Translations under genes and position numbers: made by a program
Notes under the pieces: generated by a model
Database searches by the model: none
Seen by the model: only the letters and a program-made list of their open reading frames with translations
What the model was told of the DNA's origin: nothing
Origin: Clostridia bacterium
Lineage (GTDB): Bacteria > Bacillota > Clostridia > Christensenellales > UBA1242
NCBI GenBank assembly: GCA_017619495.1
Contig: JAFZSF010000024.1
Span: 33,740 to 97,739, forward strand
DNA length: 64,000 nucleotides
Direction of reading: 5' to 3'
Shown: piece after piece, positions 1-64,000 of the stretch
How positions within the stretch are numbered: position 1 is the first letter of the stretch
Layout of the letters: the number at the start of each line of letters is the position of its first letter

Positions 1-221
1 TATCCCAAATCAAAAGTCAAATAAACTTGTTTCTGGTTAGTGTCACCAACATACATACCATCATACTGGTTCAATAATTGCGCGCCGAGTGTACTCACCG
101 ACGGCGTCGTTCCGTCTTTGTGGTAAGATAACCCCCAACTCACAATGTCACTACTGGCGCCCGTGACTGTGGTTACAAAGGCTGTGCCCAAACACACCGC
201 CATCAATAATAACTTGCGCAT
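1..221 (-). CDS. polysaccharide deacetylase (PdaA-like), N-terminal fragment; gene continues past the left edge
   Basis: Own translation of the minus strand from the ATG at 221: MRKLLLMAVCLGTAFVTTVTGASS (signal peptide) ..WGLSYHKDG..QKQVYLTFDLG. This is an N-terminus plus the first NodB motif (TFD) of cortex de-N-acetylases. Absent from the ORF track because there is no stop inside the window. Confidence 0.5.
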   Translation of the reverse strand, partial: MRKLLLMAVCLGTAFVTTVTGASSDIVSWGLSYHKDGTTPSVSTLGAQLLNQYDGMYVGDTNQKQVYLTFDLG

Positions 222-333
222 AGCATTAGTTTCTTACATTTTTTGGCAATTATACCCCGCAATTTGGCATTAAAAACCCGTATTTGCGCTACTTAAAAAG
301 TTTGACAATATATAATATATATATACTTAAAAT

Positions 334-876
334 GTGGCAAAACAATTACTTACAGATAAATTCACTTTAAATGTCCGCATTGAAGATGAAAGTCAGGTCT
401 TTTCTAACTACACCTTTAACGAAGACAATTTGAATTTTGAACTAGGTGATTTCTTGCAAGAAAAAGCCGAACACGAATTTCCATTACCCTCAAAAGAAAA
501 CTACACAATCAATATTCATACCACTAACCCGAACCTGCGTTTAACCGAAGTAACGCGTTGCATTCACCATCATTTTCATAATCGTTACGACGCGGAAAAG
601 CGTAAACTGCGTGACAACTTCCGTTTTGCGTTGTTAATGTTTGCGGTTGCTGCCGTCGCGTTAGTAATGTACTTCATAGCGGACACTTATGTGGGCAACT
701 TCTTTTTTACCGAAATCATGGATTTAATCACATGGGTCTTTGGTTGGGGCGCGGTCGAAGTCAGCGTACTTGAACGCCACAGTATCCGCCGCCGTTGCAT
801 TATTCTCAGACGCTTAGCCTTTGCTGAAATTAAAATTACTCCGAACACCAAACTTGATACCCCAGTCTATATTTAA
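334..876 (+). CDS. hypothetical membrane protein
   Basis: 180-aa ORF with a GTG start; no family recognised. Hydrophobic stretches FALLMFAVAAVALVMYFI and ITWVFGWGAVEV. Confidence 0.45.
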   Translation: MAKQLLTDKFTLNVRIEDESQVFSNYTFNEDNLNFELGDFLQEKAEHEFPLPSKENYTINIHTTNPNLRLTEVTRCIHHHFHNRYDAEKRKLRDNFRFALLMFAVAAVALVMYFIADTYVGNFFFTEIMDLITWVFGWGAVEVSVLERHSIRRRCIILRRLAFAEIKITPNTKLDTPVYI

Positions 877-983
877 TTCAAATTAACCACGCAAAAATAC
901 CAACTCATTTAAGCTAAGGCAGAAAAAAATTTTTGCTAATTTACATATTGAAAATGTGCGAAGGAAATCAACCTAAAAACAAG

Positions 984-1008
984 AAAAGCCAGTTCGTAAC
1001 TGGCTTTT
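984..1008. terminator. bidirectional rho-independent terminator
   Basis: AAAAGCCAGT-tcgta-ACTGGCTTTT, a perfect 10-bp stem with an A-run on one side and a T-run on the other. Lies between the plus-strand ORF and the minus-strand tRNA/smpB unit. Confidence 0.65.
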
Positions 1009-1020
1009 ACTTATGAAAGT

Positions 1021-1096
1021 TGGTGGAAGTTATAGGGCTCGAACCTATGACCTACTGCTTGTAGGGCAGTTGCTCTCCCAACTGAGCTAAACTTCC
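1021..1096 (-). tRNA. tRNA-Val (anticodon UAC), encoded CCA, unusual C at position 33
   Basis: Reverse complement GGAAGTT-TA-GCTC-AGTTGGGA-GAGC-A-ACTGC-CCTACAA-GCAGT-AGGTC-ATAGG-TTCGAGC-CCTAT-AACTTCC-A-CCA folds as a full cloverleaf. Overall very similar to Bacillus tRNA-Val(UAC). Confidence 0.85.
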
Positions 1097-1151
1097 ATGG
1101 GAATAAAGTCATTCTACCGCATAACATTCATCTCGTCAAGACATTTGACCT

Positions 1152-1607
1152 TTATTTACGCGCCGCAATCGTGCGGGCGGCTTCCCGTGCTAAATCGCGT
1201 TCTTTAATCGTCTGCTTTTTATCAATTACATTTTTACCAGTTGCAACCGCAATGTTGATTTTCAATAATCCACCATTCGTCCAATAAATTTTTAACGGCA
1301 CACAGGTGTTCCCTTTTACCATACACGCTTTGGCAATCTTGACAATTTCCGCCTTGTGTAATAACAATTGACGGTTACGACGGGTATCTTGTTCCGCAAC
1401 TACTCCATTTTGATATGGCGCAAAATAGGCATTCTTCAACCAAATTTTTCCACTTGCTAATTCCAAATGAATAAAACTTTCAGTTATCGTTACATTACCC
1501 GCCCGCGCAGATTTGACCTCCCACCCTTGCAAGGCAAGACCGGCTTCAAAAGTATCGTGCAAAAAATAATTAAAACGGGCTTGCCGATTTTCCGCAATTA
1601 CCTTCAT
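1152..1607 (-). CDS. smpB: SsrA-binding protein SmpB
   Basis: 151 aa; N-terminus MKVIAENRQARFNYFL..EAGLALQGWEVKS is typical of SmpB. Confidence 0.95.
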   Translation of the reverse strand: MKVIAENRQARFNYFLHDTFEAGLALQGWEVKSARAGNVTITESFIHLELASGKIWLKNAYFAPYQNGVVAEQDTRRNRQLLLHKAEIVKIAKACMVKGNTCVPLKIYWTNGGLLKINIAVATGKNVIDKKQTIKERDLAREAARTIAARK

Positions 1608-2620
1608 AATTGATAGATACCCATTGCGTGTTTAACATTCGCCAAAACCCTATCAGTAACTTCGCGTGCACGTTGCGTACCTGCCCTTAAATAACCTCGC
1701 ACTTCGTCCATGTGTTGTTCGTAGTATGCCCGGCGTTCGCGCATCGGCGCCAAAATACCATTCAAACATTCAAACAATATTTTTTTCAAGACCACATCAC
1801 CCAAGCCACCTTGACGGTACTGTGTTTTTAATTCCGCCAAATGTTTTTTATCATCGTAAAAAGCATCTAAATACATAAAGACGACATTGCCTTCAACCTT
1901 GCCTGGGTCACTGACTTTAATGTGATTGGGGTCAGTATACATCGAATTAATTTTACGGCGCAGTTCGTCAGCACTATCTTTAAGATAAATGCAGTTGCCC
2001 AAACTCTTACTCATTTTACCAGCACCATCAATGCCCACTAAACGCCCACGCGCTTGTTCGGGAATCAAAGCTTCTGGCATAACCAAAGTTTCCCCATATA
2101 AACGGTTAAAGGTTGCCACGATTTCGCGGGTTTGTTCCAACATTGGGGCTTGGTCAGCGCCGACTGGCACCAATGACGCGCCAAACGCAGTAATATCGGC
2201 CGCTTGCGAAATTGGATAATTCACAAAACCAACGGGGACTTCGCGACGATAGCCTTTGGTTTTAATTTCATTTTTAACGGTGGGATTGCGTTCCAAACGA
2301 GCTTGGGTCACCAAGTTGGCATAAAACATTGGTAACTCGTACAAAGCTGGAATTGCACTTTGCAACACAAAATGAATTTTGTGCGGATCCAAACCGACCG
2401 CCAGATAATCCAACATTAATTGTTCGACCGAATTTGTCACCTTCTGCACATCTTGCGCATGGTCGGTCAAAGCCTGCAAGTCCGCAATCATAACGAACAT
2501 TTCAAATTCACCGGTAGATTGTAAGCGCACACGGTTTTGCAAACTGCCAGCATAATGTCCGATGTGCAAATTACCACTTGGTCGGTCCGCTGTTAAAATC
2601 ACTTGCTTTTCAGTTTTCAT
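1604..2620 (-). CDS. trpS: tryptophan--tRNA ligase
   Basis: 338 aa; class I motifs GNLHIGHY (HIGH) and KMSKS; ATGA overlap with smpB. Confidence 0.95.
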   Translation of the reverse strand: MKTEKQVILTADRPSGNLHIGHYAGSLQNRVRLQSTGEFEMFVMIADLQALTDHAQDVQKVTNSVEQLMLDYLAVGLDPHKIHFVLQSAIPALYELPMFYANLVTQARLERNPTVKNEIKTKGYRREVPVGFVNYPISQAADITAFGASLVPVGADQAPMLEQTREIVATFNRLYGETLVMPEALIPEQARGRLVGIDGAGKMSKSLGNCIYLKDSADELRRKINSMYTDPNHIKVSDPGKVEGNVVFMYLDAFYDDKKHLAELKTQYRQGGLGDVVLKKILFECLNGILAPMRERRAYYEQHMDEVRGYLRAGTQRAREVTDRVLANVKHAMGIYQL

Positions 2621-2626
2621 CTAAGC

Positions 2627-2655
2627 ATTGTAACACACCATACCGAACTTGTAAA
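2627..2655 (-). promoter_or_regulatory. sigA-type promoter of trpS-smpB (predicts a leaderless mRNA)
   Basis: Minus strand TTTACA-17 nt-(TGt)TACAAT, then only 6 nt (gcttag) to the trpS ATG at 2620. No SD. Confidence 0.5.
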
Positions 2656-2671
2656 AAATTTTCCTGACTAA

Positions 2672-2696
2672 AAAAGCCCGACATCATCGGGCTTTT
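2672..2696 (-). terminator. rho-independent terminator after the YugP-like gene
   Basis: AAAAGCCCGA-catca-TCGGGCTTTT; followed by a T-run on the minus strand. Confidence 0.7.
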
Positions 2697-2716
2697 GCAT
2701 CTCAGTTTGGTATAAT

Positions 2717-3511
2717 TTAATTATCACGCGTAAAAGCTTTGGCATCTTGTTGGTCGGCGACAAAATTTAAGACACGCATAATCATTTCCAAGCACGCCAT
2801 CACAATATCATTCACATATTGAATATTGTAAATGTGGAATAATTCTTGCATCATAGCAGTTTCTTCCGCGGTGACCATGTTTTCATCAACTAACATTTGC
2901 AGTGCTCTGCGTTGTGCCTTAACTTCGGTTTTTAAAACTTTAATCGCCAAAACGAAAGAAATCGCGTAAAGGCTTAACCCCACTAACGCCGCAATAATTG
3001 TCGCCACGCCAGTAAAGCTGAACAGAATATAGTCAATCAACGCACCAATGATAATCAATGGCAAAAACGCGATTGGTCCGAAATACATTAACGGAGTTAA
3101 ACGCACGCGCGTGCGCATATCAGGGTCATCTTCTTGATCCAAGACTGCCAAAGCCGTTTTTTCCGCCGCCATGGCTAACGCAGTGATACTCTTTTTCTTT
3201 TGGGTTAAACGACGCAAGCGGACTTTGTTGAAATAATGGGAATAGCTGTTACCAAAAATAAACGAACCCCAAGTCGAAACTGCAATGTGTTGTAAACCGT
3301 TTTGGTCCAATAATTTACGGGCTGCATCACGACCATTGATGTTTGCGCTGTTGGTTGTACGATTAAATTTGATATATTTATACATTAACCAAAGCGACAC
3401 ACCGACCGAAACCACACCCACAGCAATGATCAAAATACCCACAATAAAAATTGCCCATTGCAAAGCCGGATTGACATTTTGAAAGTATTCATATTCATCT
3501 AATAAAGGCAT
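2717..3511 (-). CDS. YugP-like membrane protein (putative Zn-metallopeptidase family, PF04298-like) lacking the HExxH motif
   Basis: 264 aa; GRDAARKLLDQNGL and the membrane topology resemble YugP. The expected HExxH position reads AAEKTALAV. Strong SD GGGAGG 7 nt upstream. Confidence 0.6.
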   Translation of the reverse strand: MPLLDEYEYFQNVNPALQWAIFIVGILIIAVGVVSVGVSLWLMYKYIKFNRTTNSANINGRDAARKLLDQNGLQHIAVSTWGSFIFGNSYSHYFNKVRLRRLTQKKKSITALAMAAEKTALAVLDQEDDPDMRTRVRLTPLMYFGPIAFLPLIIIGALIDYILFSFTGVATIIAALVGLSLYAISFVLAIKVLKTEVKAQRRALQMLVDENMVTAEETAMMQELFHIYNIQYVNDIVMACLEMIMRVLNFVADQQDAKAFTRDN

Positions 3512-3558
3512 AATATTCCTCCCGCATTTTAATTAATCTAATCTAACTTGCTCATAAA

Positions 3559-4095
3559 TTATTTAGTATAGACGCGGACAAAATATTCGCGCGCATGTAA
3601 ACAAACTGGGCAGACTTTTGGTGCCTCTTTACCCACAAAGGTATAACCGCAATTACTGCACTGCCATGTCACAGCTACTTCGCCGGCAAACATAGTGTTA
3701 TTTTGCAATTGCGCAGCTAAATCGCGGAAACGCATTTCATGGTTTTTCTCAATTTGTCCAACGCCACGGAATTTAGCCGCAATTTCCTTGAAACCTTCGG
3801 CTTCCGCTTCCTTAGCAAACTTTTCGTACATATCCGTCCATTCAAAATTCTCGCCAGCCGCCGCCGTCAACAAATTATCAACTGTGGTATCAATCGTATG
3901 TAAATATTTGTACCACATTTCGGCATGTTCTTTTTCATTACCAGCGGTTTCTTCAAAGATTTTAGCGATGGTCGGGTAACCTTCCTTCTTCGCCTTAGAA
4001 GCGAAAAAAGTATATTTATTACGCGCCCCGCTTTCGCCTGCAAACGCAGTTTCCAAATTTTTCGCGGTTTTGGTTCCGGCCAATTTTTTATCCAT
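3559..4095 (-). CDS. rubrerythrin
   Basis: Ferritin-like N-domain ([20 protein letters not shown], ExxH) plus a C-terminal rubredoxin CSNCGY..CPVC. Start set at MDKKLAG (ATG 4095), which overlaps the upstream stop. Confidence 0.9.
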
Positions 4096-6109
4096 TTGAA
4101 TTTCCATATTTTATGGTAACAGAATTGACACTATTTGACAAATTTTTTCGCGTATTAAACTGATAAGACTGACCGGCACAAACAAACGCAATGGTAAATT
4201 CACCCATGATATTAATGCACGGGGTTAAATAAATTTTTCCCGCCCGCACCCGCAGTCCAACCAACTGAGTTAACAAATACTGCCAAACATCGCAAGTAAG
4301 TTGATGACGATCGCTTAGTGCAGTTAATAACAATTTACGGTCTTGGTTTTGATACGCCGCTTTTACGGCAGCCAATATACCCACATCCTCGCCATCAATT
4401 ACCGTTTTAGTAAAGATAGTGTCCAGTTTTTTATCGTCAGTATGGATTTCAATGTCACTCACCGCGGTCGCCAAATCCTTTTTAGTCAGTCGCATTTTGG
4501 CGGGGCTTTCACGGCGTGTAATGGTAAACTGACGCGTTTCATAGCCCGCTAATTTAATTTTTAACGGCACATTAAGGTGGGTAGTTAACCACTCACCCGT
4601 AAGATGAATTGACGCAGGTAACACATAGTTACTAACGCGTCCAGAACTTAACCCCACCACTGTCAAGACACTACCGTGTGCGCTAACTACTGACCAATGG
4701 TTAAAAACTAACGGGACTACCAAATCGCGGTTCATCTTTTGTGGCAAAGTATTGGTTACAGTTAAAGTTTTAACATATGGCCAATTGCGGGTGACCGATA
4801 ACCCCGTTGGTGTTGGTGCTGGTGCGACATAATGTCCACCGTCCGCCATCTTAGTTAAAATATATAAGGCATCGGGATCTGTAATTGTACGGTCGATTAA
4901 ATACAACCATAGTTGATCTTGGTGGCAGGTATTAATGGCTTCGTTTGTGGCTTCCTTCATAATGCCTTCGACCATACCATCTGTCGCCCCAGAATACAAG
5001 AACACTAAACTAAACCCATGGAACAGGCGCGCGATCTTTCGAAAATCGGCTAACGCCGACCATATCTGCTGAAACTCGTCCACATCATGCACCATAATAA
5101 CACGGGTCAAACCATCAAGCGACGGCACTAACTTTAAGGCTGCCACATAGCGCGCCCGTAAGCGTTCGCCCGTCACATACTTGGCTTGACATGCCGCAGT
5201 AACCAATTTTTCTAAGCGCAAATTAGTAGCAATTTCCGCTTGGGTTAATGTGCGTGGTTGTCCGCCGTCTAAACTAATTTTGGCTTCACCTTGCCAGGTA
5301 ATGTAAACCTCCAAAGCGTCGGTCTTGCTACATAAGCTGGTTGCCAAACGCACTTGTTCACCACGCACTGCATAGGTATGAACTTCGCCACTGGGCAAAT
5401 GTCGACAAGTCACCACGCCCCGATTAATTTGACAATCAAAATCATTTTTATCAGCGGCAATTTTAAGGGTTACAGTATGTGACATAGGCGTTGATAAAGT
5501 ATAAGCGTGGGCGTAACGCTTGACTACAATTTCATCATGAAAATATTTAATACAACTACCTTGTACCTGCATCTGCCACGGTTTAGTCGAGACAATTCCT
5601 GCCTGCCACGGGTCAAGATAACTATCAGCAAAGATTTTATACATGGGAGTGGTATGTAGTTGATATTTTCTACGCGACCAAACCACAGGTTGGCGTTTGA
5701 CAATTTTACGCGTTGGTGCCAATAAAAATAGTAAATTACGCTGTAACTGGCGTTGCACAACTTCATCGTTCAATTTTTGCATCAGAACATAACACGCATA
5801 ACCATAAAACAACCTTTCGTACGGATCCGTGCTGGGTTGATGTTTAGGGGTATGCAGCAACGCACCCAACTGTTCCCGATAAGCTACGGCGACACCGTTC
5901 ACGGTCGGTAGTACTAAACACATACGGTTAAAGATTTTAATTTCACGGCGTAGTTTTTCGTGTGCAATATGTTGCAATGGTAATTGCACAATGCGTGACC
6001 GTATCTTACCGCTTTGCCGCGTTTCAATCAACCAATAGCGGTTCCGATGTGTCCACCACCAAGTAGCACTAATGATTAACAACAAAATAATACACCAGAC
6101 AAATAACAC
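4088..6109 (-). CDS. hypothetical membrane-anchored protein, 673 aa
   Basis: Long uninterrupted ORF with an N-terminal TM ([17 protein letters not shown]). No confident family. The C-terminal end [28 protein letters not shown] weakly recalls the terminal strand pattern of GH94/GH65-type phosphorylases. Confidence 0.55.
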
Positions 6110-6139
6110 GGGTTAATTATTGCCAAAAAACGCCAAACA

Positions 6140-6160
6140 AAAAGGGGCTTTCCAACCCCT
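6140..6160 (-). terminator. possible weak terminator after spoIIIAH
   Basis: Minus strand AGGGG-ttggaaag-CCCCTTTTTGTTT. Confidence 0.4.
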
Positions 6161-6186
6161 GATTGATTGTTGCGATTAATTGGTCA

Positions 6187-6756
6187 CTACATCATCGAAA
6201 TGTAAAGCATGTCGCCGTTTTCTGGTTCCAAGCGTTCTTTGTTCATAGCGGTTGCCAATATCTTCATAATTTTTTGTAAATTTTCGTTGGAGATTTCACT
6301 TTCAGCTGATTTCACAATAACATTTAATTTGTTACCGTTACGACTAACAATCACATCTTCGTAGCCACATTGTGCGCTAATTAAGTTTTCCGTATTATTT
6401 TCGTAAGCAATAGTTTCAGCTAAATTAGTCAACGCGGTTTGTGCTTCGGCACGGGCTTCTTCGCTAGCCGCTTGGTTAGCTACAATTTCCTGCAATAACA
6501 TTTGTTGTGCGGTACGCGAATCAGCGCGGTTTTCTTTCAAAGTTACGAACATGTTAGTTTCAGTTTTGCTGCCCGCATTAATTGAAACGGCTTTTTGATT
6601 TAAGCTAAAATTTAAATAGCCCGTCACAACTAATAAGGCTAGTAATCCCGTCATTAAAGCAATCTTGCGTACTTTTTTGTTAAAAATGGCTCCGAAAAAG
6701 TTTTTCACGCTACCTAAACGATGTTGTTTTTTTGGTTGTTGTGCTACTACTTCCAC
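6187..6756 (-). CDS. spoIIIAH: stage III sporulation protein AH
   Basis: Last gene of the spoIIIA cluster; 189 aa; N-terminal TM then a YscJ/FliF-like region. SD GGGGGAG upstream of a GTG start. Confidence 0.8.
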   Translation of the reverse strand: MEVVAQQPKKQHRLGSVKNFFGAIFNKKVRKIALMTGLLALLVVTGYLNFSLNQKAVSINAGSKTETNMFVTLKENRADSRTAQQMLLQEIVANQAASEEARAEAQTALTNLAETIAYENNTENLISAQCGYEDVIVSRNGNKLNVIVKSAESEISNENLQKIMKILATAMNKERLEPENGDMLYISMM

Positions 6757-6826
6757 AATTTTCTCCCCCTTGCTAATATTATATTGAAGACTATTTTTGA
6801 ATATAACCGTATTTTTTTGTCAAAAA

Positions 6827-7357
6827 TTAAATCCCTGATAAAATTTGGATAGGAACATTTTTATCACCTAAAACAGTTTCTACGGCGTGCAACAAATTCA
6901 AACGCACCCCCACATTACTGGCACCAGTCGCAACCACCACAATGCCAATAATCCGCGGTGGATTGGTCCATAAGATGACCGGACTGCCATTTTTAGTGAC
7001 GACATTTTTATCCACCGTAGTTGTCTTTACCGCTTGGTCATTGGCGCCGGTTTGGGTAATGGTTTTTTCTTGTAAATCGTAAGCCAACTCTGCACTACCT
7101 TCACCGTCCGTCATTACCATAACCGCCACATGACCCGCGCCAGCAATACAACTTAATACATTTTGTAATTTATTTTCCAATTGACTGGCATAACTGTTAT
7201 CCGTATTGGTAACGGTCGCAACTGGTTCGGTCTGGTGATTGGTACGCCCACCATGTAAACTAGAAAAATAAATCAGCAGCATAATCACCACCACAATCAC
7301 CGCTGCATAAATTTCCCAATGTTTAATTTGTTGCAACTTTTCCCACAATTTTTTCAT
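6827..7357 (-). CDS. spoIIIAG: stage III sporulation protein AG
   Basis: 176 aa; single N-terminal TM; position between AF and AH. Confidence 0.8.
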   Translation of the reverse strand: MKKLWEKLQQIKHWEIYAAVIVVVIMLLIYFSSLHGGRTNHQTEPVATVTNTDNSYASQLENKLQNVLSCIAGAGHVAVMVMTDGEGSAELAYDLQEKTITQTGANDQAVKTTTVDKNVVTKNGSPVILWTNPPRIIGIVVVATGASNVGVRLNLLHAVETVLGDKNVPIQILSGI

Positions 7358-7743
7358 ATTATTATTACCTCCTCACCCAAAGTCTTTTGTAAATCATTTA
7401 GCGTTGCTTCATCAATCTTCACCCCCAGGTTCACATAAATCACATCATCATTGACAGTCACAATGGCTTGGTCATAACCATTAACGCGTAATACCTGTGC
7501 CACTTGCGCTTGTCGGCTGGTTCGTGTTAAGTTATTCAACATTTCTGCATCTATCAGACTATCAGCGCGGTCTGACCACCAATTGGCTTTAAATAATTTA
7601 GGTAACGGGTTAACAATGACCAACAGGACAATAAAGCCATAAATCGAGCGAATGAAGTTTCCCATACGGCGATTTTGAGTCAACAGTTCCACGACCACAC
7701 CTACTACGACAACACCTAAAATACTTCCTAACCAAGCTGCCAT
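7354..7743 (-). CDS. spoIIIAF: stage III sporulation protein AF
   Basis: 129 aa; two N-terminal TM helices; operon position. Confidence 0.75.
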   Translation of the reverse strand: MAAWLGSILGVVVVGVVVELLTQNRRMGNFIRSIYGFIVLLVIVNPLPKLFKANWWSDRADSLIDAEMLNNLTRTSRQAQVAQVLRVNGYDQAIVTVNDDVIYVNLGVKIDEATLNDLQKTLGEEVIII

Positions 7744-7744
7744 G

Positions 7745-8800
7745 TTATATTACATTCCCCGTCATAATCAATAATGCCAAAATTACTAAATACATGAACA
7801 CAACGCCAAGCAGGCAAGCTACCAACATACCAAAAGATTTATTAATCGTAGTTAAAAAATTACTGATTCGCGCGTCGCCAATCGGTTGTGTAATTGCTGC
7901 CACTAACTTTAAGGCTAACGAAAAGACAATGATTTTGACTACTGGGGCTAAAATAATTCCCAACAACAAAAGGATTCCCGCTAGTCCAATGGCGTTCTTA
8001 ATTAAAACCGCACTTGCCATGATTAAATCAAAACCTTGTGACATATAACTTCCCACAATCGGCACATAACCCGACATCGTCATTTTAGTTGCCCGAATAG
8101 AAACACTGTCAAAACTACCGGCGGTAATGCCTTGAATCGCCAAGAACGATAAGAACACCGTAAAACACACTCCCACAATCCATTTGAATAAGGAATTAAA
8201 AAACGCGACAAATTTATCCAAACGCGTACTGGGTGCCAAATGTGCCACCACCGAAAACGCCAAACTAACCATAAACAATGGCATCACAAGGTAAGTAAAA
8301 ATTTGCATCATAACAGTAGACAACACAGCGACGGCCGGCTGGTACAAATTAGCACTGGTCGAAGCGCCACCCGCCACCATCATGGTTAAAATAATCGGAA
8401 AGACTAAATCGACTTGTGTTTTCAGACTGGATAAAGTGTGTCCCACCATCTGCACAAGAGCATTAACATTGCCCACCACAATTAAAACCACTGATGCGTA
8501 AGCTACAAAGAAAACTAAATTACTCACACCACCATTTTTAGCAGTCCCCATAAAACCACAAAGAATAGTGATTGCGACCACCAAGACTACCATGGGCAAA
8601 ACCGCCAGCACGACACTGCCCAACAAACCCCAAATACCACTTAACACATCGGGATATTGCTTAAAGTATTCACCCGATAAAATTTGTCCCAGTACCGACC
8701 AAAAATCCTTACCACCAAAAACACTTAACTGGCTTAAATCACCAAAATCAATCTGTGATAGCGTATCGTTGACAGCTTGTGATAATTCCGCACTATCCAT
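7745..8800 (-). CDS. spoIIIAE: stage III sporulation protein AE
   Basis: 351-aa polytopic membrane protein; operon position. Confidence 0.85.
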   Translation of the reverse strand: MDSAELSQAVNDTLSQIDFGDLSQLSVFGGKDFWSVLGQILSGEYFKQYPDVLSGIWGLLGSVVLAVLPMVVLVVAITILCGFMGTAKNGGVSNLVFFVAYASVVLIVVGNVNALVQMVGHTLSSLKTQVDLVFPIILTMMVAGGASTSANLYQPAVAVLSTVMMQIFTYLVMPLFMVSLAFSVVAHLAPSTRLDKFVAFFNSLFKWIVGVCFTVFLSFLAIQGITAGSFDSVSIRATKMTMSGYVPIVGSYMSQGFDLIMASAVLIKNAIGLAGILLLLGIILAPVVKIIVFSLALKLVAAITQPIGDARISNFLTTINKSFGMLVACLLGVVFMYLVILALLIMTGNVI

Positions 8801-9197
8801 TCGGCAACACTCCTAAGACGACATCGACCAAGGCTTGAATAATTGGGATTGCCAATACCATGATAATTACCTTACCACCTAAAATGACCATATCCGCGAC
8901 CGCTTTAGCACCTGCCTCTTGACAAATACTAGCAGCAATTTCGCACAAGTAGCCAATGCCGACAATTTTTAAAATACTGGCAAATAATTCCGTCGCCAAT
9001 CCCGTCTGTGCCACAATGCCGTTAATGCTGCCGATGATTTTTGTCAATCCATTAACAACCATTAAAAAAATTAAAATGGTACCGACCAAGCCGACAATTA
9101 TTGCCAGTTCAGGTTTGACCTGTCGTAACAACAACACGCCCAACGCACTGGCAACCGCAATCACAATCAATTTGGTTAGGTCCAAAGCCCACCTCAA
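8793..9197 (-). CDS. spoIIIAD: stage III sporulation protein AD
   Basis: 134-aa membrane protein; operon position. Confidence 0.85.
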   Translation of the reverse strand: MRWALDLTKLIVIAVASALGVLLLRQVKPELAIIVGLVGTILIFLMVVNGLTKIIGSINGIVAQTGLATELFASILKIVGIGYLCEIAASICQEAGAKAVADMVILGGKVIIMVLAIPIIQALVDVVLGVLPNG

Positions 9198-9391
9198 TAC
9201 AGTGCAAACAAGGAACGAATTGAGTTAAATAAATCGCTAATCATCGACAAGACCATGACCAAGCATAAAATCACAGAAGCCAGCGATACGAAAGTAGCAA
9301 TTTCTTCGCGGCCCGCCTGTTTCAAAATCGTACAGACTACCGCCGCTAAAATACCGATCGCCGCAATTTTGAAAATAATTTCTATATCCAT
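9194..9391 (-). CDS. spoIIIAC: stage III sporulation protein AC
   Basis: 65 aa; two TM helices; operon position. Confidence 0.85.
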   Translation of the reverse strand: MDIEIIFKIAAIGILAAVVCTILKQAGREEIATFVSLASVILCLVMVLSMISDLFNSIRSLFALY

Positions 9392-9858
9392 AAAATTCCT
9401 CCCGCGATACCAATAATTATTAAAAGTTTCAGCATAATAGACGCTTTACTGTGTAAATCATGTTTAGCTTGTTCCGCTTGGGCAACCAGTATCGCCCGCA
9501 CTGCCACGATTTTATCCTGTTCGATATCCCGTCGGGTACGCCCTAATTGATACAAAAATTCTGCCAAAGTCGAATTCGCAGTTAATACACTACAACCCTC
9601 CCGCGTTAAATCTTGTTTATGTTGCAAAAGTTGTAAATAATTATTTAAGACCACGCGACAACCACCACGACATACCGGCAGATACGCGGCTACCGCTTGT
9701 GGTAGTGGTTGTAGCGCAAAACCAATTGCTTGGTGTAAATGGTCGCAAAAACCTACCCAATTTACATAGTCACGCACCTTGCGCCATTGTTGACGGTATA
9801 TACTAATTCCTACTAAAACACACGCGACAAACCAACCGCCGGCCAACCACCAGTTCAC
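9382..9858 (-). CDS. spoIIIAB: stage III sporulation protein AB
   Basis: 158 aa; TM helices at both termini; operon position. Confidence 0.8.
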   Translation of the reverse strand: MNWWLAGGWFVACVLVGISIYRQQWRKVRDYVNWVGFCDHLHQAIGFALQPLPQAVAAYLPVCRGGCRVVLNNYLQLLQHKQDLTREGCSVLTANSTLAEFLYQLGRTRRDIEQDKIVAVRAILVAQAEQAKHDLHSKASIMLKLLIIIGIAGGILWI

Positions 9859-10739
9859 AAGCGTTGTAACCCCCGATTATAGATACCGACGACCTCACCT
9901 GCATGTTCCCCAGTTCGTAAAACCACATAGCGTTCAAAAACGCCTTGTTCAATTAAGCTACCCAAATCAGGTTTAGCCCGCACTTCGCCTAAGTCTGCGG
10001 CATGAACACTGGCCATCACAACCACACCACTACGCACTGCGCGTTGTAACATTGCCGCATCTTCCGCCGTAGCAATTTCATCGGTAATGATTACATCGGG
10101 TCGTAAACTACGAATACCATTTTCAAAACCATAAGCTTTACTTCCCCCTGTAATGACATCACAATTAGAACCAACATCTAACTGTTTTTCTCCTTGGTAA
10201 CACGCCGCCAACTCGCCCCGCTCGTCCAGTAATAAAGTATTAAGTGACGGATATTTTTGACCAATTTGACGCGCTAAGTCGCGTAGTAATGTTGTCTTAC
10301 CCGCACCAGGAGGCGCAACCAATAAAGTCGAAATTGGGTGCTGTAAATCAAACAAGTACGGAATCACCGCACAGGCACAGTTTTTAATTTCGTGTGGAAT
10401 CCGCACACATAACGAACTAATGTTTTTTACGGCCACGACTTGTCCGCGTTCAGTTACCAATTCGCCTGCAATTCCGATGCGTACACCCCCACGAATCGTG
10501 ATAAAGCCTTTTACCATTTGGTCTAAAACTGCATAGATGGCGTACTCCGCCGCTTTATGAATAATATTAGCCAAATCTTCGGTAGTAATATCAACAGAAC
10601 GCAGCGGAATATTGCGCCCATCAACACAGGCGATTACCGGCGCATTCGCGCGTAAGCGTAACTCATAAATTTGTGATAAGGGTATCTGATGAAGGGCTTG
10701 TCGCACCTTATCCGGCAAAATAGCACGCAGGGTTTCCAT
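9855..10739 (-). CDS. spoIIIAA: stage III sporulation protein AA (ATPase)
   Basis: 294 aa; Walker A APPGAGKTTLLRDLAR; first gene of the 8-gene overlapping cluster. Confidence 0.9.
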   Translation of the reverse strand: METLRAILPDKVRQALHQIPLSQIYELRLRANAPVIACVDGRNIPLRSVDITTEDLANIIHKAAEYAIYAVLDQMVKGFITIRGGVRIGIAGELVTERGQVVAVKNISSLCVRIPHEIKNCACAVIPYLFDLQHPISTLLVAPPGAGKTTLLRDLARQIGQKYPSLNTLLLDERGELAACYQGEKQLDVGSNCDVITGGSKAYGFENGIRSLRPDVIITDEIATAEDAAMLQRAVRSGVVVMASVHAADLGEVRAKPDLGSLIEQGVFERYVVLRTGEHAGEVVGIYNRGLQRL

Positions 10740-10756
10740 ATCCCATGCATATGCGT

Positions 10757-11374
10757 TTAATCAGGAAATTCTACCCCAGTGTGAGCGGTAACAATTTTAA
10801 TGGCGGGTACCATGCGCATCACTTCACCTAATTCACGCGTAAAAACAATTTGCTTATCCTGTGGTAACGATACTTGCCACACCACGCAAGCTTGATAGGT
10901 AACCGTACTTAATCCACCATGTTTTTGCACTAACTGGTGAATGGCGTTTTGTTGGTCATAACTACTGTTAAAGCCTAAAACTACACAATCACGCACCACG
11001 ACCGGTTTAATTGCGGTCAATACTTGGCTGGCCGCTTGACCATAAGCGCGTGCCAAGCCACCAGTGCCTAATTTAATACCACCAAAATAGCGTTCAACCG
11101 CGACTGCAACATGCGATAACCCGGCACTTTCAATTGCTTGTAAAATGGGTAACCCGGCCGTGCCGGCGGGCTCGCCGTTGTCATTGGATTTCTGACCATC
11201 GGCAGTAAGATACGCATAACAATGATGTGTCGCATCGGGCAAAGCCACACTTTTCAAAAACGCTTGCGCCTCAGCTACCGTATTAACCCGCGCTGCAAAA
11301 GCAACAAAGCGCGATTTCTGCACGATTAAAGTTTGTTGCCACTGTCCCGCCGATAAAGTCCGAAAATCACTCAT
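10757..11374 (-). CDS. yigZ: YigZ/IMPACT family protein
   Basis: 205 aa; QKSRFVAFAARV..THHCYAYL matches the UPF0029 N-domain. Confidence 0.8.
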   Translation of the reverse strand: MSDFRTLSAGQWQQTLIVQKSRFVAFAARVNTVAEAQAFLKSVALPDATHHCYAYLTADGQKSNDNGEPAGTAGLPILQAIESAGLSHVAVAVERYFGGIKLGTGGLARAYGQAASQVLTAIKPVVVRDCVVLGFNSSYDQQNAIHQLVQKHGGLSTVTYQACVVWQVSLPQDKQIVFTRELGEVMRMVPAIKIVTAHTGVEFPD

Positions 11375-11462
11375 GTATCAACATTATACCCGCTGATTTC
11401 TATTTTGCGAATTAATTTTTACAGTAGGTTTTGGTACTAATCAATTTTCATCAACCTTGGAT

Positions 11463-11491
11463 AAAAAAAGTTGGTATTCTACCAACTTTTT
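11463..11491 (-). terminator. terminator downstream of tRNA-Ser(GGA)
   Basis: AAGTTGGT-attct-ACCAACTT flanked by an A-run and a T-run. Confidence 0.6.
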
Positions 11492-11495
11492 GCTT

Positions 11496-11583
11496 TGGCG
11501 GAAGAGACAGGATTTGAACCTGCGATGGCTTGCACCATACTCGCTTTCCAAGCGAGCGCACTCGACCACTATGCGACTCTTCC
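11496..11583 (-). tRNA. tRNA-Ser (anticodon GGA), long variable arm, encoded CCA
   Basis: Reverse complement GGAAGAG..CTCGC-TTGGAAA-GCGAG..long extra arm..GCAGG-TTCAAAT-CCTGT-CTCTTCC-G-CCA; 88 nt. Confidence 0.9.
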
Positions 11584-11593
11584 GAATACATGC

Positions 11594-11644
11594 AGTATAC
11601 GATGAGATTTTGTACTTGTAAATTATTTCTAAGTATTTTATAAT
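11594..11644. promoter_or_regulatory. back-to-back promoters of the two divergent tRNA-Ser genes, sharing one -35 hexamer
   Basis: Plus strand: TTGTAA(11616-11621)-17-TATAAT(11639-11644). Minus strand: TTACAA (same 6 bp)-16-TATACT(11599-11594). Confidence 0.55.
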
Positions 11645-11653
11645 GGTTTGTTT

Positions 11654-11741
11654 GGAAGGATGGCAGAGTGGTCTAATGCACCTGTCTTGAAAACAGGCGA
11701 CCTGCGAGGGTCCGGGAGTTCGAATCTCTCTCCTTCCGCCA
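11654..11741 (+). tRNA. tRNA-Ser (anticodon UGA), long variable arm, encoded CCA
   Basis: GGAAGGA..CCTGT-CTTGAAA-ACAGG..extra arm..GGGAG-TTCGAAT-CTCTC-TCCTTCC-G-CCA; 88 nt. Confidence 0.9.
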
Positions 11742-11746
11742 CAGCA

Positions 11747-12772
11747 ATGGGACAAAACGAACATTATTATATTGGGAAACGAAACTTACAGAGCGAACAT
11801 CATTGGGAACCACTAGATAGTGAAACTTTTCATATTACTAAACCCACTGTAATTTGTTTAGGTGGGAACGGTTCAATTAAGCCACATAATGCTAATTTTA
11901 TTTGTAAGGTTGCCCAAAGTTTAGTTGGTATTAAAGAACCACGCTGGGCAAACGAAATTGCTACAACCCAAGATGTTGACTTTATTGGCATTGCTTATGG
12001 TAACAATTACGAAGATGACAACAGCACTGGCTCTTTAACTCAATCCGAAATTACCACATTAACCAAGAGTATTTTTGAGCCACTCTATCGCGATGAAAAA
12101 GGTCAAATTCGCCCCGATGCGCAAATCATACGCAACTTTAATCAAATTACCTTCTTTGCGCATTGTCACGGTGCACGCGAAGCCGGTAATTTAATTTCCC
12201 GCGCTATGTGCAATATGCTAGATTCTGGTATTGCCCATAAAACAGCAGAAGCCGCTATCGGTCAACTCTTTGCGGTTAGCTATGCCCCAATTGTCACGAT
12301 TCCTTGCCCTAATTTGCAAGTAATTACCGAAAAAGACGGTTTTCTCTTGGGTGGCCCATTATTAGCACCAATTTCTAATAAATTTTTAGATGAACGCTTT
12401 GAGAAAGAAAATCGAGGTAAAGGAACCGTTGTTTTCCAGGAAGACGACTACACTATTAGTTTAATCGTTTCTAACATGACACAGCATGGTGAAGTTGAAC
12501 ACCCTGTGGGAACAATACAACGCGATAATCATTGGCAAATGGTTGAAAAAGATTTTGCTTATGGTGATGAAGTTTCCCGAGCAATGGGTGTAGCATTATC
12601 ATATTCAATTGTAAACAGTTTAAAAAATCAAAAAAGCGACAATTGGACACCGCGTCCACCACTGAAATTGATCTTACAAAAGGTTCAATCAATTTTAGGC
12701 AACTCCCAAAATAGTGATTTTGCACACCGCATTGAACAAATTCAAAACGAACAAAACGGATTAATAAAATAA
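11747..12772 (+). CDS. hypothetical protein, alpha/beta-hydrolase-like with Cys in the nucleophile-elbow position (inferred)
   Basis: The ORF-track start at 11648 lies inside the tRNA. The first ATG (11747) is 5 nt after the tRNA CCA. Strand-like VICLGGNGS, and FFAHCHGA resembling the lipase elbow AHSMG with Cys in place of Ser. No family recognised. Confidence 0.5.
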   Translation: MGQNEHYYIGKRNLQSEHHWEPLDSETFHITKPTVICLGGNGSIKPHNANFICKVAQSLVGIKEPRWANEIATTQDVDFIGIAYGNNYEDDNSTGSLTQSEITTLTKSIFEPLYRDEKGQIRPDAQIIRNFNQITFFAHCHGAREAGNLISRAMCNMLDSGIAHKTAEAAIGQLFAVSYAPIVTIPCPNLQVITEKDGFLLGGPLLAPISNKFLDERFEKENRGKGTVVFQEDDYTISLIVSNMTQHGEVEHPVGTIQRDNHWQMVEKDFAYGDEVSRAMGVALSYSIVNSLKNQKSDNWTPRPPLKLILQKVQSILGNSQNSDFAHRIEQIQNEQNGLIK

Positions 12773-12858
12773 ATATTTTACAGTTATAAAGGTTTTAAGT
12801 TACACTGCAACAGGTAAGTGCTTAAAATAATTATGATTAAAAGGATTAATCGATATAG

Positions 12859-13734
12859 ATGAAATCAATTGTTGTTGTTACGGATTCTAGTTCTGGCATT
12901 ACCCCTGATGAAGCCAAGGCAGCCGGTGTGGTGGTAGTACCAATTCCCTTTACCATTGACGGGGAAGAATATTTAGAAAATGTTACCATTGAAGCGCCCC
13001 GCTTTTTTGAGTTACTGGGGAAAGCTAATCATGTAAGCACTTCCCAACCATCGCGCCAAACATTGGAAGATATTTGGACTCCACTGTTGCAAACCTACAA
13101 ACACATTATTTATTTACCCATTACCAGCGGTTTAAGTGGTTCATGCATGAACGCGATTGAATATGCCAAGTCATTTAATGGTCGCGTACATGTAGTTGAT
13201 AACCAACGCATTTCGGCACCGTTAAAGATTAGCGTTTACGAAGCCGCCCAAATGGCAAACCAAGGTAAAACAGTCGATGAAATTATTCAATACCTAACCA
13301 ACACACAAAGTAAGTCTTCCATTTACATTACCCTTAACACCATGAAATATTTACGCAAAGGTGGCCGTGTGACACCAGCAGCGGCATTACTGGGTGACAT
13401 GTTAAAGTTAAAACCGATTCTTTATACGCGTGGTCAAAATTTTGACAAAAAAGCCATTGCACTGACTATGCAACAATCCAAAAAGAAAATGATAGAGTTT
13501 ATCAAACACGACTTAAACACTGAATTCAAGGATTATTACAACCAAGGTAAAATGGCATTGTTAATCGCCCACACCGCCATTCCAGATGCTGAAATTGCCA
13601 AATTCAAAACTGAAATTGCCGCCGAATTTCCTAACATGAAAATTTTATACAGTGACCCACTCTGTCTGGCAATTGCCTGTCACACCGGCCCTGGTACACT
13701 TGGCTTTGGTACTTGCGTTTGCGATTATTTATAA
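12859..13734 (+). CDS. DegV family fatty-acid-binding protein
   Basis: 291 aa; N-terminus IVVVTDSSSGITPDEA and overall DegV pattern. Confidence 0.9.
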   Translation: MKSIVVVTDSSSGITPDEAKAAGVVVVPIPFTIDGEEYLENVTIEAPRFFELLGKANHVSTSQPSRQTLEDIWTPLLQTYKHIIYLPITSGLSGSCMNAIEYAKSFNGRVHVVDNQRISAPLKISVYEAAQMANQGKTVDEIIQYLTNTQSKSSIYITLNTMKYLRKGGRVTPAAALLGDMLKLKPILYTRGQNFDKKAIALTMQQSKKKMIEFIKHDLNTEFKDYYNQGKMALLIAHTAIPDAEIAKFKTEIAAEFPNMKILYSDPLCLAIACHTGPGTLGFGTCVCDYL

Positions 13735-13738
13735 TTGG

Positions 13739-14185
13739 TTATATGGTCATTTCGGGAGTTTGTTGTTGCGATAAAAATTGGCGAACAAACTCCACAACCA
13801 TTTGCGGATCAACAAATTCTTCGGTTAAAAATTTACCATCAAGTAATTTACCGCTTTCTTGGAATGTTAAACGGAAACAACGCAATATGGTACGATTGTC
13901 TTCCATTTCCGGTTCATTAATTGTGGCATTTTTACCAATCTTCGGTAAGTGATTACGAATACTTTCAAATAATTGACGACCAACATTTTTAGGTGCTGGT
14001 TCAGTACTGGGGGTTGTGGTAGCAGCATAATTCAACTGGGGGGCATCACCCACGGTAATCACATGATGTTGGCTAGGATTAATCGCTTGATCAAAAATAA
14101 TTACCTGACTGCCTCCACCGATTGAACCTAAATTAAATGATTGTCCGATTAAACTCGCCGGCTGTTGATCATATGTAGTTTGCAT
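13739..14185 (-). CDS. hypothetical protein (148 aa)
   Basis: TAATG stop/start overlap with the upstream ORF. No TM; no family recognised. Confidence 0.5.
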   Translation of the reverse strand: MQTTYDQQPASLIGQSFNLGSIGGGSQVIIFDQAINPSQHHVITVGDAPQLNYAATTTPSTEPAPKNVGRQLFESIRNHLPKIGKNATINEPEMEDNRTILRCFRLTFQESGKLLDGKFLTEEFVDPQMVVEFVRQFLSQQQTPEMTI

Positions 14186-15123
14186 TACATGGTCCTCCCC
14201 TCGTCCATAGATGATTGTTGTGATGCTACTCTTTGGCGTTCACTACCGATTTCGACAATACGGTACATTGCTGCCACAGTAATTTCGTATAAAACTTGGT
14301 GGTTAATTGCTTCTGGCTTCTGATTTTGTTTTTTCACTGAATCTTTTACAAAATTAAACAGATCGGACACATGATTGCGTAAATCAATCGCATCAAACTT
14401 AGCTCTGGCATCATTTAAGATTTTATCAACATTAACCTGACTGTTCTTTTCAAACTCCAAAATATCCCATGTAATCATACCGTTTTTGCTTTGAATGGCA
14501 TTAGGGGCTTCATGCACTCGTTGTGTAGCAACGGTTGTATTTTTTTGTGTAACAATTTTATCCAACTCTTTAATGAGATTCAAATCTAAAAACTTAAATT
14601 GGGACAAAACAGGGTTACTGGGATCTTGATATTTTTCGGTATAGCAATAATCGTTTAAATAATTCCAGTCCATACCTTTACTAGTACCCTTCAAAATTAC
14701 TTGTGCATGGTCTTGCAAAATTTTTGGTGTATAGTCGTTTACGCGTTCATGTGGTAATTCATGATCACTTAAACCGAAAATCATGTCCTGTAAAGCGTAC
14801 AAGCATAACGATTTTTCTTCCACAGTTAAATCGACACCGTCAGCCATGCGGAGTATGGATTCAATTTGTGATTGTAAAGCCGTCTCAACCGCACCCAAAT
14901 CATAGGCTGTTTTAGCACGATCTAATAATTCCAAAGCATGATCATAATCGTCGAAATCCACAGTTTTATGGTTCTGCATAAAAAGACCACCATTAACGAT
15001 TGTCCTTTTCTTGGCTGCTAGTTCAATCAATAATTCGGTTTTTCGGCGTGCCGATAAATGCACATTATTGATCTGATTAACCCAATCACTATTATTGCGT
15101 GACTGGTTAATGGCCTCCGTCAT
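14185..15123 (-). CDS. hypothetical protein (312 aa, helical)
   Basis: Start set at the ATG at 15123, preceded by GGAG. No TM; no family recognised. Confidence 0.5.
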   Translation of the reverse strand: MTEAINQSRNNSDWVNQINNVHLSARRKTELLIELAAKKRTIVNGGLFMQNHKTVDFDDYDHALELLDRAKTAYDLGAVETALQSQIESILRMADGVDLTVEEKSLCLYALQDMIFGLSDHELPHERVNDYTPKILQDHAQVILKGTSKGMDWNYLNDYCYTEKYQDPSNPVLSQFKFLDLNLIKELDKIVTQKNTTVATQRVHEAPNAIQSKNGMITWDILEFEKNSQVNVDKILNDARAKFDAIDLRNHVSDLFNFVKDSVKKQNQKPEAINHQVLYEITVAAMYRIVEIGSERQRVASQQSSMDEGRTM

Positions 15124-15190
15124 ATCTCTCCCCATGTGCACAGCATATCACGATACCCGTAAACTCGCAAATATTTTACCAATCTTGCAA

Positions 15191-16453
15191 TTACGGTTTC
15201 AATCGCGTGGGGCCACGGAAGATAAAACAACTTTCCTTAACGGTAGGTAAATCCAACATACGCGCCATCAAACGCGCTAAGCCAATCGCAAAGCCACCAT
15301 GCGTTGGCGCCCCATAACGGAAAAACTCCAAATATTCCTGCATATGTTCTGGATTAATTCCTTTGTCGATGATGTTTTGCTTTAATTGTTCATAACGATG
15401 TTCGCGTTGTGCGCCGCTGGTAATTTCTACACCCTTATAAATCAAATCAAACGAACGGTCGCCCATGGTATAAAACGCGCGTGCCGCATGCGGATAGTCA
15501 GTAATAAAGACGAAATCCGATTGATATTTTTCTTTAACATATTCGCCGATTAAGCGTTCGCCATCGGGATCAATATCCCCTAAGGCGGCCTTCGGCATTG
15601 CATAGCGTTTTTCTTCGCGCAAAATGCGATAAACTTCGTTCAAAGTCAAATGCGGAAATTTAGCCGTAACCGCGGGAACTAAATCGCCAAACTGGGTATG
15701 CAATTGGTTCAAGACCGCGGTCAATAAAGCTTCTTCAAGATCCATAACATCATGATGACTTTCAATATGGGAAATTTCCACATCTAAAGCAGTAAATTCA
15801 GTCGCGTGTCGGGAAGTAAAACTACTTTCGGCGCGGTAACATTCGCCAATTTCAAAAGTACGGTCAAAGCCAGCCATCATACTCATTTGTTTATACAGTT
15901 GCGGGCTTTGGGTCAAGTAGGCCGGATTGCCGAAATAATTTTTGATTTCAAAAACTTCACTACCGCCCTCACTGGAAATAGCTGTAATCTTGGGTGTATG
16001 AATTTTAATAAAACCGTGGTCAGTCAACCAATCGACCAAATAACGCTCCAAAGCAGTTTGCACTTGGAAAGTTTGCGTTTTTTGTGGGTCACGCAAATCC
16101 AGCCAACGATAATCCAAACGCAAATCTAAACCACTTTCTTTATCAATCGGCAACACTGCTTCCGCCACACTGTCAACCGTTACCGTGTCGGGAATAATTT
16201 CCAAGCCACCTAATTTTACATAATCGTTCTTTACAGCTAAACCGGTTACGGTTAACACACTTTCCACCGTAACCCCATCAATGATTTTCGCAATTTCCGG
16301 CAACTTAGCTTTTTCGACGGTAATTTGCACTTTACCGCTGATATCGCGTAATACGATAAACTGCATGGCACTTTTGTTACGCAAGTTTTCAACAAAGCCG
16401 GCAATTTTAACTTTTTCGCCCGCCTGAATGTTTTTGATTAAAGTTCGTTCCAT
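15191..16453 (-). CDS. aspS: aspartate--tRNA ligase, short archaeal/type-2 form
   Basis: 420 aa; N-terminal OB fold, class II motifs, C-terminal GGFAIGLARLMARML. Confidence 0.85.
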   Translation of the reverse strand: MERTLIKNIQAGEKVKIAGFVENLRNKSAMQFIVLRDISGKVQITVEKAKLPEIAKIIDGVTVESVLTVTGLAVKNDYVKLGGLEIIPDTVTVDSVAEAVLPIDKESGLDLRLDYRWLDLRDPQKTQTFQVQTALERYLVDWLTDHGFIKIHTPKITAISSEGGSEVFEIKNYFGNPAYLTQSPQLYKQMSMMAGFDRTFEIGECYRAESSFTSRHATEFTALDVEISHIESHHDVMDLEEALLTAVLNQLHTQFGDLVPAVTAKFPHLTLNEVYRILREEKRYAMPKAALGDIDPDGERLIGEYVKEKYQSDFVFITDYPHAARAFYTMGDRSFDLIYKGVEITSGAQREHRYEQLKQNIIDKGINPEHMQEYLEFFRYGAPTHGGFAIGLARLMARMLDLPTVKESCFIFRGPTRLKP

Positions 16454-16466
16454 TCGTTAGTTCTCC

Positions 16467-17828
16467 TTATTTCAACTCGCCCACGGCACGCGGGTGTAAT
16501 TGGGTATCACGAATATTACTGATACCAGTTAAATACATTAACATACGCTCTAAGCCTAACCCAAAACCACTGTGCGGGACACTACCAAAGCGACGCAAAT
16601 CTAGGTAATTGGCATAGTTATCTAAATTCATATTACGATCCTGCATGACGGCTACCAATTTATCGTAATCGGCTTCGCGTTCACTGCAACCAATAATTTC
16701 GCCGACCCCCGGTACTAATAAGTCCGTAGCAGCGACCGTTTTACCGTCCGCATTTTGCTTCATATAGAAAGCTTTCACAGCACGGGGATAATTAACGACA
16801 AAAACGGGTTTCTTAAAATACTCATCGGTTAAATAGCGTTCGTGTTCAGTTTGCAAATCAATGCCCCATGACACAGGATACTTAAAGGCCTTGCCTGATT
16901 TTTGTAAAATCTCAACGGCCTCAGTATAATCAACTTGGGCAAAAGCATTGTCCGCCACATTACGCAATTTTTCAACCAAACCTTTTTCATAGAAGTTATC
17001 AAAGAAAGCCATTTCGTCTGGACATTTGGCGAGTACTTCACGGATAATCGATTTAATCATATCGCGTGCCACATCAATGATACCGCTAAGATCGGTGAAT
17101 GCTGCTTCGGCTTCAATCATCCAGAATTCAGCCGCATGACGCGTCGTATTGGAATTTTCCGCACGGAAAGTTGGACCAAAAGTATAAACACGCCCCAATG
17201 CCATCGCAGCTTCTTCAGCTTCCAATTGTCCAGATACGGTTAAACTGGCGGGCGCACCGAAGAAATCACCGGCAAAATCTGGCGCCACTACTTGAAAGGA
17301 TTCCCCAGCCCCTTCGGCATCGCCACCAGTAATTAACGGTGTATGGACATAGAAGTAACCATGGTCTTGAAAGAAATGGTGAATCGCCATCGACAAGGCG
17401 TTACGCACACGGAACATCGCCATAAAAGTATTGGTACGCATACGCAAATGAGGAATGGTACGCAAAAATTCCAAACTAGTTTTTTTCTTTTGAATTGGAT
17501 AATCCGTGGCGCAGTCGCCAATAATGTCAATTTTTTCCGCATTGATTTCCGCATCATCGGCATTATGATAAGCCGAAACCACCATACCACTAACGACTAA
17601 GGCTACCCCCAAGTGCATAGCGGCTGTCAAAGTAGTGTTACTAATTTTATTATGCTCTTCTTTTTGAATCACGATTTGCAACGGCTTAAAAGTACTACCA
17701 TCGTTTAATTCCAAAAATGATGTAGTTTTAGATTCACGGTAATTTTTAACCCAACCGGTAACTTGCACCATTTTGCCGATGTAAGAATCCTTCTTACTTT
17801 TCAGCATCTCGATTGTGATTTGTTCCAT
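16467..17828 (-). CDS. asnS: asparagine--tRNA ligase
   Basis: Class IIb; ..PHSGFGLGLERMLMYLTGISNIRD. Start set at MEQITIEMLKS because the upstream TTG of the ORF track is the promoter -35. Confidence 0.9.
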   Translation of the reverse strand: MEQITIEMLKSKKDSYIGKMVQVTGWVKNYRESKTTSFLELNDGSTFKPLQIVIQKEEHNKISNTTLTAAMHLGVALVVSGMVVSAYHNADDAEINAEKIDIIGDCATDYPIQKKKTSLEFLRTIPHLRMRTNTFMAMFRVRNALSMAIHHFFQDHGYFYVHTPLITGGDAEGAGESFQVVAPDFAGDFFGAPASLTVSGQLEAEEAAMALGRVYTFGPTFRAENSNTTRHAAEFWMIEAEAAFTDLSGIIDVARDMIKSIIREVLAKCPDEMAFFDNFYEKGLVEKLRNVADNAFAQVDYTEAVEILQKSGKAFKYPVSWGIDLQTEHERYLTDEYFKKPVFVVNYPRAVKAFYMKQNADGKTVAATDLLVPGVGEIIGCSEREADYDKLVAVMQDRNMNLDNYANYLDLRRFGSVPHSGFGLGLERMLMYLTGISNIRDTQLHPRAVGELK

Positions 17829-17835
17829 AACACCT

Positions 17836-17886
17836 ATTGTAAACGATAATTTACAATTTGACAAACCCCAATCTATCGTATATTAT
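17836..17886. promoter_or_regulatory. back-to-back promoters for asnS (minus) and tRNA-Asn (plus) with overlapping -35 hexamers
   Basis: Minus strand: TTGTCA(17864-17859)-17-TACAAT(17841-17836)-7 nt-ATG. Plus strand: TTGACA(17858-17863)-17-TATTAT(17881-17886). Confidence 0.55.
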
Positions 17887-17904
17887 AGTGATGTTGGTTT
17901 TGAT

Positions 17905-17979
17905 GCTCTGGTAGCTCAGCGGCAGAGCAATCGGCTGTTAACCGATCGGTCGTAGGTTCGAACCCTACCCAGAGCGCCA
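17905..17979 (+). tRNA. tRNA-Asn (anticodon GUU), encoded CCA
   Basis: GCTCTGG-TA-GCTC..ATCGG-CTGTTAA-CCGAT-CGGTC-GTAGG-TTCGAAC-CCTAC-CCAGAGC-G-CCA. Confidence 0.9.
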
Positions 17980-17984
17980 ACAAA

Positions 17985-18013
17985 AAAGTGTCGCAATTAT
18001 GCGGCACTTTTTT
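17985..18013. terminator. bidirectional terminator
   Basis: AAAGTGTCGC-aattat-GCGGCACTTTTTT (one G-U pair), with an A-run on the other side. Confidence 0.6.
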
Positions 18014-18033
18014 ATGTAATTACACTATATAAA

Positions 18034-18597
18034 TTATTTCTTAGCACGCGGTTTACGCGCGGGCTTACTGGATGGTTTGGGTGCATCTTCGTCGTCACAA
18101 TCATCATCACATTCATCGTCGTCATCATCAAAATCCATTTCGGCCTTCAATTCATCGTCGTCATCTAGGTCGTCCAACGGATCTAAATCATCAGCGCTGT
18201 CGTCATCATCTAAGGTGTCATCATCGGTAATACCCGCTACATTCAATAATTCCAAATCGTCGTCATCGACCGGCGTTAAATCATCGTCGTCGCTGGTATC
18301 GTCGTTCAAATTTTCTTCGTCATCATCGTCATTGTCTAGATGTTTGTCCCCATACATTTCCGAGATTTCTTCATCGCTCAAATCGGTTTCGGCATAACAA
18401 GTAGAACAGACAGTTTCATCTTCGGTGATATAGTTGACTTTACAAATTGGGCACAACCCTAACTCTGCGACTTTCCCCGCGTCCAATAAATTATTGGCGA
18501 TGGATTTCATTTTTTGTTTGCAGCTAGCGCAAATTTTTTCCCGTTTCGTGCAATAGTTCAAATCGCACTTTGGACATTTGATATATGTTTCTCCCAT
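18034..18597 (-). CDS. double zinc-ribbon protein with an extremely acidic poly-Asp C-terminal half
   Basis: Two ribbons: CPKCD..CASCK and CPICK..CSTCY. These are followed by ~110 aa dominated by D/E and then a basic tail PKPSSKPARKPRAKK. Start set at MGETYIK because the first ATG lies in the promoter spacer. Confidence 0.6.
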   Translation of the reverse strand: MGETYIKCPKCDLNYCTKREKICASCKQKMKSIANNLLDAGKVAELGLCPICKVNYITEDETVCSTCYAETDLSDEEISEMYGDKHLDNDDDDEENLNDDTSDDDDLTPVDDDDLELLNVAGITDDDTLDDDDSADDLDPLDDLDDDDELKAEMDFDDDDDECDDDCDDEDAPKPSSKPARKPRAKK

Positions 18598-18608
18598 AAT
18601 CGTACATA

Positions 18609-18637
18609 TATATATTCCCATTTAGCTATAATGTCAA
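18609..18637 (-). promoter_or_regulatory. sigA-type promoter of the zinc-ribbon/acidic gene
   Basis: Minus strand TTGACA-17-TATATA, then 11 nt to the ATG at 18597. Confidence 0.5.
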
Positions 18638-18743
18638 CAACTATTCAGTAATCCAATGTATAAAAATGTATAACTGGTTTAGTTGCGTAATTCGTGTTTA
18701 TTCGACAAAATAATACTCAATCCGTCGTAAATCGACGAGAAAA

Positions 18744-19274
18744 ATGGGGGATTATGTTTTCATGAGCGATATCAATGGAATTTCACAAGTCGAATCCGCG
18801 ATTGCCACACTTTCGCGCGAAGATTTACAAAAGGTACTGTTAACCATGGTGCAATCACACGAACTACAATCAATGGCGGTATTGAACGAATTCTTTAAGA
18901 CCACCAAAGCGGAAGAAATCCCGTCAATGGATAAACAAATTTCCAAGATTTTTGTTTCGATTGGGATACCGCCACACATCAAAGGTTATCAATATTTGCG
19001 CAGTGCCATCAAAATGTGTGTCAAAGATACCAGTATTATTTCATCGATTACCAAGCGGCTCTACCCTGATGTAGCCAAGGAATACAACACAACGCCTAGT
19101 AAAGTCGAACGCGCCATTCGCCACGCCATCGAAGTCTGTTGGAACCGTGGCAAAATTGATACAATTAACAACATTTTCGGCAGTCAAGTTTTCACGCGCA
19201 ATGACCGTCCAACGAACGGCGAATTTATTGCTTTGTTAGCAGACAAACTATTATTAGATGACTGCCACGAATAG
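18744..19274 (+). CDS. Spo0A C-terminal (DNA-binding) domain protein without a receiver domain
   Basis: Residues ~64-176 read IGIPPHIKGYQYLRSAI..ITKRLYPDVAKEYNTTPSKVERAIRHAIEVCWNRG..PTNGEFIALLADKL, the Spo0A_C signature. The preceding ~60 aa are not a REC domain. The start could alternatively be the ATG at 18762. Confidence 0.8.
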   Translation: MGDYVFMSDINGISQVESAIATLSREDLQKVLLTMVQSHELQSMAVLNEFFKTTKAEEIPSMDKQISKIFVSIGIPPHIKGYQYLRSAIKMCVKDTSIISSITKRLYPDVAKEYNTTPSKVERAIRHAIEVCWNRGKIDTINNIFGSQVFTRNDRPTNGEFIALLADKLLLDDCHE

Positions 19275-20906
19275 TTAAAGATTTTCAAATTCACTTTGGC
19301 GTGGCAATCTTTTTGCTACGGCTGCAACTAAACCTTGGAATAACGGGTGTGGGTGTTGTGGGCGCGATAATAGTTCGGGGTGAAATTGGCAAGCAATAAA
19401 GAATGGGTGGTTAGGTAATTCCACAATTTCTACTAAGTTAGCTTGCGGATTAACACCACTGACCACCAAACCTGCCTTTTCAAATTGGGCACGATAATCA
19501 TTATTAAATTCATAACGATGACGGTGGCGTTCTTTAATGGCGGTTTTACCATATAAGTGATGTGCCAAAGTTCCGGACTGTATGCTGCAATCATATAAAC
19601 CTAAGCGCATGGTACCACCCTTGGTATAAATCGATTTTTGTTCATCAATCAAATGAATAACCGGATTTTTGGTGTTTTCCACAAATTCGGTACTATTCGC
19701 ATTTTTCAAACCACAAACATGGCGCGCAAATTCAATCACACAGGTTTGCATACCTAAACAAATACCTAAGAACGGGATATTGTTTTCGCGTACATACTGA
19801 ATGGTAGCAATTTTACCTTCTATGCCACGGTTACCAAAACCACCTGGAACAATGACACCTTGTACCCCCTTTAACCATTGCGCTGCCCCATCGCGTTCCA
19901 CATTTTCTGCATCAACCAATTTCACATTCACGCGCACATTGTTAGTAATGCCTGCATGTTTTAATGCTTCGGTCACGCTAATGTACGCATCAGCCACCGC
20001 AACATATTTACCCACGATTGCGACAGTTACAGCGGGTAAGTTATCGTCGCAAAGTTTTTCTACCATTTGGCTCCAAGCGGTCAAATCGCACTTGTTTGCT
20101 TTCAAATTCAATTTTTTCAACACAATGGTATCAAAATTTTGTTTAGCAAACATTAAAGGCACTTCGTAAATAGTACGACAATCATGGTTATGAATAACAT
20201 CGGCGGGATTGTCTAAGCTGCAAAACATTGCAATTTTGTCACGATGTTCTTGGTCAAGTTCAACATCGGCGGTCGTACGACAAACCAATACATCGGCAAA
20301 AACACCTTGCTGTTGTAAATCTTTAACACTATTTTGGGTTGGTTTAGTTTTAATTTCGCCACTGGACGCAATGTACGGAATTAAAGTAACATGCACCGAA
20401 ACACTATTGCCCGCGCCTAATTCATGACGGAATTGGCGGATTGCTTCAATGTAAACCGCTTGTTCTAAATCGCCAACCGTACCACCAATTTCAATAATGA
20501 CGATGTCTTGACCTTCGCCAATGGAACGCATGTAAGCTTTAATCTCGTTAGTAACATGTGGCACAATTTGAACGGTATGACCCAAGTAATCGCCGCGGCG
20601 TTCTTTGGTTAAAATACTGGCATAAATTTGTCCCGAAGTAATCCCCGACTTGCGAGAACAGTTAATATCTAAGAAGCGTTCATAGTGTCCAATATCTAAG
20701 TCGGTTTCCGCACCATCGTCGGTAACAAATACTTCCCCGTGTTCATATGGGCTCATTGTACCGGGGTCGACATTTAAGTACGGGTCAATTTTTTGAACTG
20801 AAACTTTATAACCTCTTAATCTTAATAATTTACCTAAACTTGCAGCTGTGATGCCTTTTCCTAAACCGGAAACTACACCACCCGTGACAAAGATATATTT
20901 CGCCAT
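19275..20906 (-). CDS. pyrG: CTP synthase
   Basis: 543 aa; MAKYIFVTGGVVSGLGKG N-terminus and a glutaminase domain with GICLGMQ. Confidence 0.95.
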   Translation of the reverse strand: MAKYIFVTGGVVSGLGKGITAASLGKLLRLRGYKVSVQKIDPYLNVDPGTMSPYEHGEVFVTDDGAETDLDIGHYERFLDINCSRKSGITSGQIYASILTKERRGDYLGHTVQIVPHVTNEIKAYMRSIGEGQDIVIIEIGGTVGDLEQAVYIEAIRQFRHELGAGNSVSVHVTLIPYIASSGEIKTKPTQNSVKDLQQQGVFADVLVCRTTADVELDQEHRDKIAMFCSLDNPADVIHNHDCRTIYEVPLMFAKQNFDTIVLKKLNLKANKCDLTAWSQMVEKLCDDNLPAVTVAIVGKYVAVADAYISVTEALKHAGITNNVRVNVKLVDAENVERDGAAQWLKGVQGVIVPGGFGNRGIEGKIATIQYVRENNIPFLGICLGMQTCVIEFARHVCGLKNANSTEFVENTKNPVIHLIDEQKSIYTKGGTMRLGLYDCSIQSGTLAHHLYGKTAIKERHRHRYEFNNDYRAQFEKAGLVVSGVNPQANLVEIVELPNHPFFIACQFHPELLSRPQHPHPLFQGLVAAVAKRLPRQSEFENL

Positions 20907-20916
20907 AACGGGATAA

Positions 20917-20946
20917 AGTGTAACTCAAAATTTGTCGAAATGTCAA
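20917..20946 (-). promoter_or_regulatory. sigA-type promoter of pyrG
   Basis: Minus strand TTGACA-18-TACACT-10 nt-ATG(20906); no SD. Confidence 0.45.
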
Positions 20947-20983
20947 AGTTTTTTTAAAATCGCCGCTTTAATATTTATAAAAT

Positions 20984-22465
20984 ATGGATAGTAAAATTAA
21001 GCGACGCCTCTTGGCAATTATGTTAGCGGGGATTTTAACCGTAGTTATTGCGCTGAGTGCGGTGAGTATTGGTCGTGTCTTAAACCAGAAAAAACCGCTT
21101 TCAGCTCTGCAAGCCGCCGCCCAAGATTATGGCACCATCAAACTTGACTGCAATTACAGCGAAGAAAATCACACGCTGGCAGTTAATCAAACCACTACTT
21201 ACATTAATCACAGCACCCAAAACTTGTACGACATAAAATTTCATTTATTTGGTAATGCTTATCGTGAAAATGCCGTTTTTCCGGCTGTTGCCACTTCTGA
21301 AATGGAACGCGCCTACCCTGATGGTTTTGACGCTGGTTATACCAAAGTTACTACGCCCCATGTTATTATTAATGGTGCCGATGAAACCACATTAACCGTA
21401 CCATTAAAAGAAGCACTGGCACCCGCGGCAAGTATTGAGATTAATTTGCAATATACGATTAAGTTAGCGCGCATTAAACACCGCCTTGGTTACACAAAAA
21501 ACGCGGTTAATTTAGGTAATTTTTACGCCATTCCCGCGGTATATGATAATGGCTGGCAAATTTACAATTACAGTTATAACGGTGACCCATTTTATAACGA
21601 ACCCTATAATTTTGATGTGACCATGACTGCACCTGCCGGTTACCAAATCGCCAGCAGTGGCACCGAAGTCGCCCCGCACCATTTCCGTGGTTACTTACTC
21701 CGTGATTTTGCTATGGTCATGTCCCGTGACTTCAAGACTTTAACCCGCGAAGTTGGCAATACCACCGTAACCTACTATTACCTCAACGACGAAATCCCCG
21801 ACATCAGCCTTTATACCGCCAGCAATGCTTTGGCGTATTTTTCCAATACTTTTATCGATTACCCTTATGATACTTTATCCGTGGTGCAAACTGACTTTTC
21901 CGAAGGTGGTATGGAATACGGGGCTTTGGTTTATATTTCCCTTGATGTGACCGACCAATTACAATACCAAGGGGTCATTGTTCACGAAATTGCGCATCAA
22001 TGGTGGTATGGCTTGGTTGGTAACAATCAGATTCGCACCCCGTGGATTGATGAAGGCTTAGCAGAATATTGCACCGCAGTATTTTTTGAAACCCACCCGC
22101 AATATGGTAAAACCTTATCCAATACTGCCGCGCAAAACAAAAGTAGCATTGCGATGTTTGAAAGCATTATGGACGAATACGGCGTCCGTTACACACGACA
22201 AATGTTAAAAGAGTCCAACGCATACAAAATGCCTACCGAATACACAATTAACACTTATGCACGCGCGATGTTACTGTTTTATGCCATCAGCGAAAAGGTT
22301 GGCTACGAAAACTTAAACGCCGCCTTAGCCAAGTACGCAGCCCACCACTGTTACCAATTTGCCACTGTACAGTCCCTAACCCAAGCCTTAGAAGACGAAT
22401 TAGGCTATGATTTGGTCAATTTTATGAACAATTATCTTGCGGGAAGACAAGATACAGTGTTATAA
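20984..22465 (+). CDS. membrane-anchored M1-family metallopeptidase
   Basis: N-terminal TM; GGMEY (GAMEN-like); HEIAHQWWYG..18 aa..E zinc motif. Confidence 0.8.
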   Translation: MDSKIKRRLLAIMLAGILTVVIALSAVSIGRVLNQKKPLSALQAAAQDYGTIKLDCNYSEENHTLAVNQTTTYINHSTQNLYDIKFHLFGNAYRENAVFPAVATSEMERAYPDGFDAGYTKVTTPHVIINGADETTLTVPLKEALAPAASIEINLQYTIKLARIKHRLGYTKNAVNLGNFYAIPAVYDNGWQIYNYSYNGDPFYNEPYNFDVTMTAPAGYQIASSGTEVAPHHFRGYLLRDFAMVMSRDFKTLTREVGNTTVTYYYLNDEIPDISLYTASNALAYFSNTFIDYPYDTLSVVQTDFSEGGMEYGALVYISLDVTDQLQYQGVIVHEIAHQWWYGLVGNNQIRTPWIDEGLAEYCTAVFFETHPQYGKTLSNTAAQNKSSIAMFESIMDEYGVRYTRQMLKESNAYKMPTEYTINTYARAMLLFYAISEKVGYENLNAALAKYAAHHCYQFATVQSLTQALEDELGYDLVNFMNNYLAGRQDTVL

Positions 22466-22472
22466 TAAAGGA

Positions 22473-23744
22473 ATGAATTTGAAAACTTTTGATAAAAGCA
22501 CCCGCATCATGAAACAAGCCGATTTGGCAATTCATGGACAACCTTTGCAAGGTAATACTAACGCAACGGTCATTGGCATTATTAATTGCACTGATGGTAA
22601 TGCTAACTTGGTGCAAAATTTAACCTATGGGATTCGTCAAGCCGGTGGTATGGCTGTATCCTTCAAGATAACTAACTTTAACGACTTGCAGCGCTTGGCT
22701 CCGGCAACCGCTAAATACGCGGATAACTACCATAATGCGGTGGCAACCCAAGTTGCAGGACTAATTCGCACCCAAATGTTGGACGGTGTGGTCGCCATTG
22801 TCGATAATTATGTCGTCGGTTTAGGGGTTTTGTTTGGTTGCACCAAAACAAATTGCCCAGTCTTGTTAATGCCAAGCGGTATTAACCACCATTATGACGC
22901 TTGCTTACTGAACGCGGCGGGGAAAATTGCGACGCGTGAAATTAAGGCCGGCGAAGTGGAAAAAGTTGCGGAAAACTATACGCACCAGAACGGTACACCG
23001 GCAATCGACACTTTGACACTGGATTTTTACCGTATGTTAGAAGCCTTTGAATTGACGGTCACCGGTGCCACAAGTGCTGTCGTTAATACGGGCGAAACCC
23101 TAAATTTGGCTTTAACCGCCGGCAATACTATCATGCAAATGGCTAATGACATTATCACGACCAAACGCCTAATTAGCAAACGCACCTTAAACGAAAAATT
23201 GGTACAATACCAAACCAATGGCGGCAGCGTGGCGGGCTTGTTAATGTTCCAAAAAATCTTTGAAGCGGTTGATTTGAAAGTTAATTTGAACCAATATCAA
23301 TCCTTAAAAACCACTTTTGCAGACCAAGCCTTCGTGGTTTCGGATAGTACTGCTCCACTAACCATGAACGGTCAAGCGTGGGTCTACTCCACCATCGCGG
23401 ACGCGGTCACAGCTTTGGCTTCCAATGCAATTGATAGTGGTATTGTTGTGTTACAATGCTGTACGGCTTGTGATGTTTCGATTGTAGCCTATACAATTAA
23501 TGCGATGCATAAAGCTGACAGTATTGCTTTAATAACTGACGGTTTCTGTGTAGCAACACCGGTTTTAACTATCGCCCATATCACACCGGACGGTTATGCT
23601 AATCAAGATTTCGCCAATATTCAAGACGGCGACAATTTGGAAATTGATGTGACCAAGGGTCGTATCAACATCAATGTTAACAGTAAAGATATGAAAACAC
23701 GCGCCAAACGCAACATTTTAAAGAAACGCGAAACCTTCTTTTAA
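22473..23744 (+). CDS. IlvD/Edd (dihydroxy-acid dehydratase) family homolog lacking the Fe-S and active-site residues
   Basis: Collinear with IlvD (AGGMAVSF, DGVVAIVDNYV, GGSVAGLL, ALITDGF..., GDNLEIDVTKGRININV). The Cys of CDK, the CGSC cluster Cys, the DDG Asp and the GRFSGG Ser are all substituted. Start at the ATG at 22473 after AAAGGA. Confidence 0.65.
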   Translation: MNLKTFDKSTRIMKQADLAIHGQPLQGNTNATVIGIINCTDGNANLVQNLTYGIRQAGGMAVSFKITNFNDLQRLAPATAKYADNYHNAVATQVAGLIRTQMLDGVVAIVDNYVVGLGVLFGCTKTNCPVLLMPSGINHHYDACLLNAAGKIATREIKAGEVEKVAENYTHQNGTPAIDTLTLDFYRMLEAFELTVTGATSAVVNTGETLNLALTAGNTIMQMANDIITTKRLISKRTLNEKLVQYQTNGGSVAGLLMFQKIFEAVDLKVNLNQYQSLKTTFADQAFVVSDSTAPLTMNGQAWVYSTIADAVTALASNAIDSGIVVLQCCTACDVSIVAYTINAMHKADSIALITDGFCVATPVLTIAHITPDGYANQDFANIQDGDNLEIDVTKGRININVNSKDMKTRAKRNILKKRETFF

Positions 23745-23823
23745 GTCAATTAAACCACAGATTGTTATCTTTTGATTTACAAAAATATTTTTTTATGTTA
23801 GACTAAATCTTAGTAACAATCCT

Positions 23824-23899
23824 GCTGTTGTAGCACAGTCGGTAGTGCACCGCCTTGGTAAGGCGGAGGTCGACGGTTCAAGTCCGTTCAACAGCTCCA
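23824..23899 (+). tRNA. tRNA-Thr (anticodon GGU), encoded CCA
   Basis: GCTGTTG-TA-GCAC..CCGCC-TTGGTAA-GGCGG-AGGTC-GACGG-TTCAAGT-CCGTT-CAACAGC-T-CCA. Confidence 0.9.
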
Positions 23900-23908
23900 T
23901 AAAACATT

Positions 23909-23934
23909 AAAAGCCTTCTGTTTGAAGGCTTTTT
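23909..23934 (+). terminator. rho-independent terminator after tRNA-Thr
   Basis: AGCCTTC-tgttt-GAAGGCT followed by TTTTGTTTG. Confidence 0.7.
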
Positions 23935-23987
23935 GTTTGTTAAATGCATGATTTTAGCCCGAAAATTAATTTTTTTCCGAAAAACGC

Positions 23988-24016
23988 TTGCATGATAGGT
24001 AACCATACTTTATACT
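23988..24016 (+). promoter_or_regulatory. sigA-type promoter of the 71-aa membrane ORF
   Basis: TTGCAT-17-TATACT-6 nt-ATG(24023). Confidence 0.5.
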
Positions 24017-24022
24017 ACCCAC

Positions 24023-24238
24023 ATGGCACAACGCGCTTATTTCGGACTGGGTTTTGTACCGTCCTTGATTATTGCAATCTTACCAATCATAAGTTGGATT
24101 TTCGGTATCATCATTTGTTTTCAACGCGAACAATACGGTTTCGCCGTTTTACGCATTTTCTTAGGTTGGATTCCCGTTTTCTGGATTTTGGATATAATCA
24201 GCATTTGTGTCAATAAAGATTTAGTTTGGTTAGCGTAA
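24023..24238 (+). CDS. small membrane protein (71 aa, 2 TM)
   Basis: Hydrophobic ORF placed exactly behind a good promoter; no family assigned. Confidence 0.55.
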   Translation: MAQRAYFGLGFVPSLIIAILPIISWIFGIIICFQREQYGFAVLRIFLGWIPVFWILDIISICVNKDLVWLA

Positions 24239-24239
24239 A

Positions 24240-25421
24240 TTAAATTTTGCGCTTTTCGTTAACCCCTAGTGCAAAACCACAGGGATTCGGACATTTAAAA
24301 TTTGGGAAGGTGCATTTAGCACCTTTTTGCATTTGTGCCAAAGTTGCTGCACCATCATGCCTCATCGCAGCCAAGGCCGCTTGGTATTGATTCAAAACTT
24401 GATTAACTACACGCGTGGTTTCCAATAGCACCGAAGAACATTTGCGTTCAATCGCTTTCAAAATAAAGTCTTCCAAGTTACCCATTTCACTAACATCGAC
24501 CAACATGGCTTGCGGATAATGGTCGCGTAAATGATCCAAATCAGCCAACCATTCCGCCCGCAGGTTCGGCTTGTCCGCAATTAATTCTGGTACATAAAAT
24601 TCCAACTTTTGTGGTTCACGCGGAGTTTGCATGTAATACTTTAATGTACGATGGCGGTTTAAGTGCATGTAAACCGCAAAGGAACAACGGAAGTTAGTGG
24701 CATAAACATCGCCAAAGTATTCGGTGACTGGACGGTCGCGGAACATAGAAACTTGGCGGTGCTTGCCATTTTTAGTCAACATTTCGTCGATATAGCCCGT
24801 GTTTTTTAATTGTTCTACAAATTCAACAATATATGGGTGCAACTTTTGTTCAAATGGGTTGTTACTCTGAGCAATTTTTTCCGCATAATCGCTGAAAAAG
24901 CCATACAGGTAATTTAATTGACGGTATGAAACCGTATGTAACATTGAAACCATAGTAAAGCAACTGGTCAAATAACGCGCATTCTCCATGGCTAATTTTT
25001 TAATTTTGTTGTCGGTAAAATACTGTGGATATTTAACTTGGTATTCATCACGAATTAACTTTTCAAAAGTCGCTTGCCATTTATCGTAAACCGCTTGTTC
25101 ATCTTCCGGTAATGGGTGCAAGGTATAGCGACCACTCTTAACCGAAGAAACCATATAACGTTCGTTATCTAACATGCCCTCTAAAACGCGCGGGATACAA
25201 TGTAAATACAAAGTAATGCTCGCATGGTCGTAAACGCTGTGGTGACCACTAGCCTTGGTCATTTCCACCCGACGGAAAGTTTTAGCTTCGTCTTCGGCAC
25301 GCAAAGTTGCAAAATCGTGTGCCATATAACAAACGCCTGCCGCCATACCGCCGAAACGGTCTAATTCCTTTTTAGGTGTTTGATGATTAGGGTGCGTCGT
25401 CGCAATTACCGAAATTTCCAT
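24240..25421 (-). CDS. ThyX-like (flavin-dependent thymidylate synthase family) protein, unusually long and divergent
   Basis: 393 aa; GHHSVYDHASIT (like GH.S.lEH) and SSVKSGRY (like S.SQRY). The canonical RHR reads NER, and an NRHR occurs ~170 aa later. Start set at MEISVIATT. Confidence 0.55.
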   Translation of the reverse strand: MEISVIATTHPNHQTPKKELDRFGGMAAGVCYMAHDFATLRAEDEAKTFRRVEMTKASGHHSVYDHASITLYLHCIPRVLEGMLDNERYMVSSVKSGRYTLHPLPEDEQAVYDKWQATFEKLIRDEYQVKYPQYFTDNKIKKLAMENARYLTSCFTMVSMLHTVSYRQLNYLYGFFSDYAEKIAQSNNPFEQKLHPYIVEFVEQLKNTGYIDEMLTKNGKHRQVSMFRDRPVTEYFGDVYATNFRCSFAVYMHLNRHRTLKYYMQTPREPQKLEFYVPELIADKPNLRAEWLADLDHLRDHYPQAMLVDVSEMGNLEDFILKAIERKCSSVLLETTRVVNQVLNQYQAALAAMRHDGAATLAQMQKGAKCTFPNFKCPNPCGFALGVNEKRKI

Positions 25422-25430
25422 ATTTAATAT

Positions 25431-25510
25431 GGTATACCGAACAAAAATCACTTGTCAAACTAACATTTTTTCAAAAACATGTTGAGAAAAGCAACTAAGA
25501 GTAGTATACT
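25431..25510. promoter_or_regulatory. divergent promoters for the thyX-like gene (minus) and the SDR gene (plus)
   Basis: Minus strand: TTGACA(25458-25453)-16-TATACC(25436-25431)-9 nt-ATG 25421. Plus strand: TTGAGA(25482-25487)-17-TATACT(25505-25510)-9 nt-ATG 25520. Confidence 0.5.
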
Positions 25511-25519
25511 AAGACTAAT

Positions 25520-26455
25520 ATGAAAAATAAAAAATTTAATTTAGGTCAAGATGATTATCATATTGCTCCCGACGAACCGTTGGACTTGGACGATGCGCTG
25601 AGTGTATTAGAAAAGCGTTTAGACTCCGAACAAACCGACACTAACAATAAACCACTAGGCGATGTAACGACAGCCTTGGCGGATCCGTCGACTTGGCACA
25701 AACGCGTGGTTGTTATCACGGGAGCTTCTTCAGGTATCGGTTTGGCAGCGGCCCACTGCTTCTCCTTATACGCCGACATTGTATATAACCTATCCCGTGA
25801 AAAAGGTAATGACGATAACATCAATTTTATTGAAACCGATGTGTCTAACCCGGATTCAGTCAAAGAATCAATCCGCAAGGTTTACAACAAAGAAGGTCAA
25901 ATCGATGTTTTAATTAACAACGCCGGTATTGGTTTATCTGGTGCCGTTGAAGAATTATTAACTACTGACATTGTTAAAGTTATGAATACCAACTTTTTGG
26001 GCGCAGTTAGTGCCTGCCAAGCAGTCATTCCGTTCATGCGTGAACACCGTAAAGGTAAAATCATCAACATTTCCTGCTTAATGGCTAACAGTGCCCCCGC
26101 CTTTAACAGTATTTACTGTGCCAGCAAAAAAGCCTTGGAAACTTTTACCACTGCCCTACGCAAAGAAATTGAACCATTGAAAATTGATGTGGTAACGGTA
26201 GCTTTGTCAACTTGCAAAACTAATTTTACCGAAAACCGCATTAAGCAAGATTCAACTAATAAAGCTTACCGTTATCGCATCAGTAACGATATTGGTCGTT
26301 TGGAATACCAAGAACAAACTGGTACAGCGCCCGAAACCATTGCGGAAGAATTGTACCGCATCAGTAATAAAAAATCTTTTGCATCACACACCATCACGAT
26401 TAAAGGTAAAAATAAAATGCGCGCTTTCTTCGGTAAATTTGTCGCTAAAAAATAA
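25520..26455 (+). CDS. short-chain dehydrogenase/reductase (SDR) with a ~60-aa N-terminal extension
   Basis: VVVITGASSGIGLAAA (TGxxxGxG), NNAG, YCASK. Confidence 0.85.
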   Translation: MKNKKFNLGQDDYHIAPDEPLDLDDALSVLEKRLDSEQTDTNNKPLGDVTTALADPSTWHKRVVVITGASSGIGLAAAHCFSLYADIVYNLSREKGNDDNINFIETDVSNPDSVKESIRKVYNKEGQIDVLINNAGIGLSGAVEELLTTDIVKVMNTNFLGAVSACQAVIPFMREHRKGKIINISCLMANSAPAFNSIYCASKKALETFTTALRKEIEPLKIDVVTVALSTCKTNFTENRIKQDSTNKAYRYRISNDIGRLEYQEQTGTAPETIAEELYRISNKKSFASHTITIKGKNKMRAFFGKFVAKK

Positions 26456-26481
26456 AATTATTTCAATAAAGGAAACACAAA

Positions 26482-26793
26482 ATGGTAAGTTTAGACGAAT
26501 TACAAAAGAAAATTTATCAAAATAAAGTCAATAAACATTTTAACTTAACCAATATTCACCAAGAATTTTGTTATATTTATGGCGAAGTCGCCGAAGCTTA
26601 TGATGCTTGGTACAAGAAAATGGGTAATGAGGCCATTAGTTTGGAATTAGCCGATATCGCAATTTATGTATTAGGACTGGCAGAAATGCTGGGCATTTCT
26701 TTGGAAGATTCAATTTTAAAAAAGATGGCAATTAACGAAAAACGCGTCTATATCGACGGCAAAAAAGTTGAAACCACCACCCCACAAGCGTAA
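26482..26793 (+). CDS. MazG-like nucleotide pyrophosphohydrolase domain protein
   Basis: 103 aa; EVAEAYDAW..ELADIAIYVLGLAEMLGI is the typical EExxE/D helix pair. Confidence 0.75.
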   Translation: MVSLDELQKKIYQNKVNKHFNLTNIHQEFCYIYGEVAEAYDAWYKKMGNEAISLELADIAIYVLGLAEMLGISLEDSILKKMAINEKRVYIDGKKVETTTPQA

Positions 26794-26807
26794 ATAAAAA
26801 AACAACA

Positions 26808-26836
26808 AAAAAATGCAAGGTTCCCTTGCATTTTTT
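26808..26836. terminator. bidirectional terminator
   Basis: AAAAAAATGCAAGG-ttc-CCTTGCATTTTTT. Confidence 0.75.
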
Positions 26837-26853
26837 GTTACAGGCTAATTAAA

Positions 26854-27141
26854 TTACGCACTCTTTTTAGTACGCTTACTTTGTGCTTTGGATAATTCAG
26901 CAGCCAATTTAGCTTTTTGACGGTTAGCTTTATTTTTATGAATAACATTATCCAACGCTGCAGCGTCCAAAACCGAGAAAACCACATTCAATTGTGATTC
27001 AGCGTGTTTTAACTCTTTGGCTGCCAAAGCAGTTTTGAATTTTTTAATTTCATTCGAAATTTGGGTTTTAACCGGACGATTTTGTGTGTTCTTAGTTTTT
27101 GTCACACTAATTCTTTTGATTGCACTTTTGATGTTTGCCAT
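26854..27141 (-). CDS. rpsT: 30S ribosomal protein S20
   Basis: MANIKSAIKRISVTKTKNTQNR.. The upstream GTG of the ORF track lies inside the -10 box. Confidence 0.9.
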   Translation of the reverse strand: MANIKSAIKRISVTKTKNTQNRPVKTQISNEIKKFKTALAAKELKHAESQLNVVFSVLDAAALDNVIHKNKANRQKAKLAAELSKAQSKRTKKSA

Positions 27142-27150
27142 ATAAGGGCT

Positions 27151-27179
27151 ATTATACACGGATAATCATTATTTTGCAA
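27151..27179 (-). promoter_or_regulatory. sigA-type promoter of rpsT
   Basis: Minus strand TTGCAA-17-(TGt)TATAAT-9 nt-ATG(27141); no SD. Confidence 0.6.
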
Positions 27180-27227
27180 GTCTTTTCTTAAAGAACTTTT
27201 TTTACATCTTTCGGACATAATAAAATC

Positions 27228-27974
27228 ATGCAACTGATCACTGATTTGGCCTGTGAACTATTACGGCGTACCCCACACCGTAGCGCTGGTATAAAAACCA
27301 CTACAATTGAACAAAGCGGTGTTTTAATCCAAACTACCAAGGTCACTTCTACCACTGCCGCACGGGACTTGGGAAAACCAGTTGGCGTTTATTTAAATCT
27401 TGACACAACACACGCGAAACCGCGCCACATCGTACATGCATTGCACCAAGCACTAGCCCCCTTATTAACGAAACGCGACAAGATTTTACTAATCGGTTTG
27501 GGTAACGACAAATTTGTGGCGGATAGTTTAGGTCCCCGTGTTTTAGAACAGGTCAAGATTGGTGAGCGTTTAGTCACTTTTGAACCCAGCGTTTTCGGGG
27601 TGACAGGCATTAACTCGGTACAAGCTATTCAAGCCATGACGCGACTGGTACAACCATCGGCAGTCATTGTCATCGACAGTTTAGTCAGTGCTACACCAAC
27701 CCGGATTGGTACTAATTACCAAATATGCACCAGCGGCATTACACCCGGCAGTGGAATTGGGCGCGATAATCAAACTATTAACCGCAAGTTACTGGGCGTA
27801 CCCGTGCTGGCCATTGGCGTACCTGTCTGTACATTAATGACACTCCCCCAAAACCAAATTTACCATGTCGTACCCAAAGATATCGACATGGTAATTCACG
27901 ATTGTGCCAACTTAATTGCGCGAAGTCTTAACACTCTGGTGTGGCAAAATTCGTACGATGTAACCAAGCCTTAA
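27228..27974 (+). CDS. gpr: GPR spore germination endopeptidase (short form, 248 aa)
   Basis: TDLACE N-terminus, [44 protein letters not shown]. rpsT-gpr adjacency as in Bacillus. CATAATA (forespore sigF/G-like -10) lies 5 nt before the ATG. Confidence 0.8.
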
Positions 27975-30900
27975 TCAAACGATGTTTGCCAAAGACATTT
28001 TTCATTTTACCGACACGGTTAGTGGTTGGTAATTTATCGACGCTACGGGCTAACAATGTACCATCTTCGGTTTTGACTACTAAGTCATCATTCGGGCGCG
28101 CAAAGTTAGCGAACACCACTTCTTCACCTTTCGCCATACCAGTGGCGATGGCCAAACCTTTACGATAACGCACCATTTTGTCGATATCCTTCATGGCAAC
28201 TTTCTTAGCATTACCCACATTGGTAACAATAACCGCGTAACCAGTATTTTCCGCTGTCGAGATACCTGCTAGCCAAGCGGTATCGTCCATTTGCATACCT
28301 TTAACGCCAGACGCGATACGACCTTGTACGGGAACATCGCCGGTGGCGGCATTCAGTACATTACCAACATTGGTAATCATCAAGATGGTACGATTTTTTG
28401 GCAAGTGTTGTACCGCCAAAATTTCGTCTTTACGGTCTTCACGAATTTTGTAAACATCGAAGACCGACTTAATCACTGAGCAAGCGTCATTGAATTTCGA
28501 ACGTTTTATCATACCAGTCTTCGACAACCAAACTAAATCATATTCGGGTAAAGCGTCCGCTACTGCCGGATAAATTGCAACCGGATATTCTTGTGGTAAA
28601 GCGGTTGGGAACAAGGTTTTTAATGCGGTACCCTTATCTTTCAAACGGCATTCAGGCAGATCTCCACCAAACAGTTTGTAACACTTGCCTAAATTGGTAA
28701 AGATATGTAACAACTTGTCTGTTTGAGTCAAAACCGCCACAGTATGAACATCTTGTTCACGCATACCATCGGACGCTGCCGTATTACTCATGTTAAAATG
28801 TTTTTTTGCAACGCGTTGGATATTACCCGCGGCTGTAATCGTCAAGACAACATCTTCAATTGGGGCTTCGTCATCGTCAGCCGTAACCAAAACATCTTCC
28901 AACTTATTGACCACGCGCGTACGGCGTTCCACTTTGAAGCGTTTCTTAATCGCTAACAATTCGGTTTTAACCACTTCAAATTGTAATTTCTTGCTACCAA
29001 TAATCGCGGTTAGGCGTTCAATTAATTCACGCAACTCGGCCAGTTCTTGTTCCAACTTCAAAACTTCCAAATTGGTTAAGCGTGCCAAACGCAAATCCAA
29101 AATCGCTTGAGCTTGGCGTTCGGACAAACTAAATCGTTTTTGTAAGCGTTCGCGGGCTTCGCTGGTATGTTTACTGGTCTTAATAATTTTAATCACTTCA
29201 TCAATGTTTTTAACCGCGATCAGTAAACCTTCCAAAATGTGCGCGCGTTCTTTGGCTTGATCTAATTCAAAGACTGAACGCTTGTAAATAACTTGGCGTT
29301 GATAATTAACATAGTATTCAATAATTTGCAATAAGCCCATTTGACGCGGCTTACCTTCCGCAATCGCAACCATATTATAGTTAAAATTGCAACGCAACTG
29401 AGTGTATTTGTACAACTGATCCACAATTTTGTAGGGGTCGGTATCTTTACGCAATTTAATTAAAATACGCATGCCGTTACGGTCAGTTTCATCACGGATT
29501 TCGGTAATATTCTGTAAATCACCTTTTTTATTTTCGCGTAAATCAGCAATATTTTTTTGCAACTGTACTTTATTAACTTGGTATGGTAATTCAGTAATTA
29601 CAATATTACGCTTGTCGCCTTCCACTTCAATGTGGACTTTACCCGACATGATGACCTTACCACGACCAGTTTCGTACGCTTGAATCATGTTATCATCAGC
29701 CACAATCCAACCCGCGGTAGGGAAATCCGGACCTTTAACAATTTTCAAAATTTGCTTCAAAGTAATCTTCGGGTTGTCAATGAACGCCACATGCGCATCA
29801 ATTAATTCGCCCAAATTGTGTGGCGGAATATTAGTTGCCAAACCGACCGCAATACCACTGGTGCCGTTAGTTAATAAATTCGGGAAGCGTGCGGGTAAAG
29901 TATCGGGTTCAGTATTACGGTCATCATATGTTAAAGAATAAGTAACGGTATTTTTATCGATATCACGCAACATTTCCAATGCTAATGGTGCTAACTTCGC
30001 TTCAGTATAACGCATCGCGGCGGCGGGGTCGCCATCGTCAGAACCAAAGTTACCTTGCCCAGAAATTAAAGGCATATTCATACTGAACGGTTGTGCTAAA
30101 CGCACCATGGCATCATAAACCGAAGTATCGCCATGCGGGTGGTACTTACCCAAACATTCACCGACAATCGCTGCTGATTTACGGAATGGTTTATCCGGCA
30201 TCAAACCCATGTCGTTCATGGCATATAAAATACGGCGTTGAACTGGTTTTAAGCCATCTTCAACGCGTGGCAAAGCACGATCCAAGATAACGAATTCACT
30301 GTACGGAATCATACTTTCATGCATAATTGTTGCGACCGATTTTTCAATAATGCCGTCACCATTGTCACCATTGTCACCGTTATCGCCACCGTTATGGTCA
30401 TCATAATTTGGTTCGGACGCAGGCGTTTCAGCTTTCTGACTTTCTTTTTCAGCTAACAATTTTTGACGGCGCGCTTCGCGTTCCAAAATCGGTTTCATAA
30501 TCGCCGCTTGACGAGCAGCTTCGGCTTCGTCGCGTAAATCCTTCTCCGACATTTCGACAACCGCATCAATGTTTGCGATGTGAGCATGACTGGCTGTTTC
30601 TACGACCTTACTTACGGTTTGTGGTACTTCGTCTAAGGTTAAAGCTGTACCTTCATTTACCGTTACGGTCGTGGTTGCATCGACAACTGTTTCCGGTTCC
30701 GTTTCTGCTTCGACTGATAGTACGGCGTCAATTATCGGTTCCTCATTTATAACAGGTTCTGCAGGCTCCATTACTGGTTCCACCACGGTCGATTCATCTG
30801 ACCCATTATCAACCACTTGTGTATTCCCCGCTTCACTTTCCACCTCGGTCTCAATTTCTGCCACGGAATCAACCACTGGCTCATCTACCGTATTTTCAAT

Positions 30901-31251
30901 TTCATCAGCGGGGGTTTCGTCACTAATCATTTCCGTAGTTTCTGGTATAATGGTTACGACTTCATCGGTCACGACGGTTTCATTTGTATCAGTAACATCA
31001 GTTGCATCATTTTCATTCTCTACACTAGCACTTTCCGTGGCGTTTTCAATTTCAGTTTCCATGATTGATTCTTCTGGGGCAACAGTCGTAGCTTCTTCCG
31101 CGACTGGTTCATCAATTACGGTTTCGTCAACCGACACATCGTCTGAATTGTCGGCAGACGATGTTTCATCTACTGTTTCATTATTAGCGTTTGTCGGTTC
31201 ATCAAAGTTAACCGAGTTTTCGTCGTCAATTAAATCGTCAAATTCACTCAT
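27928..31251 (-). CDS. parC: type IIA topoisomerase subunit A, ParC-like, with a ~300-aa acidic low-complexity N-terminal extension
   Basis: [21 protein letters not shown] (Q as in ParC), active-site [10 protein letters not shown], and no GyrA box seen. AGGAGG 5 nt before the ATG at 31251. Confidence 0.8.
30355..30393 (-). repeat. in-frame 9-nt tandem repeat encoding (GDN)x3-4
   Basis: Plus strand caccattgt-caccattgt-caccgttat-cgccaccgtt. Translates to [15 protein letters not shown] at the junction of the extension and the catalytic core. Confidence 0.8.
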
Positions 31252-33256
31252 TGGCACCTCCTAATTTGCTCTTTACTGCTTTAGTGGCGGTATCGTCCTG
31301 CTTATTGAAGTTGGCATATTTACTAATGTAGTTACGACGACTTTCAATATCGTCACCCATCAAGGTCGTAATCAAGCGTTCCGCCTCGGCTGCATCGTCC
31401 AGCGTAATACGACATAATTTACGCGTCTTCGGGTTCATAGTGGTTTCCCACAATTGTTCGGCATTCATCTCGCCCAAACCTTTATAACGCTGTACACTGG
31501 CACCTTTAACTTTCTTAGTTACCTCTTTTAACTCGTTATCGTCATAACAATAATGACTGTAATCTTTTTTATAAACCTTAAACAAAGGTGGCATACCTGT
31601 ATAAACATGTCCTTGGGCAATCAAGTCCTTCATATAACGGAAGAAGAAGGTCAACAAAATCGAACGGATATGACCACCATCTTGGTCAGCATCGGCCAAA
31701 ATAATTACTTTGTGATAACGCAAATTATCCAAATTAAAATCTTCGCCAATGCCCGTACCCAATGCCCCAATCAAAGTACGGAATTCCTCATTTTCCAAAA
31801 CTTGGTCAATGCGTTTCTTTTCAGCATTCAATGGTTTCCCGCGCAAAGGCAAAATCGCCTGAATACTACGGTCACGCCCCTGCTTCGCAGTACCACCCGC
31901 ACTATCCCCCTCAACGATGAAGATTTCGTTCATTTCCGGACGACGACCACTGCAACTAGCTAATTTACCAATCAATACGCTACCGTCAATACTGTTTTTA
32001 CTACGGGCAATATCCTTAGCCTTACGCGCCGCTTCACGCACCCGCGCCGCCGCCTTGGCTTTATTGATAATAATTTCCAACAAGCTTTTCTTTTCTGCCG
32101 ATTTGTCTGCATCTTTGAAGTATTCTATTAAACTATTATAAGTAAAGGTTTCCACGGCAATCTTAGCTTCTGGATTTCCTAGTTTGGTTTTGGTTTGTCC
32201 TTCGAACTGAACTTCTTGCATTTTGATAGACAAAACCGCAGTCATACCTTCACGATAGTCTTCACCCTGCAAGGCGTTATCTTTTTCTTTGAACAAACCG
32301 AACTGCTTTCCCAATTGGTTAAAAGCACGGGTGATCGCACTCTTAAAGCCAGTTTCGTGGGTACCCCCCTCCGAAGTTGGGATATTGTTAACATACGAGA
32401 AAATGCTTTCGACAAAGCCGTCAGTGTGTTGAATAGCAAAAGTAATCGGCATTTTTTCGGTTTGTCCCGCAATCACAAACGGCGCTTTGTATAATGTGTT
32501 TTTACCTTCGTTCAAATAGGTAACAAAATCCGCCACCCCGCCATCAAATTTATAAACACATTCGCGCGAAAATTCGGCGTCATCGGGTTGAATGCGTTCG
32601 TCAATTAAAGTGATTTCCGCCCCTTTATTTAAGAAAGCCAATTCTTCCAAGCGTTGCGAAATTACTTTATAATCAAATTTAGCATGGTTAAACATTTCTT
32701 CATCGGGTAAGAAATGAACACGGGTACCATTTTTCAAAGTCCGACCCACTACTTTCAACGGTTCATCGGCGACACCCCAGTGCATTTGTCCATCATGCGG
32801 ATCCATATGAGGTGAAAAGCGTACATAGTGTTCTTTACCATCTTTGTAAACCGTAACTTCACAATAATCAGAAAGTGCGTTTACCACCGACGCACCCACC
32901 CCGTGCAAACCGCCCGAGAAGCTGTAATTATTATTATCAAATTTACCACCAGCGTGTAATTCGGTATAAACCATTTCCACACCAGAAATTTTTAATTCAC
33001 GATGAATATCGACCGGAATGCCACGCCCATTATCTTCAACGGTGACCGAGTTATCTGTATGTAACATCACCAACAATTTATTACCAAAGCCGTTGGCAAT
33101 TTCATCGATACCATTATCCACAATTTCCCATAACAAATGGTGCATACCCTTAGAACCCGTCGTACCAATGTACATACCAGGGCGTTTACGCACCGCATCA
33201 AGCCCTTTTAATAGCGTCAAATTACCAGCCGTATATGTCTGTTTTTCGTTTGCCAT
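31244..33256 (-). CDS. parE: type IIA topoisomerase subunit B, ParE-like
   Basis: [24 protein letters not shown] (W as in ParE), EGDSAGG, PLRGK. Start set at MANEKQ. Confidence 0.85.
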
Positions 33257-33263
33257 ACATGAT

Positions 33264-33291
33264 ATTATAGCACTTTTCAAAAAACCATCAA
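33264..33291 (-). promoter_or_regulatory. sigA-type promoter of parE-parC
   Basis: Minus strand TTGATG-16-TATAAT-7 nt-ATG(33256). Confidence 0.5.
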
Positions 33292-33322
33292 AACAGATAT
33301 TTTATACAATATATTGTGTTTG

Positions 33323-33985
33323 TTATAATCCTTTTACCACTACATGTGGAGCGCAATTTTTTACCGTAACTACCATGGCACGGATTTCAGCGTCGGAATA
33401 AGCCCCTATCGTACGGCATTGTTGGATTTGCCAACAACTAGCACCTTTAATAATACTATGCCCCATTTCTAACAGGTCCGAGGTGGTCAAACGCGGGGTC
33501 AAAGTAGTACGCAACATATACGGTACGCGCTTTTGTGACTTCAAATATTTTACCGTAGCCAAAACCGGCTCCATTGACATGCCAGTAATTGCCAAGTGCT
33601 TACGCGGCGGTGCTTTTACATCTAACGCCACATAATCGACCAGCCCGGCTTCGATAACTTGACGCACTACGGCTGGGCGCGTACCATTCGTGTCTAATTT
33701 AATCAACAAACCTAAAGAACGCAAGGACTGTAAAAGCGGGATTAAATTGGGCGACAAAGTAGGTTCGCCCCCACTTACCACCACCGCATCCAACCACGCT
33801 TTACGCTGGCACAACTCGGATAAAACCTCATCAAAGGATAATTGGTTAGCCTGTACGGTCAAAATATGACGATTATGACAATAATGACACCGCATGTTAC
33901 ACCCCGCCAAGAAAATTACCGCCGCCATTTTATCTGGATAATCAATCAAGGACAATTTTTGCCAACCAGCAATTTTAATTGGCAT
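33323..33985 (-). CDS. nrdG: anaerobic ribonucleoside-triphosphate reductase activating protein
   Basis: Radical-SAM motif GCNMRCHYCHN; located downstream of nrdD. Confidence 0.85.
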   Translation of the reverse strand: MPIKIAGWQKLSLIDYPDKMAAVIFLAGCNMRCHYCHNRHILTVQANQLSFDEVLSELCQRKAWLDAVVVSGGEPTLSPNLIPLLQSLRSLGLLIKLDTNGTRPAVVRQVIEAGLVDYVALDVKAPPRKHLAITGMSMEPVLATVKYLKSQKRVPYMLRTTLTPRLTTSDLLEMGHSIIKGASCWQIQQCRTIGAYSDAEIRAMVVTVKNCAPHVVVKGL

Positions 33986-33988
33986 AGT

Positions 33989-35794
33989 TTACTCCGATTT
34001 TGATAACAAGTGATATTTTTTACGATCAAAATATTCTTGGCGTTTACCGGCATGATAATTAGCAACGGGGCGCAAAAAACCTACCACACGGCTCCATACT
34101 TCGGTCACTGTACCACAGTGAGGACAATGCCACTGTTCACCCGTCAAATAACCATGAGTGGGACAAATTGAGAAAGTAGGCGTGACAGATAGGTATGGTA
34201 AACGATAATGTTGAAAAACTTTTTGGATTAAATTTTTAACGGCACCAATGTCATCCAATTTTTCACCGGTATACAAATGCACCACCGTACCACCCGTATA
34301 TAGACTCTGCAATTCATCTTGTAGATTTAACATCAACCAAATGTCATCGGTATACCCCACTGGCAATTGTGTACTGTTAGTGTAATACGGCGCTTCGTTA
34401 TTACCCGCCGTGATAATTTGTGGATAAATTTTACGATCCAACACCGCTAAACGACTGGCAGCAGTTTCCGCGGGCGTGGCTTCTAAATTATAAACATGTC
34501 CGGTAGTTGTTTGGTACTCACTTAATTTTTGACGCAAATAGTGCATGACCTTTAACGCGAATTGCTGTCCAAGTGCGGTATCTAAACCAACTCCTTTTAA
34601 GTTCAATAAACATTCCTGCATGCCTACAATCCCAAGCGTACTAAAATGGTTATACCAATAACTACCGGTCCGTTGCTTTACCCCTTGTAAATAAAAGGCA
34701 CTATACGGGTATAACCCCGCCACAGTTTGTTGTTCCACTAATTGGCGTTTGATTTCCAAACTGTTTTTAGCCAAATCCGCAAGTTTACCGAGGCGTACGA
34801 AAAAATCATTTTCATCACTAGCCTGATAACCTAAACGCGGCAAATTTAAGGTCACCACACCGATGCTGCCTGTAAGCGGATTAGACCCAAATAAACCGCC
34901 ACCTCGTTTACGCAACGCGCGTAAATTTAAGCGTAAACGACAACACATAGAAATAGCGTCCTCGGGACTTAAATCAGCATTAACATAGTTAGCAAAATAA
35001 GGTATCCCATATTTAGCCGTCATGGCAATAATTTGGGTCATAACCGGACTATTCCAGTCAGTATCCTTGGTAATATTAATGGTCGGAATCGGAAAGGTAA
35101 AGACGCGTCCCTGTCTATCGCCAGCCAACATAACTTTACAGAAGGCTAAATCAATCCGCGCCATTTCAGCTTGGTAATCACCATAGGTCGTTTCCTGCAT
35201 TTCGCCACCCAACACCACCAGTTGTTCTCGCAGTGTCGGCGGACATTGAACATCTAAGGTCAGATTTGAAAATGGGCATTGAAAACCACTGCGAGTAGCT
35301 ACATTCATATTAAAGATAAAATCGTACATCAAGGTTTCAAGGTCAGTATCATTTAGTTGGTCATGACGCACAAAAGGAGCCAAATAAGTATCAAATGAGG
35401 ACCATGCTTGCGCCCCCGCGGCTTCCCCTTGTAAAGTAAAGGTCGCGTTGACAATTTGGTTTAACGCTTCCCGTAAAGTACGGGCGGGCGCTGCCGCGAC
35501 TTTTCCCGCCACACCAGTGAAACCAAGTACCAGTAATTGATGCAAGTCCCAACCCATACAATACGGCCCGAAAAAGCCTAAATCGTGTATATGCAACGCG
35601 CCACTGCGATGAGCCTGTGCAATGTCAGCGGGATAAACTTTGGTTAAAGCATATTCCTTAGTCACGGCTTCACGCAAAGATAAATTCAAACCACCGACTG
35701 ACCGTCCTGTATTGGCATTATTCTTCACAACGAAATCGTTACCATATAAATATTGGTCAAATAAATTGATGACAAAATCTTGACTGTCCATCAA
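33989..35794 (-). CDS. nrdD: anaerobic ribonucleoside-triphosphate reductase
   Basis: 601 aa; C-terminal zinc site CPHCG and a glycyl-radical region SRVVGFLRPV. Confidence 0.9.
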   Translation of the reverse strand: MMDSQDFVINLFDQYLYGNDFVVKNNANTGRSVGGLNLSLREAVTKEYALTKVYPADIAQAHRSGALHIHDLGFFGPYCMGWDLHQLLVLGFTGVAGKVAAAPARTLREALNQIVNATFTLQGEAAGAQAWSSFDTYLAPFVRHDQLNDTDLETLMYDFIFNMNVATRSGFQCPFSNLTLDVQCPPTLREQLVVLGGEMQETTYGDYQAEMARIDLAFCKVMLAGDRQGRVFTFPIPTINITKDTDWNSPVMTQIIAMTAKYGIPYFANYVNADLSPEDAISMCCRLRLNLRALRKRGGGLFGSNPLTGSIGVVTLNLPRLGYQASDENDFFVRLGKLADLAKNSLEIKRQLVEQQTVAGLYPYSAFYLQGVKQRTGSYWYNHFSTLGIVGMQECLLNLKGVGLDTALGQQFALKVMHYLRQKLSEYQTTTGHVYNLEATPAETAASRLAVLDRKIYPQIITAGNNEAPYYTNSTQLPVGYTDDIWLMLNLQDELQSLYTGGTVVHLYTGEKLDDIGAVKNLIQKVFQHYRLPYLSVTPTFSICPTHGYLTGEQWHCPHCGTVTEVWSRVVGFLRPVANYHAGKRQEYFDRKKYHLLSKSE

Positions 35795-35825
35795 TTTATC
35801 TTATTTTAAGATTACCGATTTGGTG

Positions 35826-36086
35826 TTATTTAGCAGCTAATGCTTGGGTCAAGGCTTTTGCTAACTGATCAGGACAACTAGTACCGCGTCCACGGCAATC
35901 AATTCCTTTTAATTTAGTAATTAATTGTTGCGCATTTTGACCTTCCGCCAAAGTCGCAACCCCGACCGTATTACCGGGACAACCACCGATAAACTCGACA
36001 TTATGCACAACATCTTGTTCATCTAACATAAAACGAATTTGCATCGAACAAACTCCTTTGGGCTGATAGTTAAACTGACGCATCAT
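35826..36086 (-). CDS. TSCPD-domain protein (TIGR03905-like)
   Basis: 86 aa; GGCPGN..TSCPDQLA; commonly found next to nrdD. Confidence 0.75.
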   Translation of the reverse strand: MMRQFNYQPKGVCSMQIRFMLDEQDVVHNVEFIGGCPGNTVGVATLAEGQNAQQLITKLKGIDCRGRGTSCPDQLAKALTQALAAK

Positions 36087-36648
36087 CGTGATCCTCCCCT
36101 TCTACCAAATGATTATAGATAAATTCATAAACCTCGGGCGCCATATCCTTCCAACGCGCCGCTGCACGCATCGCATCGGCACGAGACGGCACACGCAATT
36201 TTAATTCCATCAAATTATACGGACGACCAGTATAATCTTTAATCATGAAAACCGCAGTCTGGGTACCATCGGAGTTTTTGAAATAATCAATGCGGTATTC
36301 CTGACTGCGTTTCATACGCAATTTGTTTTCGTCGGTATATTTAATAATGCTTTCACGAATGGAAGCCGGAATTTTTGTCCAAAAATGGGCTAAACAGTCG
36401 CGACCTTCTTTGGTTAATTGGTACATTAAATCACCAGACGAAGTTTTACCAACCACGAATTTGACATCAACAATTTGCGCCAAAGCTTCGCGGTAATCCA
36501 TGTACGACATCAAATCAGGATTGGACATAATAATTTCGGACAAGGTATTTTCTGACAAAGGAATATCCATCTTTTCAAAGATGAAAAGCAAAATAATTTT
36601 GCGGGTTATCTCATCTGCGACAAAATAAGTACTACGATTAGTGTTCAC
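36070..36648 (-). CDS. DUF4364 family putative transcriptional regulator
   Basis: 192 aa; N-terminal winged-helix-like ITRKIILLFIFEKMDIPLSENTLSEII. Confidence 0.65.
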   Translation of the reverse strand: MNTNRSTYFVADEITRKIILLFIFEKMDIPLSENTLSEIIMSNPDLMSYMDYREALAQIVDVKFVVGKTSSGDLMYQLTKEGRDCLAHFWTKIPASIRESIIKYTDENKLRMKRSQEYRIDYFKNSDGTQTAVFMIKDYTGRPYNLMELKLRVPSRADAMRAAARWKDMAPEVYEFIYNHLVEGEDHDDASV

Positions 36649-38845
36649 CAGTCAAATTATATAATAGTTCCTTGAATCTGGCAAGTTTCTCTTGTTCCTG
36701 TTGCACCAAGGTAGCCGGTGCCTTAGCCAAAAACCCTGTGTTTGCTAACATTTTGGACGAACGCGCGATTTCCGCACGATAATGCTCCGCCAAAGCTTGA
36801 TTATCGACCGGGGTTACCACAGGTTCGGGCTTGGACTTAGTCTGCGGTTTACATTCTTCAATGTATTTGTCGCAGAAATCAGTCCAGAACCATTGTTGCA
36901 ATTCATTCGCCGCAATCCCGAATTCATACTTTTCGTAACGACGAGTAATGGTACGGATAATCTTATTCAAACTGGTTTGTAACCAATGCTTAGACCCTTT
37001 AACTGGGGTTGGGAACGGTTCAAAGGCTAAATCAGTATCATGTCCTAATTCGTGCCAAATTTGTTCGGTAATATATGGTGCAATCGGATGTAACATTTTT
37101 AAGAAACTTTCCAAAGCTGTTACTAACAAAGTATTATCTTTGTGCATTAAAACGAATTTAGTCGCATTCCAAATTTTATTCATGAAATAACGGGCTTTAG
37201 TAATTTTTTCGTCGCCGTAATTAGGGTCACGATCCAAACGCGAACCAAACAATAACGAATAACGCAAAACATCACAACCGTGCTGTTCGATAATATCTAA
37301 CGGGTCAATCCCATTACCTAATGATTTACTCATCTTACGACCTTGACTGTCGCGTACCAATCCATGTAATAAGACCGTATGAAATGGTAATTGTTGCGTG
37401 TGATATAAACCCGAAAATACCATACGAATAACCCAGAAGAAAATAATTTCATAGGCAGTAACCAACACATCGGTCGGATAGAAATAATCAAAATCGGCTT
37501 GATTTTTGTTCAAAGTCACAAACGGCCACAGTGCCGATGAGAACCAAGTATCCAACACATCGGTTTCACCTTCAATCGGAATGCGGTGTCCCGAAATCAG
37601 TTGACGCGAAATACACCAATCCTTAATATTGTTCAACCAATGCAAATAAATCTTTTGGAATTTCTTTGGCACAATGTTTAGTCCGTTATTTAACGCCGCA
37701 ATCGCCGGTTGCGCCAAATCATGCATTTTAACAAACCATTGTTTGGAAATGGCAGGTTCAACCGTTTGATGACAACGGTAACATTGCCCCACATTGGAAA
37801 CATGTTCTTTGGTAGCCACCAACAGTCCTTGTGCTTGTAAATCAGCCACGACCGCCGCACGGGCTTCCGCGACAGTCATACCGGCATATTTACCAACATA
37901 AGCACCAAATAACTTACCGTTTTCATCAATCACTTTAATATGCGCTAAATGGTGGCGTTCCGCTACTTCATAGTCGTGATGGTCATGCGCGGGCGTAATT
38001 TTCACTGCTCCGGTACCAAATTTCATATCCACCGTTTCATCAGCAATGACTGGAATGGTACGGTCAGTTAACGGCAATGGAATTGATTTGCCAATTAGGG
38101 CTTGGTAGCGTTGATCATTGGGGTTAACCGCAACCGCGATATCACCAAACAGAGTTTCCGGACGCGTCGTTGCCACGCGCAACGGTCCATATTGAATCGT
38201 CCAAATTTGGCGTTTGACTTCGCTGTATTCAACTTCAATTTCCGATAAGGCGGTATGACAGGTGGGACACCAGTTAATCATGCGTTCACCTTGATAAATG
38301 TAACCGTCCTTGTACAAACGATGAAAAGCCTTGTTAACTTCCGCCTTACAATGGTCGTCCATCGTAAAAGTAAAACGCGTCCAATCGCAAGATAAGCCCA
38401 AGCGTTTAAATTGGTTACAAATAATCGCTGAATAATGGTCGTACCAATTTTGAATGCGTTCCATGAATTGCTCACGGGTTAAATCCTGCTTATTCAAACC
38501 TTCTTTTTTCAATTCTTCCACAACCTTAGCTTCGGTCGCAATCGCCGCATGGTCAGCACCGGGCAACATCAAGGTTTCGTAACCTTGCATGCGTTTGAAA
38601 CGAATCAATGCATCAATAATGGTACAGTTAAAAGCGTGACCGATGTGTAACTTACTGGTAATGTTCGGCGGTGGCATAATCACCGTAAAAGGTTTTTTAT
38701 CGCGATTTACATTGGCTTTGAAAACATTATTTTCCACCCAATGTTGGTTGTAATAGGCCTCACACGCCTTGAAATCAAAAATTTTATCCACAAATAGTAG
38801 TTTACTATAAACCGTACAGTTCTGCAACCTGTTCCCTGGTTGCAA
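36638..38845 (-). CDS. valS: valine--tRNA ligase, shortened, with a rearranged anticodon-binding domain
   Basis: PPPNITSKLHIGHA, editing domain TTRPETLFGD..GTGAVKITPAHD, KMSKS, C-terminal GFLAKAP coiled coil. The true start is uncertain (possibly the GTG at 38791, just after the ftsK stop). Confidence 0.85.
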   Translation of the reverse strand: MQPGNRLQNCTVYSKLLFVDKIFDFKACEAYYNQHWVENNVFKANVNRDKKPFTVIMPPPNITSKLHIGHAFNCTIIDALIRFKRMQGYETLMLPGADHAAIATEAKVVEELKKEGLNKQDLTREQFMERIQNWYDHYSAIICNQFKRLGLSCDWTRFTFTMDDHCKAEVNKAFHRLYKDGYIYQGERMINWCPTCHTALSEIEVEYSEVKRQIWTIQYGPLRVATTRPETLFGDIAVAVNPNDQRYQALIGKSIPLPLTDRTIPVIADETVDMKFGTGAVKITPAHDHHDYEVAERHHLAHIKVIDENGKLFGAYVGKYAGMTVAEARAAVVADLQAQGLLVATKEHVSNVGQCYRCHQTVEPAISKQWFVKMHDLAQPAIAALNNGLNIVPKKFQKIYLHWLNNIKDWCISRQLISGHRIPIEGETDVLDTWFSSALWPFVTLNKNQADFDYFYPTDVLVTAYEIIFFWVIRMVFSGLYHTQQLPFHTVLLHGLVRDSQGRKMSKSLGNGIDPLDIIEQHGCDVLRYSLLFGSRLDRDPNYGDEKITKARYFMNKIWNATKFVLMHKDNTLLVTALESFLKMLHPIAPYITEQIWHELGHDTDLAFEPFPTPVKGSKHWLQTSLNKIIRTITRRYEKYEFGIAANELQQWFWTDFCDKYIEECKPQTKSKPEPVVTPVDNQALAEHYRAEIARSSKMLANTGFLAKAPATLVQQEQEKLARFKELLYNLTGEH

Positions 38846-41543
38846 TCACTTCACGGGCTTTACCGTTACCAAAATCTGCACCCACAAAACCAAGTTGTTC
38901 CAATTGATCCATAATACGACCAGCACGACCAAAGCCAACTGCAAACTTACGCTGAATTTCGGAAATTGATAAAGTACGACGCACATTATTATCGCGTACA
39001 GCGTAACGCAAAACAGCCACTAATTTTGGATCTTGTCCCCCGACATCGGGTCCATCGCCACCATCACTGAAACCAGTAGCACTGCCGTCGGGTAATCCAT
39101 TCAAGATTTGGTCTTCAATTTCCGCGTTGTATTCAGACGGGTTCTTTTCACGGACAAAGTTAGTTACTTGACGCAATTCATCGTTAGTCATGAAACAGCA
39201 CTGTACACGGTCAATCCCTTTGGCGGTCATAAATAACATATCGCCACGGCCCATCAATGTTTCAGCGCCAATCGTATCCAAAATGGTACGACTATCAACA
39301 CCACTTAAAACACGGAAAGCAATACGCGTACCAATATTCGCTTTAATGACACCACTGATGACATCAACACTGGGTCTTTGCGTAGCCAAGATAATATGAA
39401 TACCAGCAGCACGGGCTTTCTGCGCCAAACTTTGAATACAGTCTTCAACTTCTTTCTTGTTACGCGACATTAAATCCGCCGTTTCATCGACCACCATAAC
39501 AATATACGGCATGGCCGGAATTTGCCCACTCTTATAGGCAGGTAAGGTTTGGTACAAAGCAATGTTATTGACATGTTGTCCCTGTAACAAATCGTAACGA
39601 TGGTCCATTTCACGGATTAGCCATTTGAAAGCATTAACCGCCTGGGTTGCATTGGTAATACACCTTTCAACCAACATGTGTGGCAAGCCGTCATACATAC
39701 CCAGTTCCACACCGCCCTTCATATCAACCAAAACCAACTTCAAATCTTCGGGGCTGGTTTTATAAATTAAACTGGTTAAAATCGTATTAATACACACCGA
39801 TTTACCTGAACCAGTGGTACCCGCTACCAATAAGTGTGGCATTTCCGCCAAATCGGCAATAATCGGTTCGCCATTAATATTCTTACCCACGCAAATTGCT
39901 AATGGACTCTTATGCGTAATAAATTCGCGTGAACCTAACAAGTCTTTAATTGAAACTGTACCAATTGTATGATTTGGTACCTCAATTCCAATCGCGTTCT
40001 TACCTTCAATCGGACTTTCCATACGGGTATTGTTTGTTTTTAAAACAAAGTTCATATCGTCACGCAAATTTTCAATTTGCGCCACGCGCGTTCCCAATTC
40101 TGGCACAATTTCAAATCGCGTTACCGCAGGAGCAACATTGAAACTGTGAACACGAGCACGAACATTATATTGTTGGAACAATTCGTTTAGTTTGGTTTCC
40201 TTCTCACTGGCCTCCGCGTTAAATTGGCTTAAGTCCATACTTTGTGTATGAATCAAATCCAAAGTCGGCTTAATGTAACGAATATTTTTGTAGGTATCAC
40301 CTGCTGGTTCTTTTTTATCCGACGGAATATCCAAACTTAATGCGGTTTGATTATTCAAATTTTGAATCACCGCGGAGCTGTTACGACGACGGTTAGATGC
40401 GGGTGTGCTTGGTGTTGCATCAGGAGCAGCTGGTGGCGTCCAATTATTATTACCCCCCTGCCATTGCATACCATTGGCTTGTCCCCACGGCATACTCGGT
40501 TGTTCCCATGGTGAGCTAGGTTGCATCGGGGTTACGGGCGGAACCGACATGCTTGGTTGTTGTGGAATTCCGTTGGATAACGGCATCGTTGCCGACGGCA
40601 TGTAAGGATAAGACACACTTCCCATTGTCGGCATCACCGGACTGGGATTTGGTGTCTGTTGTTGCATATTAGACCAGCTGTTACTGTCTAATCCCTGCCA
40701 CGGAATCGCAACACCATCGTTATACATGCGTAAACCGCCTTGCACCGCACCCGACGCTTGCATGGAAGCCTGATTAATCGCTTCGGGCGAAGTTAAATCT
40801 TGCAACGCAATGGGACTGCCCGCAATAGTTTTCGGGTTATCTTTCTTTGGCAAGGCACCTAAGCCTAACAAACTTTTATTCGCATCGAAATTACGACGAT
40901 TTTCGCGCATCACTTCTTTATTAGCCAGTTGTAACTTTTCGTAAAGTTCGGCTGCATTCTTGGCATAATCATTCGTATTTTCCGTCGGCTCTGTGGCGGT
41001 TTTGGTTTCCATGGTTACAATGCGTTGTTCACGATTCTTAGTAATCACGCGGTTAATGACCAAAACTAAACCAACCAAGTACAGCATGCCTAACAGCAAA
41101 TAAGTACCAACCGTTCCCGAAATTACTAATAACAAATAAGACGGCAAAGCAAACAACACACCACCAGGTGTTAAATGTGAACTAGAAAAACAGTAGCTCA
41201 AATAACCACTAAAATCCGTGTTGGCATCATTCACAACCGATTGTGTAAACCCCACATGCATGGCGGTAAAGAACGCCAACAACATGATAATTGCGCCCCA
41301 AAGATATTGTGGATTAATCCGAATTCGCTTCCCTGTACGCAGACAAATACCAAAAATTGCAGTTATCACGAAAACACAGAAAATATAAACACCAGCAACC
41401 CCATACAGGAAATTACTAATCACACCACCCAAGCGGAACAACATTAAAAGCGCACCAATTCCCGACGCCCAAATAATAATATCACCCCACGGGAACGGGC
41501 GTTTGGCATTTTGTCGCTTCGTACGATGGATAGTACCGTCCAT
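38805..41543 (-). CDS. ftsK: DNA translocase FtsK/SpoIIIE
   Basis: N-terminal TM helices, Q/P/M-rich linker, Walker A GTTGSGKSV, C-terminal gamma domain. Start set at MDGTIHR, 8 nt after TATAAT. Confidence 0.9.
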   Translation of the reverse strand: MDGTIHRTKRQNAKRPFPWGDIIIWASGIGALLMLFRLGGVISNFLYGVAGVYIFCVFVITAIFGICLRTGKRIRINPQYLWGAIIMLLAFFTAMHVGFTQSVVNDANTDFSGYLSYCFSSSHLTPGGVLFALPSYLLLVISGTVGTYLLLGMLYLVGLVLVINRVITKNREQRIVTMETKTATEPTENTNDYAKNAAELYEKLQLANKEVMRENRRNFDANKSLLGLGALPKKDNPKTIAGSPIALQDLTSPEAINQASMQASGAVQGGLRMYNDGVAIPWQGLDSNSWSNMQQQTPNPSPVMPTMGSVSYPYMPSATMPLSNGIPQQPSMSVPPVTPMQPSSPWEQPSMPWGQANGMQWQGGNNNWTPPAAPDATPSTPASNRRRNSSAVIQNLNNQTALSLDIPSDKKEPAGDTYKNIRYIKPTLDLIHTQSMDLSQFNAEASEKETKLNELFQQYNVRARVHSFNVAPAVTRFEIVPELGTRVAQIENLRDDMNFVLKTNNTRMESPIEGKNAIGIEVPNHTIGTVSIKDLLGSREFITHKSPLAICVGKNINGEPIIADLAEMPHLLVAGTTGSGKSVCINTILTSLIYKTSPEDLKLVLVDMKGGVELGMYDGLPHMLVERCITNATQAVNAFKWLIREMDHRYDLLQGQHVNNIALYQTLPAYKSGQIPAMPYIVMVVDETADLMSRNKKEVEDCIQSLAQKARAAGIHIILATQRPSVDVISGVIKANIGTRIAFRVLSGVDSRTILDTIGAETLMGRGDMLFMTAKGIDRVQCCFMTNDELRQVTNFVREKNPSEYNAEIEDQILNGLPDGSATGFSDGGDGPDVGGQDPKLVAVLRYAVRDNNVRRTLSISEIQRKFAVGFGRAGRIMDQLEQLGFVGADFGNGKAREVIATREQVAELYGL

Positions 41544-41583
41544 TAACATAAATTATAAACAAAATTTCGCTTTTCGTAAAATA

Positions 41584-42825
41584 TTATTTGCCGACAATCA
41601 CCGTCAAAATTTTATCCTTTGATAAGTACTTTTTTACAACCGCATTCACATCGGCGACAGTTAAAGCGTCAACGATCTTTAATTCGTCTTCAATCGCGGT
41701 AACTTGATTGCGCGTTGCCACTTGGTCGACAATGCGACTGTTCATACGGCTAGTCACTTCACTATCAAATAAGCGTTGCATGTGCCATTGATTACGGAAT
41801 TTAACCAATTCAGTTTCCTGAATACCATCACATAAGATTGAATCCAACTCGCGGTTCACGACTTCAATTACTTTTTGCGTGTTTTTAGGCGTACACGAAA
41901 AGACAATACTAAAACTACCACCAATATCGGACAATTCCATGTTGGTTGAAATCGAATAAACCAAACCCAATTTTTCGCGTACACTAATGAACAAACGACT
42001 ACTCATATCGCCACCGAACAATAAACCAAACAAAGTCAAAGCGTAACGGTCCGTACTATATTGGTTACAAACGGGAATTGATAAAATTACATGCTGTTGT
42101 TCCGTATCCTTTTTAACCTGTAACAAAGTCGGTGCCGGTTGAATAGCGGGTATATTTTGGCGTTGTTTAGGTTCAGCCGGTATATTACTCATGTACGGCA
42201 AATAATACTTAGTCACCAACTCCTCGGCACGCTCCACTGTAATATCGCCTGCGAAAGACAGAATTGTATTGGGGGCAATATAATGTTTTTTTACATAATT
42301 ATAAATATCTGCGGGACGGTACGCTTTAATCGCCTTAGCATAACCGGCAACAGGGTGTTCGTATTTAGTACCTTTATAAAACAAACTATTCATGCGGTCA
42401 TACATCACCGAAACCGGGTGATCTTCGTGCATCGCAATTTCCTGTACGATAACATCGCCTTCTTTATCAAAGTCACCAGGTTCAAATTTCAAATTGAAAT
42501 ACATATCGGAAAACAGGTCCAAACAATCCGCGATGTTATCTGCGACTGCCTTTGTATGAAAACAAGTTGCGCTTTCACTGGTCCAAGCATTGTATTGCAC
42601 GCCTAAATAAGCGAACTCGTCAATAATTTGTTGTCCCGTGCGCTTAGTCGTACCTTTGAATAACATATGCTCACAAAAATGTGATAAGCCTTGTTCGGTT
42701 TTGGTTTCATCACCGCTGCCCGCCATTACCAGCATACTAAAAGCCACACTTTTGAAATTAGGCATGGGGGTTACCACCAAGCGTAACCCGTTAGGATAAG
42801 TTTTAATGGTTGTCTTCATATTCAT
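41584..42825 (-). CDS. M16-family (insulinase-like) peptidase
   Basis: HFCEHMLFKGT (HxxEH); 413 aa. Synteny with pnp/ylxY/mlpA of Bacillus. Confidence 0.85.
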   Translation of the reverse strand: MNMKTTIKTYPNGLRLVVTPMPNFKSVAFSMLVMAGSGDETKTEQGLSHFCEHMLFKGTTKRTGQQIIDEFAYLGVQYNAWTSESATCFHTKAVADNIADCLDLFSDMYFNLKFEPGDFDKEGDVIVQEIAMHEDHPVSVMYDRMNSLFYKGTKYEHPVAGYAKAIKAYRPADIYNYVKKHYIAPNTILSFAGDITVERAEELVTKYYLPYMSNIPAEPKQRQNIPAIQPAPTLLQVKKDTEQQHVILSIPVCNQYSTDRYALTLFGLLFGGDMSSRLFISVREKLGLVYSISTNMELSDIGGSFSIVFSCTPKNTQKVIEVVNRELDSILCDGIQETELVKFRNQWHMQRLFDSEVTSRMNSRIVDQVATRNQVTAIEDELKIVDALTVADVNAVVKKYLSKDKILTVIVGK

Positions 42826-42879
42826 ACCAATATATTAACCAAAAACATAAAATAACGCAAATCGTAATATAAATAGCCA

Positions 42880-43590
42880 ATGCCGAAACAGCGCGTGGTT
42901 ATTACCAACACCATTATTTGCAGTGTACTACTGGTCTTAGGTTTTTTAGTTAACACCATCAACATTGATAAAACCTATCTTTCCGTAACCGCACCTTTAT
43001 CTTACGGCAGTCGTACCAGTAACCAAATTGGTTTAATGTTAATTATTGATGACCCTAAACTGGCAGATAATATCCCTGAAATTCTGGATACTTTACAACG
43101 CTTTGAAGCCAGCGCAACTTTTTTCTTCACTGGCGCGACCGCAATTAACAACCTTGAACTTTTGCAAAAAATTGCCGACCGTTACGAACTTGGTAATTAT
43201 GGATTTTCTAACCGCGCCCTAAACAGCGCTGACAAAAACTTTATCAGCGAAGAAATCCGCCTAGGGGACGCACTGGTCAATTCTTTGGTGCATAAAAACA
43301 TGCAAGTTTTCACCCCACCGACGGGTGCGTTTAATAAACACACCTTGGCTATGGCACAAAATTTAGGTTACACCACCGTTTTGCCGACCAACCGTGACGC
43401 AGTCATTGATTGGGACACTACGGACAGCAATTTAGTTTTATCTTATGCCACTTACCATATAAAAGCTGGCGACATTATCGTTTTAAAAACAACAACCGCC
43501 ACAATGCAATGTTTTGCACAAGTGGCGGCTGCTTATACGGCACAAAATTTAACAATTACTTCACTGGGGCATCTTTTGCAGTTGTCGTAG
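42880..43590 (+). CDS. NodB-fold polysaccharide deacetylase family protein with degenerate catalytic motifs
   Basis: N-terminal TM, IIDD (motif 1), ATFFFTG. The H(S/T)xxH position reads GNYGFSN, RPPY reads TPPTG, and LxH reads VLK. Confidence 0.6.
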   Translation: MPKQRVVITNTIICSVLLVLGFLVNTINIDKTYLSVTAPLSYGSRTSNQIGLMLIIDDPKLADNIPEILDTLQRFEASATFFFTGATAINNLELLQKIADRYELGNYGFSNRALNSADKNFISEEIRLGDALVNSLVHKNMQVFTPPTGAFNKHTLAMAQNLGYTTVLPTNRDAVIDWDTTDSNLVLSYATYHIKAGDIIVLKTTTATMQCFAQVAAAYTAQNLTITSLGHLLQLS

Positions 43591-45664
43591 GCACAATGCG
43601 TTGTAAATCGACGCGTCCCTTTTCGTCAATCTTGATGACTTTAACTTTAATCTTCTCACCAACCTTAACGACATCTTCCACTTTGTTAACGCGTTCTTTA
43701 GCTAATTTCGAAATATGAACCATGCCTTCCAAATTTTCGGTTAATTTTACGAAGCAGCCAAAGTCCAAGATACGCACAACGGTTCCTTCAAAGACTTGTC
43801 CAACTTCGGGTTCCAAAACAATATCGGCAATAATCGCCTTAGCTTTTTCCACCATATCCGCTTCGGCACCACCAATGAAGACTTTTCCGTCTTCTTCAAT
43901 ATCAATCTTAACACCAGTTTGATCAATGATTTTATTAATGGTCTTACCCCCACTGCCGATGACATCTTTAATCTTTTCGGGATTAATCTTGAAAGTGATA
44001 ATTTTGGGGGCGTATTTAGAAATTTCTTTCGCCGGCGCCTTAATTTCCGCATTCATAATTTTTAAGATTTTCATGCGACCTTCACGCGCTTGTTCCAAAG
44101 CAGTCGTAATGATTTCTTTATCGATACCCGCAATCTTAATATCCATTTGAATCGCGGTAATACCTTTTTCCGTACCAGCCACCTTGAAATCCATATCCCC
44201 GTAGAAATCTTCCACCCCTTGAATATCAGTTAAAACGGCGACACGACGACTATTTTTATCCTTAATTAAGCCCATCGCAATACCAGCAACCGCCGCTTTA
44301 ATCGGCACACCAGCATTCATTAACGACATTGAACTACCGCAAACCGAAGCCATTGAAGAACTACCATTACTGGATAAAACTTCACTAACGGTACGAATCG
44401 CGTATGGGAATTCTTCTTCACTGGGCAAAACTGGAATCAAAGCGCGTTCAGCCAAGGCCCCATGACCAATTTCACGACGACCAGGGGCTTTCAAAGGACG
44501 CGCTTCCCCAGTAGCATACGGCGGCATGTTATATTGGTGCATATAGCGTTTAGCCTCTTCATCATCAATACCGTCCAATTTTTGAGCGTCGCTTAACATA
44601 CCTAAAGTACAAACATTCAAAACTTGGGTGTTACCACGCGTAAACACCGCTGAACCATGGGTACGCGGCAATAAGCCAGTGGTAACCCAAATCGGACGAA
44701 TATCCTTAGTACCACGACCATCAGGACGCACACCTTGATTCAAAATCTTTTCACGCACGATTTCTTTTTTAATTTTGTTCATGACTTCAATGATGTCATT
44801 TTTGCTTTCGTCCCAAATATCCGCAAACTTATCTGCCACAATCGTCTCAACTTTATCTTCTTCAACACGGCGTTTAATCGTGTCAGTTTCCTTCAAAGCA
44901 CTTTCAATAAAGCTGGTGGCATAAGCGCGTACTTGCTCTTCCAAATTACTATCAATCGTATGTAAAGCCACTTTGCGTTTTGGTTTACCGACTTTCTTCG
45001 CAATACCAACTTGGAATTCACATAATTTTTTAATTTCTTCGTGGGCGAACATAATCGCATCAATCATATCAGCTTCGGAAACTTGGTTAGCACCAGCTTC
45101 CACCATTAAAACCGCTTCACTGGTACCACTGACCGTTAAGTGTAGATCGCTGCGTTCTTGTTCTAATGCGGTCGGATTGCAAATGAATTTACCATCAACG
45201 CGTGCCACTTGAACCGCACCAGTTGGTCCGTTCCACGGAATGTCACTGATGGTTAAAGCCACCGACGACGCCAACATACCCAATGGTTCCGGAGCGACAT
45301 CAGGATCAACCGACAAAGTTGTCACTACCACTGCCACATCATTGTGTAAGTTTTTATCAAACAAAGGGCGCAAAGGACGGTCGATTAAGCGACTAGTTAA
45401 GATTGCCTTGTCGCCACCGCGTCCTTCACGCCTTGTAAATCCGCCAGGAATTTTACCAACAGAATATAATTTTTCTTGGAAATCAACGCCTAATGGGAAA
45501 AAGTCGATCCCGTCGCGCGGTTGATCCGCCATAGTTACATTGGCCATAATTACGGTTTCACCACAACTGACCAAGCAGGTACCATGCGCCAAGCCACACA
45601 AAGCGCCGGTTTCCACAGTTACTGTACGATTACCAATCGTTGTTGTCCATTTTTTATTTTCCAT
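43556..45664 (-). CDS. pnp: polyribonucleotide nucleotidyltransferase (PNPase)
   Basis: 702 aa; two RNase PH domains, then KH and S1 domains (GQVFEGTVVRILDFGCFV). Confidence 0.95.
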   Translation of the reverse strand: MENKKWTTTIGNRTVTVETGALCGLAHGTCLVSCGETVIMANVTMADQPRDGIDFFPLGVDFQEKLYSVGKIPGGFTRREGRGGDKAILTSRLIDRPLRPLFDKNLHNDVAVVVTTLSVDPDVAPEPLGMLASSVALTISDIPWNGPTGAVQVARVDGKFICNPTALEQERSDLHLTVSGTSEAVLMVEAGANQVSEADMIDAIMFAHEEIKKLCEFQVGIAKKVGKPKRKVALHTIDSNLEEQVRAYATSFIESALKETDTIKRRVEEDKVETIVADKFADIWDESKNDIIEVMNKIKKEIVREKILNQGVRPDGRGTKDIRPIWVTTGLLPRTHGSAVFTRGNTQVLNVCTLGMLSDAQKLDGIDDEEAKRYMHQYNMPPYATGEARPLKAPGRREIGHGALAERALIPVLPSEEEFPYAIRTVSEVLSSNGSSSMASVCGSSMSLMNAGVPIKAAVAGIAMGLIKDKNSRRVAVLTDIQGVEDFYGDMDFKVAGTEKGITAIQMDIKIAGIDKEIITTALEQAREGRMKILKIMNAEIKAPAKEISKYAPKIITFKINPEKIKDVIGSGGKTINKIIDQTGVKIDIEEDGKVFIGGAEADMVEKAKAIIADIVLEPEVGQVFEGTVVRILDFGCFVKLTENLEGMVHISKLAKERVNKVEDVVKVGEKIKVKVIKIDEKGRVDLQRIVPTTTAKDAPVK

Positions 45665-45671
45665 AAACTTT

Positions 45672-45700
45672 ATTTTAACATAAGTTTATGACTTGTGCAA
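45672..45700 (-). promoter_or_regulatory. sigA-type promoter of pnp
   Basis: Minus strand TTGCAC-17-(TGt)TAAAAT-7 nt-ATG(45664); no SD. Confidence 0.5.
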
Positions 45701-45704
45701 TTTG

Positions 45705-45869
45705 TTATTCAGCCTTTTCAGTCTCCGATGCGACATTATCGTCGGCCTCGGTTGTGTCTACTGATTTTTTACCCGTACGGATATAACCAAGATATGGCAC
45801 ACAACATAAAAAGATTCGCACCAAAATTGCCCAAAGTTTTTTGAAGAACATTTTAAGATATGTTTTCAA
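45705..45869 (-). CDS. small membrane-anchored protein with an acidic tail (54 aa from TTG; 48 aa from the ATG at 45851)
   Basis: Below the ORF-track size cutoff. Own translation: (M)KTYLKMFFKKLWAILVRIFLCCVPYLGYIRTGKKSVDTTEADDNVASETEKAE. AGGAGG overlaps the upstream stop codon, 8 nt before the TTG. Confidence 0.45.
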   Translation of the reverse strand: MKTYLKMFFKKLWAILVRIFLCCVPYLGYIRTGKKSVDTTEADDNVASETEKAE

Positions 45870-45875
45870 AGGTAA

Positions 45876-46730
45876 TTACCTCCTCTTTCCGTAACTGATT
45901 ACGGCCGCCAAGTCCGACACTACGGCGTTACTACTTGGCAATGAAAGGCGCAACTTGAACTGATCACCATTCAAATTTACTTTGATTTTTTGCATCTTAT
46001 CTGCGGCTTTAACCAAAATATCACGCTGCGTGCGGTTGGAGGTCGCCGTTACCACAATATTGGCATTGGTTTTTAGAAAAATCTCGCGTAGCGTTTGTGT
46101 ATCTGTTGCATAACCTAAACTGAACCAACCACTTTCCCAATAGTTACCTTGTGCGCTGGCTAAGTTAGCTTTCAATATTTCACTGTCATCGTCCAAATGT
46201 TCTAAACGGAATTGACGATTAACCGTCATTAAGCCGTTTTCACAAATAACCAACAATTTACCATGGTAATAACGAATATCTAAACACGAACCATAGTTAA
46301 CAGGTAAATAAATAAAGCCTTCCAAAAAATGACCTTCACTCCATTCACTTTTTAAATCAACCGAATAAACAATGCGTTCCTTGGTCTGTGAAATCAGAAA
46401 CAAACGGTCATCTACTACTGCCATTTGACGCGGGTAAACTAATTCTTCTAACGGATTGAACGTGATGGGTAAGTCGCGCGAGTAGTATAAGCCGCGCACA
46501 TCATCGGCAGCAAAAATATAATGTCCCCACCGCGCAACATGCGTGAAGCCATAAGTTGGTTCTGGTGTTTCCAAGGGCATCAACTGATTTTTGGTACCTT
46601 TCAAACCAACTAAATAATTGGTATAGATACTGTTTTTCTTTGGCTTGACAACCACTGGCAAGGCGAAGTTGTCTAAATTAAAACGAACGCTGCGCAAGTT
46701 AGTGAACTGGCAAGATGCGGGATTTACCAT
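45876..46730 (-). CDS. hypothetical protein of the phage-like module (284 aa)
   Basis: Start set at MVNPASCQF. The upstream part of the ORF-track call overlaps the preceding ORF. No family recognised. Confidence 0.5.
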   Translation of the reverse strand: MVNPASCQFTNLRSVRFNLDNFALPVVVKPKKNSIYTNYLVGLKGTKNQLMPLETPEPTYGFTHVARWGHYIFAADDVRGLYYSRDLPITFNPLEELVYPRQMAVVDDRLFLISQTKERIVYSVDLKSEWSEGHFLEGFIYLPVNYGSCLDIRYYHGKLLVICENGLMTVNRQFRLEHLDDDSEILKANLASAQGNYWESGWFSLGYATDTQTLREIFLKTNANIVVTATSNRTQRDILVKAADKMQKIKVNLNGDQFKLRLSLPSSNAVVSDLAAVISYGKRR

Positions 46731-47031
46731 GTTGCGCCTTAAAAACCGCCGTATTAAATTTTTCTTGCCAAACCTTCCATTCGTTGAACATACCCGCGAC
46801 AAACGCGTATTCAGACAAAACGCCGTAAATCAAAGTTGCTCGATCCAAGCCGTAATCTGCGGGGTCAATCTGGGCGGCATCAGATGTAATCCAATTACCG
46901 TCCAAAGTATTAATAACTAAACGCGCGCAAGCAAACAATTGATGATAGTTATCGTCATGCGATGTATCTTGCCAATTAATGGGTAATCCCAAAATATCGT
47001 TGGCACCACTAATTAAATCTCTCAAAATCAT
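46699..47031 (-). CDS. hypothetical protein of the phage-like module (110 aa; head-completion/adaptor position)
   Basis: Position after the coat gene; overlaps its neighbours. Function inferred only from gene order. Confidence 0.45.
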   Translation of the reverse strand: MILRDLISGANDILGLPINWQDTSHDDNYHQLFACARLVINTLDGNWITSDAAQIDPADYGLDRATLIYGVLSEYAFVAGMFNEWKVWQEKFNTAVFKAQHGKSRILPVH

Positions 47032-47332
47032 ATTTTACATAATCCTTTATTTGGGCTTTCAACGCCTCGACTTTTTTAGCTTGCTCTTGAAAGATGGCAG
47101 CATTGCTTGCGTCGATTTCCCGTTCAATGTCATCAGCGTTTTCACGGCGTGTGCGTTGGGCATAAACCAAAGTCCGCACATCTAAGGCATCAAACGGGAC
47201 GACGAAAGCTAATTTACCATGCCAGTACACTTCATACCGAGTCATCTCTCCGTGCCAATAAATTTCATAGCACGGGTCAATTTGTAAAATGCGTTCGGCA
47301 ATATGAAACAGGTCATGATAAATTTTTTGCAT
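47009..47332 (-). CDS. hypothetical protein of the phage-like module (107 aa)
   Basis: The ATG at 47332 is preceded by GGAG and lies 6 nt after the coat stop. Internal EIYWHGE/EVYWHGK repeat. Confidence 0.45.
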   Translation of the reverse strand: MQKIYHDLFHIAERILQIDPCYEIYWHGEMTRYEVYWHGKLAFVVPFDALDVRTLVYAQRTRRENADDIEREIDASNAAIFQEQAKKVEALKAQIKDYVKYDFERFN

Positions 47333-47337
47333 AGCAA

Positions 47338-48549
47338 TTACTCCGCTTTTGATTGCAAAGCTGAGAAACCGCTGCAACGACCTTGCAAGAACGGTTTATC
47401 GCAAATCATATCCGCATATTTAACCAAGGTAGCCATATAGGTAGCTTTACCTGGTAATTGTTTCAAGATGCTGCCGTCTTCGTTCGACAACCAAGTCCAA
47501 TCACAAAGTTGGTGCATCGCAAACGATTTGCTATTCAAAGCGTATAGGTTACCCGCCTTACATTTAACATCGCTGTACAACGGAATACCGTTGAAAGTAA
47601 TACCATGGAAACCACCAGCTAATTCAGCGGTAGCGATGTTGGAACGAGTACTTTTTAAAGATTCAAAAATGGCCTTTTTCACGCGTGGGTGCGTTAATAA
47701 GATATCGGCTGGCATACTTTGGCAATATTCTTCATATTTTTCCAAGAATTCCAAAGCCGCGTCTTCGTCCAATACATGCAAGTCGGCACTGTTATCAATG
47801 TAATCATAAGGAATAATTTCCGTATTATGCGCCGCACCTAAACCATAAATGACTGGTCCAAAGATGGAGTCAATACCATTCATACTGGTGCCATCATCTT
47901 CTACTTCATAAACATAATAACGGTCAGCCTTGTTTTCTTCGAGTGCATCACTCAAACTCAAACTACCGGTAGCAGCATCGACAGCTTCCACTAGGTTATC
48001 GTCGATGGGGTCAAGTACTTGAATTCCCGCGCCAGTTTCAACCGTAACATGCATACCAACAGTAAAGTTTTTAATGTATTTACGACCAACATTAATCACT
48101 TGACGGTTATTACTGTTAATCGCACTGGCATCAAAGACTGCCAACAATTTACGACCATCTCCATAAAGCATGGAAGTTAAGTTGTTTTGGGCGGCGGCGA
48201 CCAAATTCTGCATTTCACCACCTAACAAAGAGGCAAACGCGTTCGGGTCCAAAGACGCCGCTTTCAAAGCCTTATCGCTAATTTGAAAAGTACCATACAG
48301 ATTTTTCAAAGGTACAGAAACTTCAATCGACTTTTCGGTGTCACCGACTGGCAAATCCCCAGTTTCGGTACCGGCACCAACCGCCGCTTGTCCGCAACGG
48401 ATATTGACAGTGGCGTTTTTACCACTGGCAATACGAGTGTTTTCTTCAATCATCGTTAAAAATGGGTTAGTTTTTTTGTTAATGTCGTTAATGACAGTAT
48501 CCAAATAGATATTCTTTAACGCATTTTCCGCAGTTGCAGTTGTAATCAT
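47338..48549 (-). CDS. phage major capsid (coat) protein, HK97-fold family (inferred)
   Basis: 403 aa, directly after the scaffold-like gene (ATGA overlap, AAGGAG SD). Sequence pattern (N-terminal helix, G-rich E-loop-like TETGDLPVGD, C-terminal ATLVKYADMICDKP) resembles P22/T7-like coat families as I remember them. Confidence 0.65.
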   Translation of the reverse strand: MITTATAENALKNIYLDTVINDINKKTNPFLTMIEENTRIASGKNATVNIRCGQAAVGAGTETGDLPVGDTEKSIEVSVPLKNLYGTFQISDKALKAASLDPNAFASLLGGEMQNLVAAAQNNLTSMLYGDGRKLLAVFDASAINSNNRQVINVGRKYIKNFTVGMHVTVETGAGIQVLDPIDDNLVEAVDAATGSLSLSDALEENKADRYYVYEVEDDGTSMNGIDSIFGPVIYGLGAAHNTEIIPYDYIDNSADLHVLDEDAALEFLEKYEEYCQSMPADILLTHPRVKKAIFESLKSTRSNIATAELAGGFHGITFNGIPLYSDVKCKAGNLYALNSKSFAMHQLCDWTWLSNEDGSILKQLPGKATYMATLVKYADMICDKPFLQGRCSGFSALQSKAE

Positions 48550-48875
48550 TTTGAAACTCCTTTTTTGAAATATTCACAAGCCAATCGATCCGCTTGTGCT
48601 AAATTGGTTGGCTTCTTTTCTTTAGCGAAGTCGAAAGCCGACGAAGAACTGGTCAATACCGCAGGCGCCTCCGCGCTATTGTTCGCTAATAAATACTCCC
48701 GAATGATATCCTCCCGGCTGGGCATGGAGTTTATTTTCTGTTCCAGTTCTTTGTAGGCTTGCGCCTTTTTCGTGAACGCACTTTGCAATTCACTATAAGA
48801 TTTTTGGAGTGCATTGATATCCACAGTGGGTTGTATCTCCGCTTGTTCCAAAGGTGTTATTGGTTCAGTTTCCAT
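48546..48875 (-). CDS. scaffolding-like protein
   Basis: 109 aa, helical and charged (SYSELQSAFTKKAQAYKELEQK); lies between portal and coat. AGGAG 6 nt before the ATG. Confidence 0.5.
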   Translation of the reverse strand: METEPITPLEQAEIQPTVDINALQKSYSELQSAFTKKAQAYKELEQKINSMPSREDIIREYLLANNSAEAPAVLTSSSSAFDFAKEKKPTNLAQADRLACEYFKKGVSK

Positions 48876-49926
48876 GTTCAACTCCTAATATGGCTAAAAT
48901 TTTGGCGCCGACTTGTTCGTAAACATCTTCGATGCTTTGTATCGGGCGACGCAGTTGGCGTTTGGCTTGTTCGTTATATAAGGTAAGAGTCCCTTCCCCC
49001 ACCGTGGCGCGATTAGCTAACATAGATAACAAATCGCCACCGCAGCTAATCGTATTAAACTCATTTAGTAAGCGGTCTTCTTCCTTAGTTAGTTCGTCCG
49101 GAATACTACCCGCTTCCATAAATTTGGGTTCACGGTACCCTTGCTGGTAGACAATGATTTTACCGGGGCACAAACCATCGATTTCTAAACTATCTAAATC
49201 CACACTACCATCTTCTACCGCGACTACTCCACAAGCCATACGACTCATAAACTCAGCACGACGGTTTTTAATGGCATTGTAAGCACGCTGAACGGGGATA
49301 ACACGGTCAACCACAGACTTGCCAAAGAACTGTCCCGCGACCAATTCACTGGTACCACGCACGAAAGGAAACGGATACGGCAATGCGCCATCGTAAACTA
49401 AGGTTTTATCACGAATAATGGTCAAATGGTCGCGCGTCCATTTTTCAATCACCAACTGGTCATCGACATGTTTAGCATGAATAATGGAACTAATTTCGTC
49501 CATGTTCGACACATCTAAACGATTAGGGTAAATTTCAAATGGCGAACAAACGGTCACGATCGGTTGTCCCTCGTTTTTTGTGACCTTGTAAAATACCGAA
49601 CCAGTTACTTCTTGCCAGAAATTTCCTTCTTCCACTAAGCGTTTGAAACGCAACTTTTCCAAAACTGCGCGTACCAATTCATCTTCTACGACCGGTTCGA
49701 CTTCGGCCAAAACCGCCAAACGACTTTCTACCAAAGGGCCGATATGGTTAAAGCTTTCCGTTGATTGCCAATAGTACTGTTTACTATAACCAAGGTATTG
49801 TTCGCCATGGTAAAAATTTAAATTGTTTTTCCATTTGTTTTCCAGACTGATGCGCGCTTGCTTACGGGCTTCATAATCATTAATGACCGCATCAATCAAT
49901 TGCTTTTTACTTTGTTTAGTTTGCAT
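48865..49926 (-). CDS. phage portal protein (short, 353 aa)
   Basis: Follows TerL. N-terminal ..ARKQARISLENKWKNNLNFYHGEQY is a portal-like pattern. GGGAGGAG SD. Confidence 0.65.
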   Translation of the reverse strand: MQTKQSKKQLIDAVINDYEARKQARISLENKWKNNLNFYHGEQYLGYSKQYYWQSTESFNHIGPLVESRLAVLAEVEPVVEDELVRAVLEKLRFKRLVEEGNFWQEVTGSVFYKVTKNEGQPIVTVCSPFEIYPNRLDVSNMDEISSIIHAKHVDDQLVIEKWTRDHLTIIRDKTLVYDGALPYPFPFVRGTSELVAGQFFGKSVVDRVIPVQRAYNAIKNRRAEFMSRMACGVVAVEDGSVDLDSLEIDGLCPGKIIVYQQGYREPKFMEAGSIPDELTKEEDRLLNEFNTISCGGDLLSMLANRATVGEGTLTLYNEQAKRQLRRPIQSIEDVYEQVGAKILAILGVEHGN

Positions 49927-49961
49927 TACTCCTCCCTGACAGCATTAAAACATAACTTTGC

Positions 49962-51428
49962 TTAACTGAATCGTTTTACTGCCATCGATTTAATTAAATC
50001 TTTTTTTGCTTGTCCCAAGGTATTCAGTGGTACCGGCTGTTTGTGACTAACACGCACCCAATCCATCACGATGTAACGCAAGGCATCAATAGTATGGTCA
50101 TTAACTTTTTGTGGCTGTTCACCATCACCCCAGTAATAGCCATGCAATTCATCAATTAAATGCACACAGTTTTTCCAAACGAATAAATTACGCTTGCCTG
50201 CTGCATTACCAAATTGTGCTTTCATTTCCAACAGACCTTGTGCCAAATTTTTGTTAACATTAGTATCCACCGGCACACCATAATCACGATATTGCGTCGC
50301 GGTGGAAACTTCGCAAGCCGAAGTTTTTTGGTTAGCCGCACTGTCAATCAAAATTTTAACCTGTCCTAAGTGCCACCCTAAATCGCGGGTGCGTGCCAAA
50401 ATCGCACGGCAGTGGTCACTCACGGTTAAACCCGCTACTTCGTAATCACTGACCACATATAAATGTTCACCAACTACCGCGACCCAAACTACGGCCGTCG
50501 GGTTACGGTAACCAGGGTCAATTCCAATGTAATACGCATCGGCATGTTCCAGTACAAATGGTTCAATCACATTTTCAGCGGTAAAGTTAGGAAACACCAA
50601 ACCTTCCGCCGCCACAAAGTGACCATGTTGACGACTTTCTAACACCTCGGGTGGTAAATTAGCAATCAGAAATTGTTTTTCAGCAGGCGATAAATATGGA
50701 TTATCGTCCCAACTCATCCAGAAGCACGCCAAATCAGGCTGTTGTGCGGCGCGTAAATAGATGCGATTATAAACCCAACTGCGTCCTTTTAACGGCGTCA
50801 TGGTAACCCAATGCACTCCACCACGATCTAACAGTCGCAACAAACATTCGTCATAAATATCGGCAGGTGGCTCTTCATCAAACCAAACATAATCCAATGA
50901 AACGCCTTGAAAGCGTTCCCGCCCCTGTTCACAATTCCGAAAACCAATTTTACTCACCGTACCAAACACATTACGCACCAAAATAAAATCGATTACCCCG
51001 TGAGCGGGTGCAAACGAACTGCCCGACACCATGACGGTTTTTACAATCCATTCGGGTGGTAAGTATTGTAAGATTTTGGCCTGCGCAACATCGCGTTGCA
51101 CTTGGCGTGTCAAGCTAACCACCCAACCGTCCATCGCATGGTCAATTTTAATAAACGGGTGTAAACCAGTGGCGTACCAAATTGTTTCCATCGCCCCACA
51201 AACGCTTTTACCTGTCCGGTTACCACCAAACACAAACCGGCTTTTAGCCAACGATTGATGAAATTTTAATTGTTTTTCATGCAAGCGTGGCGGTTCATGC
51301 AAAGAATTAGTTTTTACTGCCGTATTCGGTCTAATTTGGGGCTGTATCGCCAAATGCGTCCAATCGTTATAATGTAACAGTGGCGCATCAGCCGACAAAC
51401 TTTTTAAGTTGATGACATCATTTTCCAT
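49962..51428 (-). CDS. phage terminase large subunit
   Basis: Walker A GGNRTGKS, Walker B LDYVWFDEEP, nuclease motifs YYIGIDPG, IDSAAN and NDHTIDALRY. Start set at MENDV, after GGAG plus 6 nt. Confidence 0.9.
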   Translation of the reverse strand: MENDVINLKSLSADAPLLHYNDWTHLAIQPQIRPNTAVKTNSLHEPPRLHEKQLKFHQSLAKSRFVFGGNRTGKSVCGAMETIWYATGLHPFIKIDHAMDGWVVSLTRQVQRDVAQAKILQYLPPEWIVKTVMVSGSSFAPAHGVIDFILVRNVFGTVSKIGFRNCEQGRERFQGVSLDYVWFDEEPPADIYDECLLRLLDRGGVHWVTMTPLKGRSWVYNRIYLRAAQQPDLACFWMSWDDNPYLSPAEKQFLIANLPPEVLESRQHGHFVAAEGLVFPNFTAENVIEPFVLEHADAYYIGIDPGYRNPTAVVWVAVVGEHLYVVSDYEVAGLTVSDHCRAILARTRDLGWHLGQVKILIDSAANQKTSACEVSTATQYRDYGVPVDTNVNKNLAQGLLEMKAQFGNAAGKRNLFVWKNCVHLIDELHGYYWGDGEQPQKVNDHTIDALRYIVMDWVRVSHKQPVPLNTLGQAKKDLIKSMAVKRFS

Positions 51429-51461
51429 AATTTTCTCCGTGTTACCATTTATCATGGCACC

Positions 51462-51680
51462 ATGTATCCGTTGTATTTTGGCATTTGTTTATTGTTTTCC
51501 GTTGGTATGCTGGTCGGTTTGGTCTTATTAGCAATTTTTCCGATTAATCTACCCGTAGTAGTTAAAACGGCTAAACAAACACGACCCCTTGTTCAGCATC
51601 GTAAAGCCCGCAGTCCGACCCACCATACCACCATCAACTATTGGGATCCGCCTTGGGCGGACGATGATGATGACCTTTAA
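51462..51680 (+). CDS. possible small membrane protein with a poly-Asp C-terminus (72 aa)
   Basis: ORF-track ORF with one TM and ending WADDDDDL. No SD or promoter seen; may be non-coding leader of the TerL operon. Confidence 0.25.
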   Translation: MYPLYFGICLLFSVGMLVGLVLLAIFPINLPVVVKTAKQTRPLVQHRKARSPTHHTTINYWDPPWADDDDDL

Positions 51681-51689
51681 CCATAACAT

Positions 51690-51718
51690 AAAAAAAAGCA
51701 GCTACCTCTGGTAACTGC
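51690..51718 (-). terminator. rho-independent terminator of sigK
   Basis: Minus strand GCAGTTACC-aga-GGTAGCTGC (one mismatch) followed by TTTTTTTT. Confidence 0.65.
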
Positions 51719-51742
51719 CACCCAATTAGGTCATATTAAAAT

Positions 51743-52453
51743 TTAACGAAAATCTTTGAAGTTAGGTTCATGGACAATTTGTTGCACAATTTCCAAAGCG
51801 TGCTTTTCAATCCGCGAAATGTAACTGCGACTGATGTTTAGTTGTTGTGCAACTTCGCGTTGCGGTAACGCTACATGATCGTTCAAACCATAACGCAGAC
51901 TAATAATTTTGAATTCGCGTTCACTCAAACGCGCACGCATTGCGGTGATTAGTTTTTGCATTAATTGTCGGTGCATGGCTTCATCAATATCACTCTGCTC
52001 GCGATCATCAGTAATGATATCGACCAAGCAGATTTCGTTGCCATCATGGTCATCGCCCAGGCTTTCATTCAAAGAACCAACTTGCTGGTGTTTTTTAGAA
52101 ACCCGCAAAAACATTAAGACTTCATTTTCAATACAGCGTGACGCATAAGTTGAAATCTGAGTGCCTTTGTCCGCCTTGAAAGAGTTAATGGCTTTAATTA
52201 AACCAATTGTACCACACGAAATTAAATCGTCGGCTTCGGCTGCCCCATTATACTTTTTTACCACATGGGCCACCAGCCGTAAGTTATGGCGGATTAAAAT
52301 ATCCTTAGCTTGCATGTCGCCATGCCAGAATTTTTGAAAATAGTCCAACTCTTCTTTTTTCGATAATGGTTTAGGAAAGGATTTTTTATCGTTAACTAAC
52401 CCCGAGAAGAAAAGTACTTTACTTAAAAAAGTAATGAAATTTTCAAAAATCAT
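51743..52453 (-). CDS. sigK: sporulation sigma factor SigK (uninterrupted, with pro-sequence)
   Basis: FPKPLSKKEE, HNLRLVAHVVKKY, CIENEVLMFLR, ISRSYISRIEKHAL. No spoIIGA upstream. AC-17-CATATAGA lies 7 nt before the ATG at 52453. Confidence 0.8.
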   Translation of the reverse strand: MIFENFITFLSKVLFFSGLVNDKKSFPKPLSKKEELDYFQKFWHGDMQAKDILIRHNLRLVAHVVKKYNGAAEADDLISCGTIGLIKAINSFKADKGTQISTYASRCIENEVLMFLRVSKKHQQVGSLNESLGDDHDGNEICLVDIITDDREQSDIDEAMHRQLMQKLITAMRARLSEREFKIISLRYGLNDHVALPQREVAQQLNISRSYISRIEKHALEIVQQIVHEPNFKDFR

Positions 52454-52489
52454 ATCACACTCTATATGCGGACGCAACGAAAAGTGTGA

Positions 52490-53959
52490 CTATAACAAGA
52501 TACAAATAATTCCGCCTTTACCATTGTTGACCACTTTACCGATCGTGCGTTTCATTTGTTTCATTGCATTGGCTGGCATATTGGCAATTTTGGCGCCAAC
52601 TCCTTCTTGCATGATTTCGTCCAATGATTTACCAAAAATTGGTGTTTGCCAAACGGCTTCTTTGTTCGTTTCGTATTCGTGCTTCAAAAATTCCAACATT
52701 TCTTTGGATTGTTCTTGGGTACCAATGGTCGGGGTGACTTCACTACCGACATCAACTTTAATAATATGCAAGCTGGGTGCGGTTGCGCGTAATTTCAAAC
52801 CGTAGTTTTTGCCGTGTTTGTATAGACGCGGAGTGTCTAATTTATAGCTATCCAGTGTCGGTACCACCACGCCATAGCCCTTAGTTTCTGCAGCATCAAT
52901 GGCGTCTTTTAACTTGTCATATTCTTTGGCTTTACCAGCGGCTTTTTGAATGTATGCCATTAAGTGTTGTTCATTTTGGATATTTAACCCACTTTCGGCG
53001 GAAATCAATTTGAAATACAAATCGTTTTTCGGCACCAAATTGTACACAATTGTACCTGTAGCAACATCAATTTCGCTCGTTTCGACGGCACTAAAATATG
53101 GACTATCGGCACAAACATTAGACGGACGATTATCCGCGATACGACGCACGGTTTTCGTATAACGACGCAAGCGTTCAATGGCATCGCCAATCACAGGGTG
53201 ATTAACTGGCATAACTTGCAACCAAGATGGCATATTAACTTTGAAACCAGTTACCGGAAATTCCGCTAAAATTCCGTCAAAGATAGCACCGATATCATCA
53301 ATACCCAAATTTTCTAAATCAATACCCAATACCTGTACACCAAACTTTTCACGAATTTCTTGGCAGACATTTTCGCAGGTTTTATCATTGGGGCGTTTAC
53401 TGTTAACCACTACCACAAAAGGTTTACCATATTGTTTTAATTCAAAGATCACCTTGGCTTCGGCTGCTACATAATTGGCGCGTGGTAAATCGTTAATCGT
53501 ACCATCAGTCGTTACCACCACCGCAATCGTACTATGATCAACAATGACTTTGCGCGTACCAATTTCCGCCGCTTGATCAAAAGGCATTTCGACATCACTC
53601 CACGGCGTTTTTACATTACGAATATGACCGCCATCTTCCAAGCCACTGACGCCATCAATCATGAATCCAACACAATCTATCATACGCACCCGCATTGATG
53701 CATCACCCACCTTAATTGCGACCGCGCGGTTTGGAACAAATTTTGGTTGGGTCGTCATAACCGCTGTACCATCAGCCGATTGCGGCAATTCGTCAATCAC
53801 GCGTTGCTGTTCGTAACTATCTTCGATGTTAGGAATCGCCAATTGCTGCATGAATTTGGTAATAAAAGTGGACTTACCACAACGAACTGGCCCCACTACT
53901 CCCAAATAAATGTCCCCATGTGTACGGGTGGCTATATTTTCAAAAACTTGATTGTTCAT
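52490..53959 (-). CDS. spoIVA: stage IV sporulation protein A
   Basis: MNNQVFENIATRTHGDIYLGVVGPVRCGKSTFITKFM aligns with the B. subtilis SpoIVA N-terminus and Walker A. Confidence 0.95.
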   Translation of the reverse strand: MNNQVFENIATRTHGDIYLGVVGPVRCGKSTFITKFMQQLAIPNIEDSYEQQRVIDELPQSADGTAVMTTQPKFVPNRAVAIKVGDASMRVRMIDCVGFMIDGVSGLEDGGHIRNVKTPWSDVEMPFDQAAEIGTRKVIVDHSTIAVVVTTDGTINDLPRANYVAAEAKVIFELKQYGKPFVVVVNSKRPNDKTCENVCQEIREKFGVQVLGIDLENLGIDDIGAIFDGILAEFPVTGFKVNMPSWLQVMPVNHPVIGDAIERLRRYTKTVRRIADNRPSNVCADSPYFSAVETSEIDVATGTIVYNLVPKNDLYFKLISAESGLNIQNEQHLMAYIQKAAGKAKEYDKLKDAIDAAETKGYGVVVPTLDSYKLDTPRLYKHGKNYGLKLRATAPSLHIIKVDVGSEVTPTIGTQEQSKEMLEFLKHEYETNKEAVWQTPIFGKSLDEIMQEGVGAKIANMPANAMKQMKRTIGKVVNNGKGGIICILL

Positions 53960-54011
53960 AGCCATGATTATGAATGGCACAATCAGGTTATAACTTAAAA
54001 TTTAACAATCT

Positions 54012-54707
54012 TTAATTAGCTGAATTTTCTGTTGTGGGTGTGGCCGGATTCTCCGTAGGTACTGACGGCGTCTTTTTTTTCAAAATAAATTTATTTTCTT
54101 TACCAGTAAACAAACGAACAATGTTTTTACGGTGCGAATACACAATTAATCCAACACAAACACAATACAAAACGATAACGACCGCATTTTTGGGTGCTTC
54201 AATACACAAAGATAAAATCGCCCAAGTGATAACACCCAACACAGTTGACAAAGACATAATATGAGTAATCGCCAACAGCGGAATATAAATTGCTGCTACC
54301 ACTAACATAACCAACGGGTTCAAAACGAAGGATAATCCGATCCAAGTTGCCAAACCTTTACCACCTTTGAAACGATACCAAACTGGGAAGATTGAACCAA
54401 AGATCGCACTAATTCCCATTGCCAAAATTACAATGTAGTGACTAACGGTATACCAAGTAAAGTGACCGGTATAAAGACTGACAAATAAATAACCCAAACC
54501 AGCAACACTGGCACACTTCAAGCATTCCAAAACCGTGACCAATAAAAACCATTTGAATCCCATTGCGCGGCCAACATTGGTCGCCCCTGCATTGCCAGAA
54601 CCCACTTTGGATAAATCCACATGGCGAATTTTGGTAACAGTTTTTGCTACATTAAAGCCACCAATCAAATATGCGATTGGACATAATAGTAATAACCACC
54701 AATACAT
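54012..54707 (-). CDS. plsY: glycerol-3-phosphate acyltransferase PlsY
   Basis: GSGNAGATNVGRA motif; polytopic membrane protein. Confidence 0.9.
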   Translation of the reverse strand: MYWWLLLLCPIAYLIGGFNVAKTVTKIRHVDLSKVGSGNAGATNVGRAMGFKWFLLVTVLECLKCASVAGLGYLFVSLYTGHFTWYTVSHYIVILAMGISAIFGSIFPVWYRFKGGKGLATWIGLSFVLNPLVMLVVAAIYIPLLAITHIMSLSTVLGVITWAILSLCIEAPKNAVVIVLYCVCVGLIVYSHRKNIVRLFTGKENKFILKKKTPSVPTENPATPTTENSAN

Positions 54708-56038
54708 TATTCCTTCTCCCTGTTTCTTAATAAGAGTTTAACCGGAGTACCAGAAAAATCAACTGATTTACGCAAAGTATTTTCCAAATAGCGTAAATAA
54801 GTGCGACCAACCAAATTTTTGTTATTAACGAACAAGGCAAAGGTCGGCGGCGCTACGGTAACTTGGGTTGCATATAAAAATTTCGGACGACCGGCCGCCT
54901 TAAAAGGAGGTGGTGTCATCGCCACAGCGTCCAGAATTATGTCGTTCAATTGACCGGTCGTAATACGGCGTTCGGTATTGGTCAAAACCTTTTCTACCGT
55001 AGTCATGACTTCACCAATGCGCTGTCCCGTCAAAGCCGAAATATAAATAGCTTGATAATACGGCATAAACGCTAAATCAACCGCTAGCTTTTTGTTAAAT
55101 TCCAGTTGCGTGTAACTATCTTTTTCTACGATATCCCATTTGTTAATGATAATCACAGACGGCTTACCTGCTTCGTGGATATAGCCTGCCAAACGCACAT
55201 CTTGTTCGGTCAATCCTTGGGTCGCGTCCACCACCAACAATACAACATCACTATTTTTAATACTGTGGATCGCGCGCAAAACGCTATAATATTCGACGGT
55301 TTCCACTTCAACACTGCGCTTGCGACGAATGCCTGCGGTATCGGTCAAAATGTAAGGTTTGCCGCAATAATTAAACGGACTATCCACCGCATCACGCGTT
55401 GTACCCGCGATATCACTGACCATTACCCGCTTTTCGCCTAACAAAGCGTTAACCAAAGAACTTTTACCGGCATTCGGACGCCCAATAATCGCAATGCGTT
55501 TCACATTAGCCAAAGGTTGTGGGTGTAATAAATTTTTCGCGCGTAATTTTTGCACCACCGAATCTAACAAATCACCTAATCCCGTCTTTTGTGCGCAAGA
55601 AACTGGTAATGGGTCACCAACACCTAATTTGTAAAATTCCGCCAAAGTATTGTCGCGTAAGGTTTGGTTATCCAATTTGTTAACACATAACACTAATGGC
55701 TTATTAAAACTGCGTAACAGTTTTACTACTTTCATATCATCGGTGGTTACACCTACCATGCCATCTACCACGAAGACCACGACATCGGCAATGCCAACCG
55801 CAATTTCGACCTGTTCTTTAATGTGTGCATTAAAAACACCCTCTTCAAACGAAACCCCGCCCGTATCAACCAAAGAAAAGTTATTACCACACCATTCACA
55901 ATCGGCGTAGATGCGGTCACGGGTCACCCCTGGTTGATCATCAACAATACTTTTGCCATTTTCCGAAATGGTATTAAACAAAGTGGACTTCCCCACATTC
56001 GGGCGTCCCACTAAAGCGACAACTGGAACCTTAGCCAA
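54707..56038 (-). CDS. der: ribosome-associated GTPase Der/EngA
   Basis: Two GTPase domains (GRPNVGKST and GRPNAGKSS) plus a KH-like C-terminus. Confidence 0.95.
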   Translation of the reverse strand: MAKVPVVALVGRPNVGKSTLFNTISENGKSIVDDQPGVTRDRIYADCEWCGNNFSLVDTGGVSFEEGVFNAHIKEQVEIAVGIADVVVFVVDGMVGVTTDDMKVVKLLRSFNKPLVLCVNKLDNQTLRDNTLAEFYKLGVGDPLPVSCAQKTGLGDLLDSVVQKLRAKNLLHPQPLANVKRIAIIGRPNAGKSSLVNALLGEKRVMVSDIAGTTRDAVDSPFNYCGKPYILTDTAGIRRKRSVEVETVEYYSVLRAIHSIKNSDVVLLVVDATQGLTEQDVRLAGYIHEAGKPSVIIINKWDIVEKDSYTQLEFNKKLAVDLAFMPYYQAIYISALTGQRIGEVMTTVEKVLTNTERRITTGQLNDIILDAVAMTPPPFKAAGRPKFLYATQVTVAPPTFALFVNNKNLVGRTYLRYLENTLRKSVDFSGTPVKLLLRNREKE

Positions 56039-56456
56039 CTTGCACCACCTTTAAGCCTGCATATTGCGCAATGGCATCACTGTATCGGTCAGGATAACCT
56101 TTTTTATAATAAATTGTATCAACACCGACCACCGCTAAATTCTTCATGCAAATAATACACGGTTTATGCGTGCAATAAACTGTCGCCCCACTCAAAGCAA
56201 TCCCATCGCGCGCGGCTTCACAGACACAACGCGTTTCCGCACAAACGGCATTACAAAAACCCGCCGCAGTACCACTGGGGATATGATTAATTTCACGCAA
56301 ACACCCACCAATGGCAGCACAGTCTGACGCGCCTTCCACTTGTCCGTTAACACCGGAAACCAAAACCTTACCGTCACGCACTATCACACAACCAACATGG
56401 TGACGCCCACAATGTGAAGTCTTGGCCAGTTCTTCCGCCATCTGCATATAATCCAT
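56031..56456 (-). CDS. cytidine/deoxycytidylate deaminase family protein
   Basis: CAE..PCIICMK zinc motifs. Start set at MDYMQM, 7 nt after TATACT (TTTACT-17-TATACT at 56492..56464). Confidence 0.75.
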   Translation of the reverse strand: MDYMQMAEELAKTSHCGRHHVGCVIVRDGKVLVSGVNGQVEGASDCAAIGGCLREINHIPSGTAAGFCNAVCAETRCVCEAARDGIALSGATVYCTHKPCIICMKNLAVVGVDTIYYKKGYPDRYSDAIAQYAGLKVVQVG

Positions 56457-56542
56457 CAAACTTAGTATAACCAAAATTTGGGTGGCAGTAAAACGATTGT
56501 TACTTAACTTTCTGTGTTATGGTAGCGCACAAGGAGGATTAA

Positions 56543-56800
56543 ATGAAAATTAAACCATTGTTTGACAGAATACTGTGTAAACCTGTCATTGAACGCACCA
56601 GCCAAGGTGGTATTTACATACCCACCACTAATGCGGAACGCCATCAAATTATGACGGTGGTCGAAGTTGGCAGTGGCGCCCCCGTCGCGGTGGGCGATAA
56701 AATTATTATCAACAAATACGCCGGCGCGGAAATTGCCACCAACAACGAAAAATTATATTTAGTACAAAATTTTGATATTATCGGGGTGATTTATGAATAA
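56543..56800 (+). CDS. groES: co-chaperonin GroES
   Basis: MKIKPLFDRILCKP..; AAGGAGG SD. Confidence 0.9.
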   Translation: MKIKPLFDRILCKPVIERTSQGGIYIPTTNAERHQIMTVVEVGSGAPVAVGDKIIINKYAGAEIATNNEKLYLVQNFDIIGVIYE

Positions 56801-58202
56801 AGCACAAAAAGCCTTATACCGTGGCGTAAATAAATTAAATGATATTGTTAAAATTACCATTGGCCCTAATGGTCGGAATGTGATTATTGACCGCGACAAT
56901 GGCAGTCCGTTAATCACTAACGACGGCGTGACTATTGCCAAGCAGGTTACTTTACCCAACCGTTACGAAAATTTGGGTGCCGATGTCATCAAGCAAGCAA
57001 GTTTGAAAACCAACACCGAAGCTGGCGACGGCACGACTTCCGCCATTGTGTTAGCCACCGCAATTATTAACCAAGCCAAACGCGCCCTATTTTGGGGTTA
57101 TCAACCAACCCAATTAAAAGATGCTTTATTAAATGCTGCCAATAAAGCCCTAGCATTATTACCACAACATGTCCGCCAAATTCACAAATACGAGGATTTA
57201 CTGCATGTCGCTACCAATAGTTGTGCCAATGCAACTGACGGTGCCATGGTCGCTAAAGCTTTATCTAAAGTCGGTCCCGACGGTTTAATTTCGTTAGAAA
57301 TGAATCAACTGGGTACCACTACTTTATCTTTTACTAATGGCGTAAAAATTGCTGCACACCTTGCTTCGCCCTACTTAAAGACTCCGGCATTACATAATGT
57401 CAAAGTCTTAGTCACGACGGGTACAGTCAAAACTATCCAAGAAATTTTACCCATTTTAGAAGATGCCGTGCAAAATAAAACTCCGCTACTTTTAGTTGCG
57501 GACGATTTTGCCCCCGAAGTGATTAACGCATTGGTTCTTAACCGTGCCAAGGCCGGTTTGCAAATTGTTGCTGTGCGTTCTGACGCGTTAACCGATTGTG
57601 CCGTAGTGACCGATGCTACTTTGATTTCACCTGCCAATGATTTAATTTTAGCCAACGCCACTACCCAGCATTTGGGTTATGCTAACCAAGTACTCTTTGA
57701 AACAGATGCCATGGTAATTTTAAGTGATACATCATCAAGTCCATCTTTTGAGCAACACCTTTATTTACTTAAAGATGAACTCAATGCGACAACCGATGAT
57801 TACCACCGCACGCGTTTGAAAGAACGCATCGCCAATTTATCTGCGACGGCTGGTCTAATTAGTGTTGGCTGTCCCACTGAAGCCGAAACCATGGAAAAAC
57901 GCTTACGCATTGAAGATGCAGTCGCTGCTACCAGTAATGCCATGCGCGACGGCGTGGTCATCGGTGGCGGCTTAACCTACTTAAAAATTGCCCAAGAACT
58001 TAATTCACAAGCAATTGGCGAACGCATTTTGAAACGCGCTTTACCCGCTATTTACCATCAAATTAGACGCAATTATCATTTTCACCCCCGTGATTGTACC
58101 GCCATTGATGCGGCAACGGTTATCAAAAGCGTCATACAAAACGCAACTTCGGCGGCGGCAATTTTAATCACAACGGGTGCCATTATTTCGAACGCGATTT
58201 GA
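56793..58202 (+). CDS. groEL: chaperonin GroEL homolog, shortened (469 aa)
   Basis: Collinear with GroEL: ITNDGVTIAK, AGDGTTS, RIEDAVAAT, VVIGGG. Lacks the first ~10 aa, GFGDRRK and the GGM tail. Overlaps groES by 8 nt. Confidence 0.75.
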   Translation: MNKAQKALYRGVNKLNDIVKITIGPNGRNVIIDRDNGSPLITNDGVTIAKQVTLPNRYENLGADVIKQASLKTNTEAGDGTTSAIVLATAIINQAKRALFWGYQPTQLKDALLNAANKALALLPQHVRQIHKYEDLLHVATNSCANATDGAMVAKALSKVGPDGLISLEMNQLGTTTLSFTNGVKIAAHLASPYLKTPALHNVKVLVTTGTVKTIQEILPILEDAVQNKTPLLLVADDFAPEVINALVLNRAKAGLQIVAVRSDALTDCAVVTDATLISPANDLILANATTQHLGYANQVLFETDAMVILSDTSSSPSFEQHLYLLKDELNATTDDYHRTRLKERIANLSATAGLISVGCPTEAETMEKRLRIEDAVAATSNAMRDGVVIGGGLTYLKIAQELNSQAIGERILKRALPAIYHQIRRNYHFHPRDCTAIDAATVIKSVIQNATSAAAILITTGAIISNAI

Positions 58203-58536
58203 AAATCATACCAATTACCAAGCCCGACACAATCGCGACGGCAATTCCCGCGGACATGGCGGTTAAACCGCCCGTAAAGATGCCAATAAAGCCATACTTA
58301 TCGATATTTTCAAAAGTACCTTTAACTAATCCAGCGCCAAAACCAGTAATTGGTGTGGTTACTCCGGCGCCGGCAAACTGCTTTAATGAATCAAACACCA
58401 TGCACACTTGCAACAACGCACCTAACACGACAAAAGTGACCAAAATGCGCGCCGGCGTCCAATTAGTTTTCAAAATCAACAATTGCCCCAACGCACAGAT
58501 AAACCCACCGACTAAAAACGCCCACAAGAATGTCAT
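58183..58536 (-). CDS. spoVAE: stage V sporulation protein AE
   Basis: 117-aa membrane protein; follows spoVAD. Confidence 0.8.
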   Translation of the reverse strand: MTFLWAFLVGGFICALGQLLILKTNWTPARILVTFVVLGALLQVCMVFDSLKQFAGAGVTTPITGFGAGLVKGTFENIDKYGFIGIFTGGLTAMSAGIAVAIVSGLVIGMIFKSRSK

Positions 58537-59522
58537 GCTGTTACCTCCTCAATAACTACGGCGTTAGCAATACCAGGGGTACTTTCCCCTTGAAAAGTGG
58601 TAGTAGGTGACAACAGTGCCCCTGTTGCCATGAACAAAACTTTATGGTATTCGCCCTTTTGAAACTTGTCCAGAATAAAACCATTCAAAGTTACCGCACT
58701 GCAACCGCAACCTGAACCACCCATATCGACTTTTTGTCGGGCAGCGTAAATCAACTTACCACAATCATAATAATTTTCGCCCAAATCATAACCTTTATCT
58801 TTTAGCAAATCACGCAAAGCTTCTTCACCAATTTGTCCTAAGTCGCCTGAGAAAATTGCATCATAGTCAGACGGCTTAGTTTGCGTATTAGCAAAATGAC
58901 GCGCCAAGGTATCCGCCGCTGCAGGTGCCATTGCCGCCCCCATATTATTAACATCTTTAACTCCGTAATCCACTACCCGTCCAATCGTCCCACAAGTCAC
59001 AGCTACGCGTGATTTTTTACTGGTCGACAAGAAAGTGGCTCCCGCACCAGTTACGGTCCATTGCGAAGTAGGTGGTCGTTGGTTACCGAATTCCAACGGC
59101 GTACGATATTGACGCTCGGCAGTAGCAAAATGCGATCCCGCCACCGCCACCGCGTTTTTAACCACACCAGCATCGACAAAAGTCGCCGCCACTAATAACG
59201 ATAACGCCATTGTGGAACACGCCCCGTAGACCCCGACATACGGCAAACCGATTTCCCGCATGGCAAAAGATGATGAAACAATTTGGTTTAATAAATCACC
59301 AGCAAAAACAATATCAGGTTGTACCCCTGCCGCTTGAATGGCACCCTGAATCGCGGTTACAAAGAACTTGCGTTCCGCGCCTTCGTGGGTTTTTTCGCCG
59401 AAATATTCATCTTTGACAATACGGGAAAAAGTATTCCCCAGCGGACCTTCGCTTTCCTTTTTTCCAGCAACTGAATACCAACCGACGATGCGCGGTTGAT
59501 GCTTAAAGAAAATTGTACTCAT
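58533..59522 (-). CDS. spoVAD: stage V sporulation protein AD
   Basis: Thiolase-like fold; MSTIFFKHQPRIVGWYSVAGKKESEGPLG. ATGA overlap with spoVAC. Confidence 0.9.
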   Translation of the reverse strand: MSTIFFKHQPRIVGWYSVAGKKESEGPLGNTFSRIVKDEYFGEKTHEGAERKFFVTAIQGAIQAAGVQPDIVFAGDLLNQIVSSSFAMREIGLPYVGVYGACSTMALSLLVAATFVDAGVVKNAVAVAGSHFATAERQYRTPLEFGNQRPPTSQWTVTGAGATFLSTSKKSRVAVTCGTIGRVVDYGVKDVNNMGAAMAPAAADTLARHFANTQTKPSDYDAIFSGDLGQIGEEALRDLLKDKGYDLGENYYDCGKLIYAARQKVDMGGSGCGCSAVTLNGFILDKFQKGEYHKVLFMATGALLSPTTTFQGESTPGIANAVVIEEVTA

Positions 59523-59983
59523 ATAAATAACCCCACAATGAAATAACCTAGTCCACACAACATGGCAATCGCCACACCGACCACAATTACAGGACCCGCA
59601 ATTTTGAACATATTGGCGCAGGTACCAAAGATAATACCTTCCTTACGGAATTCCATCGCCGCACTGGTAATACTATTGGAAAATCCAGTAATGGGCACAA
59701 TGGAACCCCCGCCAGCGAAATAACCAATTTTATCATAAACACCAAGTCCGGTTAAAACCGCTGCCAAGAAAATCAAAGTTGATGATACCAGCGCCCCAAT
59801 TTGGGTTTGGTCGTAGTTCGGTAGCCACATTTTATATAAAGCATTCAGACTTTCCCCTAATAAACAAATTAAACCACCGACGATAAAAGCGCGTAACAAG
59901 GAACTCCAAATTTTACTTTTCGGCGTAATTTTCTTAATATACTCCGCATATTCCGCTCGGTCCATGCCATAATTATTGCCCAA
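59519..59983 (-). CDS. spoVAC: stage V sporulation protein AC
   Basis: 154-aa membrane protein, typical SpoVAC. Confidence 0.9.
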   Translation of the reverse strand: MGNNYGMDRAEYAEYIKKITPKSKIWSSLLRAFIVGGLICLLGESLNALYKMWLPNYDQTQIGALVSSTLIFLAAVLTGLGVYDKIGYFAGGGSIVPITGFSNSITSAAMEFRKEGIIFGTCANMFKIAGPVIVVGVAIAMLCGLGYFIVGLFI

Positions 59984-59984
59984 T

Positions 59985-61874
59985 TTAAGTAAACAATACG
60001 ACTGGTTCGCCTTTTTTCACCATAGTAGCTTGCACCGGAAACGAACCTTTAACCTGTTCTCCCTCGCCATCAACTTCAACGAATAAACCAACATGTTCCA
60101 ACGCTGCCACCGCGTCGGCTAAGGTTAAATTGCTAACTTTGGGCACCGCCACCAATGCCGAACCCGTACCATTTTCATAGGTAGTATCAAACGGAAATTT
60201 TTTATACGCGGTAATTTGCCGGAAAATTTCCCCAACGCATGGTGCTGCCACAATACTGCCGTAATAAACGCCCGTACTCGGTTCATCAACATACAAGTAA
60301 CACGCATAACGCGGAGTACCCTGTACCGCTAAGAATCCCCAAAAAGAGGAAACATATTTACCCGCCGCGATGTGCCCGTCGGCATACTTTTGCGCGGTAC
60401 CTGTTTTCCCACCGACTTGATAACCCGGCACCGCAGCTTTTTTACCGCTACCTTGACTGACAACTCCACATAACAAATTACGCAAGGTCGCACTGGTTTG
60501 TTCGGAAACAATGCGTTCTTTAACATTGGACGCCAAAACTGTGTCGCCAATTTGATTAACGAAACGCGGAGTGCGCAAAATACCGTTCCCGACCAAAGCG
60601 CTCACCGTCGCGATAAATTGAATTGGCGAAACCGCAATGGCTTGTCCAAAACCAATGCGCGCCAAATCCACATCACGCACGCGTGCTTGATTTAACAACA
60701 AACCCGACGGCTCACCATAAAAATCGACTCCTGATTTTTGCCCAATGCCGAACTTCTCCAAGTACTGGTAATAGCGTTCGACACCTAACCGTAACGCTAA
60801 ATCCATAAAAACACAGTTACAAGAATTATTAACCCCTTCGGCCAAAGTTTGGGTACCGTGTCCCTTGGTTTTCCAGCATTTAATGCGTTCCCCTGCGATC
60901 GTACGACTACCGGCACAAGTAAATTTATCGTCTAAGCTGACTACCCCCGCTTCTAAAGCGGCCGCCAAAGTAATGGTCTTAAAAGTCGACCCTGGTTCTA
61001 ACACATTAATAATCGGCGAATTTTTGATTTGGGTTAATAATTTACTCAGATCATCACGCGGTTGATCATTAAGGTCATAATAAGGGGCACTCGCCGAAGC
61101 CACTACACCGCCCGTTTGAATGTCGTAAACGATAGCCGCCACGGATTTAGCTTGATGTTCAATGTAAGCCTGGGTAATGACATTTTGTACAATATTTTGT
61201 ATTCCTGCATCAAGGTTCAAATGTAAATCTTGTCCCGCCACCGACGGAACATAATATTCTAAACCAGCTTGCACTTTAATTCCACGCAAATCACTTTGCG
61301 TAGCAATGCGTCCATCTATACCGCGTAAGCAGTCATCATAGTAGGCTTCTAATCCTTCTTGCCCATGATTATCAACACTAACCAGACCCAAGACCTGGGC
61401 ACCGACACCACCCAGCGGATAATTACGGTCGTAAGTTTGACTTAAATAAACCCCATCAAGTTGGGCTGCCACCAGTTGCATGGCGGTATTTTTATCTACT
61501 TGCATTTTAATTAACCATTCACTGACGGTTTTGCTACTGGCTTTTTGTAAAACGCGGTCATAAGACAAATCTAAAAGTGTGGATAAAGTACGCGCGGTTG
61601 CTTCCTTATCCTTAACCGCCACCGGTCGTAAATAAACGCTGTATGTTAAACTCGAAGTCGCTAACGCCAAACCATTGGTATCATAAATGGTACCGCGTTC
61701 GGCCATTAAAGGTAAATCACGGTACCATTGGTCGGCGGCACGCACTTTGAGTGCTTGCCCCGTTAAAATTTGCAACCAAATTAAGCGCCCACTTAATACT
61801 ATAACAACCGCCATGGCTACCGCAAAAAAAGCGGTCAAACGCCGCTTTTCACTGGTGATCGTGTAAAGTCGCAT
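59985..61874 (-). CDS. class B penicillin-binding protein (SpoVD/FtsI type) with one PASTA domain
   Basis: STFK, SCN, KTGT motifs; dcw-cluster position after rsmH and the ftsL-like gene. Confidence 0.85.
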   Translation of the reverse strand: MRLYTITSEKRRLTAFFAVAMAVVIVLSGRLIWLQILTGQALKVRAADQWYRDLPLMAERGTIYDTNGLALATSSLTYSVYLRPVAVKDKEATARTLSTLLDLSYDRVLQKASSKTVSEWLIKMQVDKNTAMQLVAAQLDGVYLSQTYDRNYPLGGVGAQVLGLVSVDNHGQEGLEAYYDDCLRGIDGRIATQSDLRGIKVQAGLEYYVPSVAGQDLHLNLDAGIQNIVQNVITQAYIEHQAKSVAAIVYDIQTGGVVASASAPYYDLNDQPRDDLSKLLTQIKNSPIINVLEPGSTFKTITLAAALEAGVVSLDDKFTCAGSRTIAGERIKCWKTKGHGTQTLAEGVNNSCNCVFMDLALRLGVERYYQYLEKFGIGQKSGVDFYGEPSGLLLNQARVRDVDLARIGFGQAIAVSPIQFIATVSALVGNGILRTPRFVNQIGDTVLASNVKERIVSEQTSATLRNLLCGVVSQGSGKKAAVPGYQVGGKTGTAQKYADGHIAAGKYVSSFWGFLAVQGTPRYACYLYVDEPSTGVYYGSIVAAPCVGEIFRQITAYKKFPFDTTYENGTGSALVAVPKVSNLTLADAVAALEHVGLFVEVDGEGEQVKGSFPVQATMVKKGEPVVLFT

Positions 61875-61894
61875 ACTTATCTGTATGAATAATT

Positions 61895-62665
61895 TTAGTT
61901 AAATAGACGACTTAATGAATGGCATAGCCAATCAAAAAACGAACTATCCACCTGCGCTACAGTTGGTTCCGTGTAAGTACTGGGAGCTTTCATCACATAT
62001 TGAACCTGTTGCGTACCGGTGCCACCGTTGGCATGATTAACAGCCCGTGCTTCTTCCAAACTGGCTTGACCATTGGCCAAGGATTTTTCCAGAGTAGTTG
62101 ATTCTTGCACTAAGGCGTTAACTTCCGCAGACATGGTTACCAAACTGACAATGTTTACAATCAACAGAACTGTCATCAACACAAAAATTGAGGCCACCAC
62201 GCCAATCGCAGCCAGCGTTGATTTTTTGAATTTTACTACATACTGAGTACCTTCTTCCAGTTCATGGTCTAATGGACTTTCCACCACGGTAACCGTTTGT
62301 GGGGCTTCTGCTACCGTAGTAACAGGTGTTTGTACCGCGACCGTAGTCGGGGCAACCGGCGAAGTAAGATATTCGCTACTATCAATATACGGACGCACAA
62401 CCTGTGGTTCGGCTTCCGTTGTTACTTCTTCATAGGTTTCATACGGACGCAACGCGGTCGTGTCAACTACCTTAGGGCGCGCCGGCATCGCGGCGGGTTC
62501 ATGATAATGCGCAAATGATGGACGCACTGGTTCATGCTTTTGTACTACCTGTTCAGGGGCTGGCGCCGTCATAATGGGTGTTGTTTGTGGTTCACGAGCA
62601 AACAAAATCGCCGCTGCCTCTTCCTTAGCAGAAACGATTCCCGGACTTTCAACTGCTGTTGCCAT
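61895..62665 (-). CDS. FtsL-like bitopic membrane protein with a long P/T/V/E-rich N-terminal region
   Basis: Single TM (IGVVASIFVLMTVLLIVNIV) followed by a coiled coil. Located between rsmH and the PBP. AGGAGG before the ATG at 62665. Confidence 0.45.
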   Translation of the reverse strand: MATAVESPGIVSAKEEAAAILFAREPQTTPIMTAPAPEQVVQKHEPVRPSFAHYHEPAAMPARPKVVDTTALRPYETYEEVTTEAEPQVVRPYIDSSEYLTSPVAPTTVAVQTPVTTVAEAPQTVTVVESPLDHELEEGTQYVVKFKKSTLAAIGVVASIFVLMTVLLIVNIVSLVTMSAEVNALVQESTTLEKSLANGQASLEEARAVNHANGGTGTQQVQYVMKAPSTYTEPTVAQVDSSFFDWLCHSLSRLFN

Positions 62666-62672
62666 GCCCCTC

Positions 62673-63632
62673 CTACAACTTACAAACCACACGCAGTTTA
62701 GCGGAGGCACTGCGCGGGTTAGACTTTGTCTCTTCTATTGTCGGACAAATTGGTTTCTTTGTCAACAATTTTACCGTTGCTCGATGTCCACAAATACACT
62801 GCGGAATTTTAGGTGGACACAAACAATCGGTGGCTTCCCGCTTAAAAGTTTGTTTAACGATCCGATCCTCCAAACTATGAAAGCTGATGACCGCTAAGCG
62901 ACCATTGGGCTTTAACATTTTAATGGCGCCGTCTAAGAATTTTTCAATACTTTCCAGTTCTTGGTTTACCTCAATGCGAATCGCTTGGAAAGTGCGTTTG
63001 GCTGGGTGACCACCCGTTTTGCCATAACCAGCTGGAACTGCCTGTTTAATTACATCGACTAAATGTCCCGTACTCCGAATGGGACGCGCCGCGACAATCG
63101 CCGCCGCAATCCGACGCGCGTAACGCTCTTCCCCGTACTGCCAAATAATATCAGCCAAACGACCTTCTGGATAACCATTAACCACTGTATCCGCAGTCTT
63201 GGTGGCATCGGTATCCATGCGCATATCCAAGGGCGCATCTTGGGTGTACGAAAAACCCCGTTCTGGCGTATCAATTTGATAAGACGAAACTCCGAAGTCC
63301 GCTAGGATGGCGTCCACCCCATCAATGCCCATGCTGGGTAAGACATCGGCGATATCGCGAAAGTTACATTTTACTAAACGGACAGCGACCTGTGGTGCTG
63401 TCGCCAAAACTTGGGCACTAAACTGCAAAGCGGTAGTATCCCGGTCTAAACCGACCAAGGTACCACCGCTAATGTGTTTAACTATTTCACGACTGTGACC
63501 CGCACCACCTAAGGTGGCATCAACCACAACCATGTTTTTTTTCAAATTCAAAGCTGTTAAGCATTCGTGTAGTAAAACTGGTATGTGTTGGAAATTAAGC
63601 GTGCTTGGATCAATCATATCCCCATTTATCAT
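62673..63632 (-). CDS. rsmH: 16S rRNA (cytosine1402-N4)-methyltransferase RsmH
   Basis: HIPVLLHE, DATLGGAGHS, DFGVSSYQ, FHSLEDR. Confidence 0.95.
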   Translation of the reverse strand: MINGDMIDPSTLNFQHIPVLLHECLTALNLKKNMVVVDATLGGAGHSREIVKHISGGTLVGLDRDTTALQFSAQVLATAPQVAVRLVKCNFRDIADVLPSMGIDGVDAILADFGVSSYQIDTPERGFSYTQDAPLDMRMDTDATKTADTVVNGYPEGRLADIIWQYGEERYARRIAAAIVAARPIRSTGHLVDVIKQAVPAGYGKTGGHPAKRTFQAIRIEVNQELESIEKFLDGAIKMLKPNGRLAVISFHSLEDRIVKQTFKREATDCLCPPKIPQCICGHRATVKLLTKKPICPTIEETKSNPRSASAKLRVVCKL

Positions 63633-63655
63633 TGACCCAAGCCTCCCTTAATGCC

Positions 63656-64000
63656 TTAATTGTATACCTTGCTACGATATGACGCAACTTTTTTATAACT
63701 ATCAGCGCGAATGTCGGTATCCAACGCTGCCAACAACTGTGCAGTGCGTTTATCGACTGTCTTAGGCATTTCCACGAAAATCTTAACGATTAAATCACCC
63801 GTTCCTAAAGCGCGCAACTTTTTCACACCTTTACCACGAATACGACGCAAAGTGCCACTCTGGGTATTCGGCGGGATTTCTAAATCCATATAACCACCGA
63901 CTACGGGAATTTTTACTTTGGTACCCAAAATAGCTTGGGTAAAGGTAATGGGTAATTCCATGTACAAATCAAAATCTTCACGCATCAAGATCGGGTGTTT
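63656..64000 (-). CDS. DnaJ/CbpA-family chaperone, C-terminal part (gene continues past the right edge)
   Basis: ..ITFTQAILGTKVKIPVVGG..EIPPNTQSGTLRRIRGKGVKKL..GDLIVKIFVEMP is the DnaJ C-terminal domain pattern. The reading frame stays open to position 64000. Confidence 0.7.
   Translation of the reverse strand, partial: KHPILMREDFDLYMELPITFTQAILGTKVKIPVVGGYMDLEIPPNTQSGTLRRIRGKGVKKLRALGTGDLIVKIFVEMPKTVDKRTAQLLAALDTDIRADSYKKVASYRSKVYN

Follow-up and report, generated by a model that had tools for sequence, protein, structure and literature searches.

The DNA stretch analyzed here (the window, 64,000 nucleotides) carries a valS gene on its minus strand at 36638..38791, coding for a protein of 717 aa counted from a GTG codon (stop codon included in the coordinates). 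The open reading frame is unbroken over 36638..38845 (minus strand), in agreement with the continuous frame reported in a preliminary description of this region. The 735 aa given there correspond to the length in the ORF track, in which the frame starts with TTG at 38845, overlaps the end of ftsK and acquires 18 additional upstream aa that do not belong to the 717-aa protein. The GTG at 38791 is the most likely true start of valS, because it lies 14 nt past the ftsK stop, an equivalent start is present in the relatives and the gene call of the source itself (P0002) has 717 aa. Both NCBIfam valS equivalog models recognized the protein above their cut-offs, NF004349 with 866.5 bits vs. 704 and TIGR00422 with 821.4 bits vs. 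612.1, and the scores of the IleRS, LeuRS, and MetRS models were far under theirs. The gene is a single-copy member of the ValRS family.

The class I active-site signature HIGH (38636..38647, minus strand; ORF residues 67-70) and the KMSKS signature (37322..37336, minus strand; ORF residues 504-508) were both intact when aligned to T. thermophilus ValRS (1GAX). The CP1 editing domain (37808..38188, minus strand; ORF residues ~220-346) was matched by Pfam PF13603 and contains the threonine-rich TTRPET motif together with GTG..K.TPAHD (GTGAVKITPAHD); residues 220-346 of the ORF aligned with 1WKA/1WK9, the editing domain of T. thermophilus ValRS in isolated form (E=3e-29 for 1WKA). Two other parts of the enzyme are missing, as the preliminary description had noticed. 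At the site between GHRIP and DVLDTWF (37562..37576, minus strand) a zinc-knuckle insert of ~27 residues, including CxxC...CxxC, has been lost, and the ISRQ to DTWF spacing amounts to 20 residues vs. 47 in the canonical family members. Most of the region in front of the coiled coil is also gone: no counterpart of the junction domain (Tth ~711-814) was detected in valS by phmmer against 1GAX, and the bundle and the coiled coil are only ~17 residues apart. The C-terminal junction domain of IleRS and ValRS, 'CTD-IV', is an alpha/beta domain of ~90-100 residues that follows the bundle and precedes the coiled coil (PMC11580382).

The main peculiarity of the protein lies in the anticodon-binding helix bundle, the class Ia domain (PF08264) named 'ABD-CRIMVLG' in AARS Online (PMC11580382). 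In the canonical enzymes helix alpha1 is followed by block A (alpha2-alpha3), block B (alpha4-alpha5 with an extended tail), the junction domain, and the coiled coil. In valS, block B precedes block A and directly follows alpha1, so the order reads alpha1, B, A, flexible linker, coiled coil, i.e., alpha1, alpha4-alpha5, alpha2-alpha3 instead of alpha1, alpha2-alpha3, alpha4-alpha5. Helix alpha1 with the NKIWNA motif (37145..37213, minus strand; AF2 helix 527-549 in P0002 numbering; ~Tth 575-594) remains in its usual position. After a turn of 3-4 residues comes block B (36995..37135, minus strand; ORF 571-617, corresponding to Tth 670-710), which in the canonical enzymes stands after block A; it comprises alpha4 and alpha5 (554-567 and 572-581 of P0002 in the AF2 model, pLDDT ~95), the LHP..PYITEQIW motif, and the extended tail. 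Block A (36839..36994, minus strand; ORF 618-669, corresponding to Tth 607-659), canonically found after alpha1, is placed after block B and contains alpha2 and alpha3 (603-620 and 624-647 of P0002 in the AF2 model) and the FCDKYIE motif. The boundary of the two segments proposed earlier, 37003/37004, was 9 nt off, a trivial shift, and their assignment stood. From the alpha3 end, a flexible Pro/Lys-rich linker (36803..36838, minus strand; pLDDT <50 at P0002 654-660) leads to the C-terminal coiled-coil tRNA-binding arm with GFLAKAP (36650..36802, minus strand; Pfam PF10458; Tth 815-845; AF2 helices 664-683, 685-690, and 693-714). The linker, different in sequence among the genus members, occupies the place which in canonical enzymes belongs to block B and the C-terminal junction (anticodon-stem-binding) domain. 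The alpha1-alpha2 loop of ~15 residues is absent from the swapped form, and Lys, Glu, or Val stands in place of the FCDWY Trp in the swapped clade.

The full-length AF2 model had a pLDDT of 91.8, with 95-98 in the bundle and the linker as the sole low-confidence segment, and aligned with 1GAX as a whole with a TM of 0.76. The bundle signature motifs NKIWNA, FCD.YIE, and P.ITE..W are present and helices alpha1 to alpha5 were all modeled with pLDDT >90. The bundle folded alone, on an alignment of swapped-form sequences only, gave a pLDDT of 91.4 and a pTM of 0.85. Sequential structural alignments put residues 1-82 of the model (alpha1+B) on LeuRS/IleRS spans of ~140-180 residues with the A-equivalent skipped (rmsd 2.6-3.4 A over 78-82 residues), and 1GAX 564-659 aligned with residues 1-131 of the model (alpha1+A, B skipped; 83 residues, rmsd 3.3 A). 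The Z score of the predicted model in these alignments was only ~5, the same level as reached by unrelated helix bundles; the structural argument rests on which ranges align and not on Z. Such split alignments would be expected for conserved geometry with altered connectivity, and the model suggests that the five helices keep their usual spatial places and directions, with the connecting loops alone being different.

Mapping of the residues by phmmer against 1GAX (ORF 425-570 to Tth 447-594, 576-617 to 670-710, 619-671 to 607-659, and 692-722 to 815-845) placed the two blocks in reversed order. The order might merely look swapped if the segments were not homologous to blocks A and B; with only the distant 1GAX for comparison, each block match is indeed weak on its own (i-Evalue 0.0014 and 0.25). 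Close canonical-order relatives, however, match crosswise. In BLASTP against the closest one, P0022 (an N-terminally truncated metagenome protein), block A alone was found at 425-470 (E=1e-24, 72% identity), block B alone at 479-520 (E=8e-14), and the whole tail produced two crossing HSPs. The Pfam profile Anticodon_1 (PF08264; 84.5 bits vs. the cut-off of 25.1) gave two matches apart from each other, the later of which (ORF 620-672) covers profile positions 2-54, and the structural alignments set each block on its canonical counterpart. Hence, wrong assignment of the motifs is extremely improbable, and the profile and pairwise alignments uphold the swap of the two segments claimed initially. 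The sole ground for suspecting that the real gene has the A-B order and that the swap was made by the assembler, the alternative admitted in the preliminary description, is the origin of the source genome, a short-read metagenome bin (37 contigs, 90% complete). Three independent DNA studies of the ruminant gut provided contigs that span 36506-37395 or more and bridge both junctions with point differences only and no indel or joint, which refutes a local artifact; no direct repeats, on which an assembler could switch, were found in 36600-37300. Besides its own genome, the swapped order occurred in 17 of 18 genus genomes at the species level, with 64-93% identity (in the 18th the valS tail is cut by the contig end, and it was left out of the count), and in 21 of the best 120 database proteins, down to ~50% tail identity. 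The MAGs with the swapped form came from many studies and assemblers and from buffalo, deer, goat, and sheep. The genuine permutation of the helix bundle is thereby confirmed, and we give misassembly practically no chance, also because the substitutions in the blocks fit the pattern of purifying selection. The dN/dS values, which are rough since dS is saturated, were 0.06-0.11 for block B, 0.04-0.09 for block A, and 0.04-0.07 for the catalytic core, and relaxed to 0.19-0.32 in the linker; both blocks are under purifying selection near that of the core. One metatranscriptome library yielded a contig of 337 nt that spans 36756-37092 across the B/A junction; this contig was not counted as proof of expression because DNA carry-over is possible.

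With the swap being real, the protein might be a crippled, non-catalytic ValRS and the valylation might be carried out by another enzyme, to which the missing zinc knuckle and junction domain could point. Against it speak the intact HIGH, KMSKS, and editing motifs, the passed valS equivalog cut-offs, the low dN/dS of the core, and the presence of a single ValRS-like gene in its own genome as well as in every searched genome of the genus. No second valS, the existence of which had been considered before, was found in the 90%-complete genome, where the remaining matches showed only 24-39% identity; as the assembly is 90% complete, a second copy on unassembled DNA is possible for this one genome. 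Altogether, a crippled enzyme appears very improbable. An active enzyme with a differently packed bundle and altered recognition of the anticodon or the elbow, on which AlphaFold2 imposes the familiar fold, is unlikely. Helix packing can shift with changes in connectivity, the coiled coil starts from a different helix via a disordered linker, the ~15-residue alpha1-alpha2 loop is gone, the FCDWY Trp is substituted in the clade, and AlphaFold2 may lean towards the class Ia fold that it has already learned. On the other side, the high model confidence was obtained from the alignment of swapped sequences only, alpha1+B and alpha1+A superpose on solved enzymes within 2.6-3.4 A, and the tRNA-Val identity elements look canonical. 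The tRNA-Val(UAC) gene (1021..1096, minus strand) was found in the window by ARAGORN run on the whole genome, and tRNA-Val(GAC), the second substrate of valS, is encoded on another contig; both genes have the canonical cloverleaf, A35-C36, A73, and the encoded CCA.

We therefore consider the valS product to be, very probably, a genuine and functional valine-tRNA ligase with a rewired anticodon-binding helix bundle; its activity is predicted from the features listed above and its packing from AlphaFold2. In the rewired bundle, block B would have moved before block A with the positions of the helices kept. Helices alpha1 and alpha3 are expected to have their C-termini, and alpha2 and alpha4 their N-termini, all at one end of the bundle, and the extended tail of B would run back along it to the start of alpha2, which should make such rewiring possible with the helices in place. 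A35 and C36 would be read by the conserved alpha1 and alpha3 motifs, and as long as the helices keep their places, anticodon reading, aminoacylation, and editing should run as in ordinary ValRS. The coiled-coil arm would now hang from the alpha3 end on a flexible tether. It is tempting to ascribe the swap to a compensatory re-tethering of this arm and not to a neutral accident, although we find this rather doubtful. According to such a scenario, once the junction domain had been deleted, an arm attached to the end of block B would no longer reach the tRNA elbow; with B ahead of A, it would leave the alpha3 end on the flexible linker, and the grip on the tRNA might be restored or altered. If true, tRNA-Val would be bound in a mode absent from all solved class Ia complexes.

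In the tree built on the unswapped part of the protein, all swapped forms and the canonical-order P0022 made up one clade (SH-aLRT 99), sister to the canonical-order minimal forms. P0022 fell within the swapped clade in the best tree, without resolution, and the monophyly of the swapped forms was not rejected (AU p=0.47). Canonical-order minimal ValRSs of ~736-740 aa (P0023, P0025, loci L027/L028) and the truncated P0022 are its closest neighbors there. Like the swapped form, they lack the zinc knuckle (this deletion is shared by g15 and g18, sister lineages of canonical order) and the junction domain, and their block A is up to 72% identical to that of the swapped form. They differ from it in the A-B order, the alpha1-alpha2 loop of 12-25 residues, and a helical connector between B and the coiled coil, in contrast to the B-A order, the 3-4 residue turn between alpha1 and B, and the Pro-rich linker that joins A to the coiled coil. 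Since both losses are common to the canonical-order sister lineages, the minimization is older than the swap: the zinc knuckle was lost first, then the junction domain, and the swap came last. The minimized architecture noted in the preliminary description is therefore correct, but it did not arise together with the swap. The swap probably had a single origin in the ancestor of the ruminant-gut clade, after both losses had occurred in the course of genome reduction. Within the sample covered, 79 other genomes of the family (57 other genera) and the proteins inspected outside the clade, the swapped order was not seen.

The most likely route of origin is permutation by duplication, in which the A-B segment would have been duplicated in tandem and the outermost A and B would then have been lost. 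Such a route has left no trace, and the direct repeats sought around the blocks, in 36600-37300, were absent. No A-B-A-B, A-B-A, or B-A-B arrangement was present among the best 120 matches of a 5.8-billion-protein search, and no duplicated intermediate among the best 150 representatives of a 1.84-billion-protein HMMER scan. Representatives with one stretch covering alpha1 to A proved to have the canonical order, with long inserts between alpha1 and alpha2. P0018 and P0021 carry insertions of 47-68 residues where alpha1 meets B, and P0020 carries one of 37 residues where B meets A; these were considered as remnants of a duplicated block A and rejected, their local alignment to block A being no better than that of shuffled sequences (p=0.05-0.95). 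They show only that the new junctions are insertion-tolerant loops.

With the bacterial type-1 ValRS of T. thermophilus (1GAX/1IVS), the swapped enzyme shares the Rossmann core with HIGH and KMSKS, the CP1 editing domain, the stem-contact fold, all five bundle helices with their motifs, and the C-terminal coiled coil. Unlike it, it has blocks A and B reversed, lacks the zinc knuckle (Tth ~415-446) and the junction domain (Tth ~711-814), and counts 717 aa vs. ~860-880 aa in the canonical form. Natural permutations thought to be due to duplication and deletion include swaposins, as compared with saposins, and DNA methyltransferases, and the CP1 editing domain is inserted at different points in bacterial and archaeal LeuRS. 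In these cases, as in the swapped ValRS, homologous elements have been reordered with the fold and function retained, which is a prediction for the ValRS. Unlike them, the swapped ValRS is no circular permutation of a whole protein: a two-block segment between the fixed alpha1 and the coiled coil has been reordered inside one small domain of a class Ia synthetase, an essential enzyme. Full-text literature searches found no published case of a synthetase with a permuted anticodon domain.

Aminoacyl-tRNA synthetases are among the most conserved proteins, and to our knowledge the class Ia anticodon-binding bundle has been regarded as topologically invariant from ArgRS to ValRS. The clade-wide, selected reordering in the only ValRS of the organism would represent a rare example of an essential enzyme rewired in nature and indicates that evolution can alter the chain connectivity even in the tRNA-reading domain of such an enzyme. 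With up to 72% identity between their A blocks, the swapped and unswapped sister enzymes provide a natural experiment on helix-bundle folding and on the tolerance to changes in topology. The swapped form also offers a worked example of stepwise synthetase minimization in genomes of ~0.8 Mb and a minimal ValRS scaffold of 717 aa. The host lineage belongs to the tiny-genome rumen/gut Clostridia. In profile-based annotation the anticodon-binding domain of the swapped form breaks into two matches, and some of the swapped-form proteins are labeled by NCBI merely as 'class I tRNA ligase family protein'.

The swap of two segments in the anticodon-binding bundle of the valyl-tRNA synthetase (ValRS) encoded in the window is real, conserved and selected. 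The mapping to Thermus thermophilus (Tth) ValRS (1GAX) was based on phmmer, with residues numbered in the 735-aa ORF (P0001). ORF residues 20-424 and 425-570 matched Tth 4-414 and 447-594, after which the order was crossed: ORF 576-617 corresponded to Tth 670-710, ORF 619-671 to Tth 607-659, and ORF 692-722 to Tth 815-845. Hence, block B (α4 and α5; LHP..P.ITE..W motif; 36995..37135, minus strand), which closes the helix bundle in canonical ValRS, lies here ahead of block A (α2 and α3; FCD.YIE motif; 36839..36994, minus strand). Against the distant 1GAX, each block match was weak when taken singly. Against P0022, the closest canonical-order relative, block A matched residues 425-470 (E=1e-24, 72% identity) and block B residues 479-520 (E=8e-14), in crossed positions. 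BLASTP of the whole tail returned two crossing HSPs, and Pfam Anticodon_1 matched in two separate stretches with its profile positions 2-54 falling on the later segment. The swapped order proposed in the preliminary description was thereby confirmed, and its block boundary (37003/37004) was misplaced by only 9 nt. The two absences it reported were also observed: the insertion between GHRIP and DVLDTWF is missing together with the zinc knuckle (20 residues versus 47), and no counterpart of the junction domain that precedes the coiled coil (Tth about 711-814; CTD-IV in PMC11580382) is present at the C-terminal end.

The same description had left room for a local assembly artefact. This alternative was rejected on the basis of the B-A order in 17 genomes and of contigs from three independent DNA studies. 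A collinear ValRS homologue (64-93% identity) was encoded in each of the 18 further species-level genomes that the genus comprises; B preceded A in the 17 in which the tail was assembled, the gene being cut by the contig end in the remaining one. GenBank titles assign these MAGs to buffalo, deer, goat and other gut or rumen samples, from several groups and assemblers. In Logan, contigs of three additional DNA studies, one each on bovine, goat and sheep gut, spanned 36506 to at least 37395, bridging the junctions with point differences only and neither indels nor joints, and no repeats were found in the swap region. The B/A junction was also crossed by a contig of 337 nt (36756-37092) that came from a metatranscriptome library of sheep gut. 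The search for a second valS found none: the 0.84-Mb bin, 90% complete, holds a single ValRS gene, the remaining matches showing only 24-39% identity. Three loci (L045, L047 and L048) belong to MAGs titled 'Prevotella sp.' in GenBank and carry the swapped Clostridia-type valS (70-92% identity); these titles are probably taxonomic mislabels of the bins.

AlphaFold2 modelled the full protein with a pLDDT of 91.8 (95-98 in the bundle). In protein numbering (ORF number minus 18), the predicted order was α1 (527-549), α4 (554-567), α5 (572-581), an extended segment (582-602), α2 (603-620), α3 (624-647), a disordered linker and the coiled coil (664-714). The bundle modelled alone, from an alignment of swapped-order sequences only, reached a pLDDT of 91.4 and a pTM of 0.85. 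The whole model aligned with 1GAX at a TM of 0.76. The structural aligner is sequential, so both blocks could not be aligned together. Bundle model residues 1-82 (α1 and B) were placed on spans of about 140-180 residues in LeuRS/IleRS chains with their own A-equivalent skipped (rmsd 2.6-3.4 Å), and 1GAX 564-659 on residues 1-131 (α1 and A, B skipped; 83 residues, rmsd 3.3 Å). Such a split would be expected for kept geometry and changed connectivity, and is supportive rather than decisive since Z was only about 5.

In the family of the window genome, which counts >58 genera and has genome sizes of about 1 Mb, the swap occurred in 2 of 81 sampled genomes, both from the window's genus. Outside the clade, the best 120 and best 150 matches of two database-wide searches were all canonical in order. 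Full-text literature searches returned no description of the swap. The enzyme itself is known, and the swapped ValRS represents a new variant of its topology.

C-terminal reduction of ValRS forms a gradient within the family, from 352 residues between KMSKS and the end in canonical ValRS, through about 317 in genus g18 and about 262 in the canonical-order minimal forms (g15, P0022, P0023 and P0025), to about 230 in the swapped forms; the zinc-knuckle deletion is common to all reduced forms. Stepwise minimisation, with the zinc knuckle absent throughout, was seen at loci L027-L030 (P0022-P0025) from other genera of the family, several of them termite-gut MAGs. The junction domain is partly lost in g18 (about 810 aa) and fully lost in g15 (about 736-740 aa), block order being canonical in both. 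In a tree built on the unswapped N-terminal 560 columns, all swapped proteins and P0022 formed one clade (SH-aLRT 99), sister to the g15/g18 group, and a monophyletic origin of the swapped forms was not rejected by the AU test (p=0.47). On these grounds, a single origin after junction-domain loss is the simplest reading. The swap would have arisen via permutation by duplication and deletion, a route that we only infer, as no duplicated intermediate appeared among those best 120 and 150 matches. Among the swapped-order relatives from metagenomes, P0018 and P0021 carry a 47-68 residue Cys/Asn/Phe-rich, low-complexity insert with an internal repeat precisely at the α1/B junction, and P0020 a 37-residue low-complexity Ala/Lys-rich insert precisely at the B/A junction; none had detectable similarity to block A. 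In α3, the FCDWY(I/L)E motif (ORF 657-663, about 36857..36877) has a Trp that is near-invariant elsewhere and kept in the g15/g18 sisters; throughout the swapped clade, and in P0022 as well, Lys, Glu or Val takes its place. This replacement may be an adaptation preceding or accompanying the swap.

Across the genus, dN/dS values, rough because dS was saturated, were 0.06-0.11 for block B, 0.04-0.09 for block A, 0.04-0.07 for the catalytic core and 0.19-0.32 for the linker before the coiled coil. The swap lies within an essential ValRS that is minimised but in other respects orthodox. This protein exceeds both NCBIfam valS equivalog cut-offs and keeps the HIGH, KMSKS and editing-domain motifs. 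Both tRNA-Val genes of the genome (UAC and GAC) form ordinary cloverleaves with A35-C36 and A73, which include determinants given for E. coli ValRS (PMC11571807).

The valS ORF (36638..38845, minus strand) is an unbroken reading frame, as previously described, but the 735 aa assigned to it did not hold. Read from its TTG (38845), the ORF shares 41 nt with the end of ftsK, and the true start is likely the GTG at 38791, 14 nt past the ftsK stop and at the same site as in relatives, giving 717 aa, identical in length to the source's own call (P0002). The lack of an obvious Shine-Dalgarno sequence in this 14-nt gap suggests translational coupling or weak initiation. Overlapping the valS frame, a 192-aa ORF (36070..36648, minus strand) begins 11 nt ahead of the valS stop; it is followed by an 86-aa Cys-rich ORF (35826..36086) and an anaerobic ribonucleotide reductase gene (33989..35794).
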